Source: Entomortierella parvispora E1425
Lineage: Eukaryota > Fungi > Mortierellomycota
Direction: 5' to 3'
Assembly: GCA_020891255.1 (NCBI GenBank)
Contig: BQFW01000013.1
Span: 930,001 to 994,000, forward strand
DNA: 64,000 nt
Positions 1 through 64,000 of this stretch are shown one piece after another (the first letter of the stretch is position 1; every line of letters begins with the position of its first letter). The notes under the pieces were generated by a model. The model saw only the letters and a program-made list of their open reading frames with translations, was not told where the DNA came from and did not search any database. The translations under genes and the position numbers were made by a program.

Positions 1-3000
1 GGAATAGAGATGGGTGCCGTACTGGAGGCTCCAGTGGAGTGACGATTGGAGGATTGTCCTGTTAGAGGTACGTGTGTGCTCGACGAGCCGGTCTCGTCAG
101 GAAGTTCAGCCACGATATGTCCATGAGACGCGAGTCGGTCCTTCAATGCCTGGGATGACGATCCAACAGGGGTCGAGCTCGAGCCAGAGGCCGTGGTTGT
201 CGTTGTGGCCAGGCTAGCCTGACTCTCGCCGAGTCCCTGACCTGTGGTAGGGTGCATCAGGCTCAACAACGAAGGGTTGCTAACGGAACTAGGGATTGTT
301 CCAGGAGACGCAGCAGAGGCACAAGTTCCAGAAGTGGATCCTTTCCGTTCATGGGATGACTGAAGCTCAGAGACGGTCTCCTCCTTGTGCGTCGATAGTT
401 GCGTTCCAGCTTCCTCGTCGCGGTGTCGCCTGCGGTCCGATTCACGCTCCTTGTCTCGACGGTCCTTGGAGCGTTCACGCTCATGTCTCGAGGAGCTAGA
501 GGACTCTCCCAAAGCAGAAGTAGAGGAATGGTGGCGCAATTTGCTACTACTGCCCTCTCGTGCGCTACTCGAGTGGTAGGAGGATGAGGACTTTCCATGA
601 CCATGACCATGGCCATGACTGTGATGTGCTGACCAACTTGTAGCCTCCAAAAGATAGTACTTGATACCCTCGGCCAACCCAAAAGGATTATGGGATGACA
701 CTTCGCTAGAGGAAGACGATTCTCCTTCGGTCTGAGATTGCGAGGGCGCGTGGCGCTTGTCAACAACAGCCTCTGTAATAGAAGTAATCCTGGCCACAAT
801 CCATTCGCGCCTCTGAAGCTGGGTTGCCATCTGAGGTGTCATCTGCAAAAAGTAGTGTGGGCAGTTGATGTTGAAAGCAGCCCAAGGTTTCGAGGCCGAG
901 TTTCGCGTTGGCAAGAATAAAGTCAGGTCATCGACCTTAAAGTTCCTGAACGCAATCTTCTCGTGTGCCTCTGTCCAAGCTCGGTTGTACTTTTCCTTGA
1001 GGTTCTTGCACTCTCGTTGCCAGCGTTTCAGCAAATGTTCCGTATCCATGAGTTTCTTTTTGACAAGAGAGGTGGCCTTGGTGACATCCAGATCTGAAAA
1101 GTCAAAAGTTTGCAAGATCTCGGTGGAGAGTGGGATCGTTGTGCTGGAGCTTCTGCTGGAGCTGCCACTCGAGCCACCGGTCGTGGTAACGATGGAGGAG
1201 CCCATCTGAGCGGTAGTAGGGGTTGGTGTCAGCAATTCGCTTCTAGACATTGAGCGCTTCTCAGAATTATCCAAGAGGACTGAAGAGGTGGGTGACAGCA
1301 CGTCCGACAAATCATCAGCTTTGGACAATGTTGGCAGAGGGATACCAAGTTCGAGTGCGAGGGTACCCAACAAAATACGGTCCTCGCGGCTAAAAGTCTC
1401 TGAGGATCCCAAAGTCAAAGGTGCTGGCTGTCGCGAAGGCGGCACAGGCGTCGCAGGCGAGCAGGTCGAGAGGTCGGGCGATCCTGACTTGGGAGTGCTG
1501 GAGACAGGAACAGGAATGGCGGAGGCGCGTTGCTGGACCTTCATACTATCCATTTCCTCTTTCAATCGATCAATGGTAGACTGCAGTTGCAATTTGACTG
1601 CGTCGGCCTGAGAGTCGGCTTTCTGCAGCGATTCCTTAAGCGTGGAGATGGTCTGCTCAAGGATATCCTTGCTACTATCGTGCTCCTTGGTCAATTCGGC
1701 CAACTGCCTCTCGCTGTTAGCCTGCGCAAGGGCATGATCTGCATCGTGCTTTTCAACAAGGCTCTGGATGGAGCGACTGATATCCTGGATCCGTTCGCGC
1801 ACCCAGCTCAAGTCTGTAGGTTCGGGGTCCTCCTTTGGAGACTCTTTTCCGAGTGCCACGATGCAATCGCGGATTGGCTTTGCAAGGGCCTTGGTGGCAC
1901 GCACGGTCTGCTCCAAGAGTCTGGACTTTTCCTTCCAATCTTCCTCTGCGCGTCGAACCATTGTCTTGGCATCTTCCAGGCGCAGGTTGACGTCTGTCTT
2001 GTATGCCTCGCGCTGCGCCTCCAACTCAGAAACTTGCTGCCGGAGAGTAGAAACCTGCTGCGCCAGCTCGTCCTGGGCCTGTGTCGTCTCAGAATGACTC
2101 TTTGTCAACTGGTCGTGCTCCTTTTGTAGTTGATCATGCACCTCCTGCAGCGCCTTGTGCTCCTCCTTGGTTTGCTTCTCAGCTTCCTGGGCCGCAACAA
2201 CTTTGGACTCTTGATCGTTGAGTTGGGCTAAAATATCTGTGTGGACTGCACGGTGTGACTCGAGTTGGCGTTCCTGCTCCAATGCACGCGCTGTGACCTC
2301 TTCGTGTTCTGTTGCATGATTCTCGAGCTCTTCTTCCAGCTCAAGAACCTTGTTTTGAAGCTCCTCATTCACCACTGCCAGCTCATTCTCCAGCTCTATG
2401 GCTCTTTCATTCGCTTCGTCCGCAGTTCTCCTAGCTTCTGCCAATTGACCTTCCAGAATCTCTTTTTCCAGTCCGAGTTGATTGCTCAATTCCTCAATCC
2501 GGTCCTTGAACGCTTTCGTTTCCACGGCCTGGATTTGGGTTTCGTTCTCGTGATGCTGAATCAGATGTTCACATTTCAGGGTCATACGCTGCAATTCCTC
2601 GTCCAGCTCAATCACACGCTTCGCAGAGGCCGAATCTGATGCATTGATATTTGACTCTCCTTCCAATGTTGCCGACTGCAGTTTCAACTCTAGTAGTTCT
2701 TGTCGGAGCTATGTCAAAACAAGTAAAAAAAAAAAAAGAGCATCATATTAAACATAATTTTCAAAGGATTTTTCGAGGTGTTTGTAAATAAAATCTGCCA
2801 ATCTTACCTCATCGTTGGTTGCGAGTGCCTGTTGGCTGATCGTATACTCGTTACGGAGTTTGCCCTCAGTTTCTTCCAGCTTATGTGAAAGATCTTCCAG
2901 ATCCTGCTCCAAAGCCACAAGCCTCTCCTCATCGCGGCGTCTCTCCTGCTCCTTTGCTTGGGATTGACTTCTTGCTGCCTGGATATCCTCGGGAGCCTTC

Positions 3001-6000
3001 CATGGCTGGTCAGAGCTGGGCGAACCAGGGGTTTGTCGCAAGTCCTTACTTGAGGAAGAAGAAGCGTCCGCTCCAGTTCCAGCGCGGAAGTTTTGGTACA
3101 ACGTTTCCTCGAGCGACCGAATCCTAGTCTCGTACGCCTTGATCTTGGATGAGAGTTCTGTGTTCTCCTTCGACAGTTTTTGGTTTTGCTGAAACTGCTG
3201 TTGAAGAATCTGATGCTGCTCATCAGAGTCAAGACGTTGTCCAATAGGTGTTGAGCTGTTACCTCGTGAAGGCTGGCGATTCAGTTTGGGAGAGACGGGC
3301 TGGTTGACAGACATTCCTCCTGCAGCAACAGTGGAGGCGGATCCAACGCCGGCAGAGCTCGCACCTACTCCTCCAATGGGCGTACTTTGTCGAGGGAAAG
3401 GGTTCTGTGCTTGCTGAGGGGTTCCGGATCGTTGCTGCACATCCACGCGCGACATGTCGGACCGAAGTCGTGCATTGTCTTCCTCCAGGCGCTGAATCCG
3501 CTCCGTGAGAAAGCTCTTTTCCAATATCCGTTCAAATTCACCTCCCATGACATCCATCTGCGTTGTCATCTTGGCAAGAGTGACCCTAAGTTTCGACAGT
3601 GCATCCTGATTGGTCTCTTGTCCACTGTTAATGGAACTTGCACCAGTACTGGACTCACCAACACCCATGACATTACTCTCGGTGCCATCCTGTCCGCCAA
3701 TGCCCACGCTGAGCTGCTGGACAAGTCGCTCAAATTCTGCAACGTGTTCCCGTGTGAATGGAGGAAGTCGATCCTTGGTATTTAGGGCATTGATCTCACA
3801 GAAAGGGGGGACGTCGTCCAGTCCAGGGACCACGACAGGGACAAACTTTGCAACTTCGGACCGGAAGGAATCACGCCGGCGCTGCTCCATTTGTCGGAAT
3901 CGTGACATGACCTCGGCCAGTTGCTGGGACTTTGTAAGAAGGAGCTTTGAGTACTCGCGTCGGCGAACAATCTCGACTACCAGTGCCCCATAGGCAATAG
4001 GAATTCGTTGAACATAAACAAGCTGACTGAAATCAGCATCCCGTTTCCGAAGAGAGTCGTCCAGATGCCCGAGGCTGGGTGGTATACTGGCAATCGTAGA
4101 CTGCAATTTTGAAATGTGCATCAACTGTGAGATCAAATTGGCGGTCTGCGATCGTTTGGCCGAGATGAATATGCCCAACTTATTGCGAAGCATTTCGTCC
4201 GCTTGATGAGAGGACTCCATGTAATCGGTCACATAGACGTTGGCCAATTTTCCAAGTGCGTCAACTGTTGATGCTGCAGCCGAGAGTCCAGCTGCTCTGA
4301 AGATCTCAGTCAGACGCTCCTTGATACGCGTTTGATCTGAAATGCATTCAAATAAAATGGTTGGTCAGTGCGCTCACTCTGGGCCCCTATAGTGCCTAAA
4401 ACTGCATTTTTGTCCAGCTACATACCTCGTTCTACACGGTGCCGTATTTCACTTTGTTGCTCCACTGTCTGAAGAATGTCTGACATGGCGTCTTCTAATT
4501 GCTCCAAACTATGCAGAAAAAGCAAAAGGCAGAGATTAGTACTTGCTTTGACAGATGATCCGCAGTTCAGTTTTCGCCCACTTACTTGATGCCGCTGTTG
4601 CTGCGGATAGCAAGTGTTCCCTCCTGGACTTCCTTGATGGATTTTGACAATTCTCGCCCGTCGCGCATGAGGCCATCATGAATTTCTCGACAACGCTCTG
4701 CCCATAGCACAAGCTTGTCCGTTGGTATAAAATCGGAAATGTAACGATCCGGTGAGTCGGTAGGAAGAAGAGCTGGGTGAACTTTGATCTGTCGTAGTGC
4801 TTCAATATCTCGAGGAAATCTATTCGAAAGAGGTAAAACATAAATGGTCAACGAAAGGCCACTTTTGAGGGTAAAACTTCATAAGGGAAAGTATTTTCCA
4901 CTTACGATTGAAGCAAGCGCGCTTGTTTGGTCAGATCCTTGGTGGCGAATGTGTTGAACTTTTCAAAGGTTTCAAGCACAGATCTATGTGAAAGAAGGGT
5001 GGGCACAGATTAGATGGCATTTCCACACAAGCAAGGTAGCAAGGTGCAAATCCAATATTTTGGCCGCTTTCTAAAAACCATACCGACTGTGTGCATCCAG
5101 ATTGGTAAGAGCCACCTGGACAGCAAGAGACTGCATCCTCAATTCTTCCATGATCCGTTCACAAACACCAGCGTGAGCAACAATCGCTTTGTAGCAGGCC
5201 ATGATATGGTCGACATACGCCTCAAACGTCCTATGGAATTGGTTGCCCCATTCCCGTGCTGCAGTGGGAGACTCTGGCCGATTGGGAACAGATACAGCTT
5301 GAAGTTGTGCCGGTGAAAGTGATGGGATAGGTGGCTCTGTCTTTGCTTGCTCTGTAAGAGTCAGTATACTACTCGAAATGTCGGTGGTGAGGACCTCTCG
5401 GTTATAGACCATGATTGTATATTCGCTCTATCATAGACAAGGGAAGGGAGGGGGACGGTTAGCTTTGTGGTTGTGTATGCATCCTTTGTCCCCGGGCCAC
5501 GTATATCGATCGACTGCAAGGGTCCTTGGGGTTGACACCACAGTGAAATGAACCATAATGAACAAAGTGGACACAACAAAGACTCAGGGGCGGATGATGT
5601 GCGCGTGTTCAATTTTGTAGTCATAGTTCAAAGAAAATTCTCCGCCAGACTTTTGTGCAGGTAGAGAGTGTGGCGAATGTACGAAATGGACCAAGGATTG
5701 CAGAGAGACACAAAGGGGAGGGAGGACGATGGCGCTGTGTGCGTGAGGGGGATAGGAATCACGACTGGGTAGGCACGGAGAGGAGAAGAATGGAGGAGGA
5801 TTGCAGCTCTCTTTTTTCATATTAAAATTATCGCATGACCTGCCAGATAACGATTGGATCGGGAATGGAGCATGTTGTTCGTACCTTGCCCGTGGATGTG
5901 ATGGCCTCGAACATCATGTCTGGCTTAAGCTGCAGTCCTTGAGAGGTCATCAGAATTTGGGAGCCCTGGGGAATTCGAGTGGACTTTTCAATTGCCAAGC

Positions 6001-6551
6001 GCAAAGTGTCGAGACTATGGAGGAGCGCAGAGTCGCAGAACAGCTTGTTAGTTATCAGCGAGGGATGATACGTTTCCACTGAGGCAGGGAGATAGCGTGC
6101 TTCCACCACGAAAGTAGCAAAGCAAGGACAGCGTCATGCTACTGTTTTCTTGCTTTGCTTTTCCCGCCTGGCCGCACTCTTGTTCTGCATAAGATCCCGT
6201 CATGCTTTGAGAATGGGCGAAATCGTCTTTTTTTAAAAGCAGTCGATTTGCTGGTTTGACTGAAACTGATTGCGTGAAGGGGGTACGTGCTCGTGTAGAG
6301 AGAGATAACAGGAAGACGACTCCTTGTCGAGGTGCAAAAAGCAAAAGAAAAAGAATGGGCAATGGTGGCAACACAAAAGAAAATAAAATAAGGGCACTGG
6401 GCACGAAGGATTGAAGCATGAAGAGCCAGCAAGAGAACAAAAGTTTGCAGTGAGTAAAGTTCCATGAGGTGGTTTTCGATCCTTACCCGTCATTGGGCCG
6501 CAGCTGGGGTATCAGCACGCGCTTGCCCGTCTCTGCTCGATAGAGCTTCAT
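1..6551 (-). CDS. ATG11: Autophagy-related protein 11 (Atg11/RB1CC1-like coiled-coil scaffold), multi-exon, 3' end runs off the window
   Basis: Exon 1 is 6551-6487 (MKLYRAETGKRVLIPQLRPNDG, then GTAAGG), splicing to LDTLRLAIEKSTRIPQGSQILMTSQGLQLK. Long coiled-coil middle region. C-terminal ATG11 domain EKIAFRNFKVDDLTLFLPTRNSASKPWAAFNINCPHYFL at about 965-845. Confidence 0.92.
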
Positions 6552-7587
6552 GTGGCAAACGTGGTCGTCACAGAAGTTGTGTCGGTGGCGGTCCTCCTAG
6601 GACGAGGGCAAAGTCGAGAGGGGGATGAAATGCAGAGGGCGAAGTCACAAGAGGGGTAACAAGAGAGGAAGGAAGGAAGAAAGGGATGTCGCACAGTCTT
6701 TTCTGGACTGACGGACACGGGCAGTTGTCGATAAGGTGAAAGCGTGGAGGACGGACGGACAGACTGGATGGCTGGCTGGTTGGACGGAGGCAGGGGTTGG
6801 CAGGGGAGGGTCAGTTCGGAATACGTTGCTCGGGAAGAGTGGAAGAGGGGCTGGTGGATGGGGTGGATGGACCGGGTGCTCGGGGTGGAAAGAAAAAGGA
6901 AAAAGAGGAGAGGGAGGCAAAGGCAAAAGGAGTGCAAAGACCAGCAATGTGGAAACAAACGGGTGTTTCCAGTGGGAATGTAATGGGAGTGGAGTGGACG
7001 AGGAATGGGCAAGCTGTTGTTTTCTTTTTTTTTTTTCTTTTTTGTTTCTTTTTTGTTTCTTTTTCTTTTTCGTTTGTGTGCGTGGAGTGTCAAGCAAGAA
7101 AGAAAGAAAGAAAGAGAAAGAGAGCCAAGGAAGGAGAGGTAGGTTTGGTCAAAGAAGCAAGGAGAAAAGGAGCCGTGCGATGCTGTGCTCGATGGACAGG
7201 CCAGGCGGATGGAAGATGGGCAAAAGGGAAAAGGGAGGACCGCGCTGCTGCGTGTGCGTACGTGTGCGTGCGTGTCTCTTTGAGAGGAGAGAAGAGGAGA
7301 GAGGATGGCAAGGGTTGTTTAGAGAGAAGGATGTATGGAGAAGAAGAGAAGAAGAAGAAGAGAAGAAACAAAAAGAGAGAGAGAGAGACAACTCAAGAAC
7401 GGACACGACTGCGGTCGCGTGCAAAGTGCGTGTCGGTCTGCCCCCGATGGCGCGGTAGGTCAAATGGACTCGCCCAAAGGAAACAGCGGCAACGGGGTCG
7501 GGGCATTCTCAAAGGGGCCCGACTCACCCCTTCTTCTGTTCAATTGGCCATCCATCCACCTTTTGTTTCTGCCAATTGTCATTCATC

Positions 7588-7609
7588 CATGCATGCATGC
7601 ATGCATGCA
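7588..7609. repeat. (CATG)5 self-complementary alternating purine/pyrimidine repeat in the ATG11/PPTase divergent intergenic region
   Basis: catgcatgcatgcatgcatgca read directly; a further gcatgcatg at about 7668. Confidence 0.9.
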
Positions 7610-7762
7610 GCCCAGAGAATGTGATCACTTTTGAGTTCAAGTAAAGGACAGTCACACATCCCTCTTGCATGCATGTGCTTCCTCTGAAAAGGGAATTTCA
7701 GCCAGTGTCAACAATGGACCCCTTCCCTTCTTTTTCATGTCCATCCCTCCTTCAACGACTGA

Positions 7763-8470
7763 ATGATCCTGGGCATCGGCGTCGACATCCTACACCTGCC
7801 CCGGTTCCAGCGTCTTTTTCGATTACGACCTGAGCGGCTCATCACCCGGATCCTGACCAAATCCGAGCAGGACGAATTCTTTACTATCCAAGCACGCATC
7901 AGAGCCCGAGACGCTCCTGCTGTGGTGGCTGCTGCTCCTACTGACAAAACCGTTGAGGCTCTGTCCTCCTCCTCTTCCTCATCGCAATCACCGTCCTCCT
8001 CAGCCTCCACTGCAAACGTCTCGGCAGTAAAGATAGACAATGAACCAACCTCTGCAGGAACAGGATTTGCATCAGCCTCGCCTTCCTCTTTGTCAAAGAA
8101 CCCAGCCGTGACCAAAATCGATCTGAATGATGAATTGCTTCGGTACTTGGCCTCTCGATGGGCTCTGAAAGAGGCTTCGTTCAAGGCCTTATACCCCCAC
8201 CACACCCTCACCTGGCAGGATGTGACGATTGTCAAGGAGAATGGCAAGTCGTGATTTAAACTGCCCATTGCTAGGATCTCATCTGATAACCATCATCGCC
8301 CTTCCTATAGCCCCTCTCAATATTAACGATGCAAAATGTTGGATCCTGTCGATACATTAGGCAAACCATGTGTCAGAGTGGCCGAAAACTTTGGTGTTGG
8401 AAAGACACATGCCACTGTCTCTCATGATGGTGAATACTTGATCGGGCAGGTACTCTTTGAGTCACCGTGA
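7763..8470 (+). CDS. PPT2: AcpS-type 4'-phosphopantetheinyl transferase (holo-ACP synthase, mitochondrial Ppt2/PptB-like), 2 exons
   Basis: MILGIGVDI at the N-terminus, YLASRWALKEASFKAL motif, and exon 2 from 8361 GKPCV...THATVSHDGEYLIGQV ending at TGA 8470. Confidence 0.88.
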
Positions 8471-8750
8471 GGACCAGTTTTTTTTCTTTTCCGCGTGATC
8501 AAGAAAGAGTATGCATCGTCCGACCAGCTCTCTGTTATTTCTTGGACGAAAGGCGAGTGACTTTTTTTTTTTTTTCGAAAAAAGCGTGTGGCTATCAATC
8601 CATAGGACAGACTAAACTGCCTGACACGAGCAGTTGGTTGTAGCATTTTGTCCGCACCTTCATCCTCCCGATAACCCAGTTGCAATAAATGTCCTGTTTA
8701 TTTCAATGTTTCCCCATGGTATATAGCAAACGCGTTGGTAGTCTGCGATT

Positions 8751-9904
8751 CTAATCCAACTTTTTGGCATCCTTCTTGGCCCTGGTTGCAGCCTCTCTTT
8801 GCTTCTTCTTCTCCAGAGTCAACTCACGGGATCCTGAGGTGCCATGAAGCCAATCCAGTACGCCAACGGGACCATAGTTTTTGTTGAAGACCTCGTGGTG
8901 GTAGTCATGTGCCAAGGGGGAAGGGAACAATGGCAAGTGGAATCCACAGTGGGAGTTGATTGCGTTCGTTTGGGCTAAAAGATGAAGAGGGAGGGGTGTG
9001 TTTAATACAAGGAAACGACAAAGAGGTGCTCATGGGTTCAACAAACCACTTACCAATGGTGATCCAGAGCCAGAGGATCAAGACGTGGGACTTCATGACA
9101 ACAGGACCGAGCAACAAAGGTGCGAGGTTGCACATGAAGTGCTCCAATGGGTGGCAGTAGATGGCTAACGATAAAGAGGAAAAAAACATAAGTGAGATGA
9201 TCAAGGTCATTTTTGCGCCAAGGATCCTATCCATCCCACGACTTCTTCTTACCTGCAATACCGATGGGGGCGGTGTAGAGATGGTGCTGCTTATGGATTC
9301 TCTTGTAGAACTTTGGGTGGTGCAACAGACGATGACCATAGTAAAATCCAACCTCCTCAATAAACAAAAAGCCGATGGATTGCTTGGCCAGATCCCAGAC
9401 CGTGGGCAACTCCATGCCCATCGGGTTGCCTCTCCATTCCAACAACTTGTACAACAAGAAACCTGTGGGCACACCTACCAAGAACTGGTTCTGGAGGACC
9501 ACCCACAAGGCCTTGGTGTACCACTCCCAGGTCGGGACCTTGAGCGGTTGGATCTTGTAACGCCAAAATGATTTCGGGAACTGGTACAGATCCAAAACGG
9601 CCAAGAGGGAGACCCAGAACCAGAAACCGACTTCGGACACGATAAAGGTTCCTCCGAGGATAATGACTGGTTTCGGGTATGTGGCCAGGATATGGGACCA
9701 GAAGCGTTCGCCGTAGAAATGGAGAAGGGTAAAGAAGGTGCCGATCAGGACAGAGTAGAAAAAGACATCGCCGATCTCAAAGGGGGCCTTGTGGTGCGAT
9801 ACAACGGGACCCCATTCATCTTCGACGGGCTTTTGGTCGCTATAAGGGTCTTGCTGATCTTGGTCGGGATCTTCATGCTTGAGCTCGGAATTGGCTTTGG
9901 ACAT
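8751..9904 (-). CDS. Fatty acid hydroxylase / sterol desaturase superfamily protein (FAXDC2-like), multi-exon
   Basis: Three His boxes (HRLLHH, HKQHH, HDYHH), YCHPLEHFMCN and NYGPVGVLDWLHGT motifs, several transmembrane segments; ATG TCC AAA at 9904. Confidence 0.88.
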
Positions 9905-10819
9905 TGTGTGAATGAAGAGATGTGGAGAATGAGAAGAAGGATGGAGCGAGCAAACAAAAAACAAAAAAAAATGAAAAATAGAGTCGAGTGGCACAAAGGT
10001 GCTTGGTATTTAAAGTAGCGACGTCCAGTTGTGGAGAAGATGCAACTATGCGGGCCGAACACGCGAGGGCGGAAGAGAACTGTGGGAGAAAGGAAGAGGA
10101 TCCAATGCTGGAAAGAGGGTGCTTGATGCAGTGCCACCCAGCCAGAGACGCGCTTGGATTCTGCTTCTTTTGGTCGTTGTTGATTTGTAAGGATGATTTC
10201 CTGTTCTGGACAGCGCGCTCGCTCTCACATGCGGACTCCTAAACCTGCCACGCCTCTGTGCCTCTGTGCCTCTGTGCCTCTCTCCTTTCCCCACATGCAC
10301 CCTTCAGGGCCATACCTGTACTTTCCTTCTCCACCTGTGCTTGCAGTGCTCTTTTGGGTCTGCATTCCTTAGATCTGGCGCCACTTTTTCATTGTTTTTT
10401 TTTCTTCTTTTATTCTCCACCTCCGTCTAGGGAACGATTGGTCAGAGAACCCGTGTGGCAAGCCGAATATGGGCAACCAGTATGACAAACCAATCCCTCT
10501 GCTTCTAAAGAGGCAAGGCCCTGCTATGCATCTCGTCATTTGTTTTCGGCTGTTCTCAACTGTTGCGTGCCACGATCTTCACCTTTCTTTGCCCTCAATC
10601 TCTAGTCTCTCTTGCCTTGCTCATGTTCAGCTCATTTGGCTTGGCGTGTTGGCTCATAATTGAGGAAACAGATGACATTGGTAAGAGAGGGGTCCCAGGA
10701 TGTTTCGCTTCGACTTCATGGATCCTTTCCTTCCCCGAACCGATCCGATCTAGGAACTGGTAGACAACATCAAGTGATTGGAACGACGCGACTGTAGAAA
10801 TCGAGTAAATACATGATAT

Positions 10820-13800
10820 TTATTGTTGTTGGCCACCGCCGCCACTACCATCGCCTTCAGCTTTGGAGTGGCCGCCTGCACGTTTCCCTGGGGTCAAAAG
10901 CGGGAAGCCAGACTGCGATGAAGAGAACGAAGAGTCGACCGAACCACTCGGTTGATGTGGCGTCTTTCTTCGCCCTTGACTATTTGGATCCATCGTTGAC
11001 TGGGACGATGTTGGAAGAGGCGGTAATTGAGCTGCAGGATTCAGTGGATCTATCGTGCTGGAGGCTGCAGTGTTGCCACTTCCTTGATTCAACGGATGGT
11101 GCTGAGGGGGAGACTTGTGGAGGGTTTGAATTGCATACTCTGACCCTTGCCCTGCGCCATACTTGGTCTGGGGACTGGAACTCAAGAGAGCGCCGCCTGG
11201 AAGGAACCTCGCCTTGGGTGTGGAAGATGCCTCAGAATCCACTGACCGAGACATTCCTACGATAAACTCGTGCTCGCTCGGTGACGGAAACGTCTGTCGA
11301 TCTCCCCTCCGAGTCGATGGAACAGCCACTCCTGCAGAACCCTTGGGCTGAGCTCTTGTCGAGGGTCCTTCTTTAAGCTCTCGTTGATTAAGATGTTGAT
11401 GATGTTCCTTCTGTTGCTCTTTTGTCAAGTGTGGCATTGAGGTCTTTGGGCGTGGTTGTTTTTGAAAAGTGCTGTCCTGAGAGAGAGAACGCTCTTGCAA
11501 ATGGGGTGCTTGAAATCTCGGATCAAAAGTAGGTCCATTGTTGGGGCGAACAAACGGCGTCAGCGGAGAGGTGCCTGCTGTTTGAGCCGAATGGTGGGTC
11601 TGGAAAGAGCTCCCGTAGTTCATATCGGATGGCACGAAAAGGGATGAGCTAGACGGGTGAGTGGTGAGCGAGGGAGGGGGAAGGGCCCCACTACATGCCG
11701 AGCTTGAACGAGATCCCAATCCTGGACGCTGTAAAGAAAATTGTTGCTGGTTGAGACTCTGAATACTTCCACGACGCTCTTCGTTCTTTTGGACAAGATA
11801 GTTTTCCACCACTTTGTCTATAAAATCCATCCCAAAAGAAGATCAATGTTAGACATCACAATTAATACAGACGGCGGATCAATGAGCATTCAACCAGCAA
11901 CTCACCAAGACCCAGAGCACTGGTGTGACGAGCTCCAACAGCGGCCAAAACGTTATGTACACTGTTCGTGATTGAGAAGGCGGGGTCTTTTGGACCAGGC
12001 GTTGGACCAGGCATCGCTGGTGGTTGTTTTGAAGATGTTCCCAATAGCGGAGTGGAGGCGTTATGGCTGCTGCTGTACTCTGATGGAATGACCACACTGC
12101 TTCGAATGGGTCGATGGTTAGGATTGGGCGAGATAATAACTCCTAGGTTTTGTAGTGAGGAGCGACCTTGCTCCATCAAGTGATCTGGTCTACCGTGGTC
12201 CTGTGGATAAAGGGGCCTATTGGAGGCGTATGTATCAATAGAGGCCCGATGGTAGGCATTGGTTGCATGGCGCTGCTGTGCTGCCATGATCCATTCTGCA
12301 TCCGCGACCGCAGGTGCAACCAGTCCATCCTTGTCCCGATGGGAAGTGATGAAATAAACGCCCAGAAACGTCATGCAGCATCCCGTCAAAAAATTAAGTC
12401 CCTTGTTAAAATCCATCTCGTCAAAATCGTTGTAAAGGATAGCCGATCCAACAATGGCGCTAGTGGTGAAAAGCACGAATTGGGTCGGGATAACCTGAGT
12501 AGAGTCGAATCGTTGAAGTGACTTGTTGAGATATTTGATTTGGAGAACCGCTGTTGTCACCAGGACAAAAACGAGGAGGTATGCGATAGGGTAGGTGAAC
12601 ATCTTGTAGAACGATAGGCTGAGAAGCGAGGAAACCCCTTTGGTCGAGAGAACTGTGTAACCACCTATTGTCACCAATATTGGGCACATTTGGGTCAGCC
12701 CACGATCCAGATTGCTTGTCTGCCAAAAGACAAACGCAACAAATAAAACAACAATGGTCCCTTACCAAAGATGGCGACAATGGAGAGGTCGATAAAAATG
12801 TACTGGCTGCCAATAGTCTCGGACAGGGAGGCGAGGACAGCGACCAAAACAGAACAGACAATAAAGTAGACAATAAACTGCGTCTGCAGCAGCGCGGCAG
12901 TCATTGCCTCGGGGGTCAACTTGATCTCGCTCTCCTTGGAGTTGATGACCACGACCACTGTTCCAATGATGGCAATTACGACACCAAACAGATCTCGACT
13001 TCGGAATGGTTCTCTGAGCATGAGGGGGGCCAAGATGACATTGCTGACCAATGCCACCGTGCCCAGTGGAGCAATGATGGAGGCCTGAGCATATCCATAA
13101 GCCAAAAAGTTGCCACATTCACCCAGGATCATCAAAATCATCCCTACCCACCAGGCCTTGGATCGAAGATAGTCCGTATCAGAACCAGATTGCACAGAGT
13201 CGCATTCGTCCTCGCCAGACCTATGTGGTGCAGGTGATAGGGTTTCGCTCTGTTCACTGGTATCGCTGTTATAGTTGCTGTGGCAACTGCGGATGCTGCT
13301 CCTGCTGCTACTCCGACTGCTCGGGTAGCTCAGATTGTCGTCTGAGGTTTCTGGGTATCGGGAAGCAACGGCAGTCGTAGGTCGACCTCGCCCGTGCCGA
13401 TGGTGGGAAATGACATCCTCCTCCTCGATAGTGAAAGGATATGCTGTAGGGGGTGGCAGCTTGGCATCCTCTTGTGAACTGGGCTGAAGCTGGTTGTGCG
13501 CGTACTTTTGGATATTGAGAGCGACAGAGATCAGAATCTAAGTGATGGTTCAACGGAGGAAGGAAGAGGTGCAGTAGATAGGGTAAGCATGGAGACTAGC
13601 AATCGGGGCTTGAGCTAACAAAAGAACATGAGCAGGTGTTTGTTCGAGGGGTGGGCAAGACACAACAGGCGGTAGGGGAGGACGAGGGGATTCATGTTCT
13701 CCAGCTTGCACCCACGGGGGGCAAGAGTCGACAAGAAAGTCAGGAAGCAGAAGAAAGGTTGTCTAAACTCACGTTTCCTGCGATGGCAATGATGACACCA

Positions 13801-14023
13801 ATGTACGAGTGGACCTAGACAGACAAGAGAAAAGGAATGAAGGGGACAAGTGGTTAGCACAGACAACGCCACAGCATGCTATGCGGAGGTGATGGGTCCC
13901 CTGCAGGAAGACAGGCCGACGGAGGGACAATGATGCCTGTGGTCGGGGAGCACAATTATCTCTTTTTTTGGTCTCATCAATCCCTGTGTCTGCATTTACA
14001 TTGATGTCCGGGAAGTCGTCCAT
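10820..14023 (-). CDS. NIPA-family magnesium transporter (DUF803, NIPAL2/3-like) with long disordered C-terminal tail
   Basis: Spliced N-terminus MDDFPDIN|VHSYIGVIIAIAGN|ILISVALNIQKYAH; WWVGMILMILGECGNFLAYGYAQASIIAPLG; QIKYLNKSLQRFDSTQVIPTQFVLFT. An alternative in-frame ATG lies at 14032. Confidence 0.9.
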
Positions 14024-14236
14024 GGGCCACATCCTGGTCTTTTGTGGAAAGCCGCCGGGGACGGAATGGAAAGAGAGGAAGGGGGATGGAGGAGAGGAGG
14101 GGGGAGGACAGCAGGTCCGGGTATATTCTCCAGTGAATGGATTGTCGGTAGACGGGAAGGGGGAAGGAGCGAAGGATGAGGAGAAAGAGTGCAGTGCAAG
14201 ACAAACGAAGGATTCGAGGGGACTCGAAGCTCTTTC

Positions 14237-14271
<35 letters not shown>

Positions 14272-14459
14272 TTCTTTCCCAAAGGAAGGGGTGACTGCCC
14301 CTTTGAGGGCGTCCATTGGACGGATCCGCACGCGCCGCGTCCCTCTTTTTCTCTCCTTCCTTTTTCGCGTTCTCTTTTGATATTTTTATTCGACTGTGTT
14401 TGTTTGCCAAGTTGCTTGGCTGGCTGTTCAGTCCTGTTTATTGCCTGCTCTTGAAATGG

Positions 14460-16223
14460 CTATTGCTCAAGCCCATGGACACGCACTCGATACAGGCACG
14501 TATGCTTGGCGTGGCCCCAATTCGACAGCACTCGCACCACAATCCCTGTCGAGATCTCGTCCTGCTTCCGTTCAGGGATACTAAACGTCTGGACGCGTTT
14601 CACGTTCCCGTCAGTGTTGTTTTTGATCTGATACTCAAACGATGTCAACAAAGTCGCCCCAGGCACCGGCGCGTTACCATTCCGCCAAATGCCCTTGATC
14701 GATGACAAGGGCACAGTCTTACCAGTCTCCTTTGAGTTCTGGTGTTGAGGAGGTGGAGGATGCATCTCGAAACTTGAACTCTGAGGTGGAGCAGATCTCC
14801 TAGGACCGGGCTCTGTCAATCGCCAGATCTCGATGTGTCTTGGTGCGCTGCCGATGTCTAGAGCAGCTCGATGGTCCACATGCTCGATCGTCACGTCTGT
14901 CACAGTGATCCTTCGTGAAAGTTGGATCCCAAGCTGGCCATGGTCACCCTGGAAGGCCCAGCACTCCCCAGCGAAAACACTCGGCTGCAGCGCTTTTTCT
15001 GGACTCTTGGACTCTAGGACGGTAGGTGGCGGTACGAGAAATCGACCTCCCAAACGTCCTAGAAGCGTCGGTTGTCGCAGCTGAACCAAATTGGCAAATG
15101 TCAGGTGAGGAAGCACCCGTCCGCCTACAGAATAAAGAGCAAAGTCCGGCTTTGCCACAATGTCTGCACCAAGGGCCTCTTCGATCATGTCGGTAATTGC
15201 CTTTGTTTCCAGGGTTGAAAAGATATTAGGCTTGAAAAGGGGAGCACGAAGATGATCCGGTTCCGATGGACCAGTGTTTCCGACCTCGAGTCGTTCAAGA
15301 ATTCGCTGTACATGTTCCAGTTTGTGTTCGAGATCTTGGACATACTGGAGTGTAAGGAGCCTATCGTCCTTTGCTCGCGGTCGAGTCATCCAGGCCCATG
15401 TCCACTCTTTTTGGAGAGACTGAGAAGAGTCTCTTTCGCCTCCATGGAGAGTATAGGCTTGATGATTGTGCTTCCGAGCCAAACTGAAGACAGTCACCAC
15501 AAAGAGCACGACAAAGAATGTAAATCCGATGAGAGGTCCTAGAGCGAGTCTTTCAAGAGGTGGAGAGCTAGCACGTTTGAAGGAGGATCCTCGGTGGCGC
15601 CGCTTTGTTGAATGGGTTCTTCGCGATAACCGATTCTTCTCGACTTTGGAGGAGGTATTCGCGTAGGCCAGTTCGCTTTCGTTTCCAAACTTTAGCGGTA
15701 GTTCGCTGTGAGGCCCGCGTGTGTGGCTCAACAGAGGAATATTTCTTGCTCGGGATGAAGTCGTCTGGACCGGCCAAAGACTTTTCTCCTCATTGGAATG
15801 AATGGCGAACCCACTGCTTAGTTCCAGTTCTTGCCTTTCCAGAAACGCGACCATGGCATCCTCATCAGAAAACGTGTTTCCGTCATCGTTAACGTCGCTC
15901 GTGCTGCTCCAGTCGTAAGCAGGACTGTCATCGATATCGTAGTGATGGTGAGTCTGATTGTTTGCGAAAGTGCCAAGTCGGGCGTACATTCCGCTCTTTG
16001 TATCCTGCACCGATACTCCAGTCGGATGATAAAGCTGATGGTTGGGTTGACGTGGGATGTGCAGGCTTAGTTCGTCGTGACATTGCGGAGAGGGTGAACG
16101 CGAAGGGGTCAAAGAAAATTCCTTCTTGAAGGTAGGCTCTGGAGTCAGAGTCGAGTTGCGAAGAAAGTAGCGACTCTGGGGAGCAAGAGTAGGAGGTGGG
16201 GTTGGAGTAGCTCGTCGTCCCAT
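14460..16223 (-). CDS. SUN-domain (Sad1/UNC-84) nuclear envelope protein
   Basis: Transmembrane segment LIGFTFFVVLFVVTVFSL, short coiled coil, and C-terminal SUN domain PDFALYSVGGRV...GECWAFQGDHGQLGIQLS...VTIEH...SAPRHIEIW...SNWGHAKHTCLYRVRVHG. The frame is open upstream to 16640, so the start is uncertain. Confidence 0.9.
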   Translation of the reverse strand: MGRRATPTPPPTLAPQSRYFLRNSTLTPEPTFKKEFSLTPSRSPSPQCHDELSLHIPRQPNHQLYHPTGVSVQDTKSGMYARLGTFANNQTHHHYDIDDSPAYDWSSTSDVNDDGNTFSDEDAMVAFLERQELELSSGFAIHSNEEKSLWPVQTTSSRARNIPLLSHTRGPHSELPLKFGNESELAYANTSSKVEKNRLSRRTHSTKRRHRGSSFKRASSPPLERLALGPLIGFTFFVVLFVVTVFSLARKHNHQAYTLHGGERDSSQSLQKEWTWAWMTRPRAKDDRLLTLQYVQDLEHKLEHVQRILERLEVGNTGPSEPDHLRAPLFKPNIFSTLETKAITDMIEEALGADIVAKPDFALYSVGGRVLPHLTFANLVQLRQPTLLGRLGGRFLVPPPTVLESKSPEKALQPSVFAGECWAFQGDHGQLGIQLSRRITVTDVTIEHVDHRAALDIGSAPRHIEIWRLTEPGPRRSAPPQSSSFEMHPPPPQHQNSKETGKTVPLSSIKGIWRNGNAPVPGATLLTSFEYQIKNNTDGNVKRVQTFSIPERKQDEISTGIVVRVLSNWGHAKHTCLYRVRVHGLEQ

Positions 16224-16818
16224 GGTAGCAAGCACGATGGCAGAGAGAAGGAGAAGGGGCTGTGGTAAGAATGAGAGGGAGAGAAAGAGAGCGGGTGGAA
16301 ATGAGGGGGTGTGGATACTTTTAAAAGTGAAGGAACTAGGTGAAGAATGAAGGATGGAGGAAAGAGAGAGGAAAAGAAAGAAGCATCCATGCAAAGAATA
16401 AAAGAATAAAACACTCGTCAAGAAGTCAAAGAACAAACGGCTGAGTTGGTGGCGCATGATGTACATCTGGTGATCGCGTCGTTCTCTCTCTTTGTCTCTT
16501 CTCCGCCCTCTGTCTCGCACCTCGGCAGCCCCTTTTGACTCCATGCGCATGCGCACATGGCTCTCTTGCCGTGCTGCAAGTGCTACAAATAGACGATCCG
16601 TCCGTTGTGCCCTGTTTCTTGCTGTTGGCGCCCTTTCCATTGTCTTTCACGCATGTTCTTTTACGGTCTTTGTATTGTCGGTATCAGCTTTATTATTTTC
16701 TTTTCTTTTCAATTTCATTATCAGGTATGTGGAGTAGATAGATAGATAAATAAGCGAGGGTGTACAGAGATTCTCTCGGTGGTATTGTGGTCTTGCTCCC
16801 TCATGGCTGTTCTTCTAT

Positions 16819-19039
16819 TTAGAGAAGGGCCACAGCGATGGTTGCAATACCAACCAAAGCCTGGATGGCACGCGTCGACACGGGCGAGAACTGGCTCGAG
16901 GCGCTGCTCGAGCTACCACCTGAACTTCCACCCGAGCTACCACCGGAGCTACCGCCAGAGCTACCACCCGAGCTTCCACCCGAGCTTCCACCAGAGGTGT
17001 TTGCAGAAAGCTGAGCGAAACCGATGCGTCCACCCGTGGCCGCGTTCGTGCCAAAGTCAAAGACAGAGTACACGTTGGTCAAGAACACATCACCGACCAA
17101 CCACTCCTGAATGGTCGCGATCGACCCACTTGGGTACATGACAGAGCTCATGCAGTACTTGTTGCCCTGGTTGTCTGTCGCCGCAGGTGGCTGCATGGCG
17201 ATAGCCGAGTAAGGAAGGTTGCCCGTGAATCCTCCAAACGAGAAGGACACGGTGGCACTACCTGTGCATGGCAAAAGCCAGCCATCAAACTGGGTGGTCG
17301 TCTATTTCATTTCCAAAAAAAAAAAAAAAAAAAAAAGGATCTGTCAGCGAAAGAAAACACATGCATTCCATACAGGACAAGGCGGTGCAAAGAGATTTAC
17401 CATTCGCTGTGCACCAGTGATGACACTGTTAATAGCATCCGACACAGTTTGGGGAACGAGCATGGCACTCGTGCCAGTATCAATAGTAGCCAAGGCTCCA
17501 GTGCCGACGTTGACACTTTTTCCGTTGACGGTGATGCCTCCCACAGGGATCTACAACAATACAATGACGAAACAGGAAGGACCGAGATTTTGGTTAACAA
17601 ACAGACGTAATATGCAACAATGAACGACCGAAAAAGGGTATATCTGTCCATAACCCAGTCGCTTACAGTCCAAGGACGATCGCCAACGCAGTTGATGTAG
17701 GTGATGTCACCCGTGTAACGAGCTGTGTCGGCGCCTCCAAAGGTGATCTCTCCTCCTGGAGAAGTATCGGCCTGGGTGTTTTGGTGCTGAAGCCAGATGC
17801 CCATCACCTTGTTAGTGAGCATGGTTCCGTTTCCAAGAATGTTGAGGAAGGGAATATCTCCCTGGCCAGGCGCGTACCAAAGACCCATGATACCGTCGAC
17901 TGTGGGTGGCATCTGGGCAGAGTCCTGTGTCAGTACTCCAATAATACCCTCAAACCCAAGCGACCCGAGGGTGTACATTTCCTAGAGGAGATGATAGAGG
18001 CCATAAGTCAACAGCTACAGCAGGCCCCCATTGATTTCTCATATCCAGATGGCTTACTTGGTAGTAGCGTCCTGCAATAGAGTCTCCACTGACATAGGAT
18101 GCATTGAAGGGGGCGGCGTTCATGAGGACGGCAGATCTAAAAAGATAAAGGTCACAACAAAGAGGTCAGCTTATCCATCCTTTCTCGCATTGCCTTCATC
18201 ATCATCATCAGAAAACGTATGTGACTTACGTGGAAGCTTGGGGGTTGTACTGTTGGGACACGAGACTGCATGCGGCACCCACACATCCGTTGCCAACAAC
18301 CCAGGTGATAGGACTTCCAGTGTCAATGGCCAAACGAAAGTTTTGGGCAGGAGTTCCAAAGCTGACCTGGACGGCTATTTGTCATATGGATCGTAAAAAG
18401 GGATCAGCTCAACGACAATACAGAAAAAAAAGAGGGAAAAAAAAAAAAAAAAAAAAAAGGGAGGGAAGCGACTTCTCAGATGCTTGGTCACTTACAATAC
18501 ATCATGTCGCCCTGTGAGTTGGTCAAAGTCAGCGAGGTCTCAGCACGCTTCCTGAGGTAGCGGTTCGTCAATGCAACTGGGTTCCTGATAGCAGCGTTGC
18601 TGTGCCCAACCATGGGCATACTATGTAGACGTAACAAAACAGCCAAGGAAAGCGAATTGCGGAGTCAGTCATCGAACGAACAAAGTCAACCCGGGGATGA
18701 GAGAGGGCAGACCGATAATCGTCGGCTGTCTCCTGGAATCAAAGAAGCAGTCAGTGATTCGACCGTTGGAGCAAATTTGTGCCTGAACCATTTTTTCGAC
18801 TCTCGGTGTGTCTGTGGGTCAGCCCGAATAAAATGTTCAGCCGCCCGTTCCTCCCCTTGGTATATTGGTCGGCATCTTGACGAGGTGTCAATGTCGACGC
18901 TGTCCTCTCCACATGGGTGAGTTCCATGAATGCGGTTTGCTCATTTGAATGTTTGTTCCGACACATACGTGATGACATTAGCCGAGGCAATGGCGGTCGT
19001 GGACGCCAAAGCCAGAACGGCGGCAAGGGAGAGTTTCAT
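16819..19039 (-). CDS. Secreted, probably GPI-anchored pepsin-like aspartic protease (A1, yapsin-like)
   Basis: Signal peptide MKLSLAAVLALASTTAIA, propeptide ending LRKR, two catalytic motifs (AIDTGS and TIDTGT), GDVFLTNVYSVFDFG, (GGSS)6 linker and hydrophobic C-terminus. Confidence 0.92.
16909..16995 (-). repeat. 12-bp coding tandem repeat encoding (GGSS)6
   Basis: gagct(a/t)cc(a/g)cc units repeated about 6 times inside the protease tail. Confidence 0.9.
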
Positions 19040-20033
19040 GACGAGAGAAGTGATATATATATATATTAAGTAAGGAGGGGAGAGAGAGGCAGAGAAGGAA
19101 GGGGAGGGTGGTAGAGGGCTCGGAGAAGAGTGCAAAGAAGAGGGAAGGATGGCCAGGGACTGAGGTCAGGGCCAGAGGAGGAAAAAGGTGGAAAGCTGAC
19201 CAACGCCTCACCCATTCCTTTTATAAATCGTAATTGAGCCTGCCCCTGGCCCCGAAGTGCGCTGTAGCCCTGTCTTCCTCTTTTTTCTTCTCCACCTGTG
19301 TTTTGACATGGGGGCGAGGAGCACAAGCAAGCAAAAGTTACAAAAGTTACAAAACAACGCACTGTTGTCATCGGCCGCCATTGGCTCTTAACAGCCAGGC
19401 CTTCTTGAATCTCCTTTTATTTTATGTTGTTGTTGGTGAAGCCATTGGTGTGTAGCCATTCCTGGCATTGACGAAGAGAAAGGTAGAAAGACACCTCCGA
19501 GACATGAGTGACGACGAGGGGAAAGAGTCCTGGCGTCGTTCAATCTAGAGCTCTGAAAGACATGAGGAAACGGCTCACTTGATGCACTGCCCTCTTCTCT
19601 GGGGGTATGAGCTTCGGCGGTGCCTCCAGAAAGAATGAACCTAAATTGGGTCGTGTTTGCCACCGACATCAATATAATGGGATCGAAAAGTAGGAAACAG
19701 GAGGACGGTCCCCTGGCAATCTGAACTGAACGAACACACGACCTGTTGCGCAAATTCCTCAATGCCAAACAAAAAAAAAGTGAGGTCATTGTACTTTTTC
19801 AGACACTGATTGTCCTTTATTTTCTTCGGTGGTGGAGAATAGTTGAAGCACTGTCACACTGAGAAAGTCTGGAAAAGAGTTCAGCCCAGTCTAACAGTCG
19901 GTTGGGCGCAACGATTTCCTTTTTTTTTTGTACAAACGGCTCGGTTTTCTGTCTTGTCTTCGATCCGGGTATATGAATGATGCCTTTAAGAAGTACGGCC
20001 TCCAAGCTCTTTCCAAAAGCTTGTCTATAGACT

Positions 20034-20800
20034 CTATCCAAACTCTACAATCTCCTCAAGACCATTGTCCAACCACTTTGGATTTGGCCACAGCTGTCAT
20101 GGAGAAGAGCGGGAGAGGAAGAAAAGAAAAGGGCCGAGCGTTGTTAGTTCCTCATGGTACGGTTAACATAATGAGATAGGTAAACCGACAATTCATCCAC
20201 ATTACCCTTGCAAAGACGCGCCCAAGAATAAGCCCTCCGCTGACAGGACCATACTGACGTGAGTCCAGAGAGTTACTGAGGTTATCGCCCGTCAACCAGT
20301 AATGACCTGGTGGGACCTGCCAATTTCACAAAGTTCTCTGTCAGTGACAGGTCTCCCGTAGATCTGATCTGTCAAACAGCATTCTTAGTGACTTACTGTG
20401 ATGTATTGCCTATGCATCGAGACGGGATCTATGCAGACCTTGTCCCCGGCAAGTCCAATGACGCGTTTGCATACATACTTGGAAGGATCTTCTGGCGAGG
20501 TTGCTACGACGAGGTCGCCTGTCTGTAGTTTAGAGAACCGTTGGGTCAAACGCTCAAAGATAACAATGTCTCCTGTCATGTTTAACGTCGGTAACATTGA
20601 AGGTCCAAAGCACTGTAGGTGGATTCAAAGAGGTTAGAAAAGCAAAAGAGCAGAGGTTGATCAGACGACTTCGCATTGTGATCACCTCTTGTGAAGTGGA
20701 CATGTCTTACCCATGTGACTTCGAAACCATACTGATTCACCAGTTGGACGGTGCATGCAACCTGGAGTACCAGAGCTGCGCTCCGAAAGTAGCTTGCCAT
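20034..20800 (-). CDS. IMP1: Mitochondrial inner membrane protease subunit 1 (peptidase S26), multi-exon
   Basis: GPSMLPTLN (catalytic Ser), [11 protein letters not shown] (catalytic Lys), [18 protein letters not shown], final exon [19 protein letters not shown]. Confidence 0.9.
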
Positions 20801-21319
20801 GACAGAATGAGGGTGAAAACGCCGATGGTCTGTGGGTTGTGCAAGTTAATGAATGCGTGCATTCAGCCCGGAAACGCACCGTGACCTTGCACAAGAAACG
20901 ATTGTCGAAATATCCATCACGTGCATATGGTCATGTGATGAGTTCATCTCGCCGCTCGCCGCTCGCCGCTCGCGTGGCAGAGCGTGCGAAAAATGGCTGG
21001 ACTCGCCTCTGTTTGTAAGCTGTTGTGCCACAAAGAAGACAATAGAGTGTAGCGACTGATGGCTCTTTGGGCGTGGGATCTTTTCTCTTCATGGTTCAGA
21101 AAACAGTTGGGGTGTGGCCAGGTGGATGGTGCTGTACCTCCGCTCTAGGTACATAGAAAGGAAAGAAAGGGGCAAATCGATCTCATCTCTCTGCTCGCTG
21201 TCAGAAACAGTCATGTTTTGCTCCTTCCTATCACAAAAAAAAAAAAAAAAAGTTGTCTTTTCTCATTCCTCTACCATTCAGTCCTCCTTCATTCCCTTCT
21301 CTCCTACCGACCTCGGACA

Positions 21320-23162
21320 ATGGCCACCTACAAAGAGCAGACTAGCATTCCCTCATGGGTGAACGATGTCGTTGCTGGAACTGTCGGAGGATGGGCACAA
21401 GTCATTTCAGGTACATTCAACCACCACCGCTGAAGAGCTACGCAGAGCTAGTTTCTACCTCCTTGGACCGTTCTTGCAAAAGCGACTACGAGCATGGATC
21501 ACGGCAGGGTGTTGAGAATCAGGAACCAGGAAAGGGACAAAGAAACGACAAAGAAGTCTCTGATAGCCGCATGAGAACCAGAAAAGGGACAAAGAAACGA
21601 CAAAGAAGTCTTTGATAGCCGTATGACTCAGGAGTTGGACAGGACTCTCTTCTTAATTGAGTACCCTCCGCCAAGTCTGAGAACACAACTGACCCTGGAC
21701 TCGCTTTCTTTGAAATCTTAGGCCATCCCTTTGATACGCTAAAGGTACGCTACTTCGCTACTTGGAACAGAGCTTGCTGAGGATCCTAATAGTCGAGAGA
21801 CTAATCACAGACAACGTCAACCCTCTGCTCGTTCTGAACATCATAGGTCCGCCTCCAAACTCAACCAAATCCACCAAAATATGCAGGTGCCATGGATTGT
21901 TTGCGTGTGACAATCCGGGAAGAAGGAGTATGTTTTGCAATTGAACCTGTAAAAAATCAAATTAGCCTGCTGATACATGTGGTTGCTTGTCGTACTCACC
22001 CTATTTTTACGTTTCCTTCTTTTTGACAGCCTTTGGGATTGTACAAGGGTGTCACATCTCCATTGATGGGCATTGGTATTTGGTAGGACGGCATTGGAAA
22101 AGACGTTGGCTTGATTTCCAGTATCTAAAGTGACTCACCCCGACCAGTCGAAAAAAAAAAAATTAACACCTCTTTTTTTTATGTCTGGATCTGACCTTCC
22201 AGCAATGCTGTCATGTTCGCAGCGAACGGTCATTTTAGACGCATGATGCAGGGGGGTGACGAAAAGAAGACCCTGACTCTCTGTAAGACTCTCTGGACGT
22301 GGATTACTGCGATCGAGATTTTGACAGTCGATGTGACAGTGTATTGACGACCCTGTTTTTTATAGTCCAAATCGGAAGTGCTGGATCCATGGCAGGAGGA
22401 GTGATGGCCTTTGTCAATTGCCCTGTTGAGCTCTTGAAGGTCAAACTGCAGACTCAGTACACGCCCGCTCCCGGTGCTGCCCCTATTGCTGGTGCTATGA
22501 AGCCCGTAAGACACATGTCTATCATCTCGCTTTTTTGCGACAGGAGTCAGTTTGGAATTGCCACTAACATCGTCACTTGCCAATAGTACACTGGAGTTCT
22601 GGATGCTGGCATCCGGACATTCAGACAGCAGGGAATTCGTGGTATTTACCGTGGAATGGGCATCACCCTGATGCGTGATGTGCCTTCGTACTTTACCTAC
22701 TTTGGTAAGAATTTAGGCGAACTGTTGTTGTTTTCCTTCGTGTGGTTCCATGTTGGAAAGTCACAATTATTAACGTTGTTGTTTTTTTATGTTCTTGCAT
22801 ATGATTTTCCTACAAAATCCGCAGTGACCTATGAGGGTGGAAAACGGATATTGGCTCACTTCAACCACGGTGGCCAGGTGGCTGACCTGACGACCCCCGA
22901 GTTGTTGTTGGCTGGAGGCATTGCTGGTTTTGGTGCATGGGTGCCCTGTTATCCTCAGGATGTGGTCAAGTCCAGGATGCAGAGCAATTTGAACTACAGG
23001 AGCACTTTGGAGTGCTTCCGATCCTTGCAGGCGGAGGCCCGTGGTGGCAATTGGAAGGTCTGGTTCAAGGGCTTTGGCCCCACCATGGCCCGTGCCTTCC
23101 CTGCCAATGCGGCGACGTTCTTCTTTTATGAGATGACCATGAAGTTTATGAGAGGCGAATAA
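21320..23162 (+). CDS. Mitochondrial carrier (SLC25; carnitine/acylcarnitine or basic amino-acid carrier-like), multi-exon
   Basis: Three PX[DE]XX[KR] signatures (HPFDTLK, CPVELLK, YPQDVVK) and RAFPANAATF; the substrate assignment is inferred. Confidence 0.88.
21523..21626. repeat. 52-bp tandem duplication in intron 1 of the carrier gene
   Basis: gaaccag(g/a)aaagggacaaagaaacgacaaagaagtct(c/t)tgatagccg(c/t)atga twice (21523-21574 and 21575-21626), 3 mismatches. Confidence 0.95.
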
Positions 23163-23743
23163 TAAGGTCATCCTGTTGGCCGTGCGCCTTTGCTCAATTC
23201 TTCCCTTTCATCCCCTTTCTTCTTACCCAATTCTTCTTACCCCGCAACTGATCTAAACTAGAGACGGATGTAGACACACAAAAATAGAGACTCTTTTGTT
23301 ATTTTTCTAGAAGATGTTTGTGGTTGGGAATTGGCTGCAGAAACGTTAGATACTCAGTACTCTTGCCGTTGTTGCTGCGTGGTGTGGAGGATGATGCTCA
23401 TTGCGCCTTGACAATTGGGAAAACACTCCGACCGATGGGGTGCTGCAGAGCGGGCGAGAGGAAAGGCGAGGGCGAGGGCCTGGACTGAATGAAAGAGGCA
23501 TTGAGCCAGAGAGCCGCCATGTGCAAGAACAGAGAAGCAAAAGAAAGAAGATGTCGTGTAACGCTCTAAAGAGAGAGAGGAAAAGAGAAGCCCGACATCT
23601 TTTTTGATTTCGTTGGGTCATAAAAAGGCGAGGGCCAAGGAGAAAAGAGAGGGCGGAATGTTTGTCCATTCTCTTCCCCATCCTCATTGCTCTTTTCCAT
23701 TCCTACCCTTCTCTCATTCCTCGCTCGAGTTTTTATTACAACG

Positions 23744-26256
23744 ATGGCTTCCAAGCTTCATGTTTTGATTGTTGGAGCAGGCATCGGAGGGTTGATGCTT
23801 GCCGTCCTGTTGGAGCGAGCCAACATATCCTATGAGGTACAGTATATTAACGCAAATTGGCTGGTGCTCTCGACTCGATGCTTCCTTCTCCACGCAAAAG
23901 TCCCAAAGAAATGACAAGAGTGTGTGTGGGGGGGAGAGAGAGAGATAAAAGGATTGTGTGTGGAGTCATTCCTTGCTAGTCTTAAACACAATCCATGGGG
24001 AGGAGCCATCTCTGTGTCCATGATCGCACTCCACGTTGTCTTTCGTTTCATTCTCTGCATATTCGACGATCCCTTTCTCTTACTCTAACAAACAATACAC
24101 ACACAAATTCAAAAAAAAAAAAAAAAAAAAAATAGGTTTTCGAAAAGACCAAGGAGAACAGGCCACTCGGCTCGGCCATCTCGCTCCACAACAGTCTGAT
24201 GGTCATCTTTGAGCAATTGGGTCTATACAAGGACATCCTGAAAATGACAAAGCCCTTTGGGGCCTTGCATCTTCGCAAGGAAGACATGACCATCTCTGGA
24301 AGTCTTCTCGCCCGTCCTCCGGGGATAGACTGTGCAGAGCAGTAAGTTTTTCCCTTTCTCTGTTTTGTTCTCTTTGTGTCTTTGTCAAGGTTTATTCTTT
24401 CTTCCGTTTGCCCGTGGAGATATGCTTCTTCGCACCTTGCACTGTGTCTTGTCTCCAGGAGTAAAGTTGGAGCCAACGTCTAACGACTGCGCGCCCTTCC
24501 TTGTTTTCTTTCTGTTCTTTTTTGGTTTGTCGTCTTGTCTCTTGGTCTTGAAACAAAAAAATAGCTATGGAGACTATAACAGAGTCATTGCTCGACCGGA
24601 CCTGGTTGACTTGCTTCTATCGCAAATCCCGGCCTACAAAATCCAATACAACAAACGTGTCTTGAGGACGAAACAAGATGATGAAAAGGTCATCATTACC
24701 TGTTCTGACAACATGTCGTACATGGGCTCCATTTTGGTCGGGGCGGATGGAGCCTACAGCAGTGTACGACAAAACATGTATGCGAACCTCAAGAAGGAAG
24801 GCAAACTGTCCAAATCGGATTCGAAACCACTGGGTTATAGTTACGATTGTGTAGTAGGAGTAACCAGCCCATTGGACCCGGCGCTCTACCCCATTGTTCT
24901 GGATGAGTACTGCGAGTTTGAATGTGTCCTTGGTAAAGAGAGCCCATACTCCGTAAGTCACGATGCAAAAAGGATAGTTACCCCTGGATGGTCACCTTTG
25001 CAATTGGTCAATTGGCTCGGCCGATCGCGTGAAGGAACCATATTCGGCAATGATCCCCTGACTTGATTATCCTTCTTCAACCATGCGTAGTGGTGGCTGA
25101 TGCCACTGACTGAGAATAGGATCGGATGGATGGTCACTCAGGATGTGAGGATGAATGGCACAGACGAAGACAGGAACTTTGGCTTTTCAGAGTGGGGACC
25201 CGAGGCTGCGTTGGACATGTGCAATCAGTCGCGCCATTTGCCTTGTCCGTACTATGGCACTTTTGGTGATTTGATCGACAGAACGCCCAAAGACCGTATT
25301 TCGAAAGTCATGCTTGAGGACAAGGTAGAGAGGACGCGGCCAAAGTGTCTAGAGAAAACTTGCAACTGCTATCCTTATTGGCTGACGGAGAGCGCGACGA
25401 ATTAACCAAAATCGATCTCTCCTTCCCTTGGACTGTGCAGTACTTTGAGAGCTGGTACCATGGACGGACTGTCCTTTTGGGCGATGGTAAGCCATGAGCT
25501 TTTTTTGGGCTGCTATGCAATCACGTTTCGTCCCATTCCAACTCCGTGCTTACCTCCTGCGCCTTCTCTTCATATTAGCCTGCCACAAGATGCAGCCGTT
25601 CGGCGGCCAAGGCGCAAACATGGCCATCCTGGGTGCCTTGCAGCTGACCAACCTGCTCTTTGACATTTACTCGACTTCGCAGGAAGAGATCACACGGGTC
25701 TTTAAAGAGTATCACCACATGCGTCGTCGTCCTGGAAAGACTTCTGTCGAGGGTTCAAACTCGACAGGGTCGCTCCTTCACAAAAAGGTAAGACCAAGAG
25801 GCAGGTCGTCCGAGGAGAAAAAAAGAGAACAAAAAAAATATGGATGCATCTTTGCACTGGGCGCCTCGTTTCAGTAATTGCGCCGAACTCCAAAAAAAGG
25901 TCCCTTTCCTTTCTCCTCGTGTTTCGTGTCCAATTTATGATTTACCCGCTTGGGATCCCCGACTGTGTTTATATTACCTCAAAGGGGCGAGTTTTCAATA
26001 CCTAAACCATCTCCACGTTTCTGTAATTTTGGATTGTGGCTACAAATAGGGCCCGATGGCGGACATGATCCGGCGCACTGTTCTGAATGCGGTGCCAAAG
26101 TGGGCCATCAAGATTGCCAGTGACAAGCTGAATGCACGTCGAGACCAGATCTGTTTTCTGCCTTATGTGGAGATGCGAGGGAAATTCAAAAAGAGTCAGG
26201 TCAACCCTCCGTCTCGGCGAATGATACCTGGTGTGGGTATCCCTCGTGCAGTGTGA
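23744..26256 (+). CDS. FAD-dependent monooxygenase (group A, FAD_binding_3; salicylate/zeaxanthin-epoxidase-like), multi-exon
   Basis: VLIVGAGIGGL (GxGxxG), LVGADGAYSSVRQ (DG motif), VLLGDACHKMQPFGGQGANMA (GD motif). Confidence 0.9.
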
Positions 26257-28451
26257 AGGCATCTCATTTCCCCTTCCTTGTACCGTCCGATCCTATTCTT
26301 TGCTTTTTCATGTCACCCCCCCCCCCTCCCCCCTTTCTACATAGATGAAATAAAAAAAATCTTTTTCCTCGGAAAAAAAGTCGAGGTCAGGACTTCTTTC
26401 TCCAGGTTTTTAGTTGGGCCCTTTACCAAGGGCCTATTTATTCATTTTTTTTCTCTTGCCCTAATTTGTTGAAAAGAAGCACATGGCACGTAGACACCCT
26501 CAATTGTGGTAGCTTCCCTCCTTTTCTGTGGTTCGTCCATCTCTTTGTTTAGATAGCGCGCAATCATTTGTTGTGTGAATAACAAAGACAGGCGCTAGGA
26601 CAGGCACAACAGCAAAGCACCACCAAAGAAAAGGAAGGACAAACATCCCAGGGCAAATGGGCTGGCAAAATGCCGGGCTGACCTCTCATCTCCTGTTATC
26701 TCAGCCGTGCGTTGGCTCTCAAAATTTTCGATTTTTTCCGTGAAAGCAGACAATTTTTTTTTTTTTTTTTTTTTTTGAGAGCAAGAAAATGTTGGTCGAA
26801 TGGGCCTGCTGCCCTTTCCCCTCCATGGCCACATTTCCAACGGCGAGAGACCAAAGGGGTTCTACAGTGGAGCTCTAGATGTATTATCCAGTGAGCAAGA
26901 GCTTACTGCTATCTCGCTCTCTAGACTCTCTTTGTTTTTCTGGAAGCACCGAAAGGGCAACAGGGTGAATGACCTGGATTTGATTTTCTCTGAGCACACC
27001 TAAACATTGTGGGTCATTTGTGTTCCCGGTCCATGATTTGTCCATGCAAAGCGAAAGCAAAAAAACCCTGGAGCTCTGAAATGGGCGGTTGCGCCGAAAA
27101 TACTCTTGTGTCCATTTACCATTTTTCCGCTCAATTGTCCATGTACTTTTACATGCACAACAGATGTCCATGCCCACATCTTTGCCCTGTTTCGGCAGAT
27201 GAACGGGTACAACCACGAGCGGGGCCTAGATGTGGGTGACAGGGGGTCCACAATATTAAGAGGATGAATATATTTCTGTTCAGTGAACAGAGTTGTAATA
27301 TGAACACAAGAACGAGGGTTCGACAGAAGAGGCGTGAGTTGGGAAAGGGACTGAGCTCGCCTTGGGAAAGAAGAAGTGTATTGGCTTTTGATTGCATTTG
27401 GAGGTAATAATGAACCCAGAAGATCGTACCCTCAAGGCTGGGTACCCCTGCTTTAGTGCGCAAATTTGGTTTTTTTTTTGAGAGTTTTTCCTCTCAACGG
27501 AATTCGGTAGCACTAAAAAGAACATGAGCGATGGTGATCGTAAGAGGACAAAGGGACTAACAAAGGCAAGGGACTAAAGGACTAGAGAAAAAAAAAAAAG
27601 TCCAAAACCATGGTCTGGTTTTTTGCACTACAGCAGGACGTAATCTCGGCAATTGCTTAAAATAAACATACGAGAAGAGTGAGGATCGCAAGACGTAGGG
27701 TAAGAGGCGGAGGGAAATGGAGCAGGAACCATGCTTCGTGGAAGAACAGGAGTGCGGTCAAGCGAGGCGATGACTGGTCAGAGGTCAGAGAGATCTATTC
27801 TGTGTTATTCTGTGTTGACAATGGACGTGAACTCATGAGGAATTCGTCGGCGCTGAGCCCTCTTTCACTCTGTCTCTCTCTCTTTGTCCCTTTTCAGTTG
27901 GAGAGACAGCGAGGAGAAGAGGAGAACAAAAGGAGACACGTCCCTCGACCAGGAAATCTAAAAACATAAAAATAAAAAAAAGTTGAAAACGAGAATTGAG
28001 AGCTCTCTGTCAGACACAACCCAGGAACGAGGCGAGCGAAAATCCAAGGAGCAGTTTTTTTGCTGCGTGAGGGAGGTGTTTCTATTCTTGTTTCGACCTC
28101 TAGTGCAAAAAAGCAAAGGGGCGGCAAATGACTTGTAGCAATGACGATGAGAGCAGGAGGCGCGCAGGACGAGTCCAACTGGTGCGCGAGCGATGGGCTG
28201 CCTTCTATGTTTCTGGTCCGCCTGCCTGGGATGGCCTTTATAAAGTGCATCTCCCCCGCCGTCACTCTTTTCGTCTTCTTGTTCTTGTCTTCTCTCCTCT
28301 TTTCCCTTCTCTTCCCCCCCATCCCATCCCCAGGCAGCCCCTTCCCTACTTCTTCAAGTAAACCCCATTGATCTTTCCTTCCTTCTCATACCCTTGTTTC
28401 TTTTAAAACAACCATTCACACATCAACGACACAACCACCTTCCTTTCAGTC

Positions 28452-29626
28452 ATGCTCATGAAAGCCACCCTCTTCATCGCGGCCCTCGCGGCCCCCACTC
28501 TCGCTTGGGAGATCGTTACCTGCCACAGGCCAGATAATTCGACGGCACAGAGAATTGTCACGTCCATCACGCCTAACGTGGGATTCTGCACCATGCTTAC
28601 TGGCAAGGGTATCTACCCCGTTGCACCCAATGAGGGATGCGCGGACGTCTATTGCTATGGCCCCGCGTCTGATTTGGGACCCCCTACCCCTGCCAACTAC
28701 ATCCTCAGCGCCAACTACGCTCAAACCGCCAACTACACCCAGGTCACCGGTTGCATTGACTCGGCCGTGTGGGATCAGAACCCCACAGATGAGGGTGGTC
28801 AGATGGACTCTCATGGCTGGCCATACTCGTGCAAGGGCTTCAAGAAGTTCGTTTCTTTGCTCGAGCCTGCCTCTAACACCTATTGTCTCCGTTGCTGCAA
28901 CGGTGACAATGTCGACACCGACTGCGACACCAGTAAGTTGCCCTTCCACCATCCCTTATCCACTCTTCACCCTTCTCCGTATCCATACCTCTCTCTGTTT
29001 TGCCCATCTTCCTCTTGCGCAAAATGACCCTGCCACCCAGCCCGATCAAAGGGACCCATTTATCTCCCGCTATTTTTCAATCTCCCCTTCGTCTGTCCAT
29101 TCACTTGCGCACTACGTCCTTGATTGGTGCCACTCTGTCCAACGGTCCTCCATTCTCGACAGAATGGGCTGTTTGATCATGTCATCCCTGCAGGAGACGC
29201 AACGGATTAGTGCAGACACAGAGACCGAAGCCCCTTTCCTTCATTCTAAAACCAAAGATAGCCCTGACTGACCCATCTCATTTTTTTTTCACAGGCCACT
29301 CTACCAAAGGATGCTGGAATTTGATTCCCGGTGATTACAGCATGAACGATAAACTTAAAAGCGCCTGCAAGCCCCCAGTCGGTGCCCCTGTCACCAACGG
29401 TACCACTCCCTCAGCTGGTGTCTCTGGTGTCCCTGCCGCTGGTGCCTCTGGCACTGCCCCCGGCACTGCCCCCACCAACGGAGCTTCCCCCTCCGGCGGA
29501 AGCGGCTCCTCCGGCTCCCTCCCCGCTGCCTCCAAGCCCTCCAGTGCCGGTGCCCAGACCTCCACCTCTTACAAGGTCTTGGGTGCTGCCGCCGCCTTGA
29601 CCATGGCCGTTGTTGCTGCCCTTTAA
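28452..29626 (+). CDS. Secreted Cys-rich, probably GPI-anchored cell-surface protein, 2 exons (intron 28933-29294)
   Basis: Signal peptide, domain with about 11 Cys (YTQVTGCID...DEGGQMD...EP...YCLRCC...GCWNLIPGDY), S/G/A/P-rich stalk and hydrophobic C-terminus. Confidence 0.85.
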
Positions 29627-30350
29627 ATGAAGAAAATTGTATGATCCCCACTTTTGAAAATAGAACCCTCCCCTCCGTTTTTGTGCCCTCACAACCTCCC
29701 CTCTTTGTTCTTCAAAAAGATACATTTTTTTTTTTTCCATTTGAACTGCTGCATGCAAAATAATTTGACTGAAAGAATAAAACATAAAAAATCACAAAAG
29801 CGACAATGTCGAGCGATTGATGACCCTATTCGCAAGCTCCTTTTTTTTTGTGTGTGTGTGAGAGAGATGAATGAGACATGACCGGACTCATGAGTTTCGA
29901 ATAGGGTTTTTGTTCATGAACACATTCCGGTGGAAGGACCATGTCTTTGAACAAGCCCAGTCAGTCCTGGGACCACTTGTGATGGACCCCTGGAATTGGA
30001 ACAGAGCCTTTTTTCGGGCGTGAGATCGATGACCCGGGTGAGTTGTGTCACTTGAAAAAGGTTTGACCCTGCCCTCGGATTTTTTTTATTTAATAAAATT
30101 CAAATTATTATGAGGTCTTTTGGATGCTGGCTATTGGCTCTGGTCAATTCAGTAGTAGTATTGACGGTGGAAACAGTTGCAATACAAGTTGGATGCAAAG
30201 AATAGGATTGAATAGTTGAATACAAACTAAAACAAGATGACAATGAGAATGACAAAAGTAATCCATGAAAGAGATATAGGCTTATCGACAGACAGAAACA
30301 AGAATGAAGAAGAAAAAAAAAAGGACGATCCAGGCTTGTCCTTTTTCTTT

Positions 30351-32443
30351 TTAGAAGTCGTCATACTTTTCACGGCTACGGTCCTTTTTACGTTGGACCT
30401 GTCTCATCTTGGCCATCTCGGCGTTCAGATATTTACGATCCACTCGATCCAGCTCCGCCTTGGCCTCCTCCGCGTCTGCGTAGATGCCCATCGCCGAAGA
30501 AGGTCTAGAGCCTGCACGCGACCCTGTCTTGGAACCGGGCAGAGGTGTTCCTGTGGCTGCAGCACGAGATGTCGAGGCAAACGTTCCTGAGCCTGAACCG
30601 ACACCAGGGGAATACAGGATTGCGGTGGCCGGCAGAATGGTATGAATGGTCGTGTTGTGAACAAAGTGTGTTTGCAATCCAGACGTCAATCGGTCACGGA
30701 GGTAATGAAGCTGAAGGATCTCGACTATGAAATAGAAGAACGAGAAAATACAGTGTCAGCAAAAAGTGGGCCTTTCTTTATCGGTATCCTACTACACGTA
30801 CAAAGACAGGACCAAAAAAAAAAAAAAATGCTTACCCCATCCGTCAAACTCTACATCATATTCTCTCAGCTTCAGAGACTCGGTGGGTCGTTCACTGGAC
30901 TCGACACTCTTCAGAATATCCCTGAAAGCAGACCGTCCAGCCGAACGTTCTTTCTTACTCCGATGACGACTCGAGTCTGTGGAGAGCGCGCCCAAGGCTG
31001 CGACCAAGCCATCCAGATCGTCATACCGGAAATCACCCGTGACTTCATCCAGATCCTCAGGATCGTCTTCATTGTAGGTCTCGGAGGCCTGCTTCTCTTC
31101 ATCGTCCGAGAACTCACCATCGTCTCTTTGTCTTTGGTAGTGTTCCAGGATCTCAAGCATCAGTGCCGTGGCCTCTCCTGCTGCCACACGGACCTCGACG
31201 GAGGGGTGCTCCAACAGAGTCTTGGTGGCAGGGATGATGTTGTTAAAGTACCGGCGAGCCTGCATCGTGATCGTCTTGGGTCCCAAATGAGCAAAGAGTC
31301 CCGCGTATAAAACACTGAAGGATTCCAAGGCTGCCGCCAAAGTATCTCCGTTCTGGAAAGCGTTTACGGAAGCTCCTCCAGAGATGGCGATTTCAGAAAA
31401 GAAGTTGAGGAGCTCATAGGTGGGCAGGTGAGAAGGTTGTGGCGTTGAAGAGATGAAGCACGCTGTTCCAAGGCAATGGATACACTAGTTCAATATGACA
31501 AAGAGTTGAGGGAGCGAGAGAGAGAGACATCATGGTTAGAAAGACGCCACTCGATCTCATATCGGACAATGAGCAGCAAAAAAACAAAAAGAGGTGTAGT
31601 CCTTACTGCGGCCTTGACTTCGGCCTGTTCATGGTTTGTAATCGTGTACTTGAGCAAAGGAGCCAAGTCGGTAAACATCTTTTCATCATCCTCGCCGATC
31701 GTAATAAAGACCAATGCGATCACTAAGAGCATGACATAATGAAGGGGGAAAAAAAAAAGTTAATGACCCCAAAGAAGCGTGATTGAATCTCCCTCCCTCC
31801 ACAAGACCAACAAATAAATCACAAAGAGAACGGACCATTGGCCGCCAGGACAGTCTCGCGCACTCCGCCCTTCTTGATGCTCTTCTTGAGCAGGTCCATG
31901 AGGTCATCCCGCTGACTGTCAAGAAGTTCGGCCGTGTATCGCTGTGCGAGGATGTTTTGAAGTTTTGACAGGGCATCTTCACGCGTGCTATGACGAGACG
32001 AGGCAAGGGGAAAAGAAGGGCGAATAACGAAACAGGGAACAAAGAAATGTGTCAGTTCGGTACATCTCAAAAGAGAGGGGCTATTCCGGAAACGAGTGGC
32101 AGCTCCTCCTGAGTGGAGATCCGAGAACGAAGAAACAAAAGAAAGAAAAAGAGACATACCTGGAGCGCTTTTCGTTCAGATCCTCGATGGCGTCCTTGAG
32201 TTGAGCCTCCCAAGTGAGTTCGGCGTGGTGAATATGGTCATCCAGGTCATCGTGGTCGTCTCCGGCATTGGAGTCATAGTCGCTGTCCTCGTTGTCAGAG
32301 TTGACTCGGGAGCCGGCACGGGAGGAAGGGCGAGAGGAAGGGCGAGAGGAGGATGCTGCGCCAGCAACTCGCTCCAAGTCCTGGTTCTTTTTCTTGGAGG
32401 TGGTTTTCCTCCGTTCGTTGGTGGGTTGTTTAGTTCCGTACAT
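30351..32443 (-). CDS. Interferon-related developmental regulator (IFRD1-like) domain protein, multi-exon
   Basis: LKDAIEDLNEKRS...STREDAL...DLLKKSIKKGG; SVEVRVAAGEATAL; STDSSRHRSKKERSAGRSAFRDILKSVE; C-terminal KMRQVQRKKDR. The exact start is uncertain. Confidence 0.85.
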
Positions 32444-32622
32444 GATTTTCAGTCCTTCCGTCTAGGGTTCCTGTTGCAGTGGTGGTTGTTGTTGCGAGTA
32501 AACGAAAGAGGGGAGAATGCACCACAGAGGGGGATTCAAATGGAGAGTGTGGGAGAATGGAATGACAAGGGAATGGAAAGAAGTAAGAGAGAAAGGACAA
32601 CAGGCAGACAGTCAACAAGGTC

Positions 32623-32623
<1 letters not shown>

Positions 32624-32671
<48 letters not shown>
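32624..32671. repeat. Poly(A) tract of about 48 nt (longest homopolymer in the window)
   Basis: Read directly from the sequence; it lies between the divergent IFRD and UPF0145 genes. Confidence 0.95.
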
Positions 32672-32672
<1 letters not shown>

Positions 32673-33146
32673 CGAGACCGTGCCCAGTCACGCTCCTTTT
32701 CCCGCGCACTTTCACTCGCTCTAGACGCGTCCCTCTTGCCCCATGTCTCCCTCTCTTGCTCTCCCCTTGCCCATGGTCTCGTTCTTCAGTAGATTTGGTT
32801 AGCTGCGGCCCGATCAAAAGGCAAGGCTGCGGGGTCAGATCGCAACCTTACGCGAACACCGACAAAGAGAGTGAAGATCAACCCTCTCGCCATGGACAAG
32901 ATCGTCTTTGCAGCGGATGAACATCTTGACAAGTTGACAAGTGAACAACTGCATCTAACTTGTCCTTCAAAAGCAAGGCAATACAAGACAGTGAGGCCGG
33001 TGGCACCATGGTGCCCGTTTGCATCGCCTGTCTGAAATCATGTGACGAAAAAGTCGAGGCCAAGAAGATCCGCGCGCCTCAACTTCCGGTTTACCAAACT
33101 GACACAGCCCAATAGGTTCGCCACCATCTCTTTCTTCATTCCCATC

Positions 33147-34279
33147 ATGGCACAGCCTGTCCGCTCCGTCGATCGTCGATTCACCACCACCGCCTTTGAG
33201 TTCCCTGGCTACTTCATTGCTCAGGCCCATGGTGTCGTTCGCGGGTAGGAATATATTTTTTTTTCCGGATGAATGCTCGTAAACTTGCACCCATGCGAAA
33301 GCATCAGTTTAAATGAGTTTGGATGAGGCCAGGGTCCACTAACCCAAATTCCCCTCGATACTTCTGTATGCGTTTAGTATCACCGTCAGAAACCCCAATG
33401 TAAGGAGTTTACTCTCGATAGCGAACAACAGCCCTGGCAATTGCAGACCCTGCAGAGATATGAGGGCTTTTTTGACCGTTGAGGTTTTCTCCCTTTTTGG
33501 ACTGATTTTTTTTTTTTTTTTTTTTTCAGGCTGGCAAACAAATCATTGCTGGCTTTTCCGCTTTCACCGGAGGTGAGAGTTCAACCTACATCGAGATGGC
33601 TGAAAAGGCTCGCGAAAGGGCGTTCTTGAGATTGTTGGAGCATGCGGCCGCAGCTGGTGGAAATGGTAACTGAGCCAAGACTTTACATTTCCTGTGAGGC
33701 GCAGGGACGAAAATTACTTTTTTGCTCACCACTATTTTTTTTTTTCTGTCTCTTCGTTCCGCCAGCTGTCATTGGATTGCAATTCACTGGCCAGGAGATC
33801 ATGGAGTAAGTCGATCGATATGGCTATACCTGTACGTGTTTTCCGATACTGACCTTTCTTGGATCTTCATCTCTTCTCCAACTCTAATAGAGGGTAATGA
33901 CCAAATCAGAGTTCTCTTTTCAGACTTCAAAAGTTGACGCGTTATGTTGGCACGATACTTTCCACCTCTATATACTAACATTGACCTTTTGAAATGTGCA
34001 CGATAGAATGACTGAGGTGATGGTAAGTTTGGGGTTTAATTTTCTTGTTCGGTAGTTCTCCTCAGGTCTTCACGTTCTAACTGTCTTCATTTCCGTCTAC
34101 TCTATATTCATTCACGCGAACCATCGTGACATCACCGCCCCCGTCGGTGCCCGCGACCGCACCACTCCCATCGGTACCTACCACAGTGTTATGGCACCGC
34201 AGTGACCCTTGTACCCTTGCAGCAGCAGCCTCCTCAGCAGCCTGTGTATGGCCAGCAGCAGCCATATGTACCAAAGTAG
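33147..34279 (+). CDS. UPF0145/YbjQ-family putative heavy-metal-binding protein, about 135 aa, 7 exons; not assembled by the ORF track
   Basis: Exons 33147-33244, 33378-33399, 33530-33665, 33766-33805, 33891-33893, 34007-34022 and 34187-34279 total 408 nt. They translate to MAQPVRSVDRRFTTTAFEFPGYFIAQAHGVVRGITVRNPNAGKQIIAGFSAFTGGESSTYIEMAEKARERAFLRLLEHAAAAGGNAVIGLQFTGQEIMEGMTEVMCYGTAVTLVPLQQQPPQQPVYGQQQPYVPK, matching YbjQ-family hallmarks (GVVRG...GG...AR..A...A...G.NAVIG...GTAV). Confidence 0.88.
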
Positions 34280-34730
34280 GAGGCAGAACCTTCTACAGAA
34301 AATATAAATAAAATGTATGACACCTCCCGTGTTGCCCAAGATGCAAGAGAACCGGTACATCAGAGGGTGACTTTGTAGGCTACATTGATAAGCGACGAGT
34401 CCATTGCGTCCGCTCTCGGACGTGGTTCCGCCCCCGGGGAGCACCAACACCAATGTGCAAGGAGCTGAAAGACCGTCCAGAACCTCGCCAGGGAAGAGCG
34501 ATCTCTCGAATAAAAAATAAAAAAATAATTTACGCCAGATGTGTCACGTGTAAATCCAGTCAGCGGACGTCACTGGGTCGACCTCGGCGGTTGGCAGGAC
34601 ACATGGGAAGGAAAGGGAAGGAAAGGGGACAGCCCCAGAACAGAAGAGAGACACTCTCCCCCGCGAACTTTTTTCTTCTTCTTTTCCCTTCATTCTTCTC
34701 CACATACACCCATCCCCTCCTCCCCTCTCC

Positions 34731-37700
34731 ATGACCGCAGTAGCGCCATCTGCCGAAGACCAGGCAAAGTTCCTCGAGGACGCCCTCGGCGTCGTCAAGG
34801 TCCAGTCTTTCCAAATGAAGCGCTGCCTGGTAAGTAGCGGGCCACGTCCCTCCAGAAAAACTACATGTGCTCTCGTCTCGAGTCTCGACACCCTCCATGT
34901 CGTGACTTGAATGACTTTTGACTTGGCTTGGCATCCCTTCTTGGGATACCAGGGACCCTCCTATGAGGCCCCTAATCTACCCGCCTTTGCGTACATTCTC
35001 CTATTCCGCACTAACCTGTCTGTTATGTTGCCGACAATGCAATCGTTTGTAGGACAACAACAAACTCATGGACGGACTCAAGCACTGCTCCACCATGCTC
35101 TCTGAGCTGAGAACCTCTAACCTCACCCCCAAGAACTACTATGAATTATGCAAGTAGCCTTCGCCCACACTCCAGTCGCAGGAACAATCTGCAGCGTTTT
35201 CACTTTTGGAGTCCTAACGACAAAGTTCTTTTTATAATTCTTCATGACACTCCAGATATGGCCATCTTTGACGCTCTTCGCCACGTTACAACCTACCTCA
35301 AGGAGGCTCACCAGAGTGGTCGTCACCATTTGGCCGATCTGTACGAATTGGTGCAATACGCAGGAAACATTGTCCCTCGTCTCTACTTGATGGTGACCGT
35401 GGGAAGTGTGTACATGGAGATGCCTGATGCACCCGTGAAAGAGATCATGCGGGATATGATGGAAATGACCAGAGGAGTTCAGCACCCAACCCGTGGATTG
35501 TTCCTGAGATATTACCTCAGTGGTCAGACAAGGAACGGTCTTCCTCTGGGTACTGAAGATGGGTAAGGAGAAGTGGATCAATAGCACTCAATTCTTGGCA
35601 TGTCTCTGATGAATACTGGAGAAGGCGGAGGCACTCAAACATTACATCTCATTTTTTTTTCTTCATTTTTAGACCCGAGGGCAACATCACAGATTCGATC
35701 CAGTTCATTCTTACCAACTTTATCGAGATGAACAAGCTCTGGGTCCGCCTTCAACACCAGGGTCACTCCAGGGAACGTGAAAAGAGAGAGATGGAGCGCA
35801 AGGAACTCAGGATTCTTGTCGGAACGAACTTGGTTCGCCTCAGTCAGCTTGACAGCGTTGACTTGAACGTCTACCAATCGGTAAATTGGAGTTTTGCTGG
35901 ATACTCAAGATGAATCGTATCTCGATTGCCCGATCTAACCAACCGTTTTACTTTCTTTACAGACGATTTTGCCTAGTGTTTTGGAGCAGATCGTCAGCTG
36001 CAAGGATGTAATTGCACAAGAATATCTTATGGAAGTCATCATTCAGGTAAAATACACGGGGGAAAAGAGTCGAACCACCCACGCGATCAAAAAGAAAAGG
36101 CGGACTAAATCTAACATCTTGCCACCACTAGGTTTTCCATGATGATTTCCATTTGAGAACATTGGGACCCTTCCTCTCTGCCACTGCTCAGTTGCACCCC
36201 AAGGTCAATGTCAAGCAGATTGTGATTGCTCTTGTTGATCGCTTGGCCGCTCATGCTGCCAGAGAGGCCGAGAACAATGACGAGGATGAGGCTTCAGAGC
36301 CTGCTACATCTCCCAAGGCCGCCTCTGTGAAGGCTGATGAGGATGCGGAAGAGAAGCCAGAGGGCGAGACGAATACCGAGGATGCCAGCGGAGAGGGCGA
36401 GGAGAGCACAGATGTCAAGGAGCACACCGAGGAAGCAACAGAGGAGGGCGAGGAAGAGGAGCAAGCCGCTCCTGCTCCCAAGGCTCCCAAGGTTCGCAAG
36501 ATCCGAGGTATTCCTGAGGACGTCAAGCTGTTTGAGATCTTTTGGGGCAAGATTGTCGAACTTGTTAGAGTAAGAAGCCTTTTTGTAATGTTGATCCTAT
36601 GCAGTTGATAGGGTCATTTGTTCGCTCTTTACTTATCTACACCTTATTTCCCCTGATAGTTCCGCCCCGACCTCTCCATCCAGGACATCACCGCGTTGCT
36701 TGTTTCGCTGATCAACTTGTCGTTGAGCTGCTATCCAGAGAACCTCGGCTACGCAGATCAGGTCTTGGGCTTTGCCAAGGACAAGGCAATCGAATACAAT
36801 GAGAACCCCGATCTTTTGCACAAGGAGACAGTGTCCAACCTTCAGAACTTGTTGATGGCGCCTATTCAGCACTACCCCTCCATACTCACTCTTTTGGAGC
36901 TTCCCAACTTCCCAGCTCTGCTCGCTCTCCAGCCATATCAGACTCGCCGCGCCATCGCCCATGCCGTTGTCGGCTCCATTTTGAAGAACGAGACTATTCT
37001 CAGCACACCCGAGGACGTCAACGGAATCTTGGAGATTTGCTCCGTTATGGTGCGCGATCAAAAGGATGGAGGTCACAACTCGAGCCCCTTCCGCAACAGC
37101 CGCAACAACCGCGGCGAGAGTGGAAGCGTCGACCCCGAAGAGTTTGCAGAGGAGCAAGGTCAGCTTGCCCGTATCGTGCACTTGTTCAAGAGTGATGATG
37201 CAGATGTCCAGGCAGCCATTTTGTCTGCTGCACGGAGACAGTTTGGCGATGGCGGTGAGCGTATCCGTTACATGTTCCCTCCTCTGGTTATCCAGGCCGT
37301 CAAACTCGCTCGGCGCTTCAAGAAGCTCCAGGATGTTGATGAGGGCTGGGAGAAGAAGTGCTCGACTTTGTTTAGATTTATCCACCAGGTCATTCAGATT
37401 CTCCATGGCCAGGTTGACAACTCGGATGTGGTCTTGCGCCTGTTCTTGCTTGCTGGACAGAGTGCGGATGAATGCGGTTTCGAGGATATCTGTTACGAGT
37501 TCTTTGTTCAGGTTAGGATTGTCATAATGTTTTTTATCATGTTCAAACACTTGATGACTCTGTGTATTAATGCAATGTTTGCATACTTTTTTTTAGGCAT
37601 TCACTGTGTACGAGGAATCTATTTCCGAGTCCAAGGCTCAGTTCCAGGCTATTACGCTGATGGTGGGAACATTGCGCACTACATCTTGCTTCAACGTTGA

Positions 37701-38121
37701 CCACTACGATACCCTCATTACCAAGTGTGCCCTCCATGGCGCTAAACTTTTGAAGAAGCCCGACCAGTGCCGCGCTGTTTATACCTGCAGTCACCTCTGG
37801 TGGGGCACGATGATTGTTGGCGAGCAGGAGGATGGCGAGGAGTCTGTTCAGCCTTACCGCGACGGCAAGCGTGTGCTTGAGTGCCTCCAGAAGGCTCTCA
37901 AGATTGCAGACTCTTGCATGGATTCGATTACGAACGTTGAGCTGTTTGTCGAGATTCTCAACCGATATATTTACTACTTTGAGAAGCAAAATGATTCGGT
38001 GAGTGCAGAGAAAGAGATCATCGTGTGCGATGGCGAAAAGCATGGTGCGTTGATCTGATATCGTGTTGTACTGACTGATGTTGTGTTTTTCTCTTTGTTC
38101 TTTTCTCTTTATTATTTTCTC

Positions 38122-38173
<52 letters not shown>

Positions 38174-38410
38174 GTTACGGTCAAGTACTTGAATGGATTG
38201 ATTGATTTGATCAACACCAACTTGGGCAACATGGAAAACCCAGACCAGCACCCGCCTTCGTCCAACTCTTCGTCGCTGTTGGAGAATGACCCAGCGCACA
38301 TTTCGGACTATGTCAAGGCGCACTTCCGCAACACGATCTACCACCTGGAGCGTCGCAAGAACTCTGGCGACGAGAAGTACGCGCAGCTGGATGCCAGTCT
38401 TGTCAACTAG
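34731..38410 (+). CDS. VPS35: Vacuolar protein sorting 35 (retromer cargo-recognition subunit), multi-exon
   Basis: [25 protein letters not shown]; [17 protein letters not shown]; [12 protein letters not shown]; [15 protein letters not shown]; [13 protein letters not shown]. Confidence 0.97.
38127..38170. repeat. (AC)22 microsatellite immediately before the 3' splice site of the last VPS35 intron
   Basis: The repeat ends at 38170 and is followed directly by the acceptor TAG. Confidence 0.95.
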
Positions 38411-38609
38411 GCCTAATGGGCGAGACTTTTTAGGTAGCCGAAGAGGTGTTGGTGTCCAGAAAGTAGTGAGTGGTGGTCGTCCCCTGCATAGTTAGTAGTT
38501 AGTTGTCAGTTGTCTGGAAGAAGAAAGAAAAGAGTGGAAATGAAGAAATCTCTCAACAACAGACACAACGCAACATTTCAGTGCGCCCTGCACGTTGCCA
38601 TGGGCGCAC

Positions 38610-38640
<31 letters not shown>

Positions 38641-38932
38641 AAAAAAAGAGATGTGACTGCAAAAAGGAAGGGGACCCACAAGCACACGCGCGTGTCAGCG
38701 CACCCAAAGGTGCTGTTGGTGCTTGTCCTGTCTTCCTGTCTGTCTCTGTCTGTCTGTCTGCTTCGCTTCTTTTTCTTTCTTTTCTTGTTCATTCTCTTCT
38801 CCATCAACTCTTCCTGCTTCCTCTTGCCTCGTCTTCCCTTCTCCCTTTCTTCCTCCCTTCATCGCTTCTTCGCTTTCTCGTGCTCCTTCTTGCTCCCTCT
38901 TGCTCCGTCTCTGTCTCATCATCAACTCCGGT

Positions 38933-38951
38933 CTCCATTCTCCATTCTCCA

Positions 38952-38985
<34 letters not shown>
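38933..38985. repeat. Heptamer tandem repeat (CTCCATT)3(CTCCGTT)4 just upstream of the MCT1 ATG
   Basis: Read directly from the sequence; a 10-bp TGCTCCNTCT x3 repeat lies at 38881-38910. Confidence 0.9.
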
Positions 38986-39009
38986 TTCTACCCCGACCCT
39001 ACACTCAAG

Positions 39010-41783
39010 ATGGCCTGCTCATCTGTCCGCTCCGCCGTCGTTGACAAGGTCACCGCTGCCCCCATAACGACCTTGGCTCGAGGCATCCTCCCAAGGACCT
39101 CTCGGTCCTCAACCACATCCGCCCCTAGGGCGACCTCATCCCCCATACTCTCTTCGACCTCACCACTACCCTCACCACGGCCGGCCTCACAGAACCTGAT
39201 CCGGACTTCTTCAACTGCGCCTGTCTATTCTGTTTCCTGGCCAACCCACTCTAGTTCAAGCTCAAACGCATCATCACCACCCACGGCGCCGGCAACTGCC
39301 TCTACGATCACCTCAAAACCGTCCCCCGCAGTCGTGTCTCCTTCACGGTCAAACAGATTCGTACCGAGGAACAGGAGATCCTTGGTACAGTCCCAGTCCC
39401 CCTTCTGTTGTGTTCATGTTCATTGTTCCTTCTCCGTGCTGGCAATGCTCCCAAAGTAAAGAGAAAAGGAAGGAATGGATGTACTGACAATGCCCTTGTT
39501 GTTTTCCCCTCCTTGTCTATCCCCTCCTTCAAACAGACATCTGCGGGAGGCCATAGTAACAACTGGGCAATCTTGTTTCCAGGTAAGAAGAAAAAAGAAG
39601 GGAAAAAAAAAAAAGTAGAAAAAGATCAAGAAGTCAAGGGAGCGGAGGGAGGAAGGAGTGATCGATGATGTCGGCCCTGTATGTCATGGTTGGACAATGC
39701 AAGGCTGGTTGCAGCCAACCGCGAACTAAAACAAAGAAAAAGGACGCATCTCCTCCCACGAGGGGTGCAGCAAGCGACAGAACGAGGGGGATTTTCAAAG
39801 GGACTACGATGTAGGGGACACAGAACACAGGGGGAGAGGGACAAACCCAAATGCCGAAAAAAGAAAACTGTGGGGAAAGGTCGCACCGCTAGCCATGGTG
39901 ATGACACGGCTGCCACTTTATAGTGCGGATAGACGGATACGTAGTGGACGCTTTATTGCCGTCATGGCAAGTCCCCCTCTGGTGCATCTCCATCGGGATG
40001 CTGGCAACCTGGCAACTGGACAACTTGACGGACAGTCAAGATCTGGATGGACAATGTTGGGTAAACGACCTCCAGTGGAAAGAGGAGAAAAGGAAAAAAA
40101 AAGAGGAGTCATCAAGGTTCAGCGTGGGCGAATGACTTGACTTGTTTGTGCAGTGGGACGACCGCACCTTCCTAAAGGGGACCAGCCGGACCTCTAAACC
40201 TTGACGGGTCCCCTCTGTGGTTGCGTGTTTGCTTGGCCTTACCTTCACCTAGTCTTTTGCTGGAGGGTGCCGGTGTGGAGAAAGGGACCTTGTTCGCTGG
40301 ACGGAGAGAGAAACCCGGTGGACCAACAAGAGCCAGAGCCCGTGTGCATTGTGGGCTTGCTGGCCGGAAATATTCTCACGATCTAGGATTTTTTTTATTT
40401 TTGCAACACGAGCTTTTGACTCTGCTCCATCGATCTTCCTTTTTGCCTCGCTCCCTTTTGTCCTGGATCGGGGAGCGTGGGGATGGGCAAGTGGATCGAA
40501 AGCAATTGAGCCACGATATTAACCATTGCTCTTTTTCAATGTCGACATTTAGGTCAAGGCTCGCAGTTTGTTGGGATGGGCAAGGACTTGTACGACGCCT
40601 ATCCTGCGGCACGTCAAGTCGTGGACGAGGCCGACGATGCCCTTGGCGGCACGCTAAAGCATGTCATGTTCGAAGGCTCACAGGAGGATTTGACTCGGAC
40701 AGAGAATGCACAGCCAGCTATTTTGACCACATCCATTGCGATGCTGCGTGTGTTAGAGCTGGAACGTGGATTCAAAATCGAAGACTCTTGCAGATATGCT
40801 CTCGGTCATTCTCTGGGTGAATACTCTGCTCTGGTGGCGACAAAGGCCGTGACCTTGCAGGATGCTGTGAAACTAGTGGTAAGTTTTGCACCTTTTTTTT
40901 CCTTTTTTTTTCTTTCTTTTTTTTTAGTCCGTTGCAATCACGTTGTCATGCGAGTATGATCTAGAAAATAGTCATTAATGCATCTCTCTGCCCTGCTGTT
41001 CATAGAGGTTAAGAGGAGAGGCAATGACGAAAGCCGTGACCAACAAGGGAACCACAGCCATGTCTGCACTTGTTGTTCGATCCTCAAAACTGGAAGAGCT
41101 GGTGAAAGCAATGGAGGAGATTCGTGAGACTCTACCCTCTGGCGAGCTTGCCGAGATTGCCAATATCAACAGCGTAAGAGACTGGGAACCTCTAAAGCAA
41201 TTATCATGTAGCGGCACAGAGTTCTAACAACATGCCCATCCCTTGTCCTTTAGTCTTTCCAAGTTGTCATCAGTGGAACAGTTCGCGGCGTGGACCATGC
41301 TTCCAGAATGTTGCAGGCTCGCAAGATTGCGGCTCGTGCTGTTGATTTGCCCGTTTCTGCACCTTTCCACTGCAGCTTGATGCAGCCAGCTGCCGATGCC
41401 ATGAGAGAGGCCTTGAAAGATGTCGAGTTCAAGAAGCCCACCATCAGCGTCATTTCTAACGTCACTGCTAAGCCTGTAAGTGGAACGATCATGTAGCGGT
41501 GTTCCATCTTGACTCAACGTATGTTTGGATCTCTTGCTAACAACAACGTTCGTTCACATGGTATTAGATTGAAAATGTCGAAGATATTTCAGATCTGCTG
41601 GTCAGACAAGTGACAGGAACAGTTCAATGGCACACCAGCATTGCGTATCTCCGGGAGCAGGAGGACGTTCATGATTACATCTCTTTGGGACCCGGCAAGG
41701 TCCTTGCCAATTTGCTCCGCAAAGAATACCCGACCGACTTTGTCAAGACCGTCACGACTGCATCCGACATCGAACAGTGGTGA
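39010..41783 (+). CDS. MCT1: Mitochondrial malonyl-CoA:ACP transacylase (FabD-like), multi-exon with long N-terminal extension
   Basis: WAILFP G|QGSQFVGMG spliced across intron 39583-40552; TENAQPAILT; GHSLGEYSAL catalytic motif; VSAPFHCSLM; GPGKVL. Confidence 0.92.
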
Positions 41784-42153
41784 TGTTGTCATCCTCTTTT
41801 ACTCTGCCCTCTTTTCTCTCTGCACCTTGATGACGATGTATCCCTAGAAGGATCTGTTTTTCTGCCAGTGTACCCGTGTATAACATCCCCACCCACTCCC
41901 CTCCCTTGTCATTCCACGAGTAATAAAACGCTTTTGTTGACAAGCAACCATTTCACTCTGCGGCAAGAAGAGAAAAAGAAGAGAAGAACAAAGAAAAACG
42001 TCCAAGGAATGTTGTTCCTCTGGCGCACAAAACGCGCCCAACACACCAAAAAGTCGCGTCACAGCCTTTGGCCGACTGCATGTATTTCATTCCACTCTTT
42101 GGTCATTCTCATCCTTTACTTGACACGACTCGACATTCTCCTCGGCGGATCCC

Positions 42154-44427
42154 ATGTATAGCTCATCCTCCGCGGCCTCAGCCTCGGCCTCATCCCCCAA
42201 CCCAGCAAATGCTCCTGCCGCCGCTTCTCCGTCCTCATCTAATGCTGGACCGGCGGTGACCCCACCGACATTGGGCTACTTTTGTGTCTATAACCCAGAC
42301 TTTGGTCCAACCGATGAGACTCAGCATGAGCAGTTGCTCTACTATGTGGCACGCAAGACCGTGTCGATCGATGCAAAGATGCGCAACATTGGACTGGCTC
42401 AGGGACTTGTTAATTTCGCAAGGTCAGGACCGCATGCGATGAATTACAGAGGAAAAATGGAATGGAATCCTTGTGATGAATTGCTGGTTTTTCTGTTCTG
42501 ACAACTCTCTTTGCTCTTGCTTTCAATAGGATATTCTCACCCAACGCACCCTGCGACAATGTACATTCACAAAAGAATCGACTCGTCTTTCTAGAGGCAG
42601 AACCAGGATATTGGTTGCATATGGTGCGTTTTCAGGAAAAAAGGAATCAGTACCCCTGGAGAGGGCCGGCCAACTCAGCGGTCGACTCGCTCATCCCTTC
42701 CTGTCTCTATCTTTAGAAACTAATGGAAACCTCGTTATCCTCTCCTTTAGTCCATAGAGCTAGGCACGACCAAGCGGACAGTCAAGGGAGCGGACGGCAA
42801 ACATCGAACCATCACAGAATATTTAGATCATGAGGTTCACGACACGGTATTGGCCGCATTATTGAAACAAGCTTATGGGATGTTCAGGGTTGCGCATGGC
42901 ACCATGGATGGAATTGTTCAAGCACACGAGGGCAACACTCGGCCTTTACAACGACTGTTGGAGGAGTTTTTCGAACCTTGGGTTCTGGGCTGGGATTTCG
43001 AACGGTCCATGACGTTGGAGGTGGCTTTGGACGGGATCAGCTATTTGCCCTTGTCACGGACGGGTTATTTGGGCGTCGATCGGCTCGTCAAGAGCGTGCG
43101 GGAGAAATTCGGGCGGGATGCTTCGGAAAGCGAGGACAAGGACAAGGCGTCCATGTTGACTCATTATATGGTCACGTTTGAGGATCTGCTGGTCTCGACA
43201 GATATTCGGGATGAAGATATGAAGGCGGTTTGGAAACAAGTCGTGAACCTGACAGGATACGAGGGTGCGAGCGCTATGGCGGCATGGGAACGCAAGGAGG
43301 AAGAGGAGGCCAAAAAGCGCAAGGTGAGGACGAGATTGTAATTGGCACCCAATGCTTTAGACTGAAATGCTGTCTCCGTTTTGCTGATCTTTTTTTTTTT
43401 TTTTTTTTTTTTAACCGTTTTGAACTTCAATATCGCACAAAAAGTCAACGTTCAAGTTTGGAAAGTCTTGGTCCAATTCGAGTATCTTTGGATTCTATCG
43501 GTCGAACCCTTCGACGACAACACCTCCCTCAACACCTCCTTTCCGGCCCATATCGCGTGTAAGTTCACCCGCACCGTCAATTCGAAGCGTGGATGGAGTT
43601 ACTACCACCAACAACCACAGTACGAACAATGGCGGGACATTGAGCACACTTAGCCTGGGTGCACCTGCATCAGGCTCAAGTCCTCGGCCCTCAGGAGATT
43701 CTGAAGTCATATTGACAACTGGAGGCAAGGCTTCTGTGAACCCTCTGTGGTTTGGCGAGTTTATTGCAAGCGAGGATGTGGACGAGCATTTTGGAATCTT
43801 GTACAAGGTAGAGTGGATGCTTTGTACCTTGTAGAAGTCATTTAGGTCGGCATCGATACTCTCGTGCTAACTCTCTGTTCCCATTGTTTGTATAGCACGG
43901 AAGTGGATTGAACCTCTCCTTCTTTGTGCCAGTGCATAGCGCTGAAGCACAAAGGTTGTTGGATGAACCAGAACAATTCTCACGAGAGTTGGAAGAGTTT
44001 TTGTCTCAGCTCTTGGAGGATCATTTGCCAGCCCCCTTGGAGAGCACAGGACCCGACGGTCCAAACTTTGTGGCACCCAGTCGGTCAGTACTGGAGGAAG
44101 TTTCGCGTCAGGTCATAAAGGATGCGATTACGGCACGGACTCTGGGAGGATCGCTTGCGAACGATAAAGAGATCCGGTTCTTGTACTTTAACAAGATGAA
44201 TTTGGCTATCAAGGCGCAGTTGGGATCTACTACAGGAAAGGGAGGCATCAATATGAGCTCTGATATGGCCTTGTCTTTGCTCGATATCAAGCAGGACTTT
44301 GACAGGTAAGCTGGCTGCTTGTATTTGGATGGCAGGTCATTCAACTCTTCCCCAGCTTCGCCCATTTTTGTTATTTTTTGTTTATTGCCCGACTCTATGT
44401 CTGACCTTTTCTGTGATTTTGGACGGT

Positions 44428-44463
<36 letters not shown>

Positions 44464-44779
44464 GCCTGATGCGAATGAGGTAACGGCACGTTCACCATCG
44501 AACCATTGGATTGTCGGGAAGCGGTTTGATGACCGTGAAGTGTACATGATTGTGTCGCGGAAGGACAGCACGCTGGTCGAAGTCGAGGGTATGTATCTGT
44601 GTCGCTTTTGATTTACCCATGACTTGGGAACATGTTGACTGATATCGCTTGGTTCCTTCTACTTAGACGAAGTGCGGAAATTGACTTCACTGTACTTTAA
44701 TATCAATAACTTGTCGTCTTTTGGTTCACATTCGGCCTCGCCATCGACTGTGGCCGGTACCACTCCATCCTTGCCATGA
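42154..44779 (+). CDS. CCZ1: Vacuolar fusion protein Ccz1 (Mon1-Ccz1 Rab7 GEF subunit), multi-exon
   Basis: LGYFCVYNPDFGPTDETQHEQLLYY...MRNIGLAQGLVNF; HSQKNRLVFLEAEPGYWL; RFLYFNKMNLAIK; WIVGKRFDDREVYMI. Confidence 0.9.
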
Positions 44780-45339
44780 CCCACTTACTGACAATAATAA
44801 TATTTATTACACAAAATCTCTAATATTCCGTTTCCACTGCTTGTTTTTCAACCCTCCTGATGTACTAAAGATGAGAGCTGCAGACAACGAAGGTTCATGA
44901 TCGTCCTGTTTGGTCGGGCTCCTGCATTGGGAGGCTACGCAATGTAGTGCTCTCTTGCCACCCTTCCTTAAAAAGCCTCTCTGAAACAACGACCCTCCTT
45001 CCTTTCTCTCCCCCCACGCTCTTGGTCTCTTCTAATACTCAATTCTCTCGGACGTAAAATTATAAATTTTATCTGGAATGCGCTTTGTGCCAACCTCCAC
45101 AATTGCAACACCAAAAACATATGGTGATTTTTTTTATCATGCCGCGATTGAGAAGGGCCATTCTACAGTTATATTGTAAGTGTGGGAACTGCGAGCTGTG
45201 AATGATGGTGCTGAGCGCTTGACCAGGGAGCGCTCAGTCAGGGGCCGCATGGTCAAAGAAGAGCGATAACGACAAGCACGCGATTTTCGTCTCAACTATA
45301 CTTTTTTTTGAGGAACATGCACGCGATTGGTTTTTTTAC

Positions 45340-45720
45340 TTACTTTTCAAGTACAAAATTACCTTCTTTCCCGTAGTTTACCTGCTTTTCAAGTACAAGT
45401 GTACTGCTCCTTGCCCAGTGTTTACTTCTCTTTCAAGTAAAAAATTACTCCTTTTCAAGTACACTTTTACTCCTTTTTCTTCCTCATTGATTTTGCATGG
45501 TGTTTTTTTTTTGGTGACCAATTGGCTGCAGCTTTGTTTATTTTTTCTGGGAGAAGGGAGTAAAAGTGTACCGCTTTTTCTTCCATTGCTGCAGTTTTGT
45601 TTATCCAGCACCTTTACTCACTTTTCACGGCCAACCTGGCCAAAAGCAAGTACATTTCCTTGACTTTGTGTCACGAAGAGTCTGAAGTTTGAGTAAAAAT
45701 TATTGAGGTACAGGACGCTG
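45340..45720. repeat. AT-rich degenerate direct plus inverted repeat cluster; possible MITE or DNA-transposon remnant
   Basis: TTT(T)CAAGTA(C) occurs 4 times (45344, 45386, 45431, 45452). Perfect 15-bp inverted repeat gtacacttttactcc (45459-45473) / ggagtaaaagtgtac (45557-45571). gctgcag(c/t)tttgtttat occurs twice. Confidence 0.55.
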
Positions 45721-47168
45721 AATTCTAATGGTAGCGTTCGGAGAAAGCTCACGGACCCGTGAGGCCAACGTCCGTAACGGAGTAATTGAACGAAATTCTC
45801 CCCTCTCTTTGCATGCACCTCCAAACACATACCCGTGACACCTTATAGTCCACCCTATGGACATCCATCGTCTTCTTCCTCCCCCTTTTCTCCGCTTATT
45901 TCCGAACAAGATGTTGCCCATGTCCAACAACAAACACGATATGTTCGTTTGGATTCTTTGCACCCCACAGAAACACTATTGTGGCTGCTCGAGGAATCCC
46001 ACCAGAGCGCGAACTATGGGTTTCCATGAGTCAACTCCATGAACGATTCTCAAGGCCCTGCGTCGGATCGAGGGATGAATCAATTGTGAGATGGCTTGCA
46101 ATTGAGCAACCATATCGACTTACGACAAAGGGTGGCGCTTGTAGGTCTTGGAGATTGAGTGTCTGGCGCATCGAACGAATGCCAGTCAGAGGCACGCGCC
46201 AAAGATCATTCCATCCCTTGGTTTGGCAGGATAACAAACTTGCCTTCTGTGCTGTGCGGACGTTTACCCCTGATATCAAAATTTGGATTGGCCCGTGGGT
46301 TGTTGTTTTGTGGTCAGTCGAACACCGAAGGGATGAGATGACAATGGCAATGGCAAGGCAATGGCTTCTAGAGGGTCCTCCTACGTTCTACAGAAATCCT
46401 CCTACTTTTTTTTTTTTTTTTTTTTTGGTTTTTTTGGTGAAGATTCTGGGGGCCATGAGCATGTCCCACCGACCGTTGAACCAAAACACCAACTGCATCT
46501 TCAGTGGTGATCATTCTGGCACCAAGCATCGTTCCTAGACAAAGCAGTCACCGAAACGGCAGCGTACCACTCATTCCCCCATGCAAACAACAACAGGTCG
46601 ACCTACTGTCTACAATGATTCAAGGATCCTCGGAATAGTTCCTTTACCCATTCAAAAAAAAAAAGGCAGATGAAAAGCCCCCACAACTGTCGCGTCAACA
46701 GCCACGTCCGTGCTGCATGCATTTTGTTCAGCAAATGATGTTGCACGAGTGTCTGGCATGTTGGGTACACTTATGATATGTACCAGTGCAAAATGAAGGG
46801 TCCCGTCTTGTCCAGCGCAATTAGCCACCCTATGCTTCGACTCTCAACAACAGCGACAACAATCCAGCCCCCGTAAGGATGTATGCCCTCAAAGTTTTTC
46901 CAGCCCATACACTTTGAAAGTCATGACAATCGCAAGGCTATCGTCGCTCTTCGCGCTTTGTTCCAGAGTACTTTCATGTTGCTCTGGCTCTTGACTCTGG
47001 GCAATGGCCGCTATCTTTCAAATACGAGCTGGCAGGCACAACCATGAACGAAAAACCAAGATGAACTATTTTTCTTTATTTGGCGGAAGCATTCCATCCT
47101 ATAATGTACTGTCATGATCTCTCCTTTCCAAGGATTTTGCTGTTGCTCGCGAAATACCGCGTTGCCCA

Positions 47169-47696
47169 TCAACAGACAAACGGTCCCTTCAGCGTATCGA
47201 TTACTGGGACCTTGGCCATCTTCAGCGCTTTCTCCGCCTCATCGTCGTCCTCATCATCGTCACCATAGTTGATCACGTCCACGTCCTCCTGCTGAAATCC
47301 CATGCTCTTCAGCTCCTTTGCAATTCGATCATGATCTCTCTCCACTGTAATCTTCTCAACAGATGGGGTTGCGGATGACACAGACGATGAAGAGCCGCTA
47401 ATCCGTGCCTTCTCGCGAACCTCTTCTCTCTTCCGCTCCTTGATCTGTCCGAAATAGGTAAGCAGGGCAACCGCCTCCCACTCGAGTTCTGCCCATTGGA
47501 CCTGTTCCACACTATCGCGCGCATAAAGGCCTTCAAGTTCACGGAGACCCAGAGCTCTTCTTTTGTCTTGTAGTTGGATTCGGGTCAATTGCATGCTGAC
47601 GAGGCTGTTGACAAGACCAGACAGCTCAAGGCGTTGAATCGATCTATCTTTGCGATCCGTCTCCAGAATCCATTCGCTCACTGGATGGGCAGCCAC
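47169..47696 (-). CDS. Uncharacterised helical protein or terminal exon of a gene whose 5' part is unresolved
   Basis: 175-codon open frame with protein-like composition and an acidic tract. The ORF starts at GTG with an internal ATG at about 47592. I could not join a frame-consistent upstream exon. Confidence 0.45.
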   Translation of the reverse strand: MAAHPVSEWILETDRKDRSIQRLELSGLVNSLVSMQLTRIQLQDKRRALGLRELEGLYARDSVEQVQWAELEWEAVALLTYFGQIKERKREEVREKARISGSSSSVSSATPSVEKITVERDHDRIAKELKSMGFQQEDVDVINYGDDDEDDDEAEKALKMAKVPVIDTLKGPFVC

Positions 47697-49352
47697 AGCA
47701 AGAGGAGTTCAGGACAAAGAAAAAGAGAGGCCAAGACGCCTTGGAGGAAAAAAAGACGAAAAGGATAAACATACAAGATCAACAGACGAAGTAATTGTAA
47801 GACATGGATTCTACTCGAGGCCGCAACATCCTAGCTCATAGAATGGCGACGACGGTGAAGGGGGAGAGGGTGAAAGTGGGGCAGAGAGGTCCTTCTACTC
47901 GTTTGAGAACGCAGCCGAGGATGATGAGTGGAGGATAGGTTGGATCACATGCTGGAGAAAGGGGGTTGTCCCAACTTCAGGCCAAGGCTGAGACAATGAA
48001 TGGAGAAGTGAAGCGCCAGACAGATCGCATGGATGGTTTATACCAAAAGAGGGATGATCTCCCAGACACAGCACTAAGCTGCTGGAAACAGACAAAAATG
48101 TGCACGATGCTCTCTCTTGGAAAAGCGCTTCGGTGGTAGGCGCTGAGCTGCACAGGCCCTTTGCAAGGTGAACGAGATGCTCGAATTGACAAATAAAAGG
48201 GATGCGTGCCTCCACCTGTCCCCCACAGCCTTTCACTTTCTTGGCATCCTTATCCCTTCACCCAAAGATCACCCCTACAACAACACACCTTCTGCACTCC
48301 ACACTTCAAGGTATGTTTGACAATGGTCCTAGCCGCCATTCAAAATGTATTGTTTTTATTGTTTACATCAGTACTTGCTCAATGGCCATGCCTCTGAAAC
48401 TATTCTGTTTGTTCAAAAAGGACTTAGGCAAAACTAAATGAGTTGATTCGCCCTTCTTCCTGCCAATGTCCATGTGCCCCAAGAGTACCAGGAAAGGAAC
48501 CGCATGATGCAAATCAACTAGCGTAATAAATAGGGCGGCGAGGAATACGAGTGTCTGCTTCATGTCATCTGGCAGAGCAACACCTCATGCACTTTTGCTT
48601 TGTCGCTCGCAGGAGAGCCAGGTCGTTACGCCATCCAATATGCCACTTCATCTGGAGGTACCAAAACCACGAAAGAACAATGCCTGAATATCGGCTGGCT
48701 TATGACCTGGACGGTGGATGATTGTGCAGTAAACGGGCACACCCACATCTTGAAGGACGACAAGAACAGGTACGGAGATGGCAACTAGTTTAAGGTGCTT
48801 CATTTCGAAGGGAGGCCGCATGGTGGATACTTCAAGACGACAGAGGAATAGATCCACTAAGGTTAGTGCAGCCCACTTTGATACAAAAAAAATATCGTAT
48901 GTGAGAAGTGCAGAACAAGCAGAGGCAATGGGTTACAGCACGAGTTCCACCCATTGGATCTGTTGGGGCGTCGATGCGGCCATCGCCTTGCGTGCAGCCC
49001 ATCATAGGAGCAAATTTCTTCCACTGGTAGTCGCCTCAGCCTTCCGATCGACCCATTGCGTAGCTTGCGTCCATCTCCAAGCCCACCTCCTTTCTTTTTA
49101 TTTCCTTTGCAACGTTGCCGTATGCCTTTTTTTTTTTTTCCTTTTCCGCTCCAACGCTCCCATGCGATCTCTGGTTGTCCAGGAGCAACGGAGATCCAGG
49201 ATTTCTTACGGATAAAAATGACTACACGAGAATCTTCAAAAAGCCCTTCCCAACAGCCCAAAGATCACATATAAAGGGCCGTCCATCACGTCCCTCCAAC
49301 TGCAATTCAACGAAACAGAAAACAACAACAAAAACAAGGGAGAAAAAAAAAC

Positions 49353-51661
49353 ATGATTGCCCTCATCACACCCACTTGTCCTACCCCAAAGGCCACCACA
49401 GAGACTCCGGTTTTGATCTCTGGCGCAGGACCCACAGGCCTCTTTGCAGGCATTCTTCTTGCCAAGATGAACATTCCCTGTCGGATCATTGAGCGCGAAT
49501 TTGAGATCTCGCCGCTCTCCAAGGCCCTGGGCATCCATGCTCGAACCCAAGAGATCTTGGACATGACAGACCCCAGCTTGCTGCAGGAATTCATGGATCA
49601 GGGCTTTATGATGCCCAACATTCATATCTACTACAACGGTAAACTCGCCGGCGAAATCAAAGCCCTCCCCAACAAGGAGTCCCACTTTAAAAAGGTCTTG
49701 TACCTGATCCAAAACAAGACGGTCAAGATCCTCGCAGACGCGTTCGAGAAGGCATCCGGGACAAAGGTCGACCGCGGATGGGAGCTGATCGATACAAAAG
49801 TCGTCGAGGGCTCTTCTGCAGATGGCGATTCTTGGGTGGAGACGACGATGAGAAGAGCAGTGGTAGGAACGAACAAAAGAGCGGGCGAGGCGAATCAAAT
49901 CTTTGGCACCCTGGAGCTTGTAGAGGAGGATGAAGAAAAGCGATACGAGTACGAGGTCGTCAAGTCAAGGTACCTCATTGGGGCCGATGGAGGCCGATCG
50001 GCAGTGCGACACAAGATCAACATGCCGTTCCCAGGAAGGACACGAAACGTCAATATGATCATATTTGACGGCATCCTGGACACGACCATCGACCTCGAGA
50101 AAATGAAGTATGTGGTCGATAGAACTCGACATGACATCTATCACCCACTCCAATGGTTGGATTCTAACGTTCGTCTGTTCTTCTACAGTGTGATCAACGG
50201 GAATGGCCATCGGTTGGTGGCTATGCTCCCACTAGGCGAAAAGGACCGTGTTCGTATCGTCTTTGTCAAGGGCTTCCTGGAACCCGAGGAATTCGAACTT
50301 CAGAAATCCAAACCCATCATAGTTGAGGAGTTTCAACAGATGCTGGACGACGCAGTGAGTCCTCTGCAATTGAAGATCACCAAGGTCAACTGGCTGACAT
50401 ATTATCGCGTCAACGAACGTCGGGCTCAGGAGTACTCTTATAAGGGACGGATATTTTTGGCAGGTGATGCAGCCCATGTACACTCACCCGCCGGGGGTCA
50501 GGGCATGAACACTGGTCTTCAAGATGCTTATAACCTGGCGTGGAAGATGGCGATGGTAATTAATGGCACAGCACCGAGCACTTTGTTAAACTCTTACAGT
50601 GAGGAACGAACAGCCATCGGTGACGAGATCATCCAATTGTCATCCGAGTCGCTGGAGGGTATTTGGGCTGGTAACTTGATCCAGCGTTGCGTCAGGCGCG
50701 TGGCCGTTGCCCTGGCACCTATCATCTTGCGTCTCGTAGCGAACAGAGCGCCCAAAATGTCCATGGTAAGGTGGATAGCCTCAGTGACAAAACGGCCATT
50801 TTCATCTACAGGGGGGATCATTTCCATCCGGGCTCCACATACTAAAAAATCATGCTTGGATTTCGAAAATCTATTTAGCTTGGCCTTCGCTACTATGAAA
50901 GCTCACTGAACAAGAGCCACAAGACTCAAAAGGCCTCAGCCTCCGACGTAGGAGCGATTGGTTGTCGTGCTCGTGACGGTCCCCTTGTGCCGTTTCTTGG
51001 TCGTATTGACAGTGGCCATAACAGCGATAGCGAGTCTAGTCATATCAGCAATGGACCCACGGACACAAGCGGGAAGGAAGGCGAAAACAGAAGCAACAAC
51101 AGCGAGAGCGATGAAGGCAGCAACTACGACCGCCACCACAGCCGCACAGCCAATAATATGACTAGCGATGACACGGTTCGACTGCACGAGCTCATGGCTC
51201 ATCCAGGAGTCTTTCAAATTCTCGTGTTCACTGGAAACCTATGGAAGCATCGACCCGCCGCTGCTTCTGAGCTTGTGCAGTCTCTAGAACACTACCTTGC
51301 AAAGTGGCGGTCAACGTGGCCCTCTTCCGGAAGTCTTCCCGTCGAGTCCAACGAGAATAAGGAATCTCTGCGCCCCCAATTCATGGTTCACGTCCTGACA
51401 ACCGTTTCAGCTTCCGAAGCTGCAACAGCTGCCCAGTTCTTGGCAGCGCGCAGGAATGTTGTCGGTGAAGGCAAAGTGCATACAGATGTGGGGAAGATGT
51501 TGCACAAACGGTACGGGATCGATGCTGCTGCGGCAAAGAACGAAGGCAAGGGTGCAATCGTCGTTATTCGACCAGATTCCCATATTTCGTACCGAGTTCG
51601 GGGTGTAGGTCAGAGCGCATGGGAGGATGTTCATGGGTACTTTGAGTCCATCTTGATCTAG
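49353..51661 (+). CDS. FAD-dependent aromatic monooxygenase (PheA/TfdB/phenol-hydroxylase-like; FAD_binding_3 plus C-terminal thioredoxin-like domain), copy 1, 3 exons
   Basis: VLISGAGPTG; YLIGADGGRSAVRH; IFLAGDAAHVHSPAGGQGMNTGLQDAYNL; C-terminal VVIRPDSHISYR...YFESILI*. Confidence 0.92.
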
Positions 51662-52251
51662 ATACCGTGGCCAATTGGGTGGTCCAATTGACATCGGTTA
51701 CACCCACCCGCGGAGTCATGACAATAAAATGAGAGCACAGAAAAAAAAAAAAAAAAAAAAAAAAAAGGAGAAAAGAACTCGACTGAGAGTAGAAGAGAGG
51801 AGCCAAGTCGATTAACAGTTCCCGGAAAGTTTCTAGAGATGGATGACCATTTTGCCCTTTGTCAACTCAAAAATGAGGGGAAAGAGTTCCACGTTTTTCT
51901 TGTGTGCGGAGGCAAGGAGAGAAGAAAAGTTGAGAGCTGGGCATAGGCGAAACGGAGAAGGACGGACGGACGATGATTTTTGGTCAAGTGAGAATGACGA
52001 TGATCTTGGCTTGCCGCAGAATCCTGACCCCAAACCCGACGGTATTATTTCACGGTAAGAGAACGACGCAGCAAATGAGTCGACACAGACTGAAAGAGCA
52101 CAAAAAAAAAAAATTGGGAGCGTGGCACAAAATTGAGAGATGAGGGGCCTTCTTTGCCTCTGGGCGGTGCAAAGTTCTATTGTCTTTCCTCTCTCTCTCT
52201 CTGTCGGCACAGAAAAGAGGCGAGGACACATGGGTGGCAGGGCAAGGGCAG

Positions 52252-52315
52252 GGTCAATTGACCAGGCACCAACGGCCTTGCCGCTGCAGTTAAAGACTCT
52301 CCATAAGTATAAATA
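52252..52315 (+). promoter_or_regulatory. Putative promoter of His-rich ORF 1: palindrome GGTCAATTGACC (52252-52263) and TATAAATA (52308-52315)
   Basis: The perfect 12-bp palindrome lies 45 nt upstream of a TATA box, and a near-identical element lies upstream of the paralog. Confidence 0.5.
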
Positions 52316-52478
52316 CATCGACATTCCTCACTTTTCGCTTTTCTTTCTTTCTCTCTCTTCATCCTCATATCAGAACTTCAGATCGACACTCACATCCCCT
52401 CTCAAACTCTCGCAAACGTTTCAGCGATCCACCACGGCGCCCACAACTAGAAAAGCAGCTTCTTCAACAACCTCATCA

Positions 52479-52991
52479 ATGGTTCCTGAGTCTCCCCGCC
52501 ACAACCACAACCACAACCACAACGAGCAAAAAGTAGCCGAGATGAACCCTATGGCTTCAAAGCTCCACCATTCTATCGAAAGCGAGTACCAGTTGCCCTT
52601 TGATAAGATTGCAACCATGGACTCCCACAGCATCCATGCAGAGGCATTGTCCGAGAAGCTGCAGCAGTTGAAGCAGGAGCAGCAACTCGGTCAACAGCCC
52701 AACGGTCGTCATTCGCACCACGCATCGTCGTCCTCTCGTCATAATCATCGCCATGACGAGCACAGCTCCACTTCTGAGAAGAAGTCACCCCATGACGCCC
52801 TGCAGGCCATTCTGAACCGGATTGACAAGCAGCACCAGGAGAAGGAGCTCGAGAAGGAGAAGGAGCGCGAGTTGGAGGCCGAGCTTCTTCGTCGTCACAA
52901 CCACCCCCGCTTGAGCCCAGAACTCATCCGGGACCATCTTCACCACACGCTCAAGCAGAACCATGGAAACGCCAACCTGCGGCACAGCTGA
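52479..52991 (+). CDS. Uncharacterised His/Gln-rich small protein, paralog 1 (170 aa, intronless)
   Basis: TATA box and pyrimidine-rich leader upstream, strong C/G-ending codon bias, and two conserved blocks shared with 62896-63333. Confidence 0.8.
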   Translation: MVPESPRHNHNHNHNEQKVAEMNPMASKLHHSIESEYQLPFDKIATMDSHSIHAEALSEKLQQLKQEQQLGQQPNGRHSHHASSSSRHNHRHDEHSSTSEKKSPHDALQAILNRIDKQHQEKELEKEKERELEAELLRRHNHPRLSPELIRDHLHHTLKQNHGNANLRHS

Positions 52992-53629
52992 CGAGACGTT
53001 CACTTTTTTTCCATTTTAAATTCCTTTTCACTTCTTCTGCCCCCGCTTTCTGTTGGCAGAGTGAACTCACAACTATACCCAAAAAAAAATCCCTCCCTTC
53101 GCTGATCGTCTTTCAGCTGCAAAAAAGGAACCCTTTTTTTTTGTATGAGATTCCGCCCGCGCGATCTCTGCGCAAAAAAAAACAACCAAAGCAAAAAAAA
53201 AAAAGAACCCCCTTTCTCTGGTGCCTCTTAGTTTAGTTTACTTCCACCATTCTTTTCCTTTTTTTTTTTTCTCCTTTTTCTTTTGCGCACGCGCAACATT
53301 GCCACGCTGCGGCGACGACCATTTCCCCTCTCATCTGATCTTTTCAAGAGAGAAATGAAAACGCTTCGGGCTTAGCCTGACCTTGACGACGGCAATTTTG
53401 AAACAAAAAAAAACATGTATTTGTTCAGAGTGCGCAATAGCTATTTAGACAAATGACCATATCTTTTTTTTTCTATGACGTTCCCACAACGCAATAGCGA
53501 TGGAGGGGGTTCGGTTCAACGAGAAAATAACGCGAAAAGAAAGAAAAAAATAAAAAGAAAAGTGATCGAAATGAAATGTACACGCGTCAAGGGGAACTGA
53601 CGCGAGGGTTCTTGAGGTGCGTGTTTTTT

Positions 53630-55852
53630 TTACAAGATGATGGACAAGAAAGCGGACTGAAGGTTATAAAGCTGATTAGTGCTCTGGAATAGGTACAAGC
53701 ACCCAAAGAGAAGGGATAGCATGACCAAACTTGAGATCCCCTGGGACTCGGGCACCGAAGACAAAAATTTGGATGAAAAGGACGGTGAAGAGTGATTTCC
53801 GTTGGACGACGGAAGAAGGGTATATGGGTTGCTGTGGCTGTTTCTGCGTTTTGATGACCACTTTTTAGAACCAGAGGGTCCTTTTGACTTTGTCGAGAGT
53901 TGGACGTTGCTTCTGTTCCACGTTCCTGTTTGTGAGGGACTGGTTGAAATGGATGAAGAGGTCGAAGAAATGATCTGGGCTGGAGATATTGAATGCTGGC
54001 GGTTTTGTTGGGGCATCTGTCGACAGGAAAGGACGGGTGGATGTGTCTGTATGTTATGAGACTCGAGACATATTGGTTCCAGCTCTTCAGAGCATAGCTG
54101 TCGCGTTGGATGTTGCTGAAGTGGCTCGAGCGACCGCTGCTGTTGTTCTTGCAATGATCGAATCTGTCTCCTCCGGCTGCGATTATTCCTGTCCCGGATC
54201 ATGGTCCAGTAATCCATTTCTTCCGTTACGTCCTCGACTCGATCCATCTTGTCACTGCCACCATGATCGTCCACCTCCACTGAATCCTCTCCCTCTAATC
54301 TCTCCATACCAAGCTCCAACTCCTCCAGTCGCCTCGCAGAATACAGATCAGACTCAGAATAAGAGGAGAGAGCACCACCGAGTTTTTTTTTCCTGTCCTT
54401 CAAGCCAGCTTCCGTGAGACCCAGACCATCTTCTGTAACAGTGCTGGCTCCACCACCCAGCATGCCCTCATACCACGAGCTAGGCCTCCTTTTCTGATCT
54501 ACACCATTCGCTCTCAGCGACAATCCTGTCGACAACATCGCAAAGGATGACAAGGACCGTGCCCATGGTACATTGATCAACCTCCTTCCGCCTCCCACCT
54601 TTTCTTCCTCCTCTTCCTCCCGAGCCGTCATGACCCTACACTGAGCAAGGTTGGAACTCACTTTGGGTCTCGCCGACCACCCCTTATTGGCCTCTGTTCC
54701 AAAGCCTGTTCGCTTTGGTAGTGCGCCAGTGGAAGGTCCAGGGGCTCTTGGCATCTCTGCTCTCAGCCTTCCATACTGGATCAACTCGGCTTGGGTCATA
54801 ATCATCTTCATGAGCACGTAGCGTCGAATCGGCTGATGCGAATGTAAATGATGAGCTGCGTGAACGTACATCCTCGCGAGATCTGATTCTGAGATGGTCG
54901 AAAGAAGCTGTGCTGACATGACGGGATTCGGCAAATGTGCCAAGGATTGGGAGTATGGTCGCTGTTGACGATGTCGACATTTCGAAGGAGATGGCTGACG
55001 CGCCGTAGGGAGAGCAGGGTCCTCCAAAATCGCATTAGGCGCAATTGACGCGTTCAATGCAGAAGTCGCGATGGCGGGTTGCGAAAACCAGGCAGATGTT
55101 TCTGTGGGGGGTGTGGTAGGCGAGGGAAGCTGCATTGTCCTCTTGTTGCTGTCATTGGAGCATTCTGGAATGCAGAGGGATGGAAGTAAACAAGGTAGAG
55201 CACGCGGTTTGGCCACCGCTGGAGAGGATGCAGACACATCTGTAGCCAAGGAATCTTGTTCAAGATGAGGGGACACGGGTGAGGGCAGTGAGGTTGATGG
55301 AAACGAGGACGAGGACTGAGTGGTCACCGTTAATTCTGGCTGAGGGTGATGGTGATGGTGATGATGCACATACAGATGGATCGCTAGGCTCGAGGGGGAC
55401 TCAGCTGGGGAGGTAGGGGTAATTGGAGGCGAGGGGGGCAAATGCTCCTTGGCTTGATGAGATGAGGGCGGCGTTGGTCGAGGAAGAGAAGCCAGCAATG
55501 GTTGCTGCAGATGCGAGTGCAATTGCTGCTGTTGCTGCCGCAGCTGTCTTAACCTCTGTTTGGATTCAGCCGATATTTGTGCATGGGAGGTCTCTCTGGC
55601 CTCTGTCGCGCCTTCACGGCGACGGCGATCGCCCTGTCGATGCTGTTGCTGGGGACCGTTCATGATCATCTCGTGATAAGTGCTGTCCAGATCCGTGTTT
55701 TTATCGACCCTCACCCTTGTTGCGTGGCCGCATGGATGAATGGCCGACTCTGCCTCCACCGAAGCATCCACGACGCCATCCCGGTTGACGCAGTCCAGGA
55801 ACATCTGTGCCCGCGCAGAGCGAGGCACTGGTGCACTGACAACAGGTAGCAT
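53630..55852 (-). CDS. Uncharacterised 740-aa low-complexity (S/P/Q/H-rich) protein with C-terminal hydrophobic segment
   Basis: Uninterrupted 2.2-kb ATG-started ORF with a poly-His tract, an internal helical block (DLARMYVHAAHHLHSHQPIRRYVLMKMIM) and terminal LVMLSLLFGCLYLF. Confidence 0.75.
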   Translation of the reverse strand: MLPVVSAPVPRSARAQMFLDCVNRDGVVDASVEAESAIHPCGHATRVRVDKNTDLDSTYHEMIMNGPQQQHRQGDRRRREGATEARETSHAQISAESKQRLRQLRQQQQQLHSHLQQPLLASLPRPTPPSSHQAKEHLPPSPPITPTSPAESPSSLAIHLYVHHHHHHHPQPELTVTTQSSSSFPSTSLPSPVSPHLEQDSLATDVSASSPAVAKPRALPCLLPSLCIPECSNDSNKRTMQLPSPTTPPTETSAWFSQPAIATSALNASIAPNAILEDPALPTARQPSPSKCRHRQQRPYSQSLAHLPNPVMSAQLLSTISESDLARMYVHAAHHLHSHQPIRRYVLMKMIMTQAELIQYGRLRAEMPRAPGPSTGALPKRTGFGTEANKGWSARPKVSSNLAQCRVMTAREEEEEEKVGGGRRLINVPWARSLSSFAMLSTGLSLRANGVDQKRRPSSWYEGMLGGGASTVTEDGLGLTEAGLKDRKKKLGGALSSYSESDLYSARRLEELELGMERLEGEDSVEVDDHGGSDKMDRVEDVTEEMDYWTMIRDRNNRSRRRQIRSLQEQQQRSLEPLQQHPTRQLCSEELEPICLESHNIQTHPPVLSCRQMPQQNRQHSISPAQIISSTSSSISTSPSQTGTWNRSNVQLSTKSKGPSGSKKWSSKRRNSHSNPYTLLPSSNGNHSSPSFSSKFLSSVPESQGISSLVMLSLLFGCLYLFQSTNQLYNLQSAFLSIIL

Positions 55853-57429
55853 TGGGCTCTTCTTTTTTCTTTTCCGTTGACCGTCCTGATCTGCGATCTG
55901 TGGTGTGAAGGGTAATGCAGGGAGAGGGAGAGGAGCGACAAGGTGAGTGCTTACACCGAAGCGCCGAGTGGTTGCGGAAGAAGAGAGCGAGGGACGATGA
56001 GTTTCTACCTCGTCGACACTTGGAGGTCTTCGAGGTCGGGGTATAATGGCGGTGGCGTTAAAAAAAAGTCGTTGGGGTGTTGCCAGTGCGCGTTACAAAG
56101 GACAAGGGAGAGCCCGACAGGAACAGTCCTGGAGAGGAAGAGGGAAAGGAGCAGAGTGGGGATGGGGGAGAATAAAGGAGCAATGGAGACGAGCATTGAT
56201 TCCATGGTGGGAATGTTCCATCCACATTCAACCCGACATGGTGGATCTTTATTATTATTTTTTTTCTGTTCTCTTTTTTGGATTTCCTAAGCATGTGCCG
56301 TTGATATGCTCAGAAGAGGTCTTGTCGCGTGCAGAGACAGGGGGACAGGATCCCTCAGTGCGAATGGCCTGTGGTCGAAGTGCAGTGATCCAGTGTACCC
56401 TCTCTGCCCCTCTCCTTCCCCTTCAAGTCCAAGGCAGGTTCAGTCTCGTCCGAGATGCAACCAACAAACGAGAGGCGGCAGGACGTGTGGGTGAATTGGC
56501 CAGGGCAAGGACAGGGCAGGGAGAAGGGCCTTTGATTCCAATCTTGTCCTTCGCTTTTTTTTACATGAGCGGAATGTGGGTTCTTTTGGTTTTGATTGAC
56601 ATCAGGTTGCACAGGCTGGTCATGCCCAAACATGCAAAGCAGGGTGGTACTGCAAGAGGAGTTCAGCTGTGACAGGGCCATTCTCTTTTGTCAATGTCCT
56701 TGTCGAAAGAAAGGACATGAGACCAGTGTGGCCATGTCCTCTCTCCCTCTCTCTCTTTCTCTCTCTCTCCAAGTCTGATTTCCGCGACGTTGAAAACAAA
56801 ACAGTGGATCTCGACTTGTTTTTGGCCATCTGTTTCTTTCACTTCCCAAGAGTGCACCGAGGAGCATGTGGGCAGATCATCGCGGACAAACAAAAATGTC
56901 TTTATTGCATCTCATGGATTTCACTGCTGGGGGCCACCGAGAAGAAGAGCGGAAAAGGACTGGGGCCATAGTCTGGTTGAAGAGGATCAGAAGGGTGAGA
57001 TGCAGGGTTGACCTGAGTTCCGAAGATATTATCCTGGGTCCAGGGGAAGGGCGTAGCAAGGAGAGAACACAAGGAGCCCTTCGGATTAGAAATGACAGAA
57101 CTCGGCACCGTACCTGCGGTCTCTCTTGCTTGGATTCGGCTTTCTGTGGTCTATTAGGAATCTGTTTCTGTCTGCTCCGATGATGATTTTGGTGCGTAGC
57201 TCTGCTGGGATCCTCTGCCTGTGGCCATTGTTTACTCGTTTGCAGTGCTTCATACGATCCTGCTGAGAGCAGAAGGAAGACCCACCCGCCATCGTAGCAT
57301 ACTGTTCTTGTTTTGTCATGGCCACCAGATCAAGATGACAACCTGATAGATCCTGGCGACAGCTGAGACGAGAAAAGTCGAGTTTTTCTTTCCACTGTTG
57401 TGCAGTGTCCGCCCGATTACATCTAGATG

Positions 57430-58575
57430 ATCCTGAGTACTTGAAATCATGATATCCTACTGAAGGAATTCCGTCTGCAAATGCTGGACCTAGTCAACGA
57501 GCCGCTACAAAAACTCCTACATCCAAGATCCTGATCTTGTCAAACTAGCTCGTGAAGCATCGGAAGAGTACCTGAAAAATTACAGGTATTAATATGTAGT
57601 AAGCACGGCCATCAGTGTTTGATAGCTCTCTGTCGAGAGTGGCACTCGGACTCAACCTTCTGATAGTGTCCAAGAGGAGCAGTAGCGAGGAGGAATGCCT
57701 GGAGCGAACGGTGGATATGAAGAGACATGGGCATTGACATGACATCAGCCAACAATGAAGATGGGTTGACCAGTTGTCACGGCTCCAGCCGCAGGGTTGG
57801 TGGCAACAAGCGGGTGGCTTTTCCCACAAGGCATTTCGCGAAATGAAAAAAAAAGAGATCTCTCGCGACGAGTGAATATCTACCTTATCGCACTTGCTAC
57901 ATCGCAGTAAATACGATTTTAGGTAGAAATCTTCCTTAAATCGCAATTGCTGCGACCCCAAATCGTGCCATCGGTGCGCGTTACAAAAAATCTCCGCTCA
58001 ACTTCATTCATGCGTCCTTGTCCAACTGCCTTGGTACTTTCGTGGAGTGGCTATTGTGCGCCACCAATCCAGTCCACCCGTACGACTCCCAAAACACGGA
58101 CCTGCGACTTCCGTTCCTTCTCGTCTCCTTGATTGTCTTGACCAAGTCCCCAACTCTGCGTGTTGGCGCGCCTTTCAAAGAATCAGGCGAGAATGAACGC
58201 CCAGATAATCGCCCGGCACCTGACAACGGCATGACATCCTTCAGAACGGACTTCCAAGCGGCTGGTATGTGCCCATGTCCACTGGATCCTCGAGCGAGAC
58301 TTGAGAGCCTGAACTGTAACATTTTCTCTAATAAGACCGTTTAAAACCAAATCGGGTCGTCAGGCGCCTCTGTTCGTCGTCAACCATTCGCAGGACGATG
58401 CTGTCACTCTTCAAGGACAAGGTATGGGACCTTTGTCGGGAGGCTGAAGCCTGCCGCAACTGACCTCCTTATTGGAAAAGTTCAGACAACAGTGCCTTTG
58501 GTCCCTCCGACACGTTTACAGACCCGGTCTTTCTTGTCTTCAAGGATGCCGTCATCGCTTTCGGGAAAGCCTAGC
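57430..58575 (+). pseudogene. Possible decayed coding sequence (fragments separated by stops and frame changes)
   Basis: Protein-like fragments ILLKEFRLQMLDLVNEPLQKLL, QDPDLVKLAREASEEYLKNY, MSNCLGTFVEWLLC... and MLSLFKDKVWDLCREAEACRN*PPYW...DPVFLVFKDAVIAFGKA*. No family recognised. Confidence 0.25.
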
Positions 58576-58592
58576 GTGGCGCCCCATCTGCT

Positions 58593-60188
58593 TTATTTCA
58601 CAACGTGCAGCTCCACTTCATGCCTGACGCCGACATCATGTTCCGACAAGATGGTCCACAGGCCGCGATGTATGTCGGCGGTGGGGTGGATCACACCGCG
58701 AAGGGTTTTCAACCGAGGCCAATGTTCCGAGATCCAGCGGACATCGTTCTCGTCCATTTTTTGGTTCGTGTCAAACAGCATCAACGTCTCTAGGCATCGC
58801 ATCGTGCCAAGGAGGTCCAGCCCTTGGGAGAGCGACAGTTGCAGAAAGGACAGGTCGCTAGTCGTTCGATAGTTTTTGTGCATGGGCCTGGTCATCGTCC
58901 TTGAAAAGTCCCAGTATTTCAGTTGACTCAAAGTGGCCAGTCGTGTCAGGATCATACTCTGGGAAGAAGGTTTGACCAAGTCGATACATAAAACTAACTT
59001 TGTCAGCCCCAAACACACCCAGGGTCGCGGATCATTCTCAATGTCAACGTCCTGGAGCCATGGTGCGTAAAGGACCTCCAACTGAGATAGCTCACAGAGG
59101 ATCTCTTGCACCCAAACTCCTTTCATCAGCGTGGATTGGTGAAGGTTCAGGACACGAAGGGAGGAACAGTGGCGTCCTTGAACTATACGCCAGGAAGGTT
59201 CTCCAAACCAGGAACTAGAATCCAACGCTAACCCTTCCAATGAGCCATCCGCTCGAGACTCAAGAAATGGGAGAATCTCGTCCTCTCGACTCGCATCCAA
59301 ACTTAAACGGATGCTGCGGAGCTTCGGGCAGAGTTGCGCCATGTCAGCAAAAGTGTTGCCAATGGGGAACTGATCGCCTGTCGTTGCGCCGTTGCTTCTA
59401 TAGAAGGAGAGGTCGGGATACCATTCAAACTTTTCCAGATCGGGACAGAGTCTTAGGAACTCCAGCTCGTCTTCCAAACAACTAAACCCCGCAATGTTGG
59501 TCAACATCAGCTCCTTGATTTTTGTTGGAGGAAGAGATCCAAAGTGAGATGCTGCTCTGGGGCGATCATGGTTGTCTTGGGTTAAGGAGATAGATCCATC
59601 GCCGTTGGGTATATATAATTTGACCAGCAACAAGCGCAGTTTCCTCAACCGCGACCAGACAGATGAACAAAGATCCCAGTCTTCTTCTGCAACAATCCCT
59701 TCGGTGACTGCCAACATCTCCAGCAATGGACAGGAAGCTGCAGCTTCCCAAGAGTCGTGGCTGGTCTTTCCATTGTATGTTTCTTGTCCGTAGGTTACAA
59801 TGTCAAAGGACAGCTCAGTGAGGGTCTCTTGAAACTGGCGAATCACCAATGCTTGAGATCCTTGCTCCCATTGACGGATGGTCAGGACCTGTAATGTGGG
59901 GCAGGCAACCTGCTGCAGGAAACCATTGGCGCCTCCGTAGGTGTCTAGTCTCTGAATAAATTCAGCATTGCGGACAAAGGTTGAGAGTGGAACCTCCTTG
60001 GTGTTGATCGTCCAGGCACTGTGCGAGACGAGTCTTAGTCTTTGCCAGATCCACGGTTGAAAAGACCTGTTCCAGTCGCGCGAAACACAGGCGCAGACGG
60101 TGAGGTCATGTCGATTCAGGAACTTTGCCAAATGCTGTCTTATCTCTGGTAGGTCCAGTGGATGATGGGATGATGACATTGGGGGCAT
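58593..60188 (-). CDS. F-box / LRR (RNI-like) protein, intronless, of the type expanded in Mortierellaceae
   Basis: HPLDLPEIRQHLAKFLNRHDLTVCACVSRDWNRSFQPWIW F-box, leucine-rich repeats, PWVCLGLTKL and LQLSLSQGLDLLGTMRCLETL C-terminal motifs. Confidence 0.9.
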   Translation of the reverse strand: MPPMSSSHHPLDLPEIRQHLAKFLNRHDLTVCACVSRDWNRSFQPWIWQRLRLVSHSAWTINTKEVPLSTFVRNAEFIQRLDTYGGANGFLQQVACPTLQVLTIRQWEQGSQALVIRQFQETLTELSFDIVTYGQETYNGKTSHDSWEAAASCPLLEMLAVTEGIVAEEDWDLCSSVWSRLRKLRLLLVKLYIPNGDGSISLTQDNHDRPRAASHFGSLPPTKIKELMLTNIAGFSCLEDELEFLRLCPDLEKFEWYPDLSFYRSNGATTGDQFPIGNTFADMAQLCPKLRSIRLSLDASREDEILPFLESRADGSLEGLALDSSSWFGEPSWRIVQGRHCSSLRVLNLHQSTLMKGVWVQEILCELSQLEVLYAPWLQDVDIENDPRPWVCLGLTKLVLCIDLVKPSSQSMILTRLATLSQLKYWDFSRTMTRPMHKNYRTTSDLSFLQLSLSQGLDLLGTMRCLETLMLFDTNQKMDENDVRWISEHWPRLKTLRGVIHPTADIHRGLWTILSEHDVGVRHEVELHVVK

Positions 60189-60280
60189 GTGCAGTGAAAT
60201 GAGAGAGATGGGCAATTGCATTCTCTTGGCAACTATTTTTTTTTTATTGTTTGTCGCCATGTGGCAGTGTCTGTGTCCCT

Positions 60281-62387
60281 TCAGATCAAGATCGACTCGA
60301 AATATCCTTCCACGTCGCTCCACGCGTCTGCACCGACGCCCTGGACACGGAACGCGATGTGCGTGTCTGGCCGGATAACAAAAAGAGCCCCCTCTTCTCC
60401 TGTAACCTCCACACCGTAGCGACTGTGCAATAGCCCATCCACATCCACATACGCTTTCCCCTCACCAGCGCTCCTGAGTTCAAGCACGTTATCCCTTGTC
60501 TCTGTCAAGACTGTGAGGCTATGCATCATAAAAAGAGGCCCCCGACTAGCAGAGCTGGAGTTGCCCCCCTTACTTAAAGGCCATTTCGATCGCCATTGTC
60601 CAAGACGTTGATCCATCTCAGCAGCCAACTCAGATGCGGCCTCGGGTCTGCTCTGCCATTGAGTGCCGGTGAACGCCAGCACATGGAAAACTCCCGGGAA
60701 GGCCAACAGATCGTAGAGACGGACCTCGTTCTGATGAACACTGTCCCCTCCAAGAGCAACAGCGTTGTCGCCCTTTCGCACTGGGATGAGGATCGAATCG
60801 GCGGCACGCCGACCAATTGCGCCAGGTCCTGTCGGCGCGACTTGTGTCTTGTGAGTCTTGTTCAGAGAGTTTTCATAATAGCGAAGGCCAAGCTATTATG
60901 AGGATGGAGCTAGTGAGTGCACAGACGTCATGGAGCAAAAAAAAAAAAATGAAAGCGCCATTTTCCCGTGATTTTCTTACCATTGAAATTGCCGGTGGTC
61001 GATACGCCAAGATTGGCATGATAATGGGCAGGAAAGACAGAACGACCCGGATGGCCAACCTTTTGAAAAAATTGTGGTTGAGACCAATGCGCAGCTGGTT
61101 GGCTGAGGTGTGGATGATTTCATCTGCAATAGCGGGCCGCTCTTCCTGGTAAGAATCCAGAAGAGAGTGTGGAGCCGTGCCATTGATCACCATGGCCATC
61201 TTCCAAGTCAGGTTATAGGCATCTTGAAGACCAGTGTTCATGCCTTGACCTCCAGCAGGAGAATGGACATGAGCAGCGTCGCCTGCCAAAAAGATACGGC
61301 CCTTGTAACAGTAGTCTTTGGCTCGTCGTTCATTGACACGGTAATAAGTTAGCCAGTTCACTTTGGTGACCTTCATGCGAATCGGGAGCATGGTCTCGTC
61401 TATTAGTCGCTGGAAATGCTTCTGCGTCACTGTTTCGGATTTCTGAGCTTCGAACTGTTCCTCTGTGAGGATTCCATTATCGTAGATGATGCGGACTCGA
61501 TTCTCATCTCCGAGTGGAAACATGGCGACTGTGCGATTGAAGTTTCCACAGATCATCCTGTTCAAGATTGAAGGCTCGTCAGAACATGTTGCTCAAATAA
61601 AAAGAAATAAAAAAAAACGCCTAAAGGACAAGGAGACCTACACGACGTTGTCTGTCGAAATATCCGTATCAAGGAATCCGTCAAACAAGATGATGCTGTT
61701 ATCTCTAGTCAGGCCCTGGAACGGCATCTTGATCTTGTGTCGAACGGTCGATCGACCTCCATCGGCCCCGATCAAAAACATGGACTTGACAGTCTCGTAC
61801 TCGTATTGCTTCTCTGCATCCTCCTCCGCGAGCTCTGTGGTTCCCATCACTTTGCTCTCGTTCGCTCGTAAGTTTGTGCCCACAAGAGCCTTTCTGATTG
61901 TGGTCTCGACCCAAGAAGATTTTTCCTGTCCTTCTCCTTCCCCGTTGCCTTCGACGACTCGCGTGTCCATGAGCTCCCAACCTCGATCGAATCGTCCTCC
62001 AGCCTTTTCAAAGGCTTCACCCAAAATCTTGACGGTTCTGTTCTGCTCCAGGAGCAACGTTGTCTTGAATCGAGTGTCCTTGGACTCCATGGGGGGCATA
62101 TCGCAAATGATTTTGCCATTCATGTAGACTTGGACGCTCTTCCAAAATCTGCCCTGATTCAAAAACTGCTGGATCAAGGAGGGATCGGTCAGTTGAAGAA
62201 TCTCCAGAGTACGGGCATGGATGCTGACAGCTTTGGAGAGAGGCGACGTAAAAGGGTCACGCTCCAGGACTCGAACAGGGATGTTCATCTTTGCAAGAAG
62301 GAGACCAGCCATGAGACCTGTAGGTCCTGCACCACAGATCAGAACTGGGATCTCGGAAGTTTTTGTTTCCGGTGCAGTTGTAGCCAT
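60281..62387 (-). CDS. FAD-dependent aromatic monooxygenase, copy 2 (paralog of 49353-51661), 3 exons
   Basis: VLICGAGPTG; FLIGADGGRSTVRH; KVNWLTYYRVNERRA...GDAAHVHSPAGGQGMNTGLQDAYNL; same two intron positions and same terminal YFESILI*. Confidence 0.92.
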
Positions 62388-62895
62388 TATTGTTGTGCGA
62401 GCAGGATGTTTGGAGATGAAGAAAAAGAGGGATGGCGAATGAAGAGATGGGTTGGGAATGAAGGAATGGGATGAGAGTAGAATGAGATGAGATGAGGACT
62501 TCTTTCTCTCTTGTAGACGTCGCGTGGTTCGGCGCGTGCTCTCGACGTCCTTCCAGGCACACGGGAATCCATGGCAAAACAATGCGCCGGCATGAACGAA
62601 TGACATGCGCAGATAGAGAGGGGAAAGGAAGGTAGCTCTTCTCTCTCTCCTCTCCCTCTCTCTCCTCCTACCTACATCCCATTCATGGTTACACCTGCTA
62701 TTCTTCAAACTTTTTTTATTGTCATTAGGGTATGTACTTGAAGAGGATGCCAGGAATGATGATGCTTGATGATGCTAGATGACGTGCTGGGATATGAACC
62801 ACATGCTTTCATCTTTTTGTGTTTTTGGAAAGAGATTTGACGCTGTTGGGCTGGGCTTGGGCTGGGCGAGGCTAGACTTGTTTACAACGTGGCAT

Positions 62896-63333
62896 TTATC
62901 CATGGCGCAGGTTGGCATCTCCATGGTGCTGATTCATTGACCGCGCCTCTTTGAGGAAATCGGGTGTCAACCGCCTTGAATGGTGAGTACTCGGTGCCTG
63001 TTGCTGATGTTGATCGGCCTCATTCGTTGGTGACTCGACTGGGATAGAGCCGTTACTATCGTGTCGTTGTCTCTCCAGACGCCCAAGGATTTCCTTGATC
63101 GTGTCTTCGCCCCTCTTTTGCAGCTCGGGCGTCACCTGGAAAGATGCTCGCGTGGGCTGCTTTTCCGTCGTTGCAGATACTGTTGCTACCGTGACTGGAG
63201 TTGTTGAATTGTGCAGCATGTGTGCATTGGAGGCGCGGAAGTACGGCTCAGTTTGGCAGTGGAGATCGTGGTGGTGTTTTAGTGGGTGATCATGGTGGTG
63301 GACCCTGGAAGGCAGCTGTGTTGACGACGACAT
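62896..63333 (-). CDS. Uncharacterised His-rich small protein, paralog 2 (145 aa, intronless)
   Basis: TATAAAA at 63430-63424. Shares DTIKEILGRLERQ and RLTPDFLKE...QHHGDANLRHG* blocks with the 52479-52991 product. Confidence 0.8.
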   Translation of the reverse strand: MSSSTQLPSRVHHHDHPLKHHHDLHCQTEPYFRASNAHMLHNSTTPVTVATVSATTEKQPTRASFQVTPELQKRGEDTIKEILGRLERQRHDSNGSIPVESPTNEADQHQQQAPSTHHSRRLTPDFLKEARSMNQHHGDANLRHG

Positions 63334-63423
63334 GATGAGAATAGATGGAGCGTGGGGATCAGGCTGAAGGTCAATTTTTGAGTGAGTGAGTTGGAGACAA
63401 CAAGAGAGAACAGGAGCCATGTC

Positions 63424-63511
63424 TTTTATACGTGGAGACATGGGTGGGGCGAGGGGGCGAAGAAAAAAAAAGTTTCCGACACCATGCGGCACAGTCGACG
63501 GTCAATTGATC
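63424..63511 (-). promoter_or_regulatory. Putative promoter of His-rich ORF 2: GATCAATTGACC (63511-63500) and TATAAAA (63430-63424)
   Basis: 11/12 match to the palindrome upstream of paralog 1, about 70 nt upstream of the TATA box. Confidence 0.5.
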
Positions 63512-64000
63512 AAGTGAACCTCCTCGGGTCCGCCTCTGTTTTGTAATGTCCACGTTACGGTGGCACAACAGGGACCTTTGCCTCGACACCAGACTCGATC
63601 CGCGGGAAAAAGGAGCGGACTTCATTATTAATTCTGGCTGGGAAATGGCTCACGTCGAAAGTGAAAGTGAACGGACAGAGGTAAGAGGATGTGGTTCGCT
63701 CCCATGCTCCCCCTCCCTGGCCCGTTCCCGACCATCACATATCACAAGGTCTAAAATTCTCTTTTTTGGAAAAGATCACAAGAGTGAAAAAGTGCTGCGG
63801 TGCAGACCTCTTTCTGGGTCATCGGAAAGAGACACGATGAGCCCCCTCTCCTCACCTAGGGACACGGGGCATGTCCCAAAGGGGACGAGCATCCCGCCCA
63901 TCCTCGTCGACATCGGCATCCGTGAGGTGGAAGAAAGCCAGTAAAAAAAAAAGCGCAGACGTGTTTTTATTGTAGAGTCCCTATAGCATCAAAGCCCAAC

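Follow-up and report, generated by a model that had tools for sequence, protein, structure and literature searches.

Textbooks treat group A flavoprotein hydroxylases as single-component enzymes; their usual substrate is a phenolic ring, and in their phenol-hydroxylase branch the role of an extra C-terminal domain is debated. PHHY of Trichosporon cutaneum (1foh, 1pn0), 8r2u, 2dkh and VibO (7yj0) are built of two parts, FAD_binding_3 and Phe_hydrox_dim (PF07976, a thioredoxin-like C-terminal dimerisation domain), and we know of no dedicated small partner protein for any of them. Such partners are familiar from diiron systems: DmpM and MmoB, small subunits with a regulatory or effector role in the multicomponent phenol and methane monooxygenases of bacteria, belong to a type of folded, cofactor-free protein of ~10-16 kDa. 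In fungi, the gene for the secreted His-rich zinc scavenger PRA1 lies beside that of its zinc transporter, ZRT1, with which it shares a divergent promoter.

The window analysed here, 64 kb of one contig of Entomortierella parvispora, holds two PHHY-type flavin monooxygenases (FMO; phenol-hydroxylase-like), FMO1 and FMO2, each next to a small His-rich open reading frame, His1 or His2 (Table 1). The earlier note on this DNA had described these four features as two paralogous enzymes paired with two mutually paralogous small genes, and all of this is borne out. FMO1 and FMO2 share 56% identity across 475 aa of the FAD part, and 46% across the C-terminal domain. The FAD_binding_3 profile is covered from position 1 to 348 of 349 by FMO1, and at positions 2-124 and 213-347 by FMO2 when two exons are combined. 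A genome scan places FMO1, FMO2 and a third enzyme on contig C6 (FMO3, public model P0197, bearing PF01494) above the curated cut-off for Phe_hydrox_dim, so that the two-part build of the solved relatives recurs in all three. Read from the translations, the dinucleotide-binding GxGxxG near the N-terminus is GAGPTG in FMO1 and FMO2 and GGGPVG in FMO3, and all three contain the FAD-contact motif LAGD[AS]AHVHSPAGGQG. FMO1 is divided into three exons by introns near 50115-50190 and 50769-50878, as placed by tblastn of the public model P0047 and comparison with paralog models, and the public 644-aa model P0051 is identical to FMO2. On these profile and motif matches, for which the FMO exons were compared separately rather than as joined spliced models, FMO1 and FMO2 count as intact group A flavoprotein hydroxylases of the PHHY type. 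The public label of the predicted enzymes, 'phenol 2-monooxygenase (NADPH)', is an automatic name. Their best solved relatives by sequence are VibO (7yj0), the phenol 2-monooxygenases 8r2u and 1foh/1pn0, and 3-hydroxybenzoate 4-hydroxylase (2dkh), with matches of E 1e-28 to 1e-38 only, mostly over ~200 residues; unlike them, the enzymes of the Mortierellaceae, fungi abundant in soil and in association with plants, belong to a large lineage-specific expansion.

Table 1 Features of the 64-kb window, with the evidence or remark for each
Feature	Position	Strand	Evidence or remark
Malonyl-CoA:ACP transacylase gene (Acyl_transf_1)	40528..41753	+	One of only two genome copies
Longin-domain gene (CCZ1/Intu-like)	42247..44375	+	Weak Pfam match on the ortholog of metagenome contig L015
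Recent segmental duplication with contig C2	48125..52094	.	blastn, 89.5% nucleotide identity; C2 copy is P0047
FMO1, PHHY-type group A flavoprotein monooxygenase	49353..51661	+	Pfam FAD_binding_3 E 4.5e-63, Phe_hydrox_dim E 2.4e-11
TATA box (putative)	52308..52315	+	171 bp upstream of the start codon of His1; sequence read
His1, 170 aa, subfamily A	52479..52991	+	Open frame; family profile; dN/dS 0.21 against the ortholog on metagenome contig L013
FMO2, PHHY-type flavoprotein monooxygenase	60281..62387	-	Pfam FAD_binding_3, Phe_hydrox_dim E 2.7e-08; public model P0051
His2, 145 aa, subfamily C	62896..63333	-	Open frame; family profile; 508 bp upstream of FMO2
TATA box (putative)	63424..63430	-	97 bp upstream of the start codon of His2

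His1 and His2 are real genes as judged from the substitution pattern, because His1 evolves with an omega of 0.21 against an ortholog, and both frames are open, as the earlier note had it. BLASTP aligns the two proteins over their last 27 residues only (41% identity, E 6e-5); the family alignment adds a central helix motif, IL-x-R-[LI], to the shared tail HG-x-ANLRH. Members of the family are 90-330 aa long with 4-15% His, and combine two helices with otherwise disordered sequence. Their C-terminal element is near-invariant, consisting of [LI]-[NST]-P-[ED]-L-L-K, a spacer of 5-10 residues and L-[KR]-Q-x-HG-x-ANLRH-x. His1, His2 and the third member in this genome, His3, all carry HG-x-[AS]-N-[LI]-x-H near the C-terminus together with the upstream [LI]-[NST]-P-[ED]-L-L-K, and in 38 of 50 members a single residue follows the tail motif. 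The IL-x-R-[LI] columns of the central amphipathic helix are invariant in family alignments, and the least conserved parts of the proteins are the His-rich stretches. In the AF2 model of His1, helices 54-71 and 104-140 are confident (pLDDT 84-95 for the latter) and the remainder is predicted to be disordered. The N-termini are hydrophilic and, on reading of the sequences, carry no signal-peptide-like stretch; the conserved tail is single, with no repeats. The tail motif occurs in none of the FMOs.

The predicted small proteins constitute a previously undescribed family, the named members of which all come from Mortierellaceae. HMMER over 1.84 billion protein representatives returned 39 family matches, and the homologs spread over about ten genera, those named being Mortierella, Linnemannia, Gamsiella, Dissophora, Entomortierella, Haplosporangium, Lobosporangium, Lunasporangiospora and Gryganskiella; unnamed matches are from metagenomes. 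Close homologs of each of His1, His2 and His3, with up to ~80% identity, were found in metagenome and sequencing-run assemblies, and for His1 also in Gryganskiella. The family divides into four subfamilies, and the public records retrieved label its members 'hypothetical' throughout. Pfam gave nothing meaningful for five members at E up to 0.1-1, a PDB profile search gave nothing below E 0.1, and the ESM Atlas offered poor models and no usable relative. A CsbD-like stress protein (PF05532) was considered and rejected, with no match for His1 and His2 (E up to 1), nor for His3 and two further members (E up to 0.1). The CsbD-like domain was seen only in P0141 of Mortierella sp. AM989, at the N-terminus of an FMO gene model.

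Within each pair the genes lie on one strand, with gaps of 817 bp from FMO1 to His1 and 508 bp from His2 to FMO2, and the gene order is opposite between the pairs, in agreement with the spacing and orientation first described. A family profile search of the 38.9-Mb genome found exactly three members, and the third, His3, lies 317 bp downstream of FMO3, so that all three are 317-817 bp from an FMO. The whole genome has 14 Phe_hydrox_dim loci, which with 1 kb on each side amount to ~0.15% of its length. The linkage is thus above chance, since there are exactly three members and His3 too is FMO-linked; since duplication relates them to one another, the three pairs do not count as separate events. 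No small gene adjoins 11 of the 14 FMO loci, and no second FMO was found upstream of His2 past the end of the window.

The linkage extends beyond this genome, and the suggestion that it has been maintained holds more widely than the window in which it was made. Elsewhere it was read from locus-tag order, which assumes that tags follow gene order, and from contigs of equal size, with FMO lists comprising the best 120 of >200 hits. On this basis, 8 of 30 tagged homologs have an FMO within three genes, in eight other Mortierellaceae genomes and in all four subfamilies. Five of them are neighbouring (His/FMO tags BGZ83_008482/008483, BGX28_007445/007444, BGX30_004818/004819, BGX26_000130/000131 and BGZ76_003842/003843); BGZ76_003843 had been predicted beforehand as an FMO neighbour and was then confirmed to be an FMO3-type protein. 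The other three lie within three genes (BGZ51_000264/000266, BGX29_004973/004971 and KI688_003361/003358). By chance, ~0.07 such cases would be expected. Linkage is complete in the genome analysed here (3/3), and 22 of the 30 homologs have no FMO within three genes among the best 120 of >200 hits, four of these having one 6-15 tags away. Among the three contigs that a metagenome scan for the family yielded, L013 holds an orthologous pair with the order FMO then His1 kept, and L015 (subfamily A, Mortierella alpina-like) has no FMO within ~1 kb upstream or 4.5 kb downstream of its small gene.

In the gene trees, P0047 (the 85-93% paralog of FMO1) served as its proxy, and P0051 and P0197 represented FMO2 and FMO3. 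Distances between small proteins are partly congruent with those between partner FMOs (Mantel r 0.54, p 0.0007), in support of co-duplication. A recent duplicate of FMO1 has no small gene. The partner FMOs of subfamily A split over two separate FMO clades, and in Entomortierella and Gryganskiella the neighbour of this subfamily belongs to a different clade than in Mortierella while still being an FMO. Every one of the four subfamilies adjoins such an FMO in at least one species. The pairing of small protein and FMO is real and old, because it recurs in three pairs here and in at least eight other species.

Genes around the pairs indicate how the arrangement arose. The transacylase gene marks an old duplicated block: its second copy lies 1 kb from His3 on contig C6, so both copies sit beside His/FMO loci, as an ancestral duplicated block, one of the origins first considered, would have it. 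Synteny of the transacylase and longin-domain genes extends to the metagenome contigs L015 and L014, which bear a subfamily-A His gene. Taken together, gene order and tree comparisons show an old block duplication, in which the small gene and a PHHY-type FMO have been inherited and duplicated jointly since before the Mortierellaceae genera split; the ancestral block also held the malonyl-CoA:ACP transacylase gene and gave rise to the four small-protein subfamilies. The recent segment shared with contig C2 holds FMO1 and stops 385 bp before the His1 start, so that His1 was not copied, and the DNA flanking the C2 copy of FMO1 retains no trace of a His gene.

We favor, at a probability of roughly 45%, the reading that the small protein assists or regulates the neighbouring FMO or FMOs as a partner, a functional coupling suggested by gene linkage. 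The small protein would not itself be an enzyme. Its gene would be transcribed from its own TATA-box promoter; the TATA box before His1, kept at -186 on the ortholog contig L013, points to a separate putative promoter for this gene. The product would act in trans, in an accessory or regulatory manner, on the neighbouring FMO(s), the invariant C-terminal tail serving as a short docking motif, the helices allowing self-association and the His-rich stretches perhaps sensing metal or pH. Because the proposed action is in trans, extra FMO copies could exist without an adjoining small gene. Such a role would be of the same kind as that of DmpM and MmoB, in that a small non-catalytic protein that tunes activity is encoded beside a hydroxylase, although here the enzyme is a fungal single-component flavoprotein, the partner is mostly disordered and there is no sequence relation. 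The long evolutionary persistence of a His-rich small-protein gene beside one neighbour is reminiscent of PRA1-ZRT1; in contrast to PRA1, the tail proteins lack a signal-peptide-like N-terminus, are encoded co-oriented with the FMO and are not homologous. It is unlikely, in our judgment, that single-component group A flavoprotein hydroxylases have in the tail proteins their first dedicated partners, with the tail docking on the enzyme (e.g., on its thioredoxin-like C-terminal domain) and switching activity, stability or localisation by metal or pH sensed via the His-rich stretches. Counted against coupling were the 11 lone FMO loci, the C2 copy without His1, L015 without an FMO, the 22 homologs, the two FMO clades, the co-duplicated transacylase and the lack of a shared upstream motif.

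The PHHY-type FMO family is strongly expanded in Mortierellaceae, and an orphan family that has travelled with FMO genes since the Mortierellaceae arose offers a concrete handle on it. If the two are functionally tied, the small protein would represent a novel kind of accessory factor and offer a route to the substrates of the enzymes; if not, the locus would be a clean, datable case of block duplication making recurring, module-like gene pairs. Either way, the small-protein family is new to Pfam.

There is a substantial chance that the association is passive, an ancestral block of transacylase, small gene and FMO having been duplicated a few times with the small protein functionally unrelated to the enzyme. 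Neighbours could persist without shared function because gaps of 0.3-0.8 kb are seldom broken, and since the transacylase was co-duplicated too, block duplication alone can create recurrent neighbours. The transacylase and longin-domain synteny with L015 spans different genera, which marks the region as generally stable. The FMO1 duplicate on C2 without a His gene, the absence of an FMO near L015, the abundance of FMO genes in the genome (14 loci) and the seven upstream regions compared, which have no 7- to 9-mer common to all, fit this history. It accounts less readily for adjacency kept somewhere in each of four old subfamilies, for three members out of three still FMO-linked here though the order of pair 2 is opposite, and for the subfamily A neighbour that is still an FMO despite its different clade in Entomortierella and Gryganskiella.

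A stress- or metal-responsive hydrophilic protein that buffers zinc, nickel, copper or protons, regulated together with the FMO or placed in one chromatin neighbourhood with it, and never touching the enzyme, would match the His content of 4-15%, the predicted disorder and the TATA boxes before His1 and His2, such promoters being typical of inducible genes; in Mortierella sp. AM989, moreover, another small stress-type domain (CsbD-like) immediately precedes an FMO, and the gene model P0141 joins the two. We consider this quite improbable, as conservation falls on the helix and the exact C-terminal tail, resembling a binding motif more than a bulk buffer, while the His-rich stretches vary most.

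The earlier note had also raised the small protein as a peptide substrate, which we judge very improbable. A ribosomal precursor with a C-terminal core that the neighbouring FMO modifies would explain a small gene beside a tailoring-type enzyme and a conserved element at the extreme C-terminus, and ustiloxin UstA-type (dikaritin) precursors are likewise small ORFs near oxidative tailoring enzymes. Those precursors, however, have a signal peptide-like N-terminus and repeated, dibasic-flanked cores, whereas the tail proteins have a hydrophilic N-terminus and one invariant tail, a 'core' that is neither variable nor repeated and is not framed by a Kex2-type dibasic site. The tail offers no phenolic ring, because it contains no Tyr or Trp. 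The window encodes neither a large synthase nor any other large processing enzyme, since no ORF exceeds 740 aa, consistent with the backbone synthase having been reported absent.

That the small ORFs are frames open by chance, in intergenic DNA rich in His codons, as their low complexity and lack of a Pfam match might suggest, is refuted by the omega of 0.21, by an exact C-terminal motif and stop position kept in 50 homologs and by homologs in about ten genera.

Among those ORFs around the pairs that were compared with Pfam, a weak F-box match alone emerged. The F-box gene between the pairs was considered as a third component of the module and dropped; the position of an F-box gene downstream of two FMOs is probably coincidental, because the genome has at least 70 such loci, dense on contig C1.

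The 38.9-Mb E. parvispora assembly (20 contigs; genome announcement PMC8759367) holds three pairs of a group A flavoprotein monooxygenase (FMO) gene and a small His-rich gene. Two of them, FMO1–His1 and His2–FMO2, lie in the window, as the earlier note had described, with the opposite gene order (monooxygenase then small gene in the first pair, the reverse in the second) and the intact frames that it reported. In the third pair, on contig C6, FMO3 is followed after 317 bp by His3 in the same orientation, and a family profile search of the genome finds exactly three small-protein members. Because there are at least 14 Phe_hydrox_dim loci in the genome, a random gene would touch such a locus about 0.15% of the time. 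The linkage does not hold from FMO to small gene, since 11 FMO loci are without one.

Genes of the two pairs and of the adjoining block in the window
Feature	Position	Strand	Description
Malonyl-CoA:ACP transacylase gene	40528-41753		upstream of FMO1
Longin-domain gene	42247-44375		upstream of FMO1
FMO1	49353-51661	+	intact, intron-containing; Pfam matches of exon translations
His1	52479-52991	+	170-aa open frame
FMO2	62387-60281	-	intact, intron-containing; Pfam matches of exon translations
His2	63333-62896	-	145-aa open frame

The exon translations of FMO1 and FMO2, searched separately by reference, match the Pfam FAD_binding_3 profile along its full length and also the C-terminal dimerisation domain of phenol hydroxylases; identity between the two enzymes is 56% across their FAD portions and 46% across their C-terminal portions. 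FMO2 and FMO3 correspond to the public models P0051 (644 aa) and P0197, such full-length models being used for the trees, and the solved relatives nearest to FMO2 are VibO, phenol 2-monooxygenases and 3-hydroxybenzoate hydroxylase. All three are ordinary members of a known enzyme family. Beside His3 lies a cluster of four FMO genes (L011 526-10000 and L016 1-8705; G000:C6:1262500-1280700), two of which (near 1268k and 1271k) are inverted copies of each other, identical across the compared 246-aa block; a SAM-dependent methyltransferase ORF (L016 5365-6063) sits inside the cluster.

The small His-rich ORFs are real genes. His1 shares 76% identity with its ortholog on the metagenome contig L013 and is under purifying selection (dN 0.10, dS 0.50, omega 0.21). 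TATA boxes stand 171 bp before His1, where the box is also kept in L013, and 97 bp before His2. Neither His1 nor His2 matches Pfam, and the BLASTP alignment between them is confined to the final 27 residues (E 6e-5); a central helix motif and the HG-x-ANLRH tail are common to both. A word-indexed search found ten relatives, and a profile search, run exhaustively with HMMER over 1.84 billion representatives, found 39 members, all named ones being 'hypothetical protein' entries from Mortierellaceae genera. The family is undescribed and lineage-restricted. Its 52-member tree resolves four subfamilies, A with His1 (support 100), B with His3, C with His2, and D, which has the tail SHGNANLRHS and no member in the E. 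parvispora genome. His content ranges from 4 to 15%, and of 50 members 38 have a tail motif that stops one residue short of the C-terminus. AlphaFold2 (45-sequence alignment, pLDDT 67) predicts confident helices at 54-71 and 104-140 and little else, and searches of the PDB and ESM Atlas returned no relative.

The pairing extends to other Mortierellaceae. On L013 an FMO C-terminus is followed 754 bp on by the His1 ortholog, in the order of the first pair. Two further metagenome contigs, L015 and L014, each carry an M. alpina-like subfamily-A gene. Neither has an FMO match, over about 1 kb before and 4.5 kb after the gene on L015 and over the mere 1.3 kb that make up L014. For 30 members with positional NCBI locus tags, an FMO was sought on a contig of equal size, using two FMO searches (each the best 120 of more than 200 matches). 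Among the matches listed, an FMO lies at tag distance 1 for at least five members (BGZ83_008482, BGX28_007445, BGX30_004818, BGX26_000130, BGZ76_003842), at 2-3 for at least three more (BGZ51_000264, BGX29_004973, KI688_003361) and at 6-15 for at least four others. BGZ76_003843, the neighbour of BGZ76_003842, was predicted beforehand to be of the FMO3 type and then found (P0179). Given about 112 listed FMO-by-His combinations and genomes of some 10,000 genes, chance predicts about 0.07 cases within three genes, against at least eight observed. The eight are a lower bound, since only one to eleven FMOs are listed per genome; and because the cases are related by descent, the comparison should not be read as a probability for independent events. 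All four subfamilies occur among the linked cases, and this persistent pairing is likewise undescribed.

The linked FMOs are spread across the entire Mortierellaceae FMO tree, so the association is family-wide and not a property of one clade. The proposed comparison of gene trees shows partial congruence: over 11 pairs, patristic distances of small proteins and partner FMOs correlate (Mantel r 0.54, p 0.0007) and the B and D partners are congruent, and the A partners split over two FMO clades. In Entomortierella and Gryganskiella the FMO at the A locus clusters with the FMO2 type, which suggests that it was replaced, or gene-converted, from the neighbour 8 kb away; the small gene still had an FMO beside it afterwards.

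The His and FMO genes are co-inherited and co-duplicated. The small protein may have no enzymatic activity and instead assist or regulate the neighbouring monooxygenase(s) in trans; we put functional coupling of any kind at about 0.45. Quite possibly the small gene merely hitchhikes with the FMO. Besides the transacylase gene in the window, the genome has just one more (G000:C6:1259963-1260984), 1 kb from His3, so that the C13 and C6 loci have three gene families in common; the two transacylase genes, both beside His/FMO loci, are 79% identical in the compared exon, and on L015 the transacylase and longin-domain genes likewise adjoin the His gene. An old block duplication accounts best for this likeness. 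It supports the ancestral array that the earlier note had envisaged and, because the transacylase gene was duplicated too, shows that recurrent neighbours can arise at these loci without shared function. A recent 4-kb duplication (window 48125-52094 to L018 2061-5976 on contig C2, 89.5% nucleotide identity) copied FMO1 and left out His1, its boundary falling 385 bp ahead of the start codon of the small gene. That the small protein buffers stress or metals without contact to the enzyme is unlikely. The peptide-substrate role, one of those first suggested, is highly improbable, since the tail is single and invariant and lacks a phenolic residue, repeats are absent and the N-terminus is hydrophilic; the interpretation of the earlier note is supported in part, for the paralogy, the maintained linkage and the ancestral block.

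Several other features adjoin these genes. A stretch of about 28 A occupies 51741-51768, 80 bp past the FMO1 stop codon and within the segment duplicated to C2. Between the two pairs, a predicted 740-aa open frame (53630-55852, minus strand) is rich in Ser, Pro, Gln and His, with a seven-His run, and has no Pfam match above threshold. FMO2 is followed immediately downstream by an F-box/LRR-like gene (58593-60323, minus strand), and an FMO on contig C1 is followed in the same way by a paralog of that gene (G000:C1:2580826-2582148), a placement that is probably coincidence because the family has 97 exon-level matches in the genome (roughly 70 or more loci), dense on C1. The public FMO model P0141 (Mortierella sp. 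AM989, BGX27_005423) carries at its N-terminus a stress-protein domain of the CsbD-like kind (E 1e-17), which is either a small CsbD-like gene just upstream that was merged into the model or a true fusion. Small hydrophilic proteins of a second kind therefore also occur next to these FMOs.
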